This document shows positions 1 through 35,003 of a stretch of DNA of 35,003 nucleotides, piece by piece. A program made the translations under genes and the position numbers. The notes under the pieces were generated by a model, which was not told the origin of the DNA, searched no databases, and was given only the letters and a program-made list of their open reading frames with translations. Source of the DNA: an uncultured Candidatus Peribacteria bacterium (GTDB taxonomy: Bacteria > Patescibacteriota > Gracilibacteria > Absconditabacterales > Absconditicoccaceae); NCBI GenBank assembly GCA_964510755.1, contig CAZECU010000001.1, forward strand, positions 1 through 35,003, written 5' to 3'. Position 1 is the first letter of the stretch. Every line of letters starts with the position of its first letter.

Positions 1-9
1 ATATATTGT

Positions 10-43
10 AAAAAGCTACGGAGTTATTTTCTCTTCCGTAGCT
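10..43 (-). terminator. Terminator-like hairpin (AGCTACGGA / TCCGTAGCT, 9-bp stem) followed by a short T-run on the minus strand
   Basis: Perfect 9-bp inverted repeat at 14-22 and 35-43. A-run at 10-13 on the plus strand gives a T-run after the stem on the minus strand. Lies about 330 nt downstream of gpmI. Confidence 0.45.
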
Positions 44-220
44 TGATATCATATCTTATGAGGTATATTTTACTTAGTCGCTATAAAATATTTCTCCGAT
101 TGGTATCAAGCCACGGTTGCTGAGTCTAGTACGAACATATTAATATATCCTGTTGTCATAGTAGCGGAGAAAATAAAATAAAGCTTTCATCTTTGTATAC
201 GCACAAGTAGACACTTTGTG

Positions 221-371
221 ACAAGAAAATGAATGAATAATGAAAAATGAAAAATTAATAATGTATGATTTTGTATATATGAACTATGGTAATGTTACGA
301 TAGGTTGTATAAAGACAGCTACTTAATTCTCAATTCTTAATTTTTAATTCTTAATTTTTAATTCTCAATTC
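221..371 (-). repeat. Intergenic repeat family 1, copy A (inverted orientation)
   Basis: The reverse complement of 260-322 matches the ~62-nt core of the copies at 12222, 20231 and 22200 (..CTGTCTTTATACAACCTATCGTAACATTACCATAGTTCATATATACAAAATCAT..). Flanked by A/T-rich short tandem repeats (323-371 and 225-259). Abuts the gpmI stop codon. Confidence 0.7.
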
Positions 372-1904
372 TTAATTTTTTACTAGTGAATGCCCTGTCA
401 TCTCAGCAGGGATAGCTATCCCCATAATATCTAGTACGGTAGGTGCTATATCTGAGAGTCCTCCACTCGCTTGCAAAGCTTGCGGTTTGCCATGACTCAT
501 ATACCACATAGGTACAGGATTCATACTATGTGCAGTAATGGGTTCTTGTGGTGTGCCCATATCATCACTATTTCCATGATCGGCAGTGATAAGCAAATCA
601 ATATTTTCCTTGTCACAGAAGGCAACAATATCTTGCATGATAGTATCCAGTTTTTGGATAGCTTTGATCACTGCGTCCATCTTACCTGTATGCCCTACCA
701 TATCTCCATTGGCAAAATTTACCACAACAAAATCAAAATCTTTGGCATACGCAATATATTGATCGTAAATTTCCTGTGCTGACATTTCTGGATCCAAATC
801 ATACGTCGCTACTTTGTGTGAAGGCACAAGAATATCTTTTTCTCCATTAAACACTATCTGTCTATCTCCATTAAAAAACTTCGTGACGTGAGCAAATTTT
901 TCTGTCTCTGCGAGATGAAGTTGGCGCAGTTCTTGATGAGAAATTACTTCTGATAAAGTGTTTTTGATCTCCATAGGCTTGATAAAGAGTGGTCACTCAT
1001 ACTCCTTGAAATATTGTGTCATCGCTACAAAATACAGGTTATCAAGTTTTTTTGTCATAAATCCTGAGCTTCGTGCAGCATATTCTTTGGCGTTGGACTT
1101 GTCCATAGAAACCATTATCGCTTGGGTCAGTTGTCTTGCTCTATCTGATCTGAAGTTGAGATGAAATACTGCATCACCACTTTCTATCTGATCTCACCAT
1201 GTAAAACTCACAGGCTTGATAAACTCGTCCGTGATACCTTGTTCGTATTGTTTGGCAATATATTCACTTGGTGTGTCACTCGTTTGCAATTGTCCAAACA
1301 TAATTTCATCATATGATTTCTGGATTCTGTCTCGATTGTTGTCTCTATCCATGCCATAATATCTGCCTGCTAAGCTTGATATCTTGACGTTGGGATATTT
1401 TTGCAAAAATATTTTGAAATCATCCATAAGCTCTAACATGCTATTTGGTGCAAGATCTCTTCCATCTCCAAACAAATGTAATGATACCGTAATATCACTT
1501 GGGATCAATGGAATAATCTTTTGGAGATGAGTATCCATCGCATGCACACCACCTGGTCCGAAGAGCTGAATCAAATGAAGTATAGAATCATGTTTTTTGC
1601 AATGTTGGATCCCCGCCACAAATTCTGGCAACTGAGCAAAACTTCCATCATCCAGCATATCTTCTATCTCTACGAGATTTTGTTTGATAATTCTGCCTGA
1701 CCCGATTGTCATATGCCCTACTTCGGAATTTCCCATCTGTCATTCTGGTAATCCTACTGATCTTCCAGAAGCATTGAGCGATGCATATGTTTGAGAAAAT
1801 AGTTTTTTGAACAGTGGAGTATCTGCTTGTGTGATTCCATTTTGTGCAGGAGTTTTTGTGTTGATTCCAAATCCATCTAAAATAATAAGTGAGAGTTTTT
1901 TCAT
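372..1904 (-). CDS. gpmI: 2,3-bisphosphoglycerate-independent phosphoglycerate mutase (510 aa, table 25)
   Basis: ORF pieces 372-974 and 1194-1736 plus the N-terminal piece share one frame. I translated the 975-1193 gap and found no TAA/TAG. Motifs: MKKLSLIILDGFG, LPEGQMGNSEVGH (that G is TGA 1737-1739), NFRSDRARQL, ITADHGN. Three in-frame TGA codons (993, 1194, 1737). Confidence 0.93.
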
Positions 1905-2045
1905 AGCAATAAAGGGGAAAATAAATTTATAACGATGATGATAGTTATTTCCTAGGAAAATTCAACCGCTGTCTTTGTGTACAATCATCATACTCTATGC
2001 GTGCGGATCATTGGAATATTCCTCTCTCCTTCTTTTGGTCTCTTC

Positions 2046-3590
2046 CTATTCCATCTCTACAAACATTGTTTTGCTTCTATACTGGAGTGCTTCAGCGAGA
2101 TGCTGTATACTTACAGATTCTTGTCCTTGGATATCTGCAATAGTCCTGGCAAGTTTCATTGTACGATGGACTACTCTGGTAGACAAGGTGAGTTTTTTGG
2201 CGGCATCAGCAAGAAATTTTTTACTCTCCTCATCCAAGGGAATCAATTCGTCGATGTGTTTGGATGTGATCTGCGCGTTGGACGTGATAGCAAGTCAGGC
2301 AAATCTTTTTTGTTGGAGTTTCCAAGCGTTGATCACTTTGTCTCTGATACTCATTGAGCTTTCTTCTCAGATGTTGTTGAGAATCTTGTCGATATCTTCT
2401 CTGGGTATCTCCAAAATCATATCAATCCTATCCAACAATGGTCATGATATTTTGCTCTGATAACGCTTGATATCCATTAGCGAACACCCACATGATTTTT
2501 CTGGATCTTTGTAATAGCCACATTTGCACGGGTTCATCGCACCGACAAACATAAAATCCGCAGGATACTGGATCGTTCCAGCCACACGTGAGATGACCAC
2601 AGATTTGTCTTCCAATGGCTGACGCAATACTTCCAATACTTCTCTAGGAAACTCTGTCACTTCATCAAAAAATAAAATACCTTTGTGTGCCAAACTCACT
2701 TCTCCTGGCGTCAAATGTGCACCGCCTCACACAATAGAAATCTTGGAAGCGGTATGGTGTACTTGACGAAATGGTCTTGCAGTGATCAGTGGCAATGTTT
2801 TGTTGAGTTTACCGACCAACGAATATACTTGACTGACCTGCAAGATTTCTTCGAATCCCAATGGAGGCAAAATACTTGGCAACGCTTTGCTCAACAATGT
2901 TTTGCCACTACCAGGAGCTCCTATCATGATGACGTTGTGTAGTCCGGCAGCAGCTATCATCAGCGCTCTCTTGGCCATCAGCTGTCCTTTGATTTGTCCA
3001 AAATCTACTTCGTGAGTAGTGGTATGCTGGTATAATGTTTGGATATCTTTGGCTTGATCTATACCCTCTAATGGTTTACCTTCTACAAAATATCCTATCA
3101 TCTGATCAAAGGTCGCGATAGGATATATATGAATTCATGGGACGTATTCCAATTCATAGAGATTTTCTTCTGGCACGAAAAAATGTTTGTATCCGTGTGA
3201 CATAGCACTAATGACTGATGGCAGAAGTCCATTTACCCTCTTGATCTGTCAGTCGAGACCTAACTCTCCAAAAAACAAATATTCTTGTGGTATCAACGGA
3301 ATCTTGTCTTCAAAAATCAAAAACAATATAGCTACTGCCATCGGGAGATCAAAACTTGTCCCTATTTTTTTGATATCAGAGGGAGATAAGTTGAGGACTA
3401 TTTTTCTGTTGGGGAGAGGGATGCCAGCATTGCGAAACGTAGCTCTCAAACGTTCTTTGGACTCTTTGATAGCAGCATCTGGCAATCCCACGATTTCTAT
3501 GGTAGGCAAAGATTTGCTCGAATCTGCTTCAACAATAATCTCATGTCACTCCAGTCCCACATTGGCGTATGTTTTGATTTTTTGGATCAT
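2046..3590 (-). CDS. comM: Mg-chelatase-like AAA+ ATPase, ComM/YifB family (514 aa)
   Basis: Four ORF pieces in one frame. N-terminus [33 protein letters not shown], Walker [13 protein letters not shown], and [11 protein letters not shown] with its G encoded by TGA 2442-2444. I checked the 2247-2441 gap and found no TAA/TAG. Confidence 0.9.
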
Positions 3591-3692
3591 TATACAAAAA
3601 AAAGATACTAAAATGTAGTATCTCATACCCGCAATTTGTACTGATTGGCAACGTGTATATTGTAGTTATTTGCCCTACAAAATCAACACCAC

Positions 3693-4193
3693 TTATTTTT
3701 TTCTTTGTCTATAGGGTTTGTTTGAAGCTTTTTTGGCTGACTGTGTTTTGGGCACAAAATATTTGGCGGATTTTTTTTGTTGGTGATAAAAATCTTTTTG
3801 GGCAGCAGCGATTGCTTGTTCACTCCAATCTTCACTTTCCATGCGAGCTATAAGCTGCACATCTATAGATTGTATCAGTTCTGTTTGATTTCCCAGCCCA
3901 TTTGGGAAACATTCTTGTGCCTGAGCCAATTTTCGTTCTATTGTCCCTACTACTGGCACATTTGCTTCTTGTGCACCTTCTTGCATGAGCTGATGGTGAT
4001 GGAGAATGTCCTTATCTTCATGAATACCTGCTCCCACGATTATAATTTTTCCCTCTGATCATGATATATGGTCTAATACTTCTATCAATTGATGAATTGT
4101 CTTGGTTGTGTCAATAGTTGCATGACCTGGAACTATTATGATGATAGGTTCAGTAGTATTACTATTTTGGTTTGGTTTGTGTGTATGCTTCAT
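3693..4193 (-). CDS. Hypothetical protein (166 aa), basic C-terminal tail
   Basis: ORF 3693-4037 extends upstream through one in-frame TGA (..DHISGSEGKIIIVGAGIHED..) to an ATG at 4193. No family recognised. Confidence 0.6.
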
Positions 4194-4265
4194 ACTATAA
4201 TGTGATATATAAAGTAGTATGATAATAGTACATATTTTTTTTATTTTTGCAAAATATCGCTTAGT

Positions 4266-4466
4266 TTATTCATGATGTAATGACGTAGTGAATAATGATG
4301 GATTATAATGTTTGGTATACGCTTTGTGAAAATCTTTGACATGAATTTTGAGTCCTTTGCAAACAAACCTATCCACTCTATGTTTGGTAATAATCTTTTG
4401 GACTACAGGCAAGGTGATACCAAAAATATCTGCTATCTCTTGGGGAGAACGATATGGCTTCTGCAT
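4266..4466 (-). CDS. Small helix-turn-helix DNA-binding protein (66 aa, excisionase/MerR-like HTH)
   Basis: Intact ORF. SPQEIADIFGITLPVVQKIITKHRV resembles an HTH_17/excisionase-type motif. The upstream frame closes at a TAG without another ATG. Confidence 0.55.
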   Translation of the reverse strand: MQKPYRSPQEIADIFGITLPVVQKIITKHRVDRFVCKGLKIHVKDFHKAYTKHYNPSLFTTSLHHE

Positions 4467-4474
4467 TTGCTTGA

Positions 4475-4597
4475 TTACAAATAAAAAGATTTGTGATGAA
4501 TGAGCAACAGCACTTCGTCATCTTCTTCCTCTTCCTCTCTATCTATAGCATCATCATCTTCGTCATAATCGACCTCATCATCATTATGGATAGTCAT
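4475..4597 (-). CDS. Possible 40-aa highly acidic micro-protein (MTIHNDDEVDYDEDDDAIDREEEEEDDEV..)
   Basis: ATG at 4597 to TAA at 4475-4477, ending 8 nt before the HTH gene start. Too short for the ORF track. There is no homology evidence. Confidence 0.25.
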   Translation of the reverse strand: MTIHNDDEVDYDEDDDAIDREEEEEDDEVLLLIHHKSFYL

Positions 4598-4669
4598 AAG
4601 ATATTGTAGGTAAAGATATTTAGCATATTGATTGACGAAATCCATCTATCACACTCACGAAATAAAAAT

Positions 4670-5692
4670 TTATTTGCTGATCGTATATTGTTGTTCGACT
4701 GCTTGATAGACGATATTGGATGCTTGATGGAGAACTTCTTTGAGTTTGTCCCAATTATATCCTCTGGTCATCAAACACAGTACATAAGGATGCTCAGGAT
4801 AATACACTATTCCACAATCATGAAGTTGCATCCTTTCTATCCCATTGGATCACCAGATAGATCTTTCGCCAAATTTGTGAGAGACGGCTATGCCTTTGTC
4901 TGAGACTCCAGCTACCAATCCATCTTTAAACTCTGTTTGGGTGAGAAGTTCTAGTACTTGCTGAGAATGCTCTTTGGTGAGGTAAGATGCATTATACAAT
5001 ACTCTAAAAAATGAAGCATAATCTACCACTCTGATATTGTTGTCAAAACTACCTTCTACTACGGGAGGGAAAACAATTCCCACGTCTGCAAATACAGCTT
5101 TGAATTGTTCAGTATCAATATTCTTTTCCAAAAAAACCGATGCTTCATTGTCAGAATATTTGATCATATGTTTGATAATATCAATAATCTTGTAGCTATG
5201 ATTTGCCTGTAATCTCTCTGCAGGAGCGATATTTTGTCTATATTCGTCTGCAGAACCATTGGGAGTAAATTTGATAGTAGTCTGTAAATATCCTGGTTGT
5301 TGTTCGTCCTGCTTGAAATATGCCATCAACAAAGGAAGCTTCATCAAACTGGCTGGAGAAAACAACTCTTTTTCTTCTATTCCAAACCAGTTTCCATTGG
5401 TAAGATTTCTAAAATACACGGACAAATTAAGAATATCTCATTTGGCTACCAGTGAGTTCTCATAAGCTTTCAATTCATTTTCTACATTGATCGCTTTATT
5501 TTCCATCAATATATCTCCTAACTCTGTAGAGAGCACAGGATTTATCAATGACTTTTCTATACTCTTTTGGTGATGATAATTTTTTGTGCCTATCAATATC
5601 GCCACAAGGAACATTACTCCAACTGCTACGATAATGGACGTAGAACGAATAGGCGTTTTTGGTGCTTCTTGATTTTTGGTTGCTGGCGTCAT
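4670..5692 (-). CDS. Membrane-anchored serine hydrolase, class A beta-lactamase / PBP-like (340 aa)
   Basis: ORFs 4850-5425 and 5438-5743 plus a C-terminal piece are in one frame, joined by TGA at 5438 and 4850. N-terminal TM helix, SxxK (SPASLMK), SDN (YSDN) and an HKFG (KTG-like) motif. ATG 5692 is preferred over the GTG at 5743. Confidence 0.8.
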
Positions 5693-5763
5693 GAGACATA
5701 TACAAAATAAAACAACAGAGCTTATATGTGCATATATGTACACAAGTGTTGTGTCTTTTCAAT

Positions 5764-5798
5764 CAAAAAAAACATCTCCGGCGATACCGGAGGATGTT
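5764..5798 (-). terminator. Rho-independent terminator of the 5803-6141 gene
   Basis: AACATCTCCGG / CCGGAGGATGTT stem with an A8 run on the plus strand (T-run on the minus strand), just after the stop codon. Confidence 0.6.
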
Positions 5799-5802
5799 AT
5801 GA

Positions 5803-6141
5803 TTAAATCAAAGAGATCAAGGATTCTAACTCCTCTCGCTCTGTTTCTATTATTTTTTGCTTGGCTGGAGATATTTCAGTTTCTCCAATTGTTTTGAGTA
5901 GTGTTGCGTCGTAAACGCGAGATATTTTCCCATCTATCAGCATTACTGCCACAAAATTTCCTGCTTGAGATATCCAGCGCAACGCTGGATTCCCCGGCTT
6001 GTCCGTATCAACAGATAATTTTTTTTGCTCCCACGTGTTGTACGCTATAGCAAAAGGGGTTTTTCCTTTGTGTGCTGCTTTTTCTTTTTGTGCTGCTTGG
6101 AATGCAGCAACAATTTTTGAATTTTTTGGTGTCTCTTTCAT
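5803..6141 (-). CDS. Hypothetical protein (112 aa), no UGA codons
   Basis: Intact ORF with its own TTGACT-N16-TATACC promoter-like sequence upstream and terminators on both sides. No family recognised. Confidence 0.65.
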   Translation of the reverse strand: MKETPKNSKIVAAFQAAQKEKAAHKGKTPFAIAYNTWEQKKLSVDTDKPGNPALRWISQAGNFVAVMLIDGKISRVYDATLLKTIGETEISPAKQKIIETEREELESLISLI

Positions 6142-6220
6142 AGCTTTTTTGTTTTTAATTTTGAAATGGTATACTTATTTTGTTTCAAAAGTCAACCCGA
6201 TGAGGATATACCTTTTGTAT

Positions 6221-6247
6221 AAAAAAAACGGAGAGAAAAACTCCCCG
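6221..6247 (-). terminator. Rho-independent terminator after paralog gene 6255-6809
   Basis: CGGAGAG-AAAAA-CTCCCCG hairpin preceded by A8 on the plus strand (T8 after the stem on the minus strand). Confidence 0.6.
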
Positions 6248-6254
6248 AATATTT

Positions 6255-6809
6255 TTATTCAATCGTCCTCTCGCAAAAGCCAATCTCCCATTCTGGTTGA
6301 AGTTGGTCATTTTTATAGAATTTGATTAAGGCAAACAATCTGCCAGAATAGTTTAGCCTTATCTCTTCCATAGTAATAGTTGAGGATAATGGAAATCCGA
6401 GCATATTGATAGTGAGAGAATATCCCTTTGGTGTGTTGGATACGTTTTTGAAAGATTTACGTATAAATCTTTTTAACTTTTTTTCCTCACGTTTGGATAC
6501 TTCCATGTGAAAACACCAGTTTTCAATTGCCTCATCTAGATGATCCATTTGTTGAAGAGTCAGATATTTAGACATTACTTGACCCATAATCAACGAGTGC
6601 CTTTCTTTGAAGAGCCAGAAACTAATCTCCCAGATAGCCCACAAAAGGACAAGTATCAACAGCGTGATACAGCCAACGAGAGTCGTTAGTTTAGCGAAAT
6701 TTGGATCCCTGGACAATATGGTCATTGAACCAATAAACGCACAGACTGCTACCCATCTCATGACTATTACTACAGCTCTTCTGAATCTTAATTTTTCTTG
6801 ATTTTTCAT
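6255..6809 (-). CDS. 2-TM membrane protein with ~110-aa C-terminal domain, array paralog 1 (184 aa)
   Basis: I trimmed the track ORF 6255-6896 to ATG 6809 (MKNQEKLRF..) because 6810-6896 is the conserved promoter cassette. Two hydrophobic helices and a PKGYSLTINML motif. No UGA. Confidence 0.7.
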   Translation of the reverse strand: MKNQEKLRFRRAVVIVMRWVAVCAFIGSMTILSRDPNFAKLTTLVGCITLLILVLLWAIWEISFWLFKERHSLIMGQVMSKYLTLQQMDHLDEAIENWCFHMEVSKREEKKLKRFIRKSFKNVSNTPKGYSLTINMLGFPLSSTITMEEIRLNYSGRLFALIKFYKNDQLQPEWEIGFCERTIE

Positions 6810-6927
6810 AATGTTTATTTTTTTGTTAATGTTTTGTTTGTTTATTATCTTATATATATATTTTATATTATTTGTCAATACTTGTTTTTTGAACAAAAAA
6901 AATCCGGGAAATATCCCCGGGTTTATG
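6810..6927 (-). promoter_or_regulatory. Terminator-promoter cassette, copy 1
   Basis: On the minus strand: stop codon, CCGGGGATATTTCCCGG hairpin (6904-6920) plus T-run, TTGACA (6873-6878), about 16 nt, TATATA, then an A-rich leader. The ~50-nt block is identical to the copies at 7531-7582 and 8221-8270. Confidence 0.7.
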
Positions 6928-7473
6928 TTATACTTCTATCTCTGTTGCTATTAATTTTCCGAGATAACCTAATTTTAAGTGACCTTTAAGAATTTTTCCA
7001 TCATATTCCAAACAAATATAATGAATGAATTTTTTGGCCATATAATCATTACCATAAGCTTTAGCATCAAGAAATATCTCTATCTTATATCCTTTACGTG
7101 GATAGTTATCATACAATACTTTCTTATCTGATTTATACAACACACTATAAAGAAAAATTGTATATAGTCGATCTGGATTATTGGGTTGCTCATTAGCTTG
7201 AGTTTTAAAAGGAAGAATTTTATATAATTCTTCCACCATAATCATGAGATGTTTGATTTGCTCTGGTGATAGTTCTTTGGACCAATTTTCACGTTTGTAT
7301 ATGAACTCACTTAGCAGCCAGAATATAATCATACCACTATAGATGATGATTTTGCTTGTGCTCCACAATTCCCCTTCGATCAGGTCAAATACTATTCCGA
7401 CGATACACACTGCGGCCATCAATCTACATCCAACGACCATGCTTTTGTTGTTTCTTTGTCTTTGTGTTTCCAT
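6928..7473 (-). CDS. 2-TM membrane protein with C-terminal domain, array paralog 2 (181 aa)
   Basis: Intact ORF. METQRQRNNK.., then ..CRLMAAVCIVGIVFDLIEGELW.., a second TM helix, and a C-terminal domain with RKGYKIEIFLDA. No UGA. Confidence 0.75.
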   Translation of the reverse strand: METQRQRNNKSMVVGCRLMAAVCIVGIVFDLIEGELWSTSKIIIYSGMIIFWLLSEFIYKRENWSKELSPEQIKHLMIMVEELYKILPFKTQANEQPNNPDRLYTIFLYSVLYKSDKKVLYDNYPRKGYKIEIFLDAKAYGNDYMAKKFIHYICLEYDGKILKGHLKLGYLGKLIATEIEV

Positions 7474-7591
7474 TGTTGTATTATTTTGTTGTTATTATTT
7501 TATATTTTTATATCTTATACATAATTTATATCTTTTGTCAATACTTGTTTTTTGAACAAAAAAATCCGGGAAATATCCCCGGATATAATTT
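7474..7591 (-). promoter_or_regulatory. Terminator-promoter cassette, copy 2
   Basis: Hairpin at 7566-7582 plus T-run, TTGACA (7536-7541), N16, TATAAG. Same block as copies 1 and 3, with the A-run one nucleotide shorter. Confidence 0.7.
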
Positions 7592-8161
7592 TTATGAAGC
7601 TCCAATGATTCTAATATGATCATCTTCCCACTGGTGTTCTATTGTTTTTTGAACTTTTTGTCTTACATCTTGATAGGTTAAAATCGCTTTTACTTTGTTG
7701 CCTTGACGTTCAATATAAATATTAGACATGAATGCAACAGGTGGCATCACACATCGAACATCTCGTATTTCATAAATGTCACCCTGATCGCTATCCAAAA
7801 ATATTTCCATTTCATATCCTTTTTCATGCGTATTTATGATTTTGCGACATGCATTAGATTGTACCATTTTTGTGAATTTATCACGTCTTTTTCTCGTGGT
7901 TCTGACCGGGTAAACGTCGTAAAAAAATTCTAAAGCGATTTTTAAATCATTTTTTTGTTGGGAAATTGATTTACCTCCTCGATGGTAGAGAATTTCACAG
8001 ATAATCCAGACTATCCCGGAAGCAATATATACTATCAATATATGGCGTTTCCATGAACCTTCCATGAGATCAAATCCCATACTTATTAAGCAAGCAGCTG
8101 TCCACAATCTGATCGTTATGATTATTTCTTTTGTGGTTTGTTGTCGTTGATTTGTTTCCAT
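7592..8161 (-). CDS. 2-TM membrane protein with C-terminal domain, array paralog 3 (189 aa)
   Basis: Intact ORF. METNQRQQTTK.., then ..IRLWTAACLISMGFDLMEGSW.., a second TM helix, and a C-terminal domain with EKGYEMEIFLDS. No UGA. Confidence 0.75.
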   Translation of the reverse strand: METNQRQQTTKEIIITIRLWTAACLISMGFDLMEGSWKRHILIVYIASGIVWIICEILYHRGGKSISQQKNDLKIALEFFYDVYPVRTTRKRRDKFTKMVQSNACRKIINTHEKGYEMEIFLDSDQGDIYEIRDVRCVMPPVAFMSNIYIERQGNKVKAILTYQDVRQKVQKTIEHQWEDDHIRIIGAS

Positions 8162-8277
8162 TGTTTTATTTTTTTTATTATTACTTTTTTATTTTTATAT
8201 CTTATATATAATTCATATCTTTTGTCAATACTTGTTTTTTGAACAAAAAAAATCCGGGAAATATCCCCGGGTTTATG
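8162..8277 (-). promoter_or_regulatory. Terminator-promoter cassette, copy 3
   Basis: Hairpin at 8254-8270 plus T8, TTGACA (8223-8228), N16, TATAAG, an A-rich leader, then ATGGAAACA. Confidence 0.7.
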
Positions 8278-8505
8278 CTATGAATAATGTATTTTCTTGT
8301 ATTTTTCGCAGAGATGACATATCTCTACAATGATCCAAAATAGTAGATAAGCGCCTGAAAGCACTTTACCAGCGAAGTTACCGATATCTTTAACATCTTC
8401 GCTTGAAGAACATAATGTAACTACAAAGAGTACTGCAAAAATTACTGCAAACTTTCTAATCATGTGACGAATTTTTTTGTTTTCGTCGGTGTTATTTGTT
8501 TTCAT
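8278..8505 (-). CDS. Small 2-TM protein (75 aa), first gene of the array; lacks the C-terminal domain
   Basis: Intact ORF MKTNNTDENKKIRHMIRKFAVIFAVLFVV.. with two hydrophobic segments. It is followed by cassette copy 3. Confidence 0.6.
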   Translation of the reverse strand: MKTNNTDENKKIRHMIRKFAVIFAVLFVVTLCSSSEDVKDIGNFAGKVLSGAYLLFWIIVEICHLCEKYKKIHYS

Positions 8506-8569
8506 ACTGTTTTTATTTATGCTACTTGTATATCTTTTTTGTTGTAAAAGTCAATCTTACGAAACATAA

Positions 8570-9889
8570 TTATTCTTCTCTTCTATACGTTTGTTTGCTG
8601 AGATATTTGGTCGCATAAAAAATAATCATCGTCTCGATACCTACATAGACTAGTACCAAGAAAAAAATCAGTTCTCCTGGTAATGATGTTTGGATGAGGA
8701 GGATGATATTTACTATCAACGCTGCCATGCTGGAAATGATCCAATATATATAATCCGTTTTGGTAAATATCTTGGCCAACATCGGTATCTTGTGTGCATA
8801 AAAAATCATTGCCGCGCTATAAATATTTCGAAAGATTCATCGACTCACTACTGAGCCTATATTTCCCTGAAATACAGTAAACAGACTTACATAGATAGCG
8901 AAGTTGATAACGAGAAATACTACGAGATTTTGGATCACACTATTGTATCAGATTTTTTTGAGACAGATGACATTGGTGACAAAGGTGGCTATTACCGCTC
9001 GATAGAGCAGATGATTGACCACAGCAAAATCGCCCACATGTGTACCATACCACACCATCAAAATCACAATCAAGACAATGTTGAATATCTCCAATATCTG
9101 TTTGGTCCACGCTGGCATCGCCGTCAAAAAGGTATAGAGTATTTCCATGGTTTTGGAATTGAAATATTTTTTGGGAGCGGTAATTCTTTCTCCTGCAAGA
9201 ATACGTCTCACGGACATCTCTTTTTTGGTTTCGAGGGTTTGAGGGGTATGTTGGAAAATTTTGAAAATCAGGATGTAGATCCCTGTGAGAAGGAGTCCAT
9301 TTATCGTGAGAGCCAGATATATATTTTTGATCTGATCCAACACTACGAGAAAAATTGTCCCCAGCGCCAATACTCCCAACGCATATCGAAATGATTTGGA
9401 GAGGTCACGATAGAGACCAATCACAAAAATAAAAAATGCTACTACTGCAAGGTTTCCGACCCGTATCATCATAAATATCGTATACATCGTTGACCGTCAT
9501 CACAAGGCGAATCATAGAATAAGTAAGAACAACAAGGATAAATAATATCCTACGGGAAAAATAACTTTGCCGTCTTTATAGTCTGCAAGATAAGAAAAAA
9601 TCCACAACAGTAGATTGATCCCTATCAGCCAGAGTGCGTTGACAATCACATCCATACCAAAAAAATTACCAACTCCGACCAATCATGCCAAGATAATTAC
9701 CCATGCTATATATAAACTATATTTTCTCGCTAACTGAAATCAGTGAACTTTTATCGTTTGCGTAGCTCCATAATATCCAAAAAATGCTGCGATAAAGAGC
9801 AGTGGTAAAAATGCAAGATACCACAAGCCTATCCCGTAAAAAAATAGCACAAATCCTACTACCACTATCGACAACAACAACAAAGCCAT
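8570..9889 (-). CDS. Polytopic integral membrane protein (439 aa, roughly 10-12 TM), unknown family
   Basis: ORFs 8570-8809 and 8948-9487 plus sub-threshold pieces up to ATG 9889 share one frame. I translated it codon by codon: 7 in-frame TGA codons, including the tandem TGA-TGA at 9497-9502, and no TAA/TAG. Confidence 0.75.
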
Positions 9890-9929
9890 TCTCTGCAAAA
9901 AAAAATAAAGTATCTACAACAGTCCTAAT

Positions 9930-11069
9930 TTATAGAGCAAAATTGGTTGTAATGCTCCAGATTAACACGGCGTGCAATCCTATCGCTATGAGCCAAATGA
10001 GTAATAATCTTCCTATATTTTTGTTTCTCATATATCTGATACAAAAAACTACTATTCCTCGGATACCGATATCCATGAGCACATATGCGAGCCCAAATTG
10101 GTTGGCGACAAACAGATAACGATCATTGGCAATAGTATATACGCCAAACGCTGCCATACCCATAATCAGGATAAGTTGTACAATATCGGGAGCTCTATAC
10201 AATATTCAGGGTAGATCCATCATCTTGGCAAGCATATCTTTTTGGAGAAACTTTCGCATGATAGCTGAAGTACCAAACAATGAATAATCTTTGTTTTTGA
10301 GAGATATTTTGGCACCAAGTGATTGTAATATTTTGATATTTTCTAATTTTTCGGCCTCTCTTGAGATATCCTGTTGCGTCACCAAGGAGGTAGGAGAAAT
10401 AGGTGATGCACTTGGTAACTGTGCGTAATATATACTGTCTATACGATCTAATAGATCAAATAGTTGCTGAATAGTCGCGGTGATTTTTTCGACGTTGTTT
10501 CCCATACGCAATTTTTTGAGCTCTTCGGTTAGTGTTTTGATCTGTTGCAACTCTTGAGTACTGATGAGTCCTGTAGCTCTTTTTGTAGTAGTATCAATCT
10601 TTTCAAAGATTTTTGGGAGCGTATTTTTGGCTATTTCTAGCTGTGCATCTTGGTAGACATCATGGGTTGTTGTTTTTTGTGTTTGTATAGCCTGAGCTTG
10701 CTGAGTATGTGCTGCTAGATTTGCTGCTTTGGCGTTTGCTATATAGAGATCCGAAGTTTGTGAAGAGATCGACTGCGTATAGGTATTTATCTCTATGAGA
10801 TCAAATCAGAGGGTTATCAACATGATTGCTGCTGTCTGGATATCTTTGTATGGAGTAACTATTTGTATATGTTTATTTTTGTAGGCAATCGTAGCAAAAA
10901 TATCTCCAAAATTTTTTTTGTCTTGAGAAAATTCTTTGAGTGAAAGAATCAAAATATGGTAATGCTCAAAAATCTGCCTCGCTAGATCTGATGTCTCTAC
11001 GTCCATGAGTAATGCTACGGTATGTTGTCTATCACTGTCTTGTTTTATACCATTTATACTAAAAGTCAT
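9930..11069 (-). CDS. Hypothetical protein (379 aa): soluble N-domain, Q/T/A-rich coiled-coil-like middle, three C-terminal TM helices
   Basis: ORFs 10806-11069, 10206-10550 and 9930-10202 are in one frame, joined by TGA at 10806 and 10206. I translated the intervening stretch and found no TAA/TAG. Runs from ATG 11069 to TAA 9930. Confidence 0.7.
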
Positions 11070-11231
11070 TATGAAAATATCAGGTAAAAAGCCACAATTT
11101 GCTCTGAGTTTATGCTTTTATATTGAAATTTCAAAAAAAATCAATATATAGGGTTCATGAAAATTAACCAATTTATACTTTATGATATCTACGATTTTTA
11201 TACACTATAATTAATCACAGTATATCATACC

Positions 11232-11260
11232 AAGGACGACTACCGTTAGAGTCCTTTTTT
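11232..11260 (+). terminator. Terminator-like hairpin (AAGGAC..GTCCTT plus T6) in the 5' region of the Cys-rich protein gene
   Basis: 6-bp stem with a 13-nt loop and a T-run, about 115 nt upstream of ATG 11376 and about 85 nt downstream of a TTGAAA-N16-TATATA promoter-like site (11123-11150). Confidence 0.4.
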
Positions 11261-11375
11261 CTTCTACTAAAGTAATTATACCCAGTGTTTTGCCTTGTAT
11301 CCTTGTGCTATGAATGTGAACACATAGGGTAAACCAACAATCTCTAACGTTTTTATCTTTTGTTCTTACATCATT

Positions 11376-12185
11376 ATGAAAAAAGTTTTTTGGATACTCT
11401 TTGTGCTTATACTTCTTGTCGGTACAGGATTTATGTATCTGGTCAAAAATCCTCAGATGCCATTTTCACAAAAAGTATTTACTACTATAGGACTAGATAT
11501 TAATCAGCATCCAGGGTTGTTTAACCTCTCAGATGACCTAGGGACAGGCGAAGATCTTACAAACTGTACAAGTTATTTCGATGGATGTAATACCTGTATG
11601 GTATCGGGTGGTGTCATCGGTGGATGCACCAAAATGCTTTGTAAAAACCCAACACAACCAACATGTCTTGCATACAAAAATACTGGTATCGACCTCACCA
11701 ATTGTGTCAGTTATTTTGATGGATGCAACACCTGTAGTGTCAAAGATGGCAAACCTGATGCGTGTACTCTTATGTATTGTGAAACTCCAGGAGAACCAAA
11801 ATGTAATGAATACGCAAGCGGTACAACCAACAACGAAAATGTTGGACTCGCAAATCCAGCTTCCACAAATTGTGTAAACAATGGAGGAAAACTAGATATT
11901 GTCACTTCATCAGATGGTGGACAACAAGGTATGTGTACATTGTCCGATGGGACCGTTTGTGAAGAACGAGCATATATGAAAGGAACATGTGTAGCCAAAA
12001 ATCAAGATAATGATGAAACCAATACTTCTGTCTGTACTATGGAATATGCCCCCGTCTGTGCCAGCGTTCAAGTACAATGTATCAAAGCTCCTTGTGACCC
12101 TATCCAGCAAACCTTTGGCAATACCTGTATGATGAAAGCCAACAAACACGCGATCTATCTTCATGATGGAGAATGCGCTAAATAA
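11376..12185 (+). CDS. Secreted Cys-rich modular protein (269 aa): 2x YFDGCNTC repeat, DUF333-like domain, Kazal-like domain
   Basis: N-terminal signal/anchor MKKVFWILFVLILLVG. Two repeats of LTNC[TV]SYFDGCNTC.V..G....CT.M.C. GLANPASTNCVNNGGKLDIVTSSDGGQQGMCTLSDGTVCEE resembles DUF333. CTMEYAPVCAS...TFGNTCMM..A....LHDGEC resembles a Kazal inhibitor domain. About 27 Gly codons, none of them UGA. Confidence 0.85.
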   Translation: MKKVFWILFVLILLVGTGFMYLVKNPQMPFSQKVFTTIGLDINQHPGLFNLSDDLGTGEDLTNCTSYFDGCNTCMVSGGVIGGCTKMLCKNPTQPTCLAYKNTGIDLTNCVSYFDGCNTCSVKDGKPDACTLMYCETPGEPKCNEYASGTTNNENVGLANPASTNCVNNGGKLDIVTSSDGGQQGMCTLSDGTVCEERAYMKGTCVAKNQDNDETNTSVCTMEYAPVCASVQVQCIKAPCDPIQQTFGNTCMMKANKHAIYLHDGECAK

Positions 12186-12194
12186 CTAAATACA

Positions 12195-12317
12195 ATTAAA
12201 AATGAAAAATTGAAAATGAAAGACTTGTCTTCATACAACCTATTATACTATTACTATAGTCCATAAAACAACAAAGTCTTACACTCTTCACTATTCACTT
12301 TTCACTATTCACTATTA
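12195..12317 (+). repeat. Intergenic repeat family 1, copy B
   Basis: Core at 12222-12284: GACTTGTCTTCATACAACCTATTATACTATTACTATAGTCCATAAAACAACAAAGTCTTACAC. Flanked by TGAAAA-type (left) and TTCACTATT-type (right) short tandem repeats. Starts about 10 nt after the stop at 12185. Confidence 0.7.
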
Positions 12318-12358
12318 CCTATCATCTTTTCATTAAAATTTTACCACGTAAAATACAT

Positions 12359-13792
12359 ATGGAACAAATTATCTGACATTCATTTCTCGATACTTACTTC
12401 GACGAACATACGATGTCCCTCCATATCAAAGAAGGACGTCCTCTTCTGAGAAAAAAAGGTATGCCCGGCAACTGGAAACCAGAGCTAGATACTGCATCTA
12501 TGAGTAGTGATGAAATGCATGCTTTCATAGACAAAATCTATGCTGAGATAGAAACCAGAAGTGATGGAGTCATGGAAATCGATAGAAAACTGTCCAAAGT
12601 TTTGCAACTAGGTCCTTATAGAATAGTTATCGTCTATCCACCACTGTCTGATGGATTGGAAATGACTATTGTCAAACCGATCAAAAAACTTACTATGGAC
12701 GACTATACTTTGGCACCATGAGTTTTTGAACTCTTGAGAAATCAAGCCAAAGGTATTTTGATTTCTTGATCTCCAGGAAGTGGAAAAACTACCTTTGCTC
12801 AAGCGCTTATCGATGTCTATCACAAAGATCACAATATCATCAAAACTATTGAATCACCTCGTGATTTGCTTGTAGATGATGATATCGTCCAATATAGTTT
12901 TACCTATGGGAGTCATGATGAAGTCAGAGATATTTTGCTACTCTCTAGACCCGATTATACCGTCTATGATGAAGTCAGAAATACTTCTGATTTTCAATTA
13001 TACAAGGATTTGAGACTGACAGGTATCGGACTGGTTGGCGTAATTCATGCAACGAGAGCCGTCGATAGCATCCAGAGATTTCTTGGTACTATAGAAATGG
13101 GAATCATTCCTCAAGTCATTGATACAGTTATTTATATAGACAAATGAGCTATCCAAGAAATTTACACACTAGAATTTACCGTCAAAGTGCCAGAAGGTAT
13201 GGAGTCAGATGATCTCGCGAGACCGGTCATAATTATTACTAGTTTTCTTACCAAGCGTGTGGAATATGAAATTTATACCTTTGGAGAACAAATTGTTGTC
13301 ATGCCTATGAGCGAAATGAACGCAGAATGACGTGCACCAAGCAAAGGTAAAACCGCTATGAATGAATATGCCAAACATACTATTACCCAAAAACTTCAGA
13401 AAATTTTGCCTTGTGATTTCTTAGTCAAAATCAAAGGAACGTCCAATCTTGACCTCTACATACCTGAGACAGACAAATGACGTATTATCGGCAAAGCTGG
13501 TGCAAATATTATGACACTAGAAAAAACTATGGGACTCAAAATCAATCTCAAAAGCTTTGATGATCTGCCGTTACTGGACGTACAAACTACTATCAATGAT
13601 TCCAAAAAAAATACAAAAATGGATATTAGCTTCCCCGCAGAGTATGCCAATCGTGCGGTTTGTTTCCTTATCTGAAATGAAATCGCTTACTTTACTGCAG
13701 ATGAACAAAGCATAGTCAGTATCAAAAACAAAGAGCTTACAAAAGTATTACAAAAAAAATGATTTGTCCTTGTGGATACCGATCAGCTGTAA
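12359..13792 (+). CDS. PilT-like P-loop ATPase with C-terminal KH domain (COG1855-like, 477 aa)
   Basis: ORFs 12413-12721 and 12866-13147 plus other pieces share one frame, with 8 in-frame TGA codons. Walker [12 protein letters not shown] (first G is TGA 12767-12769). KH GxxG motif [16 protein letters not shown]. The start MEQIIGHSF.. at 12359 leaves no room for a PIN domain. Confidence 0.85.
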
Positions 13793-13836
13793 AATGACGG
13801 CGTAAATTACCTTACTATTTTTTTAGTTTATTTTAG

Positions 13837-15252
13837 ATGTACCGTATGAACAATTTCCATTTTTCCAAAATTATTGCAGGTGTAGGACCTACTTTGGCCA
13901 AAGAAACTGTACTCTCCAAAGTCATCAATATGGTTGATGTATTTAGAATCTCTTTGTCTGGAGGTTTTGATGACAACAATAAAAAATATATCGATACTAT
14001 TATGAAACTGGACAACAGCAAAACCATACTCTTGGAAACTAGAGGTTCTGATATCAGAGTCAAAAACGTATTGGACATCAAAGTCAAAGCCAAACAAACT
14101 ATCGAGATAGAATATAGTGAATATGCACAAGAACATGACAAAAAGATTTTTGTAGATGCACCATTTCTTCGTTCTCTCAAAGTAGGTCAGCAAATCAAAT
14201 TTCAACAAAGTGGCGTAGTCGTCAAAGTCAAATCCAACAAAGACAATGCTACCCTCTGCGAAGTCATCGAATGAGGATGGATCATCCAGTTTGATAGAGT
14301 GTTTTTTAACAACTATGATCTGGATTTGCCATTTTTGGGAGAAAGAGACAAAAAAGATATCTTGTGGGGATTGGAATATGGTATCCACATTATGGCGCCT
14401 TCTTTGGTCAAAACCAGAGAGGATATTGTCGAGCTCAAAGATTTTTTGAAAACCAAGAACGCTCATAAGATGAAGATCCTTGCCAAAATCGAAACAGAAG
14501 AAGCGTTAAAAAATATAGATGATATCTTGGATATCGCCGATGGTGCAATTTTTGTGTTTGAAAAAATGGAAAAAGCTATGAAGACTATGAAACTTACGGA
14601 AGAGATATTGATTAGCAAATGTAAGATTTTGGGGAAACCTGCTATCGTAACCTTTGTCGGCAAAATAGAAAAAAACAAATACCAACTTATCCAAGAAACT
14701 CAGGTGAAAAAATTTTGTAATTTGGCAGCAGACGCATACATGATTGATACGCTTCTGAGAGAAGATGATCCATTGACCGTGATTACCCAGCTTTCTGATG
14801 CCTTAGACACATTGGAACTCAAGATTTCATCTTCTGATCTTAGTCGTTTTTATGCCAACAATGAATTTATGGTCAGAGATTATATCATCTTTACTGCCTA
14901 CAGAGCTACCCAAGAAGTAGATGTCAGAGCTATCGTATTGTATACCGAAAATGGCTATTCTGCTGGTAGACTTTCTAGTCTCAAGCCTAAAGTACCTATC
15001 ATTGCGTTTACCAAAAATGATGAAAACTACAGATATCTCAACATGCTTCGAGGAGTCAGAGGATACAAAATCTCTCAATCATTTAGTTATGAAAATCTCA
15101 AAAGAATCGGAAAAGAAATGATCAGAATTATCTTTAAGGGAAATATTTCCTTGGATGACAAAATTGTAATTGTCCAAGCAACCGAGTCCATTACTGATGA
15201 AAAAACTGGCATGATTAATGGAATAGAGTTGTATAAATTTAAAAATATTTAA
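13837..15252 (+). CDS. pyk: Pyruvate kinase family protein with divergent active-site motifs (471 aa)
   Basis: ORFs 13837-14274 and 14299-15252 are joined by TGA 14272-14274. PK-like blocks: KIIAGVGPT, DVFRISLSGG, ILLETRGSDIR, PFLGERDKKDILWGLEYG, KILAKIETEEAL. The MVARGDLG and ATQMLESM blocks are not recognisable. Confidence 0.8.
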
Positions 15253-15273
15253 TACCGACCACTTTTCTCATAC

Positions 15274-15301
15274 ATCTACTCCTTGTGGGTAGATTTTTTT
15301 A
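15274..15301 (+). terminator. Rho-independent terminator of the pyruvate-kinase-like gene
   Basis: ATCTAC..GTAGAT stem followed by T8, about 20 nt after the stop at 15252. Confidence 0.6.
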
Positions 15302-15401
15302 TATTTTCTCTTGAAAATCATATATAGATTTCAATAGCAGTGATTCATAGCCTTTATGGCACAATTTTTTTTAATGAACTTTCTGTTGCAATACCCCCAT
15401 A

Positions 15402-15417
15402 ATACTATATATAGTGT
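15402..15417. promoter_or_regulatory. Putative NrdR box 1 upstream of nrdD
   Basis: ATACTATATATAGTGT is a near-palindrome that matches the NrdR-box type (acaCTATATATAGTGT). Confidence 0.55.
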
Positions 15418-15434
15418 TCACGAGATTCAATATA

Positions 15435-15450
15435 CCACAATATATTGTAT
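15435..15450. promoter_or_regulatory. Putative NrdR box 2 upstream of nrdD
   Basis: CCACAATATATTGTAT contains the perfect 12-bp palindrome ACAATATATTGT. Its centre is about 33 bp from box 1, consistent with the tandem-box arrangement typical of NrdR operators. Confidence 0.5.
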
Positions 15451-15575
15451 ATTACATATCTTTTCATTGTTTTGTAAATAACAAAACTAACGAATATCCA
15501 ACAACAAAACAACACTACTATTTATTACGCATTAGTTTTGGAGGTATTGATTTTAATTATTCATTATTTTGGAGT

Positions 15576-17789
15576 ATGGCTATCTATAAAGTAAGAAAAA
15601 GAAATGGAGCAATTATCGATTTTGATATCAGCAAGATTGAGTTGGCGATCAAAAAAGCTATCGAAGCAGTAGAAGGAACGGATTTTAGTGAAGTATCTAC
15701 CCTTGCAAGCAAAGTTAGCGCCACTGTAGAAGCCAAAATAGGCAAGGACATCCCCAACGTAGAAGACATCCAAGATGCTGTAGAACAAATATTGGTCAAA
15801 GAAGGTCATGATACGGTAGCCAAAGCATATATCATTTATAGACAGAAAAGAGCGGAATCTAGATCCAACCAAAGTGTCGTCGTCGAAGTAGAAAAAACTA
15901 TGGGAGAATATCTCGACAACTTAGATTGGAGAATCAACGAAAATGCAAATATTGGATACTCTATCGGTGGTTTGATTTTGAAAAATTCTGAAAAAATAAC
16001 TGCCAACTACTGGCTTTCTCACGTCTATCCTGAAGAAATAGGCAACGCTCACAGAAATGGTGACTATCATATTCATGATTTAGGAATGTTTTCTCCGTAT
16101 TGTGCTGGATGGAGTTTGAGACAATTATTGGAAGAAGGATTTAATGGTATCACCTGATTGCTTCAGTCTGCACCACCAAGACATCTCCAGTCTGCTGTCA
16201 ATCAAATGGTAAACTTTTTGGGGACGCTCCAAAACGAATGGGCATGAGCTCAAGCGTTTTCTTCCTTCGACACCTATCTTGCTCCCTTCGTAGACAAATA
16301 CAAAGATGAAATAAGAGCAGATTTGGATACTACTGGTGCATCGTTTGCTACCCCTGAAGACAAAGAAGCATTTATTTACAAAAAGACATATAGATACGTC
16401 AAACAGCAACTTCAAAATTTTATCTTTAATATGAATGTACCTTCTAGACGAGGAACACAAACACCATTTAGCAATATCACCTTGGATTGGACGTGCCCTG
16501 ATGACCTCAAAGAAAAATCACTTATGCTCTGAGGTATCAACCATGGATATTATCACAAAAAATTTGGAGAACTCAACGAAGAGATCAAGATGATCAATAG
16601 AGTCCTTATAGAAATATATACCGAAGGTGATTCTACCTGATCTGTCTTTACCTTTCCTATACCTACCTACAACATTACGGAAGATTTTCCACGAGAAGAC
16701 AAAGATATCGACTTACTCTTTGAAATGACAGCAAAATATGGTATCCCTTATTTCCAAAACTTTGTAGGATCACAGTTCAAGGTAGTCAAAGACAAAGATG
16801 GTAATGTAACCAAAGTAGAAAATCCTGATGCATACAAACCAGGAGCAGTGAGATCTATGTGTTGTAGACTCCAATTGGATTTGTCTCAGCTCGAAAAAAG
16901 ATGAGGAGGTCTGTTTGGTTCTGCAGAGATGACATGATCTATCGGCGTCGTTACGATCAATATGGCCAGAATAGGATATAATTTTGCATGAGACAAACAA
17001 GGATACAAACAGCACCTTTTATACCTTATGAATCTTGCCAAGACATCATTGGAGCTCAAAAGAAAAGAGGTAAACAAATGGCTCAATGCATGACTCTATC
17101 CATTTACCAAGAGATATCTTCACTCTTTTAGAAACCATTTTTCCACGATTGGACTCAATGGTATCAACGAATCTATCCTCAATTTTACTCAAGGCAAAGA
17201 AGATATCACTACCGACGAAGGTAAACAATTTGCGACAGAAATATTGGATTTTATGAGAGACACACTCAAACAATATCAAGAAGAAACAGGAAATCTTTAC
17301 AATCTAGAAGCTACTCCTGCAGAATGAGCAATGTATAGATTTGCCAAAGAAGACAAAAAACAATTGCCAAATATCATCCAAGCAGGTACTGATGACGCAC
17401 CATTTTACACCAATTCTAGCCAACTTCCTGTAGGATATACTGATGATCCTTTTGAAGCACTCGAACAACAAAACGAATTGCAGTGCAAATATACCTGAGG
17501 AACTGTACTTCACCTCTATATGGGAGAAAGAATATCGGACTCTCAAGCATGCAAAAACTTAGTCAAAAAAGTGATTGAAAATTATCAACTTCCGTATATA
17601 ACCATTTCACCAATCTTTTCTATTTGTCCAAAACATGGATATGTAGTTGGAGAACACGATTATTGTCCAAAATGCGACAAAGAAATAGGATATACAGGAG
17701 AAGAATTTAACATGGAAATCAGAAAAAAGCATACAGCTGACCCAGAAAAACTGAGAGTTATGGAAGAACGCAGAATAACAGAACAATAA
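15576..17789 (+). CDS. nrdD: Anaerobic ribonucleoside-triphosphate reductase, main body (ATP-cone to Zn-ribbon, 737 aa); lacks the glycyl-radical loop
   Basis: Pieces 15414-16157 (trimmed to ATG 15576, MAIYKVRKRNGAII.. ATP-cone), 16323-16532 and 17520-17789 plus smaller ones share one frame, with about 10 in-frame TGA codons. Motifs: HIHDLG, CAGWSL, KRGGGLFGSAEMTGSIGVVTINM, NLEATPAEG, SICPKHGYVVGEHDYCPKC. Ends at TAA 17787-17789 before any RVxGY motif. Confidence 0.92.
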
Positions 17790-17927
17790 AAGAAAAAGAG
17801 AAAAAAGAGAAAAAAGAGAGGAAGCAGAGATGAAAAAATGGAGGAAATATTACAATAGTTCATACACCAGCAAAATCCTACACTTTTCACTATTCACTTT
17901 TCACTATTCACTTTTCACTATTCACTC
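17790..17927 (+). repeat. Intergenic repeat family 1, copy C (partial core), located inside the nrdD coding region
   Basis: Half-core ATTACAATAGTTCATACACCAGCAAAATCCTACAC (17849-17883), followed by three copies of CACTTTTCACTATT (17881-17927). A purine-rich AAAAGAG-type stretch lies on the left. Confidence 0.6.
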
Positions 17928-17991
17928 TTTAGAAGTTTACCATTAGTTTAGCAGTTTATCATCCCTTTTATTTTTTTCACCTTTTGTCGCC

Positions 17992-18213
17992 ATGCAAACA
18001 TTCTACAACAAAGCCGGAGAAGAGATCCAAAGAACTCCATGTCAAGTATTCACACGCGTGATGTGATATCTCAGACCTGTAAACAACTTCCACATTGGAA
18101 AAAAATCAGAATTTTATAGTAGAAAATATTTCGACGAAGGGAAAACTGCGAACTCAGCATTTGTAAGACATTTTGCACCAGAATTTGTCGCTTGTGGATG
18201 CGGACACAACTAA
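17992..18213 (+). CDS. nrdD: Stand-alone NrdD C-terminal glycyl-radical domain (73 aa)
   Basis: MQTFYNKAGEEIQRTPCQVFTRVMGYLRPVNNFHIGKKSEFYSRKYFDE.. matches the class III RNR C-terminus (sRvxGYyRPvxxwNxGKxxEfxxRkxF). The radical Gly is TGA 18064-18066, which is why the standard ORF track missed this ORF. It is in a different frame from the main nrdD body. Confidence 0.8.
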
Positions 18214-18236
18214 TTTCATTTTAGTTATCACACATC

Positions 18237-18689
18237 ATGAATATGAGCGAAAACAACAACGTTTGAGTAGGTTTCTGAGTTATGATCCTCAGAGACGGAA
18301 AGGTGCTCCTCGGCCAAAGACATATAGATCCAGCCAAAGCTGATTCAGAACTTCATGGCGAATGAACACGGACAATGCCCGGTGGAAAAATGCAATTTCA
18401 CGAAAGTTTTGAAGACTCATGCTATCGTGAGACACTCGAAGAGACATGATTACATATCGACAAAAATACCATAAAAATCATCAGTATCACCAATGATATG
18501 GTGCCAGACAAACATTTTGTAACTATAGGATTTTTGTCACAAGATGTACAGGGAGAACCTCAAGTTATGGAACCCGATGAAATCACCCAACGAAAACGAT
18601 TTGATGTACACGACTTACCACAACCATTGTTTTTTCCTAGTGCCAAAGTCATCAAAAACTATCTAGACTGAACTATCTATCAACATTAA
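18237..18689 (+). CDS. Nudix hydrolase (150 aa)
   Basis: Nudix box GGKMQFHESFEDSCYRETLEETGL (Gx5Ex7REUxEExGU), with the last G encoded by TGA 18447-18449. Five in-frame TGA codons, so it is absent from the ORF track. Confidence 0.88.
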
Positions 18690-18779
18690 CATATATAAGT
18701 AAAGTTACATCACAAACATCTTTTTTTATCACGCTGTTTGCAAGACTTTACTTTTTATTTACTGTGAAAAATTGAACAT

Positions 18780-19463
18780 ATGAACAAAGATATGTTTAAT
18801 AATAAATATCGTATAAAGTCTATCAGACTTCCTTATTGGGATTACCATAATGTTTGATATTATTTTGTCACTATTTGTACAAAAGATAGACAACACTATC
18901 TTGGCAATATAGAAAATGGTGAAATGCTTCTTTCTGACATAGGTAAAATAGCCCATCAATATCGATTGGATATTCCCAAACATTTCCCTCATGTATCGTT
19001 GGATGCATTTGTAATTATGCCTAATCACCTGCATTGAATTATATCAATTAATGAAAAAATATCTGAAAATAAAATAAATAAAAATATAATCGGGAATGCG
19101 GTAGAGACGCAAAATATTGCGTCTCCTAAAATAAATGAAATTAAAAATATTGTATTTCCTAAAATAAATAAAATTAAACAATATGGGGATGATTTTAAAG
19201 AGACGCATAATCATGCGCCTCTACCAGCAACAACCAACAATAAAAACCCAAACATATTTTGACCTCAAATAAAAAATTTATGATCGATTATTCGTGGCTT
19301 TAAATCTGCTGTTACAACCTATGCAAAAATACATACTATCGAATTTGCTCGACAACCATGATATTATGAAAATATTATTCGTACTATAGATGCTCATAAA
19401 AAAATCTCCGAATATATCGAAAACAATCCGAAACAATGGAATAATGATAAACATTATATATAA
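18780..19463 (+). CDS. IS200/IS605-type Y1 (HUH) transposase, REP-associated tyrosine transposase (RAYT)-like (227 aa)
   Basis: YRIKSIRLPYWDYHNVGYYFVTICTK, the HUH motif VIMPNHLHGII, FGPQIKNLGSIIRGFKSAVT, RQPGYYENIIR and YIENNPKQW (COG1943-type). Five in-frame TGA-Gly codons. The central region carries two GC-rich palindromes (19104-19125 and 19199-19222). Confidence 0.85.
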
Positions 19464-19499
19464 AGATCTTTCATTTATCTTGTTATAACATAATTAGCC

Positions 19500-20210
19500 G
19501 TGAAAATTGCGTGAATACAACAATCAACTATGATAGATTACCCAGGCAAAATAGCTTGTGTAGTTTTTACACAATGATGCAATTTTCGTTGTCATTTTTG
19601 TCACAATCCCGAATGTGTGTTGCCAGAAAAAATGCAATTATTTCAAAATGATCTCATCCCAGAAGAAGCATTTTTCAATTTCCTCAAAGCGAGAAAATGA
19701 CTCTTGGACGGCGTTAGTATTTGCTGAGGAGAACCAACTTTGTGGCCTGATCTGTATGACTTTGCCAAGAAGATCAAACAGATGTGATTTCTAGTCAAGT
19801 TGGATACCAATGGGAGAGACTATCAAATCGTCCAAAGAATGATCCAGGATGGTATTTTGGATTATGTAGCAGTAGATCTCAAACATTCTCTCCATCGTTA
19901 TGAGGAAGCTATTGGCGTCCATCAAGAGCCAGAATTTTATAATAGTTTCCAAAAATTGTTGCAGATTTTGCTGGAGAGTAAGATAGATTTTGAATATAGG
20001 ACTACCGTTGCCAAATGACTTCATACTGCGGATGATATAGAAAATATGGCGGTCTATATCAGAGGAGCCAAACATTATTATCTTCAGAATTATATCGGAG
20101 GAAATACTCTTGACCCTGATTTTTGAGGTACCCCTTTTGATGATGAAGAGCTATGAGAATTTAAAAAAATAGCTGAACGTTATGTCCAGCATTGTGAGAT
20201 AAGAAAATAG
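19500..20210 (+). CDS. nrdG: Anaerobic ribonucleotide reductase activating protein (radical SAM, 236 aa)
   Basis: GTG start gives MKIAGIQQSTMIDYPGKIACVVFTQGCNFRCHFCHN (CxxxCxxC) and ICGGEPTL. Eight in-frame TGA-Gly codons. The track shows only 19800-20018. Confidence 0.9.
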
Positions 20211-20312
20211 TGAAAAAACTAAAAACGAAAGACTTGTCTTCATACAACCCATTATACTATTACAATAGTCCCTTGTAACAAAGTCCTACACTTTTCACTC
20301 TTCACTTTTCAT
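20208..20312 (+). repeat. Intergenic repeat family 1, copy D
   Basis: Core at 20231-20291: GACTTGTCTTCATACAACCCATTATACTATTACAATAGTCCCTTGTAACAAAGTCCTACAC, followed by TTTTCACTCTTCACTTTTC. Begins at the nrdG stop codon. Confidence 0.7.
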
Positions 20313-20441
20313 TTATCCTCGAATGAGGGCTTTTCACTCTTTGTGGAAATGTTTTATACAATCTTTGTAGCCTTGTTCATAGGCTTTTTTTGAAAATCAT
20401 TTTATGCTTGACAAATCAAACAAAATGTGTATAATACCGAT
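20313..20441 (-). pseudogene. Relic of the 3' end of a second patatin-like gene (about 43 codons)
   Basis: The minus-strand translation ..IIHILFDLSSIKGFSKKAYEQGYKDCIKHFHKEGKALIRG* aligns with the C-terminus of the intact patatin gene (..DIILKILDTNKKNIQKTYDQGYQDCMKHFK*). The DNA also aligns (GAAATGTTT[CT]ATACAATCTT..). The frame is closed upstream at 20454. Confidence 0.5.
20408..20435 (+). promoter_or_regulatory. Sigma-70-type promoter (TTGACA-N16-TATAAT) for gene 20475-21218
   Basis: Both hexamers are exact consensus matches (20408-20413 and 20430-20435), about 40 nt upstream of ATG 20475. Confidence 0.55.
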
Positions 20442-20474
20442 ATAATTATTTTTTTATTGTTTAACTTTATCACC

Positions 20475-21218
20475 ATGGACCAATCAATCAATCACATTGA
20501 GCAAAAGGATGAAATCATAGCAGACACAGGTAATCCTCCTTCTCAAGACAAGGAACTTTTTGCTAATTTATCTGAAGACCAAATTGTTATAGATGATTAT
20601 AAAACACCAAAAAGATGGACGAAGAAAAAAGGTGATAAGAGTTTTATAGAAAAAAATAAGGATTTATTTGATACCAACAATATAAAACATGCAAACTTGC
20701 TAGTAAATCAACTCAGAAATGGGAAAATAGAAAAAAAATATTTAGATATATCCACACAAAGAGATATTATTGAATTTGAAGATGGAACTAAACTAGCATC
20801 TTTTAATCTAAAAAATTATAGGGATTGGATTATCACAAAAACCAATAAAAATACTGATAATGAATGATCTCTGGATGTCCTTTGGACAGATAGTCATTTT
20901 TGCAATCCTTTTGTGGATAAAAAATATTGGCAGGATCTTCTTGCATTAGAACATGCATCTATGGAAGATGGACAACCTACAAATCATGTTAATCGTTGAA
21001 TTAAATTTATCGATGGTGAAGAGTTAGATTTTTCAACAGATCCTGTACTAATTACTTGATTACAAGAAAATAGTTGGGAAGAAGCATTAATGTATATTAA
21101 AAAAAAGGGTGGAGATAGTGGTGTTATTGTTGAATGATCTTTTCATCGACGCGGACGTTTTCAATTAATTTCAGAAGAAAAAGTTCCCGTAAAAGATTTC
21201 CTTATTAGAGAAAACTAA
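20475..21218 (+). CDS. Hypothetical protein (247 aa), no recognisable domain
   Basis: I trimmed ORF 20427-20867 to ATG 20475 (MDQSINH..) and extended it through 4 in-frame TGA codons to TAA 21216-21218. It has its own promoter and terminator. Confidence 0.7.
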
Positions 21219-21226
21219 AAACTTAT

Positions 21227-21260
21227 ATAAAAATCTGTGCCAAAACACAGATTTTTTTTT
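21227..21260. terminator. Bidirectional terminator between convergent genes
   Basis: AAATCTGTG-CCAAAA-CACAGATTT hairpin flanked by an A-run on the left and T9 on the right. Confidence 0.65.
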
Positions 21261-21284
21261 ACTTTCTATCTACATTTTTCACTA

Positions 21285-22070
21285 TTACTTGAAATGTTTC
21301 ATACAATCTTGATATCCTTGGTCGTAAGTCTTTTGGATATTTTTTTTGTTGGTATCTAGTATCTTGAGGATAATATCTGGATAAAACACATGATCAATTA
21401 ATGGTAGACTATGTACCATATCATGCCTCAATAAAATTTCAAATGACACAGATAAAATATCTACTATGGTTTTGATTGGCTGATTTTCTTTGAACTTGTT
21501 GAGTGATATACCTATGAGTTCTTGTTTCGGATACGCTTTTTTGGCTAGAGATACGGGAAAGTTGTTGGATGTCCCTCCATCAATATACATATGATTTTTA
21601 TATTCTATAGGAGGAAATACTCCCGGTATTGCAATACTACCCAACAAAATAGGGACTAGTTCTCCTTTGTCAAACAACACAAATTTTGCTGTATGAATAT
21701 CTGTTGCGCCAATATATACTTTTTTGGGGAGATCTGAAATATATTGTGGCAAATCCTTGGTAAAACGCTGTTGTAATGTCGTATTTTTGAGTAAACTCTT
21801 TTTGGAAAAAATATTGAGTGCTGTAATATTAAAGAGCTTTTTGGTATTCATAAATTCTTGAAAGATTTGATCTGCACTATATCCAGCTGCCCGATAACTT
21901 GCTATAATCGCCCCCACACTTACTCCATATATTGATGCAATCTTATCTTTGTATCCTAACTGTTCCAATCATTTGAGTACCCCCAATGCATAAAATCACC
22001 TTGTTCCTCCTCATGAGATAACGAGCGTATATTTTTTGCTTTTTTTTGTGATGAAGGAAAATAGTTTCAT
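21285..22070 (-). CDS. Patatin-like phospholipase (261 aa)
   Basis: ORF 21285-21968 extends upstream through 3 TGA codons to ATG 22070. Oxyanion motif ISGGGTRG (TGA at 22011-22013 and 21996-21998), nucleophile elbow GVSVG, and a DGG catalytic Asp motif. Confidence 0.9.
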
Positions 22071-22150
22071 ACAACCTGATTGAAAATCTAAAACAAGATT
22101 ACTATAAGAATCGAGAACGAAGCGCAACGGAGTCCGGCTTTAGCAGGATT

Positions 22151-22295
22151 GAGAATGAAAGACTAAACATTAGTGAAAAGTGAATAATGAATAATGAAAG
22201 ACTTGTCTTCTTACAACCTATCGTCATATTACCATAGTTCATACATACAAAACCATCATTCAAAATTCAACATTAGTTTAAAAGTTCATTCTTCA
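22151..22295 (+). repeat. Intergenic repeat family 1, copy E
   Basis: Core at 22200-22261: GACTTGTCTTCTTACAACCTATCGTCATATTACCATAGTTCATACATACAAAACCATCATTC, closest to copy A. Left arm GTGAAAAGTGAATAATGAATAATGAAA, right arm ..GTTCATTCTTCAC. Confidence 0.65.
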
Positions 22296-22859
22296 CTAAG
22301 TAATCAGTTCTGCTCGATCTCCTGGCTTCACTCCTGCTGCATTTACTTCTTCGATATCGATATGAAAGTCGAGCGCGTAGTCGTCTTTGGCTCTGACTGC
22401 TACATTTTCAAAAATAATTCCTCTGATTCCTCCGACACGCATCTTAACAATATCTCAGTTTTTGATACCCATCTCTTGTGCTTCTTTGACAGTACAATGC
22501 AAATGTCTTTGTGCAACCATAGCATATGGCCCATAGAGCTCTCAGAGGGTTCCTATAATTTTTATATATGCTAAGGACTTACTATCACCTGAAATTTTTA
22601 TTGTTGCATCAGTTCATAAGACAAAATTATCTCCTACCATTAGTTCGACCTGTGTGGTTTTTCTGCTAGGACCTACCACTCTCACTCATGCAATACTTCA
22701 TTTTGCTCAGACTAAGGTCACCGTTTCTTGCGCAGCAAACTCTCCTGGTTGAGAGAGTTGTTTGAGTGATTGTAACTCGTATCCTTTGCCAAATAATGTC
22801 TCTATATCTTTGTGAGAGAGATGAACATGTCTATTGGAAATACCTATAGGAATCCTCAT
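22296..22859 (-). CDS. pduL: Phosphate acyltransferase PduL family (187 aa)
   Basis: MRIPIGISNRHVHLSHKDIETLFGKGYELQSLKQLSQPGEFAAQETVTLVG.. and a second repeat ..AQRHLHCTVKEAQEMGIKNGDIV..HIDIEEVNAAGV. Several in-frame TGA codons. ATG 22859 is preferred over 22892. Confidence 0.85.
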
Positions 22860-22901
22860 ATTGACTACTACTAACAAGTAAAAATAGCTCATGTTTTCTG
22901 A

Positions 22902-23459
22902 TTAGATATTGTATGTTTTCACTGCTTGTTCTATTTGTTGATGGAGCTCGTCCAGGGTACCATTGTTGGTAAATACATGATCCGCCATCTCCATACATTT
23001 GGCAAGATTTTGTTTGGTAGGATCCGTATTGTTCATCTCTCTTTGTTCGTTTGCTACAAATTCTTCATAGGAGATTTTGTCGGTCTCACTTCCTCTGACG
23101 ACAACTCTTTCATATCTAATTTTGGGATCTGCATCGATGGCAAAAAACAAAAAATCTTCTTTGGTCTTGAGTTTTTCTACTTCACCAACTGCTCTCAGAC
23201 TTTCTATAATAGAATTTCTGGTACTTACTACAGCTTCTTGATAGAGTTGTTCGATAATATATGCAGGTCCATAGGTAGCACGCAAATCATTGGCGACTAT
23301 CACCATACTATCTCTATTTACGGGCATCCCTCTTTTTTCTATCTCTTTGATTAAATAAGCCCTCACGGACAAATGTTGGAAATCTTTGTGCTGTACAAGA
23401 TAATCGACAATAGTGCCTTTGCCTGCACCAAGTGTTCCGGTGATTCATATAACCTTCAT
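22902..23459 (-). CDS. P-loop nucleotide kinase (dephospho-CoA kinase / dNMP kinase-like, 185 aa)
   Basis: ORF 22902-23372 extends through one TGA to ATG 23459: MKVIGITGTLGAGKGT.. (Walker A). The specific substrate is not assignable from the sequence. Confidence 0.7.
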
Positions 23460-23599
23460 AGGGAATAGATAAATAGATAAATGCTGTTGTACAATATATA
23501 CATATTTGTTGCAAAGAGTAAACCCTTTTTGTATTTGAAAAACCTTCTATAGTGTGTATACTCTTTGGTGTACTATTTTTTAGCCTTTATGTTTCTTGT

Positions 23600-24493
23600 A
23601 TGCGAGAACAACTAAAATCTTACTATGCCGACAAAAAAATCTTTCGAAGAATTATTTTGATAACTGTTTTTGTCCTGATTATCATCTTTCAAGTAAGTGG
23701 CGGTAAAAAGTGACTTCATCTCTCTCTCAATCACAACATATCTTTTGCTGGAGAGACTATGCCAGATAGCGGAAAATATATTTTAAATACAGAGAGATTT
23801 GATAGAGAATTTGCTTTGACGCAAATCAATGAAGCACAATTTAGGATGATATACAAAAGATGGAATCTGATTATACCAAAGATTGAAATAGCACTCAAAA
23901 ATGCAGGACTTCCTGATGATCTTAAGTATATCCCTATCGTAGAAAGTGCATTGAGAGATAATGTCAGCAGTGCTGCTGGTGCAGCGTGAATCTGGCAATT
24001 GATGCCCGGTACTGCCAAACATTATGGATTATTGATCAATGAATATGTCGATGAAAGATTTGATAGTGAAAAATCTACGACGGCTGCGATCTTATATCTC
24101 CAAGACTTAGGCAAACAATTTGCTCAATGGACCTTGGTAGCTGCAGCATACAATAGAGGAGAAAATGGACTACAAAAAAGTTTGAACTCACAATACAGCA
24201 ACAACTATTATGACCTATGGCTCAACAATGAAACTTCTAGATATGTCTTTAGAATCCTTGCAATGAAATATCTCTGGGAACAAAGAGAACAGTATTTTGA
24301 TAGCGATACATTAGGAGACCAATATCTTCCTTTTGCTACCAAAACTATCAATGTAAAACAAATTACCGATCTCGCTGAACGAGCCAGACAACACAATATG
24401 AGTTATTATGCTGTCAAAAAATTGAATCCATGGATCTTGAAAAATTCACTCCCAGAAGGTAAGTGGAACATTCAAGTCTTTCAGGATGCCTAG
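23600..24493 (+). CDS. Membrane-anchored lytic transglycosylase (SLT domain, 297 aa)
   Basis: ATG 23600 with an N-terminal TM helix (IFRRIILITVFVLIIIF). ORFs 23759-23989 and 23999-24493 are in one frame. Motifs: IPIVESAL (catalytic Glu), AAGIWQLMPGTA (G is TGA) and AAYNRG. Confidence 0.85.
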
Positions 24494-24504
24494 CCTATTT
24501 TATA

Positions 24505-24597
24505 TAAAATAAGACGCCGAAAATCTCAAAAAAGAGATTTTAACGTCGTTTTTATCCAGCATAGCTGAATAGGAATTATTTTGAAATTCCTATGTGA
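24505..24597. repeat. Structured ~93-nt repeat, family 2, copy 1
   Basis: About 93% identical (by eye) to 34155-34248. Contains a long imperfect hairpin (GACGCCGAAAATCTC / GAGATTTTAACGTC) and a perfect 9-bp hairpin (ATAGGAATT / AATTCCTAT). Confidence 0.6.
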
Positions 24598-24606
24598 CTA
24601 GTATAA

Positions 24607-24640
24607 CAAAAACAGTAGACGCTATCGCTACTGTTTTTTT
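24607..24640. terminator. Bidirectional terminator between the SLT gene and efp
   Basis: AAAAACAGTAG-ACGCTATCG-CTACTGTTTTT, a stem flanked by A and T runs between convergent genes. Confidence 0.65.
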
Positions 24641-24663
24641 GATGGTGAAATAGATATTTACAA

Positions 24664-25215
24664 TTAGTTTGTTTCTCCTGTAAGCGTATTGAGTGTAACC
24701 GTATCACCTTCGTTTTTGTGTAATGGTATCATAATTTCCAATCCTGTTTCTATCGTTGCAGGTTTTTTGCCCGCTTGTGCTCTATCTCCTTTGACTCCAG
24801 GAACGGTAGAGACAATTTTGTATGCCACCGTTGGTGGTAAAATCACGCTGATCACATTCCCCTTGTAGACCATCACAAAACAATCCATGTTTTCTTTGAG
24901 ATATCCATCGATATCATCGACCATATCTTTGTTGAGATCGTGCATCTCTCCTGTGTCATTTTCCATGAAGGTATAACTATCACCTGCTTTGTACAAAAAT
25001 ACAGCGTTTTTGGTTATCACATCTCCCTTTTCCAATACGGTCCCTGATTTGTAGGTCAAGCTTTGTACGCCTCCTGTGATAAGGTTTTTGAGTTTAAAGG
25101 TGTAAGTTCATTGTCTTTGTTGCATCTGCATAAAGGCAAAATCAATAACCTTAAACAACTGACCATCAATTTCTACAATGGTGTTTTTTTTGATTTCTGA
25201 TACATCCAACTTCAT
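24664..25215 (-). CDS. efp: Translation elongation factor P (183 aa)
   Basis: ORF 24664-25059 extends through one TGA to ATG 25215. EF-P-like throughout (MKLDVSEIKKNTIVEIDGQLFKVIDF.., ..VPGVKGDRAQAGKKPATIETG..). Confidence 0.92.
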
Positions 25216-25285
25216 TCTATTCTCATTAAAAATTTAAAATACTCTCTAGAAAGATCTGGAGTAATATACCTTAGATCTTCTCTTA

Positions 25286-28200
25286 TTATTTGATTTCAAA
25301 AACAATAAGCTGACTTCCTCCACCCAAACTTTGCCCCATAATATTGCTAAGGAATTCTTGATATTGTGCTTGATTGGAATTGTACAAATTTACTATACCA
25401 AGATATTGAGTGAGAATCAATCTTTCATCTTGTGATAAGGTCGCGATACTCGCACTTATTTCCTCAGACGCTCATTGATTGATAAGTTTTTGAGCTATAT
25501 TGATGAGCGTAGTTGTGTTTATAGTCTTACCATATACATCTGCGATATCACTCATTATTTGTCCATTGGTTACTCTACTGGTAAATATCTCTCCGATAAA
25601 ATTGACCAATGTCTGAGCATCATCAAAGAATCTTGCTACGGACAACTTTGCTCTCAAAAACACAAGATCATCTTCGGACATTTCTCCAAATTTGGCTTTG
25701 AGCGTTGCATCATCTATACTAAAAGCATATTTGGCTCCTAGATTGTTGGTAGAAAACAAGGTAATATATCCTGCTTTCCATAGCTTGACTAAATGACTAA
25801 TTGCACCATCATCTTCTATCTTGCCAGATACTCCATCTCTTTTTGCAAAAAACCTATTGAAGAGTGTTTCGTTTCCTTCTCCCATCACCACAGTTCCTAT
25901 ATTGGGATCGATGACGAGATATTTGAGGTTTTGATTTCTTAATCTGTGGTAAGATTTGCACATATCGCCATCACTATTTTGCTCTCGGAATCGATTGAGC
26001 ATACCATCCATTTTGAGGTTACGCTGATTGTCTAAGAAATATTGTATATAGGTTCCTGCAATCAATACGCCATCTGTATCAGCTCTCTCTTTTACATGGT
26101 CGATAAATACATTGTAATGAGGGAATTGTAAATCAAAAACATCTTTCCATCCATAACCAGCTTTGACTACTGTTTTTTGTTCAAGATTTTCGGTAATCTC
26201 AGTACTACTACCATTACTCATTTTGTATCGAAGGAATGGTCCTCCAGCTCCTTGAGAAGATATTCTTATAAAGTTGAGGAGAAACTGAATACTACCTCGG
26301 ATAACTAATAAGAAGATCAAAATATATACCATAATACTTTCTTTTTCATCCGTAGAGCGGGTATAGATATCTTTGAGAATCAATGCTACTGCTATAATAG
26401 TCCAGACAATAAGTCCCATACCATACCACACAATACCACCACCAATGATCCACCAAATAGCTCGTCCAATAATTGCTGCTCAGGACAAGGTAGCGAGACT
26501 AGTATCTTGTTTGTTACGTTTTGTGGTAAATAAGGTATAGACAAATCCTATCACTAACAATGCTAAGATAAACAATCGTACGAAACCTATATCGGTATAA
26601 TAACTACTTAAATTTTGTAATGATCGATTGAACACAACATTGAAAGGAACAAGGTATCTATAAGGTATATGGATAATTCCTTGCTCTGTATAGACCGTAT
26701 GTACTTGATAATATTGTTGGATTGCAAGGATTTGATCTCTATACTGTGCAGGATTGACTACTGTGGTTTCACTTCCTGTTTTTTGATATGCTGCAAGTGC
26801 TCAACTAATTAGATCATATGCTTGTGTTGCTGGCTGGAGCTTGGTCAACAATGAATTGAGTGTCAATATATTGAAGTTGGCGATAGCTTGTGCGTTATCA
26901 CACAACAGTTTTGCTTGTGCATGGATACCGTAACATACATTATTTTTGGGATAGAATATCTTGAGTAATCTATATCACAAGCTGAGTCCATCACCTTTGC
27001 TAATATCCTTTCGTCCGTATCCTACATATCTTCCTACATCTTCATTGCTAGATATGGCTGGTCTTATGTTTGCTTGTAAATCTTCTGGAGTAAATGTTGT
27101 TTGTTTACATTGTGCGACAGACTGTGTATTGGATGTCGTTGCAATCATTGTTTGATCTATGGTATTTTGCTCTTGTAAGGTTGCAATATCTGCTGTCGTT
27201 GCCAAGAGTTTTTTTGGGGTGTCTTTGTTAACTAATAATATATTTTTGATCAAATTTCCAGGACTAAAAGTATCACTCTTGATTTGTTGTATCAAAATAT
27301 TTGGTCATTTGAATACCAACAACATAGCTACCAATGTCGCTCATCGTATACAAATATACGTAAACAATCTTTTTTTGTCTGATCTAACAGTCTTGTTTGT
27401 GCGCGTTTGTATAATCATTTTGATGATACCAATCATCACGACAATTGCACCAAATAGTACTATATACATACCTACGGTAGGCGTCATCATATCAGGAGCA
27501 TTGGCAATTTTTAAAACTCACATCATACCTATTGCTATGAGTCCTGTACCCAAAGCAACTATACTCTCTATCCACAGTCCTAAGAGTAATAATCCAAACA
27601 ATGCAATATCGATAAATGCTGTTGGTTTGGACATAAGTGCCCATGCAAACATTACTCATGAGATGATAATATACTTGAGTGAATCTCGATGAAGTTTGAG
27701 TCCTTTCTGTGAATTGTCTGAGATATATTTTAAGAAAATAAATCCTGATAAAATAGCAAGTATCGTAAGTGCCATGACTCCAAGATCTGTTTTGTTGTCT
27801 ACAAACACCAAAAATGCACCCATTCCACTCGTTAACCAAAAGAGCAACATCATCCATCCACTATAGACGCCAAGTGTTGTTGTTGTGTCTTGCTCATCTT
27901 GTGTTGGAGCAAAATACGTAATTGCTTCTTTGATGAGTCCTGTACCAAAAATGAGGACGAATATTCCACTAAGGAAGTTCATCGCTACCGCAATAGTATC
28001 AGGAGACAACCAAAATCGGCTTTTGATAGGTTGGATAAGAGCAAAAAAGAAAGTAATAAACATATGCCACAATCCTGGTGCATTGTCTGCTACTCCTATG
28101 TTTCCTCGAAGTACTCCATGATTTTCTGCAAGTATTTTTGGGATATACATATATGCATGGTTTGCATCCCAAGCAGTTGAATAAGGGATAAATGCCAATT

Positions 28201-28930
28201 GAAATCAGAATACATAATATATGAGAGAAATAGTGAGCAATACAACTCCCACTCGTTTTCGTCGATTAGCTTTTAATTTGGCTCTGGTAAATTCTCCTGC
28301 CACATCAGCGATAATATTTTTGTAGGGAAGCATAGCTGGCTTCATATACCATATCATATATCCCATACCTGCAAAAAGAATTCGCATCACTGCGCCTCGA
28401 AGAAGATGTATCATAGAAAAAATATACAACACGAGCAAAAATATTCACAGACCTATTCCAAAATTGATCAACATTTCTTGTCGTCTTGTTTCTTTGAAAT
28501 GAATATATTTGTTGGATATCCAAGTACCAAAAGCCGTCAGTCCTCGTATGATATATATGCTCAGAAAATAGAGCAATAAGGTATTTACCATAAGGATAAT
28601 AAATCCTGCTGATCCTCCTATAATACCCTCTTTGACCATTGCAAATGCCGCCGCAAAGAGCATCAATGCTCCTGGCAAAACATATAAGAAAAACTTTTTG
28701 ACAGAAAATACTTTTGATCTGATTATGTACATGATAGGTATAACCGCAGCTATAATCGCTCGAATACATAGCTTCCAATTGGGCCAACTTGCTAACATTG
28801 TCTGATAGTAGGTGTGATTTGCCATAAATTCACTGTATATTGATATACCAAAGATACTAAGCAATAGTATACCAATGATCAAAAAGATTTTTTGTTTCAT
28901 GCACCTAAGAGTAAAAGAGTAAAAAGTCAT
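25286..28930 (-). CDS. Very large polytopic membrane protein (1214 aa), unknown family; GT-C-type glycosyltransferase is only a weak guess
   Basis: ORFs 25472-26431, 26975-27295, 27656-28198, 28205-28438 and 28445-28930 all share one frame. I translated the gaps 26432-26974 and 27296-27655 and the tail 25286-25471 and found only TGA, no TAA/TAG. Many TM helices plus large non-hydrophobic domains. Confidence 0.8.
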
Positions 28931-28946
28931 ACCTAGCTGTAGTTAT

Positions 28947-30746
28947 TTATTGTTGTTTAGGATCATAGAAAAGATGGAGAAGAATTTGTGTCAATTTTAC
29001 ATTGAGCAATAACGTAAGTAGCATCGTTACAATAAGCATAGATCCAAATCATTTGAACATATTTGTCCCCATAGAAAACATAACAAATGCTATGATTCCT
29101 GTACTAATCTGTCCATCTCTGATAGCAGGCCAACTTCTATGTTGTGCTTCATCGATTGCTCCTGAGATACTTTTGCCTTGCTTGAGTTCTTCACGAAGCC
29201 TCTCAAAAATCAAAATATTTGCATCTACTCACATTCCGATAGCGAGAATAATAACCGCTATTCCACTCAGAGAAAGTGCATAATCTGTCAGTTTCATAAA
29301 CGCTCCCAATACCATCAAAAATGCAATCAATACCATACTCGCAACTATAGTTTTTTTGATACCATACATGGCATATAAGAGGATCATAATAGCTACAAAT
29401 CACGCCAATCATGCTCGCAAAGCTCCGCTCAATGCATTGACTCATAATGTAGGACTAATCTTTTCTTCTTGAGTAAGAATCAATGGCGCAGGCAATGTCC
29501 CTTCGTTGAGTGCATTTGCCAACTCTTTGGCTGACTCTTGGGTAAATGAACCATTGATTTCTGCTGTTCCTCCACATATTTTGCTTTGGATATTTGGTGC
29601 AGTAAGCAAGTTGCCTCCTACAAAAATAGCCATAGGTTTGTTGATATTGTTTTGGGTAATAGTACAAAATATTTCTTTACCCGTATCATCCAAATTGATT
29701 GCCACTACAGGTTCTCCCATCTCTGATGTAGAGGTGTTGGCATATTTGAAGTATGCACCATTGAGTATCTTTTGTCCGTCGGTTGCAGGGACTCGAGTCT
29801 CTCTATCTTGGACAAATACATCTTCAAAAGCATACATAGTGACCATGTTGCCTGATGCATCTTTGGCCTGTTGTCTCGCCACTACACGAAACATGGTATG
29901 TCACTTGAGTGCTGTACCTGTTCATTTTTGTAATGATGTTGCTTCGCTGTAGATAGTAGTATATGTCCCTTCTATCAAACCATAAATTTTGCCTATCTCT
30001 GCGTTGTCCAACAATTTTGGATTTTGTTTGTACATATCTGGCAATTGATCTAATGTATTGCCGGTATATATACTATGATAAATATTTTCTGACATCCTGC
30101 CCTCGAGCGTCTTTGCTATATTGGTAGGATCTTTTTGGATTTGTGCCAATACCTGCGTCGCAAGATTTTTTCTGGCTGCAATCGTTGCTGCTGTCGGTTT
30201 TTGAGGATTTTGCAATTTGAATTCCAGTTCCAATGTCTTTCCTATCAGTTCTTTGGCTTGATCTAGATCTGCAATTCCTCAAATCTCTACTACGATATAG
30301 TGTTCGTCGTTCATATTTTGTACGTATGATTTGTAATCACTCACTCACAACTTGGAGATTCTACTATCGATATTTTTCATAATGATGGTTTCGATGGTTT
30401 TTTTGAGTGCCTCAAATTGTGTTTTTTCGGTATAGAGTTTTTCGTATTTGTCATAGGAAATTTTGTAGACAAGTTTGGTACCTCATGATACATCCAATCC
30501 TTTTCTAAAATATTGTAGTCCCTGTACAGACACCATACCTTCTCTTTGAAGCGTTTGGCTGTTGAATGGTCTTCCTACAAAAAACACAATAATAAGCGAA
30601 ATAGCAAAAATTCACGCAAAGATTCTCTTGAGTAAGGTGGTAAATCTCTTTTCGCCTACTTCTTTTTTTCCTATGAGTAAGACTACCATAAGTCCCAACC
30701 ATAATCCAAAAAAGAGAACTTGTCGGATTGCAAAACTGATTTTCAT
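28947..30746 (-). CDS. secD: Protein-export membrane protein SecD (599 aa)
   Basis: ORFs 29442-29894 and 29922-30233 plus pieces share one frame from ATG 30746 to TAA 28947. Motifs: GLDVSGGTKL, SRISKLGVSD, IVVEIGGI, the periplasmic domain ..AIFVGGNLLTAPNI..GTLPAPL, and LSLSGIAVIILAIGMGVDANILIFERLREE. About 10 TGA-Gly codons. Confidence 0.9.
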
Positions 30747-30894
30747 TTGTAACAATAAAATAAATAAAATTCTTAAATAACAAAAAATTTTTAAACGCTA
30801 TTTTGTAGCTTTTTGGGGCGGTAATGCAAGAGAAAAATAAAGATATTTTGTACGTAAGACCTGGACAAATGGATAGACAACCTAGACAAAGTTG

Positions 30895-32190
30895 CTAGTC
30901 CTTTAGTAACATTACTTTATACTGTTTTTTGCCTTTTCTCAATACTACAGCATTGTTGATCAATGCATCTTTGGTAAGTATATGTTGGATATCTTCTATT
31001 TTTTGTTCGTTGCTATATAATGATCCGGTAGCAATCAGCTTTTTTGCTTCACCATTGGATTCGCACAATCCTGATTGGACAAATAAATCTATCAGTTTCC
31101 ACTCTGTCCCTGATAGTTGACCACCACCTGTCTCTTTTTGTAGAGCAAGAAGATCACTAGATGACATGGCTTGTATTGCCTGCAAAGTATCTCCCTGACC
31201 AAATAAAATATCGGAAATTTTGAGTGCTTGTTGTGCTGCATCTTTGCCATATACGGTACTTACCAAATAATTTGCCAACTGTTTTTGTCCGTATCTTTGC
31301 TCAGGAGCTTCTTGATGTTTTTGGGCAATTTCTTGGATACTATTAAAATCCAAGAGCGTAAATATCTTGAGATAAGGTGCTACGTTTTCATCTGCGGTAT
31401 TCATAAAATATTGGTATGTGAAATATGGACTCGTCTTGTTGGGATCAAGAAACAACGCATTTCATTCAGATTTTCCAAATTTTTTGCCAGACGCATCAGT
31501 AATCAAAGGGAAGGTCATCACGTAACTCTCTGCCTGATTTCCTATTTTTTTTCTAATCATCTCGGTCCCCGTCACCATATTTCCTCGTTGATCTGATCAC
31601 CCAATTTGGAGCTTGACGCCGTTGTTTTCGTACAACGTAAGAAAATCATTTCCTTGCAAGAGCATATAACTAAACTCGGTATAGGTGATTCCCATATCTG
31701 GATTTTCTATTCTTTTTTTGATGGATTCTTTGCTCAGCATATTGTTGACGGTGATATATTTTCCTGTCGTTCTAAGGAAATCAAATACATTCATGTTTTT
31801 GTAAAAATCATAGTTATTGACTACTTCAAAAGAAAAATCTACTCCGCTAATAGTTTTGAGATTTTGTAAAATATGTTGGACTTGGAGGGTAATCGCTTTT
31901 TCATTTTTTCTTAACGTCTCCTCATCTAGCATCACTCTATCACTTGTTTTGAAACTTGGATCTCCGATCATCCCTGTTGCTCAGCCAATTACCATGACGA
32001 AGGTATTGTTTCTTTTCATAAAATTGACCGCTGTCATGAAACTCACAAAGTTTCCCAATTGCAAAGAATCTGCTGTCGGATCAAATCCACAGTAAAATTT
32101 TTGGCCTCATTTTTCGTAGAGATCAAACAACTTCTCATCAGTAAACTGGTAGACCATACCGCGTTTTTCTAATTCTTCACGTAAATGCAT
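30895..32190 (-). CDS. tyrS: Tyrosine--tRNA ligase (431 aa) with C-terminal S4-like domain
   Basis: ORFs 30895-31455 and 31597-31971 plus the N-terminal piece are in one frame. Motifs: [16 protein letters not shown] (HIGH position), LQIGGSDQ (second G is TGA 31597-31599) and KFGKSEGNA (KMSKS). Confidence 0.93.
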
Positions 32191-32220
32191 CAGACAACAT
32201 AATATATAAATAAAATAGTA

Positions 32221-34092
32221 TTACATCCTCTCTACAAACTGCATACCAATCAAATCCATGGCTTGTTGGAGAGTATTTTTTATATGTCTTAGTAAAGCAA
32301 CTCTTGTGGTCTTTTGGATCATATCATCTACTAATATTTTGGTATGTGCATAATAACTATTGACGCTTTGAGCTATATCAAAACAATATTTAGCGATCAT
32401 ATGAGGAGCAAGGTCTGTTTGTGCTTTGGCAACTACCGACTCAAACATACTTATTTTTTTGATGAGTGCAAACTCTTCTTCGCTTTGCAATATTTCATAC
32501 GCAATATTTTGTTCTTGTAGTGTGCCTGCAGCATCTATAATACTTTGTATCCTTGCTCCTGTATACAAAATATATGCTCCTGTTTCGCCTTGCATATCCA
32601 TTACTTCATCGATATCAAAAACAATATCTTTGGTAATATCTCCTCTGATCAAAAAGAATCTCAATGCGGATACGGCAAGTGCTTCGGCAGTATGTTGTAA
32701 CCATATTTCTTCTTTATCAGGATTTCTTGTTTTGGTCTCTTCATATGCTTTGGCATGCAACATATCCAGCATTTCATCTATCGTGACTGTTCGTCATTTT
32801 CTACTAGCAAACGGCAATTTTTTTTGTGCTTGTTCTTCTGGAGTCAATGAATACTGGAGTCTGCTCAAAGTCGCTGGAGTCAAATAGACAATTCCATATC
32901 CTAGAGGTAAATATTTTTTGTCATGTGTACTATGCCCCAACAGGGTTAATGCTGCATGTACAATCTCTTGTGGTGGTATCTGTCTATAATCAATCACCGT
33001 AATAGCTTCATCATAATTGTTTTGATAATAATCAGTTCCCTGTGTTGTACTTGTATACACAGGAATTCCTCTTGGATCTTTCCATAATAAGGTATGTGCA
33101 AATTTTTTGTCTAGATATCATAATTTTCGCATTGCAAAGGCAATATCTTTGGCAATATAGGTAGCTACCCCATCTGATTTGATCAAAATTTGGTATTGTT
33201 TCTCTTCTTTTTGATAGAGCGATAAACTTGATAGATCTAATATCCAGCATCATTGGGCGTCTCCCTGCGTTGCATATGTTACATATCATTTGTCCTTGAG
33301 AATATGGATTGCTTCTTCAAACAAATCAAGATGTAAGATATCCGTTTCCCAGATTACCATATCAAAATATGCCCCCATCCTCCAACAACTTACCATTTGA
33401 TGATATGCACAATCTTGTGTATATTGTTTATGAAATGACATAATCTTGGCATCTTTATTTTCTTCGATCTTACGTAATATCTCGGACAACTGTTGTTTGA
33501 ATATCGTATCTTCCTCTAGTGCTCTCATTTTAGTATATACCTCCCCACAATAATGATCAAATTTTTTATCCGTATGAACAGGTATATTATGATAGAGATG
33601 CCCTACGATATTGTATCCTACATTGACTCCACTATCATCACCATAATCACAACTTGTTACTTCATATCCTCTATATGTATATATTCTTCTCATACTATCT
33701 CCTATACAAATATTTCTTGCCTGACCAATATGCAAGGGTTTATTGGGATTTGCGGACATATATTCTATCATCACTTTACCTGTTGCTTTGGGTAGGGATG
33801 ATCATAGAGTAAAGAGATCGTGAATATATTTGCCTTGGTGTATGTTGGCATTGAGATATCCTGCCATAGGAAAAAACGCAGAAAAATAGTCAGATACTAC
33901 TTTTGTTTGTAATTCTTGAGCTATGTGTTGTGGAGATTTTTGGAGTGTCTTTGCCAATTTAAAACATGGAAACGCAAAATCTCCCGGAATATTTTCTGGG
34001 GGTAGCTCTATCATCGCAGTGATTTCTTCCTCAGAGAGTGGAATATGTTTTGCGAGTGCTTGTGCAAAATATTGCTTATATATTTCAATCAT
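32221..34092 (-). CDS. argS: Arginine--tRNA ligase (623 aa)
   Basis: ORFs 32221-32772, 32794-33060, 33286-33774 and 33802-34110 share one frame. I translated the 33061-33285 gap and found only TGA. Motifs: SANPNKPLHIGQARN, IKSDGVATYIAKDIA, a DALR-type C-terminal domain, and a terminal ..VERM. ATG 34092. Confidence 0.93.
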
Positions 34093-34154
34093 GCGTGTAA
34101 AAAAAACCAAAAAAATTATGAGATGATTGTATTGAGTTCCTAGTTTTTATCAAG

Positions 34155-34248
34155 ATAAAATAAGACGCTAAAAATCCCAAAAAAGAGATTTTAACGTCGT
34201 TTTTATCCAGCGTAGCTGAATAAGAATTGTTTTGAAATTCTTATGTGA
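34155..34248. repeat. Structured ~93-nt repeat, family 2, copy 2
   Basis: Same element as 24505-24597, in the same plus-strand orientation. Its 9-bp hairpin reads ATAAGAATT / AATTCTTAT, a compensated G-C to A-T change relative to copy 1. Lies about 60 nt upstream of the argS start. Confidence 0.6.
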
Positions 34249-34322
34249 TAAAATATCTGTTGACTTTTTGTTTGTAATATATATAGTACCATTTCAAACA
34301 AAACAGAAAAAAAATAAACATT

Positions 34323-34820
34323 ATGAAAAAAAACATTATCTTTATGGTCTTCGTTCTTTTGGGACTACACCTTTGTGCTCAAGATACCATCTATACTGCT
34401 CCCAATGTGTGTATAGACAGCATCAAAACATCACCGCTCTATGCTGGTGTTAATACTCGCATCACTACAGAAAATTTTCCTTTGGTTGTTACGGATACAG
34501 GGAAATTAGTCATGAAAGTATTTCGTTTTGGGTGTCGGATGAAAAAAGACAACATCGTTAAAAAAATGAAAAAAGAGGGGTACCGACCAGCAACCATTAT
34601 AGAACTCTATGCGTATCACCAACGTAATAGTGATATCAAGTATTGCTGTCCTATGTTTGCATTGGGATCCTCCTATTGGGGTATATGGAATGCTTTCGAC
34701 TTTCCCTATATCGAATACAATGAAAATAACCAATATGAGTTTTCATTAATCCCCTATTCAGAAAATATCCGACGTCCCGGATTTCTGAAAGAGTGTTACT
34801 TCCTTGGAGTACAGGAATAA
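34323..34820 (+). CDS. Secreted hypothetical protein (165 aa) with signal peptide; no UGA codons
   Basis: Intact ORF with signal-peptide-like MKKNIIFMVFVLLGLHLCAQD. No family recognised. Followed by a terminator. Confidence 0.7.
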   Translation: MKKNIIFMVFVLLGLHLCAQDTIYTAPNVCIDSIKTSPLYAGVNTRITTENFPLVVTDTGKLVMKVFRFGCRMKKDNIVKKMKKEGYRPATIIELYAYHQRNSDIKYCCPMFALGSSYWGIWNAFDFPYIEYNENNQYEFSLIPYSENIRRPGFLKECYFLGVQE

Positions 34821-34834
34821 CCACACACAATAAT

Positions 34835-34866
34835 CCGCACGATGTATTATCGCTGCGGTTTTTTTA
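34835..34866 (+). terminator. Rho-independent terminator of gene 34323-34820
   Basis: CCGCACGAT..ATCGCTGCGG stem with one bulge, followed by T8. Confidence 0.65.
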
Positions 34867-34880
34867 TATACTTTGGCTAT

Positions 34881-34996
34881 CATTGCGAGCGGTTTCGCGA
34901 AGCAATCTATAGAATTACATATTTTTCAACTTCTGCTTGGGGCTTATCTCGCCCCAAACCCCGACCAATATTTTTGTCTTGATACAAAAAATATTG
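34881..34996. repeat. Cluster of three palindromic elements at the window edge
   Basis: CATTGCGAGCGGTTTCGCGAAGCAATC (34881-34907); TTGGGGC-TTATCTC-GCCCCAA (34937-34957, 7-bp GC-rich stem); CCAATATTTTTGT..ACAAAAAATATTGG (34965-34996). The first two are unusually GC-rich for this AT-rich sequence. Confidence 0.35.
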
Positions 34997-35003
34997 GATA
35001 AAA

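What the first reader, a model, noticed from the sequence alone, without database searches (positions are those of the whole stretch)
5803..8505. A subset of genes completely avoids UGA-Gly while neighbouring housekeeping genes use it freely
By my hand counts, roughly one Gly codon in five or six is UGA in the housekeeping genes. Examples: nrdD about 10 of 54, nrdG 8 of 17, Nudix 5 of 13, RAYT 5 of 11, PilT-like ATPase about 8 of 30, secD about 10 of 50. The rate is lower in gpmI (3 of about 45), efp (1 of about 17) and pyk (1 of about 25).

The following genes contain no UGA at all:
- the five-gene block 5803-8505 (about 35 Gly codons)
- the Cys-rich secreted protein 11376-12185 (about 27 Gly codons)
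- the secreted protein 34323-34820 (about 9)
- the HTH gene 4266-4466

That is about 70 Gly codons with zero UGA, which is very unlikely at the background rate even allowing for gene-to-gene variation. All of them are accessory-looking secreted or membrane proteins without recognisable housekeeping homology. The 34323 gene has a Bacteroidetes-style signal peptide (LCAQD).

Possible explanations, all inference:
- recent horizontal acquisition from standard-code organisms
- selection to remain translatable under the standard code, for example through mobile or host-associated exchange
- expression-level-linked avoidance of the reassigned codon

The array paralogs have diverged strongly yet gained no UGA, which argues against simple recency for that block.
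Basis: partly seen in the sequence, partly recalled or inferred. Interest (0 to 1): 0.7.

Follow-up and report, generated by a model that had tools for sequence, protein, structure and literature searches.

The report
Standard-code genes inside a recoded genome
This bacterium reads UGA as glycine and CGA/CGG as tryptophan, yet a few self-contained genes, including this five-gene block, follow the ordinary genetic code and appear to be kept that way by selection, for reasons still unknown.

Summary
The counts are right: 108 of 672 Gly codons in the window are UGA, and the block 5803-8505 has 0 of 34. Inside the window alone this is weak (P 0.02 binomial, 0.17 with over-dispersion).

Related genomes make it strong.
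- In about 65 loci from Absconditabacteria (SR1), UGA use is bimodal. 39 genes with at least 20 Gly codons have no UGA, against 0.85 expected.
- One conserved secreted-protein family has 0 UGA in 1,734 Gly codons.

These UGA-free genes form one class.
- Only in-frame TGA is missing.
- Their 5' leaders are A-rich.
- They use CGA/CGG where relatives have Arg/Lys. The rest of the genome uses CGA/CGG where relatives have Trp.

So they follow the standard code at all three reassigned codons.

Avoidance persists across saturated synonymous divergence, so recent arrival is not the cause. Ribosomal-protein genes use UGA, so expression level is not the cause either.

In the window, the five block genes and 34323-34820 belong to the class. 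11376-12185, 4266-4466 and 4475-4645 do not. They have ordinary leaders, and where orthologues were found (the first two) these use UGA.

The block is four promoter-gene-terminator cassettes for a family of small two-helix membrane proteins of unknown function, plus one unrelated gene. What reads these genes under the standard code is unresolved.

The parts
8527..8554 (-). Sigma-70-like promoter of the first cassette (TTGACT, 16 nt, TATACA). A 21-nt A-rich leader follows at 8506-8526.
   Evidence: Read from the sequence. My hexamer scan scored it 9 of 12. Leader A fraction is 0.57.
8278..8505 (-). Gene for a 75-aa protein with two membrane helices, which looks like a shortened fourth member of the paralogue family. 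It has 0 TGA in 3 Gly codons.
   Evidence: The motif LLFWIIVEICHL resembles GIVWIICEILYH of 7592-8161 (sequence reading). The orthologues in L001 and L016 are also TGA-free.
8254..8270 (-). Intrinsic-terminator hairpin CCGGGGATATTTCCCGG followed by a T run. It marks the start of the conserved intergenic module.
   Evidence: 9 terminator-like sites found against 1.5 expected. The module is invariant in 9 copies from 3 genomes.
8199..8228 (-). Near-consensus promoter (TTGACA ... TATAAG/TAAGAT) inside the repeated intergenic module. An A-rich leader follows at 8162-8198.
   Evidence: 11 of 12; 10 of 12. Leader A fraction is 0.77.
7592..8161 (-). Paralogue 1, 189 aa: two N-terminal membrane helices plus a domain of about 110 aa. 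It has 0 TGA in 9 Gly codons and four in-frame CGA codons.
   Evidence: It is 99% identical in nucleotides to L001 and L016, while housekeeping genes are 77 to 84% identical. CGA codons 6 and 61 align with the AGA and CGT Arg codons of paralogue 2.
7564..7584 (-). Terminator hairpin of the repeated module.
7512..7541 (-). Promoter of the repeated module. An A-rich leader follows at 7474-7511.
   Evidence: Leader A fraction is 0.70.
6928..7473 (-). Paralogue 2, 181 aa, with 0 TGA in 10 Gly codons.
   Evidence: It is 100% identical in nucleotides to L001 10001-10546. In L016 a distant relative, P0004, takes its place.
6904..6920 (-). Terminator hairpin of the repeated module.
6849..6878 (-). Promoter of the repeated module (TTGACA, 18 nt, TATAAG). 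An A-rich leader follows at 6810-6848.
   Evidence: Read (11 of 12) and. Leader A fraction is 0.70.
6255..6809 (-). Paralogue 3, 184 aa, with 0 TGA in 7 Gly codons.
   Evidence: Its orthologues are 61 to 81% identical in protein and also TGA-free. CGA and CGG columns in this family align with R or K.
6229..6247 (-). A different terminator hairpin, following paralogue 3.
6166..6195 (-). Promoter-like site (TTGACT ... TACCAT/TATACC) for 5803-6141.
   Evidence: Leader A fraction is 0.57. The motif taccatttcaaa is shared with the region upstream of 34323.
5803..6141 (-). Gene for an unrelated 112-aa soluble protein of unknown function, with 0 TGA in 5 Gly codons.
   Evidence: Orthologues occur only in L001 and L016, at about 65% identity. 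No family match was found.
5776..5792 (-). Terminator closing the block.
34260..34287 (+). Promoter-like site (TTGACT, 16 nt, TATAGT) of the second locus of the same class. An A-rich leader follows at 34288-34322.
   Evidence: 10 of 12. Leader A fraction is 0.67. The last bases before the ATG are almost the same as upstream of 6255-6809.
34323..34820 (+). Gene for a 165-aa secreted protein in the same class as the block. It has 0 TGA in 9 Gly codons.
   Evidence: Its non-Gly codon usage resembles the UGA-free class (+0.013 per codon). The single CGG column in its family aligns with R. Orthologues occur only in the sister species, are 87% identical and have 0 TGA in 8 Gly codons.

Best explanation
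Shown.
- The window comes from an Absconditabacteria (SR1) genome. Its ordinary genes read UGA as Gly and CGA/CGG as Trp.
- The five-gene block and 34323-34820 belong to a discrete class of genes, found across this clade, that follow the standard code at all three codons.
  - They have no in-frame UGA, either as a sense codon or as a stop.
  - They have no CGA/CGG at Trp positions.
  - They use CGA/CGG at Arg/Lys positions.
- In relatives the class keeps this state while synonymous sites saturate, so purifying selection maintains it. Recency, chance and RNA-motif avoidance do not explain it.
- Class members share A-rich, G/T-poor 5' leaders.
- In the window each gene is its own unit: a near-consensus sigma-70-type promoter, a leader, the ORF and an intrinsic terminator.
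- The block is an array of four such cassettes for small two-helix membrane proteins, plus one unrelated gene.
- The junctions between cassettes are nearly invariant. Two whole cassettes are near-identical between species that differ by about 20% elsewhere.

Inferred.
- Changes that would be silent under the SR1 code (GGA to UGA, UGG to CGG) never become fixed in these genes.
- The translation that matters for their fitness must therefore treat UGA as unreadable or a stop, and CGA/CGG as Arg.
- My preferred mechanism: these mRNAs are made by the SR1 cell but are translated while standard-code factors dominate (RF2 and tRNA-Arg).
- Those factors would most plausibly come from prey cytoplasm taken up during epibiotic predation, or from an infecting phage.
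- Under that model the class would be the set of envelope and membrane proteins that still come out correctly in that state.
- The identity of the standard-code reader is not shown.
For: Bimodality.
- 39 genes with at least 20 Gly codons have no TGA, against 0.85 expected. Only 11 of the 188 genes fall between 0.10 and 0.50 of the local rate.
- Family 5 carries the C-terminal sorting domain of type IX secretion (T9SS), Pfam Por_Secre_tail. It has 27 members, lies upstream of rpsL-rpsG, and has 0 TGA in 1,734 Gly codons against 541 expected.

The effect is at the codon level.
- Out-of-frame TGA is near normal (22.0 against 22.5 per 1000 codons in frame +1, and 29.6 against 36.5 in frame +2). 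In-frame TGA is 0 against 24.6 per 1000 codons.
- The window block and 34323 show the same pattern.

Avoidance is sustained.
- The SPFH genes (membrane-scaffold family that includes flotillins) of L010 and L002 are 84% identical in protein.
- Their codon identity at conserved residues is 0.38, like ComM at 0.40.
- 33 of 60 shared Gly sites have changed their GGN codon, and none is TGA.
- Family 5 behaves the same way.

CGA/CGG.
- Native families: CGA aligns with W in 0.43 of 194 columns, CGG in 0.51 of 50. In the window lineage, CGA aligns with W in 0.71 of 56 columns.
- UGA-free families: CGA aligns with R 0.29 and K 0.19 in 28 columns, and CGG with R 0.52 in 10. W is absent.
- All 7 such columns in the block and 34323 families are R or K.
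- TGG occurs at 12.6 per 1000 codons in the class against 6.2 in native genes.
- This agrees with the published prediction that CGA/CGG = Trp in this phylum (PMC8629427).

Leaders.
- A fraction is 0.57 in the class against 0.33 to 0.35 elsewhere.
- Coupling of an A-rich leader with TGA-free status: odds ratio 16.7, P = 5e-14.
- In the window the six genes with the most A-rich leaders are exactly the block genes and 34323.

The block.
- It is TGA-free in three genomes of two species. Flanking genes have re-randomised UGA and GGN at conserved Gly sites (UU 14, UG 19, GU 29).
- Cassette architecture is shown.

The phylum includes epibiotic predators that absorb prey cytoplasm (PMC8080830).
Against: - No standard-code reader has been identified. 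No RF2, tRNA-Arg or tRNA-Gly(UCA) gene lies in any sampled locus.
- The ArfB-like genes next to two class members contain TGA themselves.
- Uptake of intact prey translation factors is not documented.
- The block's codon usage outside Gly is native-like (-0.041 to 0.000 per codon). The UGA-free class in relatives is not native-like.
- The CGA/CGG evidence is thin for the window lineage (7 columns). It is uninformative for the fast-evolving family 5 (12 CGA columns, no clear partner residue).
- The survey is biased: loci were anchored on comM and rpsG, genes were called with a simple first-ATG ORF caller, and a few loci are near-duplicates.
- Some UGA-free genes in relatives may simply be recent imports, for example pyrE and pyrF next to tRNA-Lys in L045.
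- The 99 to 100% identical cassettes could be an assembly chimera formed across the intergenic repeats.
Confidence: 0.5

Rival explanations
1. Gene flux across codes. The class genes circulate horizontally between code-25 bacteria and organisms or mobile elements that use the standard code. Each copy is a fairly recent immigrant, or is selected at gene level to work in both hosts.
For: - Each gene is a self-contained promoter-gene-terminator cassette.
- Two cassettes are 99 to 100% identical between species that are about 20% diverged.
- The islands between comM and gpmI are present in 4 of 10 relatives.
- Codon usage of the class in relatives is atypical: CGT 0.31 against 0.10, AGA 0.35 against 0.52.
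- UGA-free pyrE/pyrF and a possible beta-barrel gene (my reading; no family match) lie right after tRNA-Lys.
- One gene carries a possible relic TGA stop.
- HGT is common in this phylum: 126 transferred genes in Vampirococcus (PMC8080830).
Against: - No homologue outside code-25 contigs was found for the block family, 34323 or family 5. The searches covered 5.8 billion and 1.84 billion proteins. Family 5 identity drops from 47% to 29%.
- The contexts checked are all code-25.
- The SPFH island gene has diverged as much as its flanking genes, which fits vertical descent.
- Family 5 keeps its position upstream of rpsL in 27 loci.
- Relic TGA stops are at most 1 among 44 class genes. About 20% would be expected from donors that use TGA stops (the 20% is my estimate).
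Confidence: 0.17
2. Expression in the host cell. The class genes are delivered to the standard-code host as DNA or RNA and expressed there, like the genes that Agrobacterium transfers into plant cells. They are therefore written in the host's code with host-type secretion signals.
For: - The class follows the standard code at all three reassigned codons.
- Class proteins in relatives carry the T9SS sorting domain Por_Secre_tail, which as far as I know belongs to a secretion system of bacteria with an outer membrane.
- Their signal peptides look like those of Bacteroidota, and one protein looks like an outer-membrane beta-barrel. Both are my reading of the sequences; the beta-barrel candidate matched no family.
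- The class has A-rich leaders and no Shine-Dalgarno motif.
Against: - The promoters are canonical TTGACA/TATAAT, not the Bacteroidota type (the Bacteroidota consensus is from my own knowledge).
- No transfer machinery or precedent is known in these candidate-phyla (CPR) bacteria.
- Native SR1 genes also lack Shine-Dalgarno motifs.
- The block proteins carry no host-specific signal.
Confidence: 0.08
3. Efficiency or fidelity. The reassigned codons are decoded slowly or ambiguously, so highly expressed or fidelity-sensitive genes avoid them. The few CGA/CGG codons in these genes are tolerated Arg-to-Trp missense changes.
For: - Ribosomal-protein genes show a mild UGA deficit: 0.19 against 0.31 of Gly codons.
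- Low-level mistranslation of UGA was seen by proteomics in a related lineage (PMC4032931).
- The block genes have strong promoters.
- efp and pyk are UGA-poor in the window.
Against: - Ribosomal-protein families use UGA at 0.66 to 1.18 of the local rate, while the class has exactly zero.
- Class codon bias is opposite to that of ribosomal proteins: AGA 0.35 against 0.81, CGT 0.31 against 0.03.
- pyk and gpmI are UGA-poor in one genome and not in others.
- CGA/CGG make up about 16% of Arg-type codons in the class. They sit at R/K columns and are not avoided.
Confidence: 0.1
4. Chance. The window block is UGA-free only because its genes are short and poor in Gly.
For: The beta-binomial simulation gives P = 0.17 to 0.18. 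Three other UGA-free genes in the window probably are chance: 11376-12185, 4266-4466 and 4475-4645.
Against: - The block is UGA-free in three genomes despite fast UGA/GGN turnover in its neighbours.
- It carries two independent marks of the class: A-rich leaders and CGA/CGG at R/K columns.
- A simple binomial two-class calculation with priors of 0.03 to 0.2 gives a posterior of 0.96 or higher that the block belongs to the class.
Confidence: 0.04

Closest known systems
Recoded bacteriophages in which the reassigned stop codon is confined to late genes (Ivanova et al. 2014; Borges et al. 2022; cited from my own knowledge, papers not retrievable here)
   Same: One genome holds two sets of genes. 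One set can be read under the standard code and the other needs the alternative decoding. The split is thought to tie expression to a change of translation state.
   Different: This is a cellular genome, and the standard-code set is the minority. The split covers two sense codons with conflicting meanings (CGA/CGG as Arg or as Trp), not only the absence of one codon. No decoder switch has been identified.
The bldA / TTA codon regulon of Streptomyces (own knowledge)
   Same: Presence or absence of one codon divides genes into those that depend on a particular tRNA and those that do not.
   Different: In Streptomyces the codon is rare and marks the regulated minority. Here the codon is common (16 to 60% of Gly codons) and its absence marks the minority. 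Regulation of tRNA-Gly(UCA) has not been tested.
Horizontally acquired 'alien' islands recognised by atypical codon usage, which fades with time (Lawrence and Ochman; own knowledge)
   Same: The islands are variable and their genes are self-contained. Codon usage is atypical in relatives. The genes lack the recipient's special codon.
   Different: The signature does not fade over saturated synonymous divergence. No donors were found. The window block has native-like codon usage.
Phage morons (own knowledge)
   Same: Single genes are bracketed by their own promoter and terminator and inserted as independent units.
   Different: There is no prophage context and no phage homologues.
Published code of Absconditabacteria: UGA = Gly (Campbell et al. 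2013) and predicted CGA/CGG = Trp (Shulgina and Eddy 2021, PMC8629427)
   Same: The native genes of the window and its relatives follow exactly this code.
   Different: The three papers I could read describe the code as uniform across the genome. The gene class reported here does not follow it.

Membership tests
Absconditabacteria / code-25 genome | In-frame UGA in conserved genes at positions where homologues have Gly. | tested here: met
   Window TGA codons align with GGN in the sister genome: 19 + 29 sites, against 11 that align with non-Gly residues. In ComM, 4 to 5 of 7 align with Gly in standard-code homologues and none with Trp. In the window lineage TGA columns are G in 0.79 of cases.
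Absconditabacteria / code-25 genome | CGA and CGG are read as Trp (prediction of Shulgina and Eddy 2021). | tested here: met
   Native families: CGA aligns with W in 0.43 of 194 columns and CGG in 0.51 of 50. Window lineage: CGA aligns with W in 0.71 of 56 columns, and R is essentially absent.
Absconditabacteria / code-25 genome | tRNA-Gly(UCA) is present and release factor 2 is absent. | not testable with these tools
   There is no tRNA gene in the window and no tRNA(UCA) in any fetched locus. The whole genome was not available.
Recently imported genes from standard-code donors | Close homologues exist in standard-code organisms. | tested here: not met
   The block family occurs only in three code-25 genomes plus one fragment. 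34323 occurs only in the sister species. Family 5 falls from 47% to 29% identity, and the contexts checked are code-25.
Recently imported genes from standard-code donors | The foreign signature decays with time in the genome, so it should be confined to young insertions. | tested here: not met
   Synonymous sites are saturated and GGN codons have turned over, yet there is no UGA. The block is present and UGA-free in two species.
Recently imported genes from standard-code donors | Codon usage is atypical for the genome. | tested here: inconclusive
   Met for the class in relatives and for 34323 (+0.018 and +0.013 per codon). Not met for the block genes (-0.041 to 0.000, against a native mean of -0.021).
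Recently imported genes from standard-code donors | Some former TGA stops are now read through into short tails. | tested here: not met
   All 44 class genes end in TAA or TAG, in ordinary proportions. There is one possible case, L003 9992-10927.
Highly expressed genes under translational selection | Ribosomal-protein genes show the same avoidance and the same codon preferences. | tested here: not met
   UGA use relative to the local rate: S7 0.71, S12 1.18, L19 0.66, L25 0.89. Ribosomal proteins prefer AGA (0.81) and shun CGT (0.03). The class does the reverse.
Codon-gated gene set (bldA type, or early genes of recoded phages) | A discrete set of genes lacks the gated codon. | tested here: met
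   The distribution is bimodal: 39 genes with zero UGA against 0.85 expected. Several families have 0 UGA in 40 to 1,734 Gly codons.
Codon-gated gene set (bldA type, or early genes of recoded phages) | The set shares an expression signal. | tested here: met
   The class has A-rich leaders.
Codon-gated gene set (bldA type, or early genes of recoded phages) | The codon-free genes are read correctly in both decoding states. | tested here: not met
   Class genes use CGA/CGG at Arg/Lys columns, and the native code would read those codons as Trp.
Codon-gated gene set (bldA type, or early genes of recoded phages) | A regulated decoder exists (tRNA or release factor). | not testable with these tools
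   No decoder gene lies in the sampled DNA. The neighbouring ArfB-like genes contain TGA themselves.
Phage moron or prophage cargo | The gene has its own promoter and terminator. | tested here: met
Phage moron or prophage cargo | The gene lies in a prophage or has phage homologues. | tested here: not met
   No match in 50,697 phage records. No relative in IMG/VR. No meaningful PHROG match. The neighbouring genes are cellular.
T9SS cargo proteins (family 5 in relatives, not in the window) | A C-terminal Por_Secre_tail sorting domain. | tested here: met
   PF18962 at E = 1e-10 and 2e-8. Every homologue listed carries it.
T9SS cargo proteins (family 5 in relatives, not in the window) | T9SS machinery is encoded in the same genome. 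| not tested
   Only stretches of about 20 kb around two anchor genes were available.

The most novel reading that the evidence does not exclude
Absconditabacteria genomes carry a resident, vertically inherited set of genes that are written in the standard genetic code and selected under it. The set includes this block. The reason would be that these genes are translated by the prey or host's translation apparatus. That could happen inside the predator, once prey cytoplasm carrying RF2 and tRNA-Arg has flooded in. Or it could happen inside the host, after transfer of nucleic acid. One bacterial genome would then hold two conflicting codes, each matched to a different translation environment.
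Probability: 0.25. Interest if true: 0.97.

Novelty: new variant of a known kind. Interest (0 to 1): 0.85.

Why it matters
- The papers I could read describe codon reassignment in bacteria as uniform across the genome. It is discussed there as a barrier that isolates these organisms genetically. A selection-maintained minority of genes that obey the standard code at UGA, CGA and CGG would show that two codes can coexist in one cellular genome.
- It would also give a sequence-only marker for a functionally special set of genes in uncultured epibiotic predators. The marker combines three codons with an A-rich leader, and the genes are mostly envelope and surface proteins of unknown role.
- It makes a question testable: when, where and by what these genes are translated.
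- There is a practical consequence. Translating such genomes with table 25 alone (or with table 25 plus CGA/CGG = Trp) misreads this class. Methods that infer the code from pooled genes hide it.

Tried and rejected
- **Expression level.** Rejected: ribosomal-protein genes use UGA, and their codon bias is opposite to that of the class.
- **Recent arrival.** Rejected for the SPFH and T9SS families, and unlikely for the block.
- **Avoidance of the TGA trinucleotide in RNA or DNA (a nuclease or binding site).** Rejected: out-of-frame TGA is close to normal, with only a modest dip in frame +2.
- **Use of TGA as a stop within the class.** No relics were found.
- **A neighbouring release-factor-like switch gene.** The RF-1-domain genes are ArfB-like and contain TGA themselves.
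- **Phage or defence origin.** No hits in phage records, IMG/VR or PHROGs, and only a marginal PADLOC hit.
- **Function of the block proteins.** Pfam, NCBIfam, PADLOC and PHROGs gave nothing meaningful. The AlphaFold model had pLDDT 57, too poor for a fold search.
- **Known RNA families.** Rfam found none in the window.
- **UGA placed early in native genes as a gate.** The share is flat across gene deciles. It is higher only in codons 1 to 20, which may reflect wrong start calls.
- **Integration at tRNA-Lys as the reason family 5 keeps its position.** The tRNA lies on the far side of the ribosomal-protein cluster.
- **Extending the survey to more distant lineages.** L071-L096 turned out to use the standard code.
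- **Walking along the source contig.** Look-ups accept only proteins without TGA.
- **Literature search.** It failed at every attempt. Only three papers could be read, by PMC id. Novelty therefore rests partly on my own knowledge.
- **A correction of my own.** I first took L001 for the window's own contig. It belongs to a sister species.

Full report
**1. What the window is.**
The window has 35.6% G+C. Long ORFs appear only when TGA is read as a sense codon.
- Window TGA codons align with GGN codons in a sister genome.
- In ComM they align with Gly, never Trp, in standard-code homologues.
- Relatives fetched with ComM are labelled candidate division SR1 or Absconditabacteria.

The genome therefore uses code 25. 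The gene map rests on my own simple ORF caller (first ATG) plus Pfam for part of the genes. Other gene names come from the Pfam hits listed for sister loci.

**2. The observation.**
- 108 of 672 Gly codons are TGA, a fraction of 0.161.
- Nine genes have none. Together they hold 71 Gly codons, 34 of them in the block 5803-8505.

Within the window this is only suggestive.
- Binomial model: P = 0.015 for the total and 0.023 for the run.
- Beta-binomial model fitted to the window: 0.18 and 0.17.

**3. Anatomy of the block.**
- Genes 6255-6809, 6928-7473 and 7592-8161 are paralogues with 19 to 33% protein identity.
- Each has two N-terminal membrane helices and a C-terminal domain of about 110 aa.
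- 8278-8505 looks like a shortened fourth copy. 5803-6141 is unrelated.
- Each gene has its own intrinsic terminator and a promoter scoring 9 to 11 of 12. One search found 9 terminator-like sites against 1.5 expected; its promoter-like count (15) did not exceed its shuffles (15.4).
- The three paralogues are separated by a module of about 118 nt. It holds a hairpin, a T run, TTGACA, TATAAG and an A-rich leader.
- The 60-nt core of that module is invariant in nine copies from three genomes.
- No protein-family, defence, phage or RNA-family match is meaningful.
- Among 5.8 billion and 1.84 billion proteins, the family occurs only here, in two sister contigs and in one fragment.

**4. Sister genomes.**
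- L001 and L016 are close strains of a species that is 77 to 84% identical to the window in housekeeping DNA. Both carry the block, again with no TGA.
- At conserved Gly sites of flanking genes, UGA and GGN have largely re-randomised: UU 14, UG 19, GU 29, GG 199. The sister block is therefore nearly independent evidence.
- Cassettes 6928-7473 and 7592-8161 are 100% and 99% identical in nucleotides between the species.
- The other cassettes are 52 to 81% identical in protein, and in L016 one is replaced by a distant relative.
- This indicates cassette exchange across the conserved junctions. A chimeric assembly would have to be excluded first.
- In L008 the genes that flank this region lie next to each other. 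In L004, L005 and L010 the interval holds other genes, some of them also UGA-free. The site is a variable hot spot.

**5. The clade-wide pattern.**
The survey used loci anchored on comM and on ribosomal protein S7: 791 genes from 65 code-25 loci.
- Among 188 genes with at least 20 Gly codons, 39 have no TGA, against 0.85 expected. Only 11 fall between 0.10 and 0.50 of the local rate.
- Family 5 has a signal peptide, PKD/Ig repeats and the T9SS sorting domain PF18962. It lies just upstream of rpsL-rpsG in 27 loci.
- Family 5 has 0 TGA in 1,734 Gly codons against 541 expected. This holds even where neighbouring genes use UGA for 60% of Gly.
- Islands between comM and gpmI in four relatives have 0 to 1 TGA in about 430 Gly codons. 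They encode SPFH/flotillin, YqiJ-like and TelA proteins and large acidic proteins.
- Other large secreted families are UGA-rich, at 1.4 to 1.5 times the local rate. Secretion alone is therefore not the cause.

**6. Explanations ruled out.**
- *Expression level.* Ribosomal-protein families use UGA at 0.66 to 1.18 of the local rate. Their preferences (AGA 0.81, CGT 0.03) are opposite to those of the UGA-free class (AGA 0.35, CGT 0.31).
- *Recency.*
  - The SPFH genes of L010 and L002 have diverged as much as ComM and gpmI: 84% protein identity, codon identity 0.38 against 0.40 to 0.45.
  - 33 of 60 shared Gly sites changed their GGN codon, and none is TGA.
  - Family 5 behaves the same way.
- *Sequence motif.* Out-of-frame TGA is close to normal, and only in-frame TGA is missing.
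- *Donors.* Family 5 homologues run from 95% down to 47% identity and then drop to 29%. Every context checked is code-25.
- *Relic TGA stops.* There are essentially none.

**7. Two more marks of the class.**
*A-rich leaders.*
- The 30 nt before the start codon are 57% A in the class, against 33 to 35% elsewhere.
- An A-rich leader and UGA-free status are coupled: odds ratio 16.7, P = 5e-14.
- In the window the six genes with the most A-rich leaders (0.57 to 0.77) are exactly the five block genes and 34323-34820.
- 11376-12185, 4266-4466 and 4475-4645 have ordinary leaders, 0.20 to 0.37.

*CGA/CGG.*
- Shulgina and Eddy predicted that Absconditabacteria read CGA/CGG as Trp (PMC8629427).
- In UGA-using families these codons do align with Trp: CGA 0.43 of 194 columns, CGG 0.51 of 50, and 0.71 of 56 CGA columns in the window lineage.
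- In UGA-free families they align with Arg/Lys, as true Arg codons do, and never with Trp.
- All seven such columns in the block and 34323 families are R or K.
- TGG is twice as frequent in the class: 12.6 against 6.2 per 1000 codons.
- Example: 7592-8161 has four in-frame CGA codons. Codons 6 and 61 align with the AGA and CGT codons of paralogue 6928-7473.

**8. Which window genes belong.**
- *Members:* the five block genes and 34323-34820. The latter also has class-like codon usage and a UGA-free orthologue.
- *Not members:* 11376-12185, 4266-4466 and 4475-4645.
  - The orthologues of 11376-12185 use UGA (6/21, 4/21, 4/12), and its family uses CGA for Trp.
  - Three of the five HTH orthologues carry one UGA each.
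  - 4475-4645 has no Gly codon at all.
  - Their UGA-free state is best read as chance. For 11376-12185, P is about 0.01 to 0.05, among 31 genes tested.

**9. Interpretation.**
- *Shown:* a discrete class of genes follows the standard code at all three reassigned codons. It has stayed so over long divergence while resident in code-25 genomes.
- *Inferred:*
  - GGA-to-UGA and UGG-to-CGG changes would be silent under the native code. They are common in neighbouring genes but never fixed in this class.
  - The translation that matters for these genes must therefore behave like the standard code.
- *Candidates:* who provides that translation is open.
  - Prey or phage factors acting inside the SR1 cell. 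This is my preference, because the promoters are canonical and members of the phylum absorb prey cytoplasm (PMC8080830).
  - Expression in the host.
  - Continuing gene flux from unsampled standard-code sources.
- None of the three is demonstrated.

**10. Caveats.**
- Gene calling was simple, and some start codons are probably wrong.
- The sample of loci is biased and contains near-duplicates.
- The CGA/CGG evidence for the window lineage rests on few columns.
- The block's codon usage outside Gly is native-like.
None of them mentions a UGA-free or standard-code subset.

Noticed in passing
L017-L057 and L100 (for example L019 5063-9028, L050 8119-9300, L100 6001-7050): Genomes of this phylum (which, as far as I know, lacks an outer membrane) carry a conserved gene just upstream of rpsL-rpsG. 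It encodes a protein with the type IX secretion sorting domain (PF18962) and a signal peptide that looks Bacteroidota-like to me. The gene never contains UGA.
   Followed up: partly
L002 11613-18241, L003 4927-11775, L006 3781-9889, L010 11627-16786: Four relatives have islands between comM and gpmI that are absent from the window. They encode SPFH/flotillin, YqiJ-like and TelA proteins and large acidic repeat proteins. The islands are essentially UGA-free.
   Followed up: partly
window 6810-8290, compared with L001 9190-10660: Two cassettes are 99 to 100% identical in nucleotides to a species that is about 20% diverged elsewhere. This is either recent exchange between species across the conserved junctions or a chimeric assembly.
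   Followed up: partly
native genes of the window and relatives (for example comM 2046-3626, gpmI 372-1991, 8570-9889): CGA and CGG codons align with Trp in orthologues. This independently supports the published prediction that Absconditabacteria reassigned these Arg codons to Trp. Translations with table 25 therefore mis-assign Arg at these positions.
   Followed up: yes
L045 13270-14800 and L035 7304-8125: UGA-free genes lie directly after tRNA-Lys. In L045 they are a phosphoribosyltransferase-domain gene that I read as pyrE and a pyrF gene. In L035 it is a gene I read as an outer-membrane beta-barrel, though it matched no family. Both look like true island insertions at a tRNA site.
   Followed up: no
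L005 3986-4483 (-): A small secreted protein has UGA at 16 of its 18 Gly codons, the opposite extreme from the block.
   Followed up: no
window 4266-4645, and L002, L004, L005, L010, L011 upstream of comM: An acidic mini-protein (D/E-rich tail) recurs in the variable region next to comM in all five relatives. The small HTH gene lies in the same region in three of them (L004, L005, L010), 2 to 4 kb away rather than adjacent as in the window. Their function is unknown.
   Followed up: no
L003 9992-10927: The only TGA in this otherwise UGA-free gene lies 13 codons before the TAA stop. It may be a former TGA stop that is now read through.
   Followed up: no
L100 5302-5892 and L097 11076-11501 (just beyond the right end of the window in the sister species): ArfB-like genes with a GGQ motif (RF-1 domain) lie next to standard-code genes in two lineages. 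They contain UGA themselves, so they are not an obvious code switch.
   Followed up: partly
window 11376-12185: This Cys-rich DUF333 protein has 0 UGA in 26 Gly codons, although its orthologues use UGA. Its leader and codon usage are ordinary, and its family uses CGA for Trp. I read this as chance, but at P of about 0.01 it is the least comfortable part of the account.
   Followed up: partly
UGA-using genes of all surveyed loci: UGA makes up 0.49 and 0.42 of Gly codons in codons 1-10 and 11-20, against about 0.35 elsewhere. This may come from start codons called too far upstream.
   Followed up: no

Follow-up and report, generated by a model that had tools for sequence, protein, structure and literature searches.

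We analysed a 35,003-nucleotide stretch of DNA (referred to here as the window) from an uncultured bacterium of candidate division SR1 (Absconditabacteria), whose genome uses genetic code 25, with TGA read as glycine. Four co-oriented open reading frames on the minus strand, designated slots 1 to 4, were found exactly at the positions given in a preliminary description of the sequence, and they are separated by three closely similar spacers (Table 1). The same description placed two membrane-protein genes directly upstream, at 8570-9889 and 9930-11069. With 7 in-frame TGA codons in the first and 2 in the second, these are open reading frames only when TGA is taken as a sense codon. In the array genes none of the 65 glycine codons is TGA, compared with 17% in the genome, and the GC content shows a small gap to the other genes of the window (34.4% vs 36.8%).

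Table 1 Features of the array and of its edges in the window, in the order of transcription; promoter and terminator elements are predicted
Feature	Position	Strand	Description
Slot 1 promoter-like region	8519..8554	-	TTGACT...TAGCAT; differs from the cassette type
Slot 1	8278..8505	-	75-aa protein, two transmembrane helices, without C-terminal domain
Cassette spacer 1	8162..8277	-	hairpin 8254-8270, T8 run, -35 at 8228-8223, -10-like TATAAG/TAAGAT
Slot 2	7592..8161	-	189-aa protein, two transmembrane helices and predicted alpha/beta cytoplasmic domain
Cassette spacer 2	7474..7591	-	hairpin 7566-7582, T7 run, -35 at 7541-7536
Slot 3	6928..7473	-	181-aa paralog
Cassette spacer 3	6810..6927	-	hairpin 6904-6920, T8 run, -35 at 6878-6873
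Slot 4	6255..6809	-	184-aa paralog, mosaic between strains
Terminal terminator hairpin	6229..6247	-	CGGGGAGTTTTTCTCTCCG followed by T8; sequence unlike the cassette hairpin
Adjoining gene for a 112-aa soluble protein	5803..6195	-	own promoter 6166-6195, a repeat of the slot 1 promoter

All four proteins have a basic N-terminus followed by two hydrophobic segments in Kyte-Doolittle analysis. The two-helix membrane architecture proposed for them is also seen in AlphaFold models of two members, which show two long helices and then an alpha/beta C-terminal domain, with moderate confidence (pLDDT 68 and 72, from input alignments of 7-8 sequences). Application of the positive-inside rule suggests that the family forms an N-in/C-in two-helix membrane anchor, and the variable helix-plus-beta-sheet domain of the long forms (~110 aa) is predicted to be cytoplasmic. 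The proteins are paralogs, as had been proposed: the 189-aa and 181-aa proteins match each other in BLASTP (E = 3e-18), and in hhalign the profile of the 189/181/190 class aligns with the 184 class over 152 columns (probability 95.6%, E = 1e-8). The alignment of the 75-aa short class with the 184 class covers the loop and TM2 only (probability 78%, E = 1.8e-5). All 11 members share M1, W52 and E56, with an invariant Trp-x3-Glu in TM2, and the KGY motif noted earlier is real, with N110, G115, Y116 and I120 invariant among the long members.

No known family could be assigned to these proteins, in line with the preliminary description, which assigned none. Pfam, PHROGs, PADLOC and NCBIfam gave chance-level matches only. 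An exhaustive HMMER search with a profile of the 189-aa and 181-aa proteins, run against 1.84 billion representatives, returned only the query and one near-identical fragment, while word-indexed searches of 5.8 billion proteins returned only alleles of the same SR1 clade. A sequence-profile search of the PDB gave no match, and all Foldseek matches of the models in the PDB and BFVD had E-values of 0.01 or more (the best being generic helix-on-sheet folds). A search for family members in the more distant genomes L008-L011 of SR1 found none. No comparison, whether of sequences, profiles or predicted folds, revealed a relative outside this SR1 clade. Two specific candidates were rejected. The match to the entry-exclusion protein TraS (NF010304; 16.3 bits and E = 0.007, against a cut-off of 173 bits) is confined to the transmembrane region of 3 of the 11 members and was taken as compositional noise. 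A class II holin fits the architecture of the 75-aa protein, but there is no adjacent endolysin and no holin family match; the nearest SLT-domain gene is ~15 kb from the array, and the lone lysis-category PHROG match, an i-spanin for the 181-aa protein, is at chance level (E = 0.19).

The three spacers share a core of ~50 nt, composed of a predicted terminator hairpin, a T-run and a TTGACA promoter, which is identical in all three except for the T7/T8 run length. In spacer 1 the core reads GTTCAAAAAACAAGTATTGACAAA, and the A-rich leader there is specific to the 189-aa gene. Conservation is much stronger in the regulatory DNA than in the coding DNA, in agreement with the preliminary description: whole spacers are 80-92% identical, whereas the coding sequences of the paralogs are 40-53% identical. 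The hairpin CCGGGGATATTTCCCGG and a 29-nt promoter block occur three times each in the window, solely in the three spacers (chance expectation 0.00-0.01), with no extra copy at up to 3 mismatches, and the cassette was accordingly rejected as a generic repeat. Its specificity for the array holds within the 35 kb of the window and ~60 kb of related loci. The core is conserved in 13 spacers from 7 loci, and is nearly the same in sequence both within a genome and between lineages. A known RNA was also rejected, as Rfam gave one sub-threshold chance match. The exact cassette pattern had no matches in GTDB genome contigs or in viral contigs, and its single match among metagenome contigs, in the eukaryotic titin-like contig L002, was attributed to chance.

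Consensus scans predicted the terminator hairpin with its T-run in 3/3 spacers. They called a TTGACA-N18-TAAGAT promoter in two of them, spacers 1 and 2; the TTGACA and -10-like TATATA/TAAGAT of spacer 3 were identified by reading the sequence. Together with the alignments, these scans bear out the proposal that each gene has its own predicted terminator and promoter, and the consensus matches suggest that both elements are active. Copies and strains differ in the length of short tracts (T7/T8, A6/A8 and (TA)n). The (TA)n run between the -35 and -10 of spacer 3 has a 2-nt length difference among strains, the spacing of the two elements being 16 or 18 nt. Phase-variable contingency loci are marked by hypermutable simple-sequence repeats, in promoter or coding sequence, that switch expression; the tracts of the array are short by comparison with what the name implies.

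Syntenic loci of related strains hold arrays of two, three or four genes, so copy number does vary between strains, a possibility raised in the preliminary description. These comparison loci (L numbers) are metagenome contigs only, and repeats of ~50 nt are able to mislead assemblers. In residues, and in slot order, the arrays read 75/189/181/184 in the window, 71/189/181/187 in L005, 70/189/190/184 in L003, 71/189/-/184 in L012 and 73/-/-/184 in L007. L012 matches L003 at 98-99% identity but has cleanly lost slot 3, at a junction that falls inside the cassette core, and the sole cassette of L007 is a c1/c2/c3 hybrid; deletion and replacement junctions fall within the spacer core. L003 and L005 are ~100% identical over 3.7 kb upstream of the array and 99% identical downstream. 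Despite these near-isogenic flanks, their slot 3 genes are unrelated and the C-terminal domain of slot 4 is swapped. The 181-aa gene of slot 3 is 100% identical in L005, gives way to an unrelated 190-aa paralog in L003, is missing in L012 and L007, and is 5'-truncated in L001. Slot 1 alleles in relatives have 50-58% amino-acid identity, even beside a neighbour gene that is 97% identical in nucleotides. Slot 4 is a mosaic with a common N-terminus; two allelic types exist for the TM2/juxtamembrane patch and two types for the C-terminal domain.

At the downstream edge, a degenerate fourth cassette core follows the terminal hairpin in L003, L012 and L007, and is deleted in the window. A 27-nt stretch of the slot 1 promoter region (8528-8554) recurs at 6169-6195, 5' of the 112-aa gene (81% repeat family). 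This gene is present in the window/L007 and L003/L005/L012 lineages, with amino-acid identities of 61-76%, and the distant SR1 loci L008-L011 had no significant match to it; it is uncertain whether it is part of the array unit.

From 8270 to 6790 the window is 99-100% identical in nucleotides to L005, a shared 1.45-kb block that comprises the 189-aa gene, the 181-aa gene and the three spacers. The dS in this block is 0.009 for slot 2 and 0 for slot 3, against 1.13-1.77 for the flanking genes. More generally, copies of slot 2 from lineages whose flank dS exceeds 1 have 99% amino-acid identity to the window protein, with a dS of 0.009-0.018. A block that is 99-100% identical between flanks with a dS of 1.1-1.8 therefore indicates recent cassette exchange, and not diversifying selection in place. 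Diversifying selection on the proteins, suggested earlier, is in fact not supported, as the dN/dS of divergent alleles is 0.2-0.6 (Nei-Gojobori, with dS saturated), never above 0.6 and in no case above 1. The divergent copies are old alleles or paralogs that are being swapped, rather than products of fast evolution in place.

The flanks of the array consist of conserved chromosomal genes, with synteny to housekeeping genes kept, and no recombinase, toxin or phage gene adjoins it. Pfam scans that covered most genes of the window other than clear housekeeping genes showed no integrase or recombinase, and neither did the precomputed Pfam lists of all called genes in ~10 kb on each side of the array in L003 and L005. 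The gene at 18780-19463, considered as a possible IS200/RAYT-type transposase, had no Pfam match at E < 0.001, and this candidate was dropped. In more distant SR1 genomes the corresponding site, directly downstream of a conserved 437-aa membrane-protein gene, contains the type I restriction-modification (R-M) genes HsdM (PF02384) and HsdS (PF01420) in L008, and a MazG-like gene, a Schlafen-type helicase (PF09848) and an HTH plus SocA/Panacea antitoxin in L009. The array thus occupies a hotspot, a core-gene junction that bears known defence genes in related genomes. The site resembles a defence island in that one junction carries R-M, toxin-antitoxin (TA) and helicase cargo elsewhere in SR1 and the array in the lineages of the window and of L003/L005, but differs in that the array cargo is a family without a PADLOC match. 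Of the functions previously suggested, immunity, exclusion or abortive infection is plausible and is backed by genomic context only, through the defence genes at this site elsewhere in SR1, whereas host interaction is weakened, because the positive-inside rule puts the variable domain in the cytoplasm.

We propose that the SR1 chromosome carries here an array of self-contained gene cassettes whose content varies between strains. The cassette-exchange architecture is very probably correct; for the explanation as a whole, which includes a guess at defence, we regard the case as evenly balanced. Each unit would consist of a promoter, a leader, a small gene and an intrinsic terminator, and the core may have two jobs. 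In expression, it would stop the upstream gene and start the downstream gene, which would give each gene independent expression and insulate the neighbours against gain or loss. In exchange, the core and the conserved first 10-45 codons would serve as a portable homology arm, at which homologous recombination, presumably of the RecA type, with incoming or sister DNA could remove, add or exchange entire genes or halves of genes. The core could also be conserved purely for expression, with recombination there an unselected by-product. As for what the exchanged cassettes encode, we guess from the context, tentatively and with some doubt, that the family acts in defence or immunity: in exclusion of phage or foreign DNA, in abortive infection, or in immunity to a membrane-acting toxin. 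The variable cytoplasmic domain may then provide specificity and the membrane hairpin the effector or anchor. A bolder form of the proposal, which we consider unlikely, would be a recombinase-independent 'plug-and-play' system, with the ~50-nt module selected both as expression unit and as recombination site, and divergent SR1 species trading members of a new family of membrane-anchored defence or immunity proteins. In this form, the lack of TGA might also keep the genes translatable across genetic-code boundaries, e.g. in phage, host bacteria or SR1.

It is somewhat unlikely that the array is instead an old tandem duplication, in which purifying selection on a strong promoter/terminator and local gene conversion kept the spacers alike, deletions and replacements at the spacers were incidental unequal crossovers, and the proteins have a lineage-specific non-defence membrane role, such as regulation of the envelope or of host attachment. 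The ancient divergence of the paralogs, the constraint retained in their dN/dS and the lack of a defence family match agree with such a history. The L003 and L005 genomes are, moreover, mosaic in general (blocks of 86-100% identity, and a further variable patch at 16.5-17.7 kb of L003), so recombination is not peculiar to the array locus. A tandem duplication does not readily account, however, for presence/absence and non-homologous replacement between strains with 98-100% identity in the surroundings of the array, for the sharing of cassettes with dS near 0 by lineages whose flank dS exceeds 1, or for R-M, TA and helicase cargo at the same site in other SR1 genomes. Housekeeping genes are also not normally so dispensable, and L007 retains 2 of the 4.

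The closest analogue of the cassette array is the Bacteroidales rAID orphan-immunity array. In rAID arrays, short genes of about 100-300 codons lie in one orientation, with intergenic sequences that are conserved and repetitive, in a layout reminiscent of integrons; the arrays are mobilised between co-resident species, among which identical systems are shared (PMC12247911; bioRxiv 10.1101/471110). The SR1 array is similar in having 2-4 co-oriented genes of 70-190 codons, with content varying by strain, and a conserved repetitive intergenic motif, the ~50-nt core. It differs in phylum (CPR) and genetic code, in the complete predicted terminator and consensus promoter of each spacer, and in the lack of both a XerD-like tyrosine recombinase (rAID-1 has an adjacent XerD-family gene) and a match to any known toxin-immunity family in Pfam, NCBIfam or PADLOC. 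Its junctions fit homologous rather than site-specific recombination. The GC content of rAID-1 arrays is skewed relative to the genome; in the SR1 array the gap is small (34.4% vs 36.8%). An rAID- or integron-like array of orphan immunity genes against competitors' membrane-targeting toxins, collected by site-specific recombination at the intergenic repeat, would have the same gross layout and cross-lineage sharing. We nevertheless find it decidedly unlikely: the window, L003 and L005 lack a tyrosine recombinase within ~10 kb of the array in both directions, there is no similarity to known immunity families and no toxin gene nearby, the GC skew is small, and the junctions resemble plain homologous crossovers in long identical stretches.

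A row of exchangeable single-gene cassettes bounded by a repeated hairpin-containing element is likewise a feature of integrons. The SR1 locus differs from these: neither the window nor the L003/L005 flanks encode an IntI integrase, and the SR1 cassettes each have their own predicted promoter, whereas integron cassettes are promoterless and rely on a common Pc. The SR1 hairpin is a short GC stem followed by a T-run, which to our knowledge does not resemble integron attC. Firmicutes have tandem arrays of paralogous immunity genes, such as the esaG/DUF600 and tsaI arrays of Staphylococcus aureus, which are, like the SR1 array, divergent tandem paralogs that include some membrane proteins and shift in copy number by recombination between repeats. 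Unlike the SR1 array, they adjoin a cognate toxin or secretion system, belong to recognised families and, as far as we know, lack a conserved terminator-promoter cassette.

The promoter-gene-terminator unit is also the textbook layout of phage morons, and the array genes are similarly predicted to be autonomous, insulated transcription units for small accessory membrane proteins. The locus might then be the remnant of a prophage or mobile element, with moron-like self-transcribed genes for, e.g., superinfection-exclusion or holin-like two-helix proteins. This would agree with the class-II-holin-like outline of the 75-aa protein (two transmembrane helices and a charged C-terminus) and with the absence of TGA from the glycine codons of the array. 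It is very unlikely, since the array lies outside a prophage and its tandem units share one near-identical regulatory module, no phage genes flank it and housekeeping synteny is conserved, there is no PHROG match or adjacent endolysin, and IMG/VR viral contigs contain neither a protein nor a cassette match.

Finally, mis-joins of the assembly graph through the ~50-nt core among co-occurring SR1 populations are a highly improbable source of the identity and copy-number patterns: although the repeat length is near assembler k-mer sizes, the comparison loci are all metagenomic and the Logan contigs L004 and L006 end exactly within the core, the same arrangements were recovered from several independent assemblies and samples, and a 10.4-kb Logan contig spans a 3-gene array. 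Because the identities are graded (100%, about 93% and about 77%) rather than all-or-none, and mosaic breakpoints also occur inside single-copy gene segments (the slot 4 TM2 patch and C-domain), the exchange is most likely real and repeated.

SR1 and other CPR bacteria have tiny genomes and are for the most part uncultured, and little has been learned of their defence and host interaction. The locus described here is a compact and clean case of modular gene exchange, in which the unit brings its predicted promoter and terminator and the crossover falls at the same sequence, with no dedicated recombinase seen. Near-identical cassettes beside synonymously saturated neighbours are direct evidence of recent gene flow in recoded SR1. 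The membrane-protein family with its invariant Trp-x3-Glu is new, and its place in a hotspot that elsewhere holds R-M and TA genes makes it a concrete candidate for a novel role in defence or immunity. Should the function prove mundane, the locus would still be useful as a natural model of expression cassettes that are insulated and swappable.

All four co-oriented minus-strand genes that the preliminary description had placed in region 6221-8569 were recovered as ORFs exactly where claimed, and hydropathy analysis bears out a basic N-terminus followed by two hydrophobic segments in each of the four proteins. AlphaFold models of the 189- and 184-aa proteins, built from shallow alignments (pLDDT 68 and 72), have two long helices, of which TM2 runs on into a cytosolic helix, followed in the C-terminal part by one or two more helices and a 5-6-stranded antiparallel sheet. 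Applying the well-established positive-inside rule by eye would place both the N-terminus and the variable C-terminal domain in the cytoplasm, with only 6-12 residues facing outward. The 189- and 181-aa proteins share 33% identity (BLASTP, E = 3e-18), and the 184-aa protein has no BLAST-detectable similarity to the other array paralogs. Profile comparison with hhalign aligned 152 columns of the 189/181/190 and 184-class profiles (probability 95.6%, E = 1e-8), while the match between the short class and the 184 class is limited to the loop and TM2 (probability 78%, E = 1.8e-5). M1, W52 and E56 are invariant in an 11-sequence alignment, giving a W-x3-E motif within TM2, and the KGY motif proposed for the long members holds, with N110, G115, Y116 and I120 invariant among them.

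Array genes, spacers, array contents and cargo at the array site (array contents are protein lengths in aa, slots 1 to 4; L numbers are other contigs or genomes)
Feature	Coordinates	Strand	Content
Window slot 1	8278-8505	minus	75-aa protein
Window spacer 1	8162-8277		
Window slot 2	7592-8161	minus	189-aa protein
Window spacer 2	7474-7591		
Window slot 3	6928-7473	minus	181-aa protein
Window spacer 3	6810-6927		
Window slot 4	6255-6809	minus	184-aa protein
Window array			75 / 189 / 181 / 184
L005 array			71 / 189 / 181 / 187
L003 array			70 / 189 / 190 / 184
L012 array			71 / 189 / - / 184
L007 array			73 / - / - / 184
L008 array-site cargo	1264-5558	minus	type I R-M genes HsdM + HsdS
L009 array-site cargo	679-5314	minus	MazG-like gene, Schlafen-type helicase, HTH + SocA/Panacea antitoxin

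The three spacers, 116-118 nt each, have a common core, in which CCGGGGATATTTCCCGG is followed by T7-8 and GTTCAAAAAACAAGTATTGACAAA. Three copies each of the hairpin and of the 29-nt promoter block lie within the 35-kb window (chance expectation 0.00-0.01), and no further copy of either was found elsewhere in it with up to 3 mismatches allowed. The spacers are 80-92% identical overall, with a core identical except for the T7/T8 run length, against 40-53% identity between the paralogous coding sequences; the regulatory DNA is the better conserved, as first described. Consensus scans called the terminator hairpin and T-run in all three spacers and, for spacers 1 and 2, a promoter of the form TTGACA-N18-TAAGAT, the same elements being read from the sequence in spacer 3; the signals of the first and last array genes differ from the cassette type. 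With a terminator and a promoter predicted in each spacer, we infer, as had been proposed, that the array genes are independent transcription units. Across the array loci the core is kept in 13 of 13 spacers, in which the 3' leader moves with the downstream gene and a few bases 5' of the hairpin move with the upstream gene.

A (TA)n run shortens the distance between the -35 and the -10 from 18 to 16 nt (window 6850-6872, in spacer 3; L003 9885-10000; L001 691-807; L012 3883-4006), and T7/T8 and A6/A8 run differences are also present inside cassettes; such simple-repeat length differences could tune or switch promoter strength. A 27-nt direct repeat with a TTGACT -35 (window 8528-8554 and 6169-6195, 81% identical) forms the promoters of the first array gene and of a 112-aa soluble-protein gene just past the array. 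Copies of one promoter thus flank the array on both sides, possibly a relic of the way it was inserted. A degenerate fourth core follows the last array gene in L003 (10556-10700), L012 (4562-4706) and L007 (4612-4745), directly abutting the promoter of the 112-aa gene; it reads …AAAAAACAAGTATTGACAAAA… in L003 and L012 and TTGTCAAAA in L007, where the hairpin is also a variant, and this remnant is deleted in the window (6142-6254). The 112-aa gene itself (window 5803-6141, minus strand) has its own promoter and terminator and no family assignment; it adjoins the array in the window and in L004, L006, L007 and L012, with 61-76% identity between lineages and a conserved core, GNPALRW…AVMLIDGKISRVYDA.

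The upstream membrane-protein genes of the preliminary description (8570-9889 among them), like most other window genes, have open reading frames only when TGA is read as sense; under table 11 most window genes look fragmented. The 108 in-frame TGA codons, spread over 24 window genes (e.g. 8570-9889, 21285-22070 and 30895-32190), fall at conserved glycines, such as those of the patatin GGGxRG motif, the TyrRS GGATG motif and P-loops, which indicates that the genome uses code 25, with TGA read as Gly. The nearest GTDB relatives of the flanking ATPase are 'candidate division SR1' and 'Absconditabacterales' MAGs (64-78% amino-acid identity). The array genes have no TGA among 65 Gly codons in 10 distinct alleles (window 6255-8505; L003 8307-10555; L005 10001-10564; L007 3729-4611), against a genome-wide TGA share of Gly codons of 17% (P = 0.0045 for the window's four array genes alone); foreign origin, an expression effect or chance could account for this. 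A DUF333 protein gene (window 11376-12185, plus strand) also has no TGA among its 26 Gly codons.

An exhaustive HMMER search of 1.84 billion representatives with the 189/181 profile returned only itself and one fragment, as did a word-indexed search of 5.8 billion proteins; searching with the 184-aa protein gave four allelic clusters, whose contigs are syntenic with the window. Copy number varies between strains, as had been suggested, with 2, 3 or 4 array genes across the window and the metagenome contigs L003, L005, L007 and L012. The JGI contig L001 (1-330, 688-690) carries a 5'-truncated 181-type gene joined to unrelated DNA, and the stretch upstream of the junction matches none of the compared sequences; this probably reflects either decay of the copy or a chimeric contig. 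The gene now ends in TGA in place of the stop codon TAA, and read-through of this TGA is expected under code 25.

The strongest evidence for cassette exchange is the comparison of the window with L003 and L005. Housekeeping flanks are 76-79% identical (dS 1.13-1.77), whereas from window position 8270 to 6790, i.e., from spacer 1 through the 189 gene, spacer 2, the 181 gene and spacer 3 to the first codons of the 184 gene, the window is 99-100% identical to L005, slot 2 having a dS of 0.009 and slot 3 a dS of 0. Against L003, the identical block ends at spacer 2 and picks up again at spacer 3. Between L003 and L005 themselves, identity is about 100% over the 3.7 kb upstream of the array and 99% downstream of it; despite these surroundings their slot-3 genes are non-alignable paralogs (190 and 181 aa), and slot 4 shows a swap of its C-terminal half. 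Over 10 kb, L012 matches L003 at 98-99% but cleanly lacks slot 3, the junction falling within the cassette core, and the sole spacer of L007 is a hybrid of spacers 1, 2 and 3. Genome-wide, blocks of 86-92% identity alternate with 100% identity between L003 and L005, indicating that these genomes have recombined frequently. A second hypervariable patch between these otherwise 98-100% identical strains lies at L003 16500-17750, where an ABC-transporter gene shares only 54-62% identity with L005 in its 5' part; L005 additionally carries a gene whose product has a '23S rRNA intervening sequence protein' domain (PF05635).

Assemblers can go wrong at repeats of ~50 nt, and the cassette core is indeed where two Logan contigs break, but we regard an assembly artefact as a very improbable source of this pattern: the same arrangements were recovered in several independent assemblies, one Logan contig covers a whole 3-gene array, mosaic breakpoints are found in unique coding sequence too, and identities are graded (100%, about 93%, about 77%) rather than all-or-none. 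The cassette architecture and the exchange mechanism can be held with high confidence. Among divergent array alleles dN/dS is 0.2-0.6 and dS is high, which points to a shuffling of old alleles and paralogs, not fast in-place positive selection. In L007, a close relative of the window, the neighbouring gene is 97% identical and the slot-1 alleles share just 58% amino-acid identity. What the preliminary description observed is borne out, and its interpretation holds in part: the separate transcription units, the conservation of the regulatory DNA, the varying copy number and the lack of a family assignment stand, the emphasis on diversifying selection was misplaced, and inter-lineage exchange and code 25 are absent from it.

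Two more distant SR1 genomes, L008 and L009, are syntenic with the window over the ATPase, the DUF333 gene, a 380-aa gene and a 437-aa membrane-protein gene. Directly downstream of the latter, at the position of the array, they carry different cargo, and no two-helix family members were found in either; the array site thus behaves as a variable, defence-island-like hotspot. The DUF333 protein is secreted and Cys-rich, with an internal duplication (DLTNC.SYFDGCNTC twice), and differs in length and content by lineage (150-286 aa in L003, L005, L008 and L009). A 227-aa ORF between a Nudix gene and an nrdG-like gene (window 18780-19463, plus strand) resembled a transposase by its H-x-H-like 'NHLHGIISI' motif but gave no Pfam match at E < 0.001, and no such assignment is made.

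The array proteins gave nothing significant in Pfam, PHROGs, PADLOC, NCBIfam, PDB profiles or Foldseek, and neither their relatives nor cassette copies were found in IMG/VR. The one positive line of evidence on function is the genomic context of the hotspot, from which we tentatively suggest, with some doubt, that they act in defence or immunity, anchored in the membrane and with their specificity set by the variable cytoplasmic domain.

Bacteroidales rAID-1 systems are described as combining a tyrosine recombinase with an array of co-oriented short orphan-immunity genes, having conserved, repetitive intergenic sequences 'reminiscent of integrons', and occurring in identical form in co-resident species (PMC12247911; bioRxiv 10.1101/471110). 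By likeness, rAID-1 is the closest described analogue, sharing short co-oriented genes and conserved intergenic repeats with the SR1 array. In contrast to rAID-1, a recombinase at the SR1 array and homology of its proteins to immunity families were looked for and are absent, and each repeat is a complete predicted terminator-promoter unit. For integrons, prophage morons, holins and TraS, at least one defining feature does not hold in each case. Together with the partial fit to rAID-1, this makes the SR1 array a strain-variable cassette array in a hotspot, of a known kind, with a new protein family as its content. Variable cassette arrays in general already have precedents; the evolutionary pattern at this array is clean, unusual for a CPR genome, and testable.

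What the first reader, a model, noticed from the sequence alone, without database searches (positions are those of the whole stretch)
17640..18213. nrdD is split: the glycyl-radical domain is a separate 73-aa ORF, its radical Gly is a UGA codon, and a repeat element occupies the gap
The main nrdD ORF (15576-17789) contains the ATP-cone, the catalytic barrel motifs and the C-terminal Zn-ribbon (SICPKHGYVVGEHDYCPKC). It then runs into a K/E-rich tail and a TAA at 17787-17789 without any RVxGY motif.

About 200 nt downstream, in a different frame, ATG 17992 opens MQTFYNKAGEEIQRTPCQVFTRVMGYLRPVNNFHIGKKSEFYSRKYFDE... This is the canonical class III RNR glycyl-radical segment, and the radical Gly is encoded by TGA 18064-18066.

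The gap holds a partial copy of intergenic repeat family 1 (17790-17927), which elsewhere sits just after stop codons. A RAYT-like transposase gene lies only about 800 bp downstream, between nrdD and nrdG. nrdG is intact.

I see three possibilities: the enzyme works as a two-piece NrdD with a trans-acting glycyl-radical subunit (conceptually like a spare-part radical domain), the intervening sequence is bypassed or removed in some way, or nrdD has recently been inactivated. A phage T4 nrdD group I intron is known, but this gap is short and consists largely of the repeat.
Basis: partly seen in the sequence, partly recalled or inferred. Interest (0 to 1): 0.75.

Follow-up and report, generated by a model that had tools for sequence, protein, structure and literature searches.

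The report
Naturally two-piece anaerobic ribonucleotide reductase
In this UGA=glycine bacterium and all 82 related loci examined, the anaerobic enzyme that makes DNA building blocks is encoded as two genes, with its radical-carrying glycine loop on a separate ~70-residue protein; the split is old and conserved, not damage caused by the repeat that sits between the genes here.

Summary
ORF1 (15576-17789, 737 aa) carries the ATP-cone, barrel and Zn-ribbon and matches Pfam NRDD positions 1-529 of 562. ORF2 (17992-18213, 73 aa) matches positions 531-562 and carries RVMGY, with the Gly encoded by TGA 18064-18066. A dispersed repeat fills much of the 202-nt gap.

The split is not a lesion, an intron or an assembly error. 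All 83 loci examined (the window, GTDB species representatives of SR1/Absconditabacteria and Gracilibacteria, and metagenome contigs) have the same two genes.
- The ORF1 tail and the ORF2 N-terminus are conserved, and an ATG lies 24-25 codons before the Gly in 69 of 83 loci.
- The frame relation looks random (29/27/27), and spacers run from -1 to 250 nt (median 40).
- dN/dS is 0.02-0.13 for both the tail and ORF2.
- nrdG follows on the same strand in 70 of 83 loci.

The repeat is a secondary insertion into an ordinary intergenic spacer. It is shared with the closest relatives and absent in others. TGA at the radical Gly is ordinary code-25 usage (12 loci use TGA, 73 use GGN).

Best reading: an obligate heteromeric class III RNR with the glycyl-radical loop supplied in trans. 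I found no description of this. A 2026 review states that stand-alone glycyl-radical proteins are known only for formate lyases.

The parts
15576..17789 (+). nrdD large-subunit gene (737 aa, code 25). ATP-cone 15588-15854; NRDD barrel 15939-17681; finger-loop SMCCR with Cys429/430 at 16860-16865.
   Evidence: Pfam ATP-cone E=7.7e-20 and NRDD E=2.9e-167, profile positions 1-529 of 562. NCBIfam NF006126, 1012.7 bits. The top 120 database homologs are all 722-743 aa and 68-92% identical, so they end at the same place.
17625..17675 (+). Zn-ribbon ligands C684-x2-H687...C697-x2-C700. The ribbon is complete within the large subunit.
   Evidence: Read from the sequence. The four residues are invariant in alignment A5. 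The C/H/C/C Zn motif in T. maritima NrdD lies between the last barrel strand and the Gly loop (PMC4493059).
17682..17789 (+). Conserved 35-aa C-terminal extension of the large subunit (EIGYTGEEFNMEIRKKHTADPEKLRVMEERRITEQ) plus the TAA stop. Contiguous NrdDs have only about 4-5 residues here.
   Evidence: Consensus CD.E.GY.G..F....R.K.T.D..KL across 77 distinct loci. dN/dS 0.05-0.13 against relatives with saturated synonymous sites. AF2 model of the 92%-identical P0241: pLDDT 75-85 and two helices in this stretch.
17790..17930 (+). Partial, degenerate copy of a dispersed intergenic repeat ('family 1'), inserted directly after the ORF1 stop. Its right arm is a tandem CACTTTTCACTATT array at 17881-17925.
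   Evidence: the repeat finder families D2 and D6. 17-mer count 14 against 0.3 expected. The gap aligns with the gaps of L086, L087 and L006 but not with those of L088, L007 or L009. No Rfam hit. Not stably folded. No consensus promoter or terminator on the + strand.
17960..17991 (+). U-rich leader of ORF2 with no Shine-Dalgarno sequence (CCCTTTTATTTTTTTCACCTTTTGTCGCC-ATG).
   Evidence: The same type of leader, including GCC-ATG-CAA, occurs in 23 SR1-type loci. Other genes in the window also have U-rich leaders without a Shine-Dalgarno sequence. Conservation is only about that of third codon positions.
17992..18213 (+). Small-subunit gene (73 aa) carrying the glycyl-radical loop and C-terminal tail of NrdD. 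The NRDD-homologous core is 18034-18132.
   Evidence: Pfam NRDD profile positions 531-562. NCBIfam NrdD models, C-terminal 30-33 positions. 452 database homologs, of which the top 120 are all stand-alone proteins of 52-113 aa. dN/dS 0.02-0.11. AF2 model of the 92%-identical P0121: beta-hairpin with Gly25 at the tip, then a helix.
18064..18066 (+). TGA codon encoding the radical Gly25 of RVMGY.
   Evidence: Read from the sequence. At the homologous position, 73 loci have GGN and 12 have TGA.
18237..18689 (+). NUDIX hydrolase gene between the small subunit and nrdG. It is a syntenic neighbour and is not shown to be part of the enzyme.
   Evidence: Pfam NUDIX E=1.9e-16. Syntenic in L088 and L007.
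18780..19463 (+). REP-associated tyrosine transposase-like gene. It is a window-specific insertion within the nrd cluster and is unrelated to the split.
   Evidence: NCBIfam NF047646, E=3.7e-12, below cutoff. Pfam Y1_Tnp is weak. Absent at this position in L088 and L007.
19530..20210 (+). nrdG, the radical-SAM activase presumed to install the radical on the small subunit.
   Evidence: TIGR02495 NrdG2, 191 bits against a cutoff of 131. An nrdG homolog lies downstream on the same strand in 70 of 83 loci, at a median of 454 nt after ORF2.

Best explanation
This is a conserved, naturally split class III (anaerobic) ribonucleotide reductase.

The large gene encodes the ATP-cone, the 10-stranded barrel with the finger-loop cysteines, the Zn-ribbon and a clade-specific ~35-residue tail. 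The next gene is translated independently from its own ATG. It encodes a ~60-75-residue protein consisting of a short conserved N-terminal segment, the RVMGY glycyl-radical hairpin and the C-terminal tail.

Shown here:
- the two-gene architecture;
- its conservation across SR1/Absconditabacteria and Gracilibacteria;
- purifying selection on both new termini;
- linkage to nrdG.

Inferred:
- The small protein docks non-covalently into the barrel of the large subunit, in the position the C-terminal loop occupies in single-chain NrdD. The conserved tail and the small protein's N-terminus probably serve as the clasp.
- NrdG abstracts the Gly25 hydrogen.
- The radical is relayed to the finger-loop Cys for NTP reduction.

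The repeat in the window's 202-nt spacer is a later, tolerated insertion of a genome-wide intergenic element into what is normally a 10-60 nt spacer. TGA for the radical Gly is ordinary code-25 usage.
For: The break is exact with respect to family models: ORF1 covers NRDD profile positions 1-529 and ORF2 covers 531-562, and NCBIfam shows the same complementary coverage. In T. maritima NrdD the two pieces abut within about 4 residues.

Relatives:
- The closest C-terminal homologs all end at the ORF1 stop and share a conserved tail.
- The contigs L001 and L003-L005 show stop, then an 11-24 nt spacer, then ATG and the small ORF.
- The top 120 ORF2 homologs are all stand-alone proteins of 52-113 aa.
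- The top 120 ORF1 homologs are all 722-743 aa.

Across 83 loci, all are split and none is contiguous. The frame offsets are 29/27/27. Gaps run from -1 to 250 nt with a median of 40. An ATG lies 24-25 codons before the Gly in 69 of 83 loci.

Selection and context:
- dN/dS is 0.02-0.11 for ORF2 and 0.05-0.13 for the tail, with synonymous sites saturated.
- nrdG lies downstream in 70 of 83 loci.
- The ORF2 leader resembles other gene starts in this genome.
- AF2 predicts a Gly-tipped hairpin in the small protein and an ordered helical tail in the large one.

Precedents that a glycyl-radical module or an RNR can work in pieces are GrcA/YfiD for PFL (PMC8683613, PMC13450708) and the split class II NrdJa/NrdJb (cited in PMC9669993). 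The GRD is intrinsically mobile in P. copri NrdD (PMC11226230).
Against: There is no direct evidence of expression, complex formation, radical formation or activity.

I could not scan whole genomes for a second, contiguous nrdD or for other RNR classes. At least one relative has a class I small-subunit gene nearby (L003), so class III may not be the sole RNR everywhere.

In the window the 202-nt spacer would abolish any tight translational coupling that short spacers allow, so stoichiometry here is uncertain.

The loci were retrieved with patterns derived from split genes. '83 of 83' therefore shows that the split is widespread, not that every member of the clade has it.
Confidence: 0.85

Rival explanations
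1. The small ORF is only a 'spare part', like GrcA for PFL, that repairs an oxygen-cleaved full-length NrdD encoded elsewhere. On this view ORF1 is a truncated paralog.
For: The small protein resembles GrcA in concept: a stand-alone glycyl-radical module. Whole genomes could not be scanned for another nrdD.
Against: The adjacent large gene itself lacks the Gly loop in every locus examined, and is otherwise fully conserved and under selection. The small gene always lies immediately downstream of it on the same strand. In the ORF2 search the best 120 hits contained no long protein. These genomes are small (about 1 Mb, from my own knowledge).
Confidence: 0.05
2. The two ORFs are joined into one polypeptide by RNA splicing, translational bypassing, frameshifting or stop-codon read-through, or by protein splicing.
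For: T4 nrdD carries a group I intron (from my own knowledge). In 29 of 83 loci ORF2 is in frame with ORF1, and in L003-L005 the 24-nt spacer contains no further stop.
Against: - There is no Rfam intron or ribozyme, and the gap RNA is unstructured.
- Spacer length and sequence are not conserved, and frame offsets are evenly distributed. No single recoding mechanism fits this.
- The ATG and the N-terminal residues of ORF2 are conserved.
- No intein domain is found, and there is no conserved nucleophile at the junction residues.
Confidence: 0.04
3. nrdD was recently inactivated in this genome by insertion of the repeat or by RAYT activity, and is decaying.
For: A mobile-element-like repeat occupies the gap, and a RAYT-like gene lies about 570 nt downstream of ORF2.
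Against: The same split exists without any repeat in many relatives. Both parts are intact and under strong purifying selection, including against L086, which shares the orthologous repeat insertion (dN/dS 0.024). nrdG is intact.
Confidence: 0.02
4. Assembly or sequencing artefact at the repeat.
For: Repeats can cause misassembly. Read data are not available.
Against: More than 80 independent assemblies from different projects show the same gene pair. The window's gap is collinear with the gaps of L086, L087 and L006.
Confidence: 0.01

Closest known systems
Single-chain class III ribonucleotide reductase NrdD (phage T4, E. coli, T. maritima, P. copri) with activase NrdG
   Same: It has the ATP-cone, the barrel, the finger-loop Cys, the C/H/C/C Zn-ribbon, the RVxGY glycyl-radical hairpin followed by a helix and tail, and a linked NrdG2-type activase.
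   Different: In known NrdDs the Gly loop follows the Zn-ribbon within about 4-5 residues on the same chain. Here a stop codon, a spacer and a new start codon intervene. The large chain has gained a conserved ~35-aa tail and the small chain a conserved ~14-aa N-terminal segment.
GrcA/YfiD, the autonomous glycyl radical cofactor ('spare part') of pyruvate formate-lyase
   Same: It is a small stand-alone protein that carries a glycyl-radical module and works in trans with a barrel lacking a functional module (PMC8683613, PMC13450708).
   Different: GrcA is PFL-type and coexists with a full-length PFL that has its own module. It acts only after oxygen damage. Here the module is NrdD-type (Pfam NRDD only), and the partner never has its own Gly loop, so the small protein is an obligate subunit. 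The 2026 review says such proteins are known only for formate lyases.
Split class II RNR NrdJa/NrdJb (Pseudomonas aeruginosa; Crona et al. 2015, cited in PMC9669993)
   Same: It is an RNR catalytic subunit naturally encoded as two adjacent genes, with the C-terminal functional module on the second chain and an extra fold at the end of the first chain proposed to mediate interaction.
   Different: It belongs to a different class and uses different chemistry (B12-dependent). NrdJb carries the IscU-like/Zn-finger reductant-shuttle module, not the radical site.
Interrupted phage RNR genes (T4 nrdD group I intron; Aeromonas phage Aeh1 nrdA split by a homing-endonuclease gene). Recalled from my own knowledge, not checked here.
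   Same: An RNR gene is interrupted by a mobile-element-related sequence.
   Different: There is no intron RNA signature and no endonuclease gene here. The repeat is secondary, and the split is present without it in relatives.

Membership tests
Class III RNR catalytic subunit (NrdD) | NRDD barrel domain with finger-loop cysteine(s) | tested here: met
   Pfam PF13597 E=2.9e-167. NF006126, 1012.7 bits, above the 548 cutoff. SMCCR read at 16854-16868.
Class III RNR catalytic subunit (NrdD) | Structural Zn-ribbon (C/H/C/C or C4) after the last barrel strand | tested here: met
   C684, H687, C697 and C700 are invariant in A5. The motif is as in TmNrdD.
Class III RNR catalytic subunit (NrdD) | Glycyl-radical motif RVxGY at the C-terminus of the same polypeptide | tested here: not met
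   ORF1 ends at TAA 17787-17789 without the motif. RVMGY is on the separate ORF2. The same holds in all 83 loci.
Class III RNR catalytic subunit (NrdD) | Glycyl-radical motif present in the system at all (on either chain), with conserved flanks | tested here: met
   ORF2 residues 15-47 match NRDD profile positions 531-562. R22, V23, M24, G25, Y26, R28, P29 and V30 are invariant among 5 homologs and conserved among 78.
Class III RNR catalytic subunit (NrdD) | Linked radical-SAM activase NrdG | tested here: met
   TIGR02495, 191 bits, above the 131 cutoff. Present downstream in 70 of 83 loci.
Class III RNR catalytic subunit (NrdD) | NTP reduction dependent on a glycyl radical | not testable with these tools
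   Requires anaerobic biochemistry and EPR.
Autonomous glycyl-radical 'spare part' proteins (GrcA/YfiD type) | Small stand-alone protein consisting essentially of a glycyl-radical module | tested here: met
   73 aa. Its homologs are 52-113 aa stand-alone ORFs. The model shows a Gly-tipped hairpin.
Autonomous glycyl-radical 'spare part' proteins (GrcA/YfiD type) | Homology to the PFL glycyl-radical domain (Pfam Gly_radical) | tested here: not met
   Only PF13597 NRDD is hit. There is no Gly_radical hit at E<=0.01.
Autonomous glycyl-radical 'spare part' proteins (GrcA/YfiD type) | Partner enzyme has its own glycyl-radical domain, and the small protein substitutes for it only after damage | tested here: not met
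   The adjacent large subunit lacks the Gly loop in the window and in the top 120 homologs.
Group I/II intron or other self-splicing or recoding element in the gap | Conserved RNA structure or family match; conserved length and phase | tested here: not met
   No Rfam hit with E<0.4. Fold z=+1.7. Gap -1 to 250 nt and frames 29/27/27.
Intein or split intein | Intein splicing domains flanking the junction | tested here: not met
   No intein Pfam hit in ORF1 or ORF2. The junction residues are not conserved.
REP/RAYT system (for the repeat and the transposase-like gene) | HUH/Y1 transposase of the REP-associated family | tested here: inconclusive
   NF047646, E=3.7e-12, but 46 bits is below the 80 cutoff. 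Pfam Y1_Tnp E=0.0085, below cutoff.
REP/RAYT system (for the repeat and the transposase-like gene) | Short palindromic REPs dispersed in intergenic regions and flanking the RAYT gene | tested here: inconclusive
   A dispersed intergenic repeat with complementary tandem arms exists. It is about 130 nt long and not a classical 20-40 nt REP. Only GTGAAAA-like motifs flank the gene (read).

The most novel reading that the evidence does not exclude
The ~8-kDa protein is a free, exchangeable radical cartridge. NrdG would activate it off the enzyme as a small soluble substrate, and it would then plug into the large subunit. After oxygen cleavage at the glycyl radical, only this small protein needs to be resynthesised, not the 85-kDa enzyme. 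This would be the first such system for any ribonucleotide reductase. It would also be a natural minimal substrate for studying how glycyl-radical activases reach their normally buried glycine.
Probability: 0.3. Interest if true: 0.85.

Novelty: new variant of a known kind. Interest (0 to 1): 0.7.

Why it matters
In every characterised glycyl radical enzyme, the radical glycine sits on the same chain as the barrel. How the activase extracts this buried loop is a long-standing structural problem.

A lineage in which evolution has cut the loop free gives three things:
- It shows that covalent attachment is dispensable for a class III RNR.
- It offers a natural small substrate for NrdG.
- It suggests a cheap repair strategy for oxygen damage in ultra-small, host-dependent bacteria.

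It also matters for annotation. The large gene is currently named 'ribonucleoside triphosphate reductase', and the small one 'hypothetical protein' or, misleadingly, a full 'anaerobic ribonucleoside-triphosphate reductase'. With table 11 gene calling, the small gene is lost wherever its Gly codon is TGA.

Tried and rejected
- **Rfam e-value scan of 17300-18500:** only noise.
- **Folding the 202-nt gap:** less stable than shuffled controls.
- **Promoter and terminator consensus scan:** nothing on the + strand inside the gap.
- **AF2 on a fused ORF1+ORF2 with a block alignment, and on the window's own ORF2:** I used the 92%-identical database homologs P0121 and P0241 instead. No model of the complex was possible.
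- **Foldseek of the small-protein model against the PDB:** no meaningful hit (E>6), as expected for a 73-residue, pLDDT-68 fragment.
- **Profile search of the 1.84-billion-protein representative library:** the profile picked up about 60 upstream columns from contiguous fragments. The top 150 were therefore dominated by contiguous NrdD C-termini, with only two stand-alone representatives visible (P0158, P0506). It says little about how widespread the split is.
- **P0043, the most similar contiguous homolog with a long linker:** its contig has a frame break upstream and no taxonomic information, so it is no use as an 'unsplit sister'.
- **ORF2 against phage genomes:** one weak hit to a contiguous archaeal-virus NrdD.
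- **Conserved ORF2 leader as a special signal:** apart from GCC-ATG and a T at -8, its conservation is about that of third codon positions, and similar U-rich leaders precede other genes. I make no claim about it.
- **Literature:** five full-text searches and targeted reads found no description of a split NrdD.
Full report
**1. What is in the window**

The window is recoded: TGA reads as Gly. nrdD has 10 in-frame TGA codons and nrdG has 7.

ORF1, translated with table 25, runs from 15576 to 17789 and encodes 737 aa.
- It has an ATP-cone at residues 5-93.
- It matches Pfam NRDD over residues 122-702, which are profile positions 1-529 of 562.
- It contains the finger-loop SMCCR and a complete Zn-ribbon (C684, H687, C697, C700).
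- A further 35 residues follow, then TAA at 17787-17789.

ORF2 begins 202 nt later at ATG 17992, in the +1 frame, and encodes 73 aa.
- Its residues 15-47 match the remaining NRDD profile positions, 531-562.
- NCBIfam NrdD models give the same complementary split.
- Against solved structures, the two pieces abut within about 4 residues of T. maritima NrdD: ORF1 ends at chain residue 610 and ORF2 starts at 615.
- The Gly of RVMGY is TGA 18064-18066.

The rest of the cluster also matches the finding.
- NUDIX gene: 18237-18689.
- RAYT-like gene: 18780-19463.
- Intact nrdG: 19530-20210.

**2. The split is conserved, not local**

A search with the last 101 aa of ORF1 fused to ORF2 returned dozens of close relatives (60-85% identity). 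All cover only the ORF1 part and share the tail motif GY.G.EF....R.K.T.D..KL. More distant hits (about 40-50% identity) are contiguous.

Contigs carrying four of these relatives show the same layout: stop, an 11-24 nt T-rich spacer, an ATG, then a 50-75 aa ORF2 homolog.

Two further searches agree.
- ORF2 alone finds 452 proteins, and the best 120 are all stand-alone ORFs of 52-113 aa.
- Full-length ORF1 finds 120 top hits that are all 722-743 aa long.

A scan of one genome per GTDB species gave 80 loci. They come from SR1/Absconditabacteria, Gracilibacteria and MAGs labelled Peribacteria, and they include the complete RAAC1_SR1_1 chromosome.

A script classified the 83 loci that contain both parts. 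These are the window, 5 metagenome loci of which two are identical, and 77 of the 80 GTDB loci.

| Feature | Result |
|---|---|
| Split / contiguous | 83 / 0 |
| ORF2 frame relative to ORF1 | 29 / 27 / 27 |
| Spacer length | -1 to 250 nt, median 40 |
| ORF1 stop codon | TAA 65, TAG 18 |
| ATG 24-25 codons before the Gly | 69 of 83 |
| nrdG downstream on the same strand | 70 of 83, median distance 454 nt |

The loci were retrieved with patterns derived from split genes. The count therefore shows that the split is widespread, not that it is universal in the clade.

**3. Both new termini are under selection**

I compared the window with 13 relatives. Synonymous sites are saturated (pS 0.5-0.8), while pN is only 0.03-0.13. 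Where dS could be computed:
- dN/dS is 0.02-0.11 for the first 53 codons of ORF2.
- dN/dS is 0.05-0.13 for the ORF1 tail.

Alignments of 77-78 distinct loci show strong conservation of two segments:
- the ORF1 tail;
- the ORF2 pattern M.TF.NK.G.EI.RT.C..YTRVMGY.RPV..(F/Y)N.GKKSEFYSR.YF.E....NS.F.

AF2 models of 92%-identical homologs add modest support.
- The small protein is predicted as a hairpin with Gly25 at its tip, followed by a helix (pLDDT 68).
- The large subunit's tail is predicted as ordered helices with pLDDT 75-85.

**4. Alternatives**

*Intron or ribozyme.* There is no Rfam match. The gap RNA is less stable than shuffled controls.

*Frameshift, bypass or read-through.* Random phase, variable spacer length and a conserved ATG are incompatible with any single recoding mechanism.

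*Intein.* No intein domains are found, and the junction residues are not conserved.

*Pseudogene.* This is contradicted by the selection and conservation data.

*Assembly artefact.* This is contradicted by more than 80 independent assemblies, and by collinearity of the window's gap with the gaps of L086, L087 and L006.

*Pure spare part.* The neighbouring large subunit never has its own Gly loop. A second nrdD elsewhere in these genomes could not be excluded with the tools available.

**5. The repeat and the TGA codon**

The gap copy (17790 to about 17930) belongs to a dispersed element. Fuller copies lie just after gene ends at about 12186-12325, 20207-20345 and 22140-22300, with an inverted copy near 200-372.

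Presence of the element varies among close relatives.
- L086/L087 (92% ORF2 identity) and L006 carry an alignable element at the same place, with gaps of 164 and 149 nt.
- L007 has a 29-nt spacer and no element.
- L088 and several other relatives carry different, genome-specific elements of similar architecture.

The spacer therefore behaves like any intergenic region that accepts such elements. The insertion is tolerated: dN/dS against L086 is 0.024.

The RAYT-like gene is absent at this position in L088 and L007.

At the radical Gly position, 73 loci use GGN and 12 use TGA. This is ordinary code-25 usage. It is also a clean illustration that UGA must be read as Gly, because this residue is indispensable.

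**6. How it most likely works**

*Shown:* two cistrons, both conserved and selected, linked to nrdG.

*Inferred from established NrdD and GRE biology* (PMC4493059, PMC11226230):
- The small protein inserts its hairpin into the barrel opposite the finger-loop Cys.
- NrdG generates the Gly25 radical.
- The clade-specific tail and the small subunit's N-terminus replace the covalent link.

ORF2's leader is U-rich and lacks a Shine-Dalgarno sequence, like other genes here. This is consistent with independent initiation. Short spacers in relatives may allow translational coupling, which the window's 202-nt spacer would weaken.

**7. Comparison and novelty**

There are precedents for parts of this arrangement.
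- GrcA/YfiD supplies a glycyl-radical module in trans to damaged PFL.
- The class II RNR NrdJa/NrdJb is naturally split.

I found no description of a split class III RNR in five full-text searches and targeted reads. A June 2026 review states that formate lyases are the only GRE class with small stand-alone glycyl-radical proteins (PMC13450708).

The genes themselves are in public databases. The large one is named 'ribonucleoside triphosphate reductase', and the small one is named 'hypothetical protein' or simply 'anaerobic ribonucleoside-triphosphate reductase'.

I rate this a new variant of a known kind, with interest 0.7. It is well supported genomically and untested biochemically. It would be directly useful for the open question of how activases access the buried glycine.

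Noticed in passing
window 200-372 (-), 12186-12325, 17790-17930, 20207-20345, 22140-22300: The 'family 1' element has a distinctive build: a purine-rich left arm of 7-nt units (GTGAAAA/GTGAATA), a core (GACTTGTCTTCATACAACC...ATTACnATAGTCC), and a complementary right arm (CACTTTTCACTATT)n. It starts at or within a few bases of stop codons. The copy in the nrdD gap lacks the core and has a degenerate left arm.
   Followed up: partly
L014, L019, L020, L024, L028, L031, L088: spacer between the two nrdD genes: Related genomes carry, at the same spacer, elements with entirely different sequences but the same architecture (complementary arms of short tandem units). This suggests a class of genome-specific intergenic elements that repeatedly target gene 3' ends in SR1-type genomes.
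   Followed up: no
window 18780-19463; internal repeat 19111-19176: The RAYT-like gene contains a 33-nt tandem duplication encoding a low-complexity insert (PKINEIKNIV/PKINKIK). It is flanked on both sides by GTGAAAA(A)TTG motifs that resemble the left arm of family 1. The gene is absent from the syntenic site in L088 and L007.
   Followed up: partly
window 18190-18210 (end of ORF2); L006-L049 homologs: SR1-type small subunits end in a Cys-rich motif (ACGC, CPC or CGC) that is absent from other Gracilibacteria small subunits. It might be a redox or metal site on the C-terminal tail. Its function is unknown.
   Followed up: no
window 17960-17991 and 23 SR1-type loci: A recurrent context, CTTTT(T)A at about -25 to -30 and GCC immediately before ATG-CAA, precedes the small-subunit gene. 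Overall conservation is only about that of third codon positions, so its significance is unclear.
   Followed up: partly
window 18237-18689: A NUDIX hydrolase gene sits between the small nrdD gene and nrdG, and is syntenic in L088 and L007. This is possibly a nucleotide-pool sanitising partner of the RNR operon.
   Followed up: no
window 24504-24597 and 34155-34248: A second repeat: two 94-nt copies, 93% identical, containing hairpin-like segments (GACGCCGAAAATCTC...GAGATTTTAACGTC).
   Followed up: no
window 6255-8281 (- strand): There are three 120-nt repeat copies (70-82% identical to the reference copy) spaced 663 and 687 nt apart. They correspond to three tandem paralogous ORFs of about 190-225 aa with similar N-termini (M-E-T-x-(Q)-R-Q...).
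   Followed up: no
L003 9700-9885; L003 8600-9043: One Gracilibacteria relative has nrdR and a class I small-subunit (Ribonuc_red_sm) fragment just downstream of its split nrdD-nrdG cluster. Class III is therefore not the only RNR in every member of the clade.
   Followed up: no
database entries P0001-P0120 versus P0241-P0360: Many public gene calls for this clade were made with table 11 (nrdD chopped into 40-290 aa fragments) or table 4 (Trp in place of Gly at TGA). Where the radical Gly codon is TGA, as in the window, the small gene is not called at all under table 11.
   Followed up: partly
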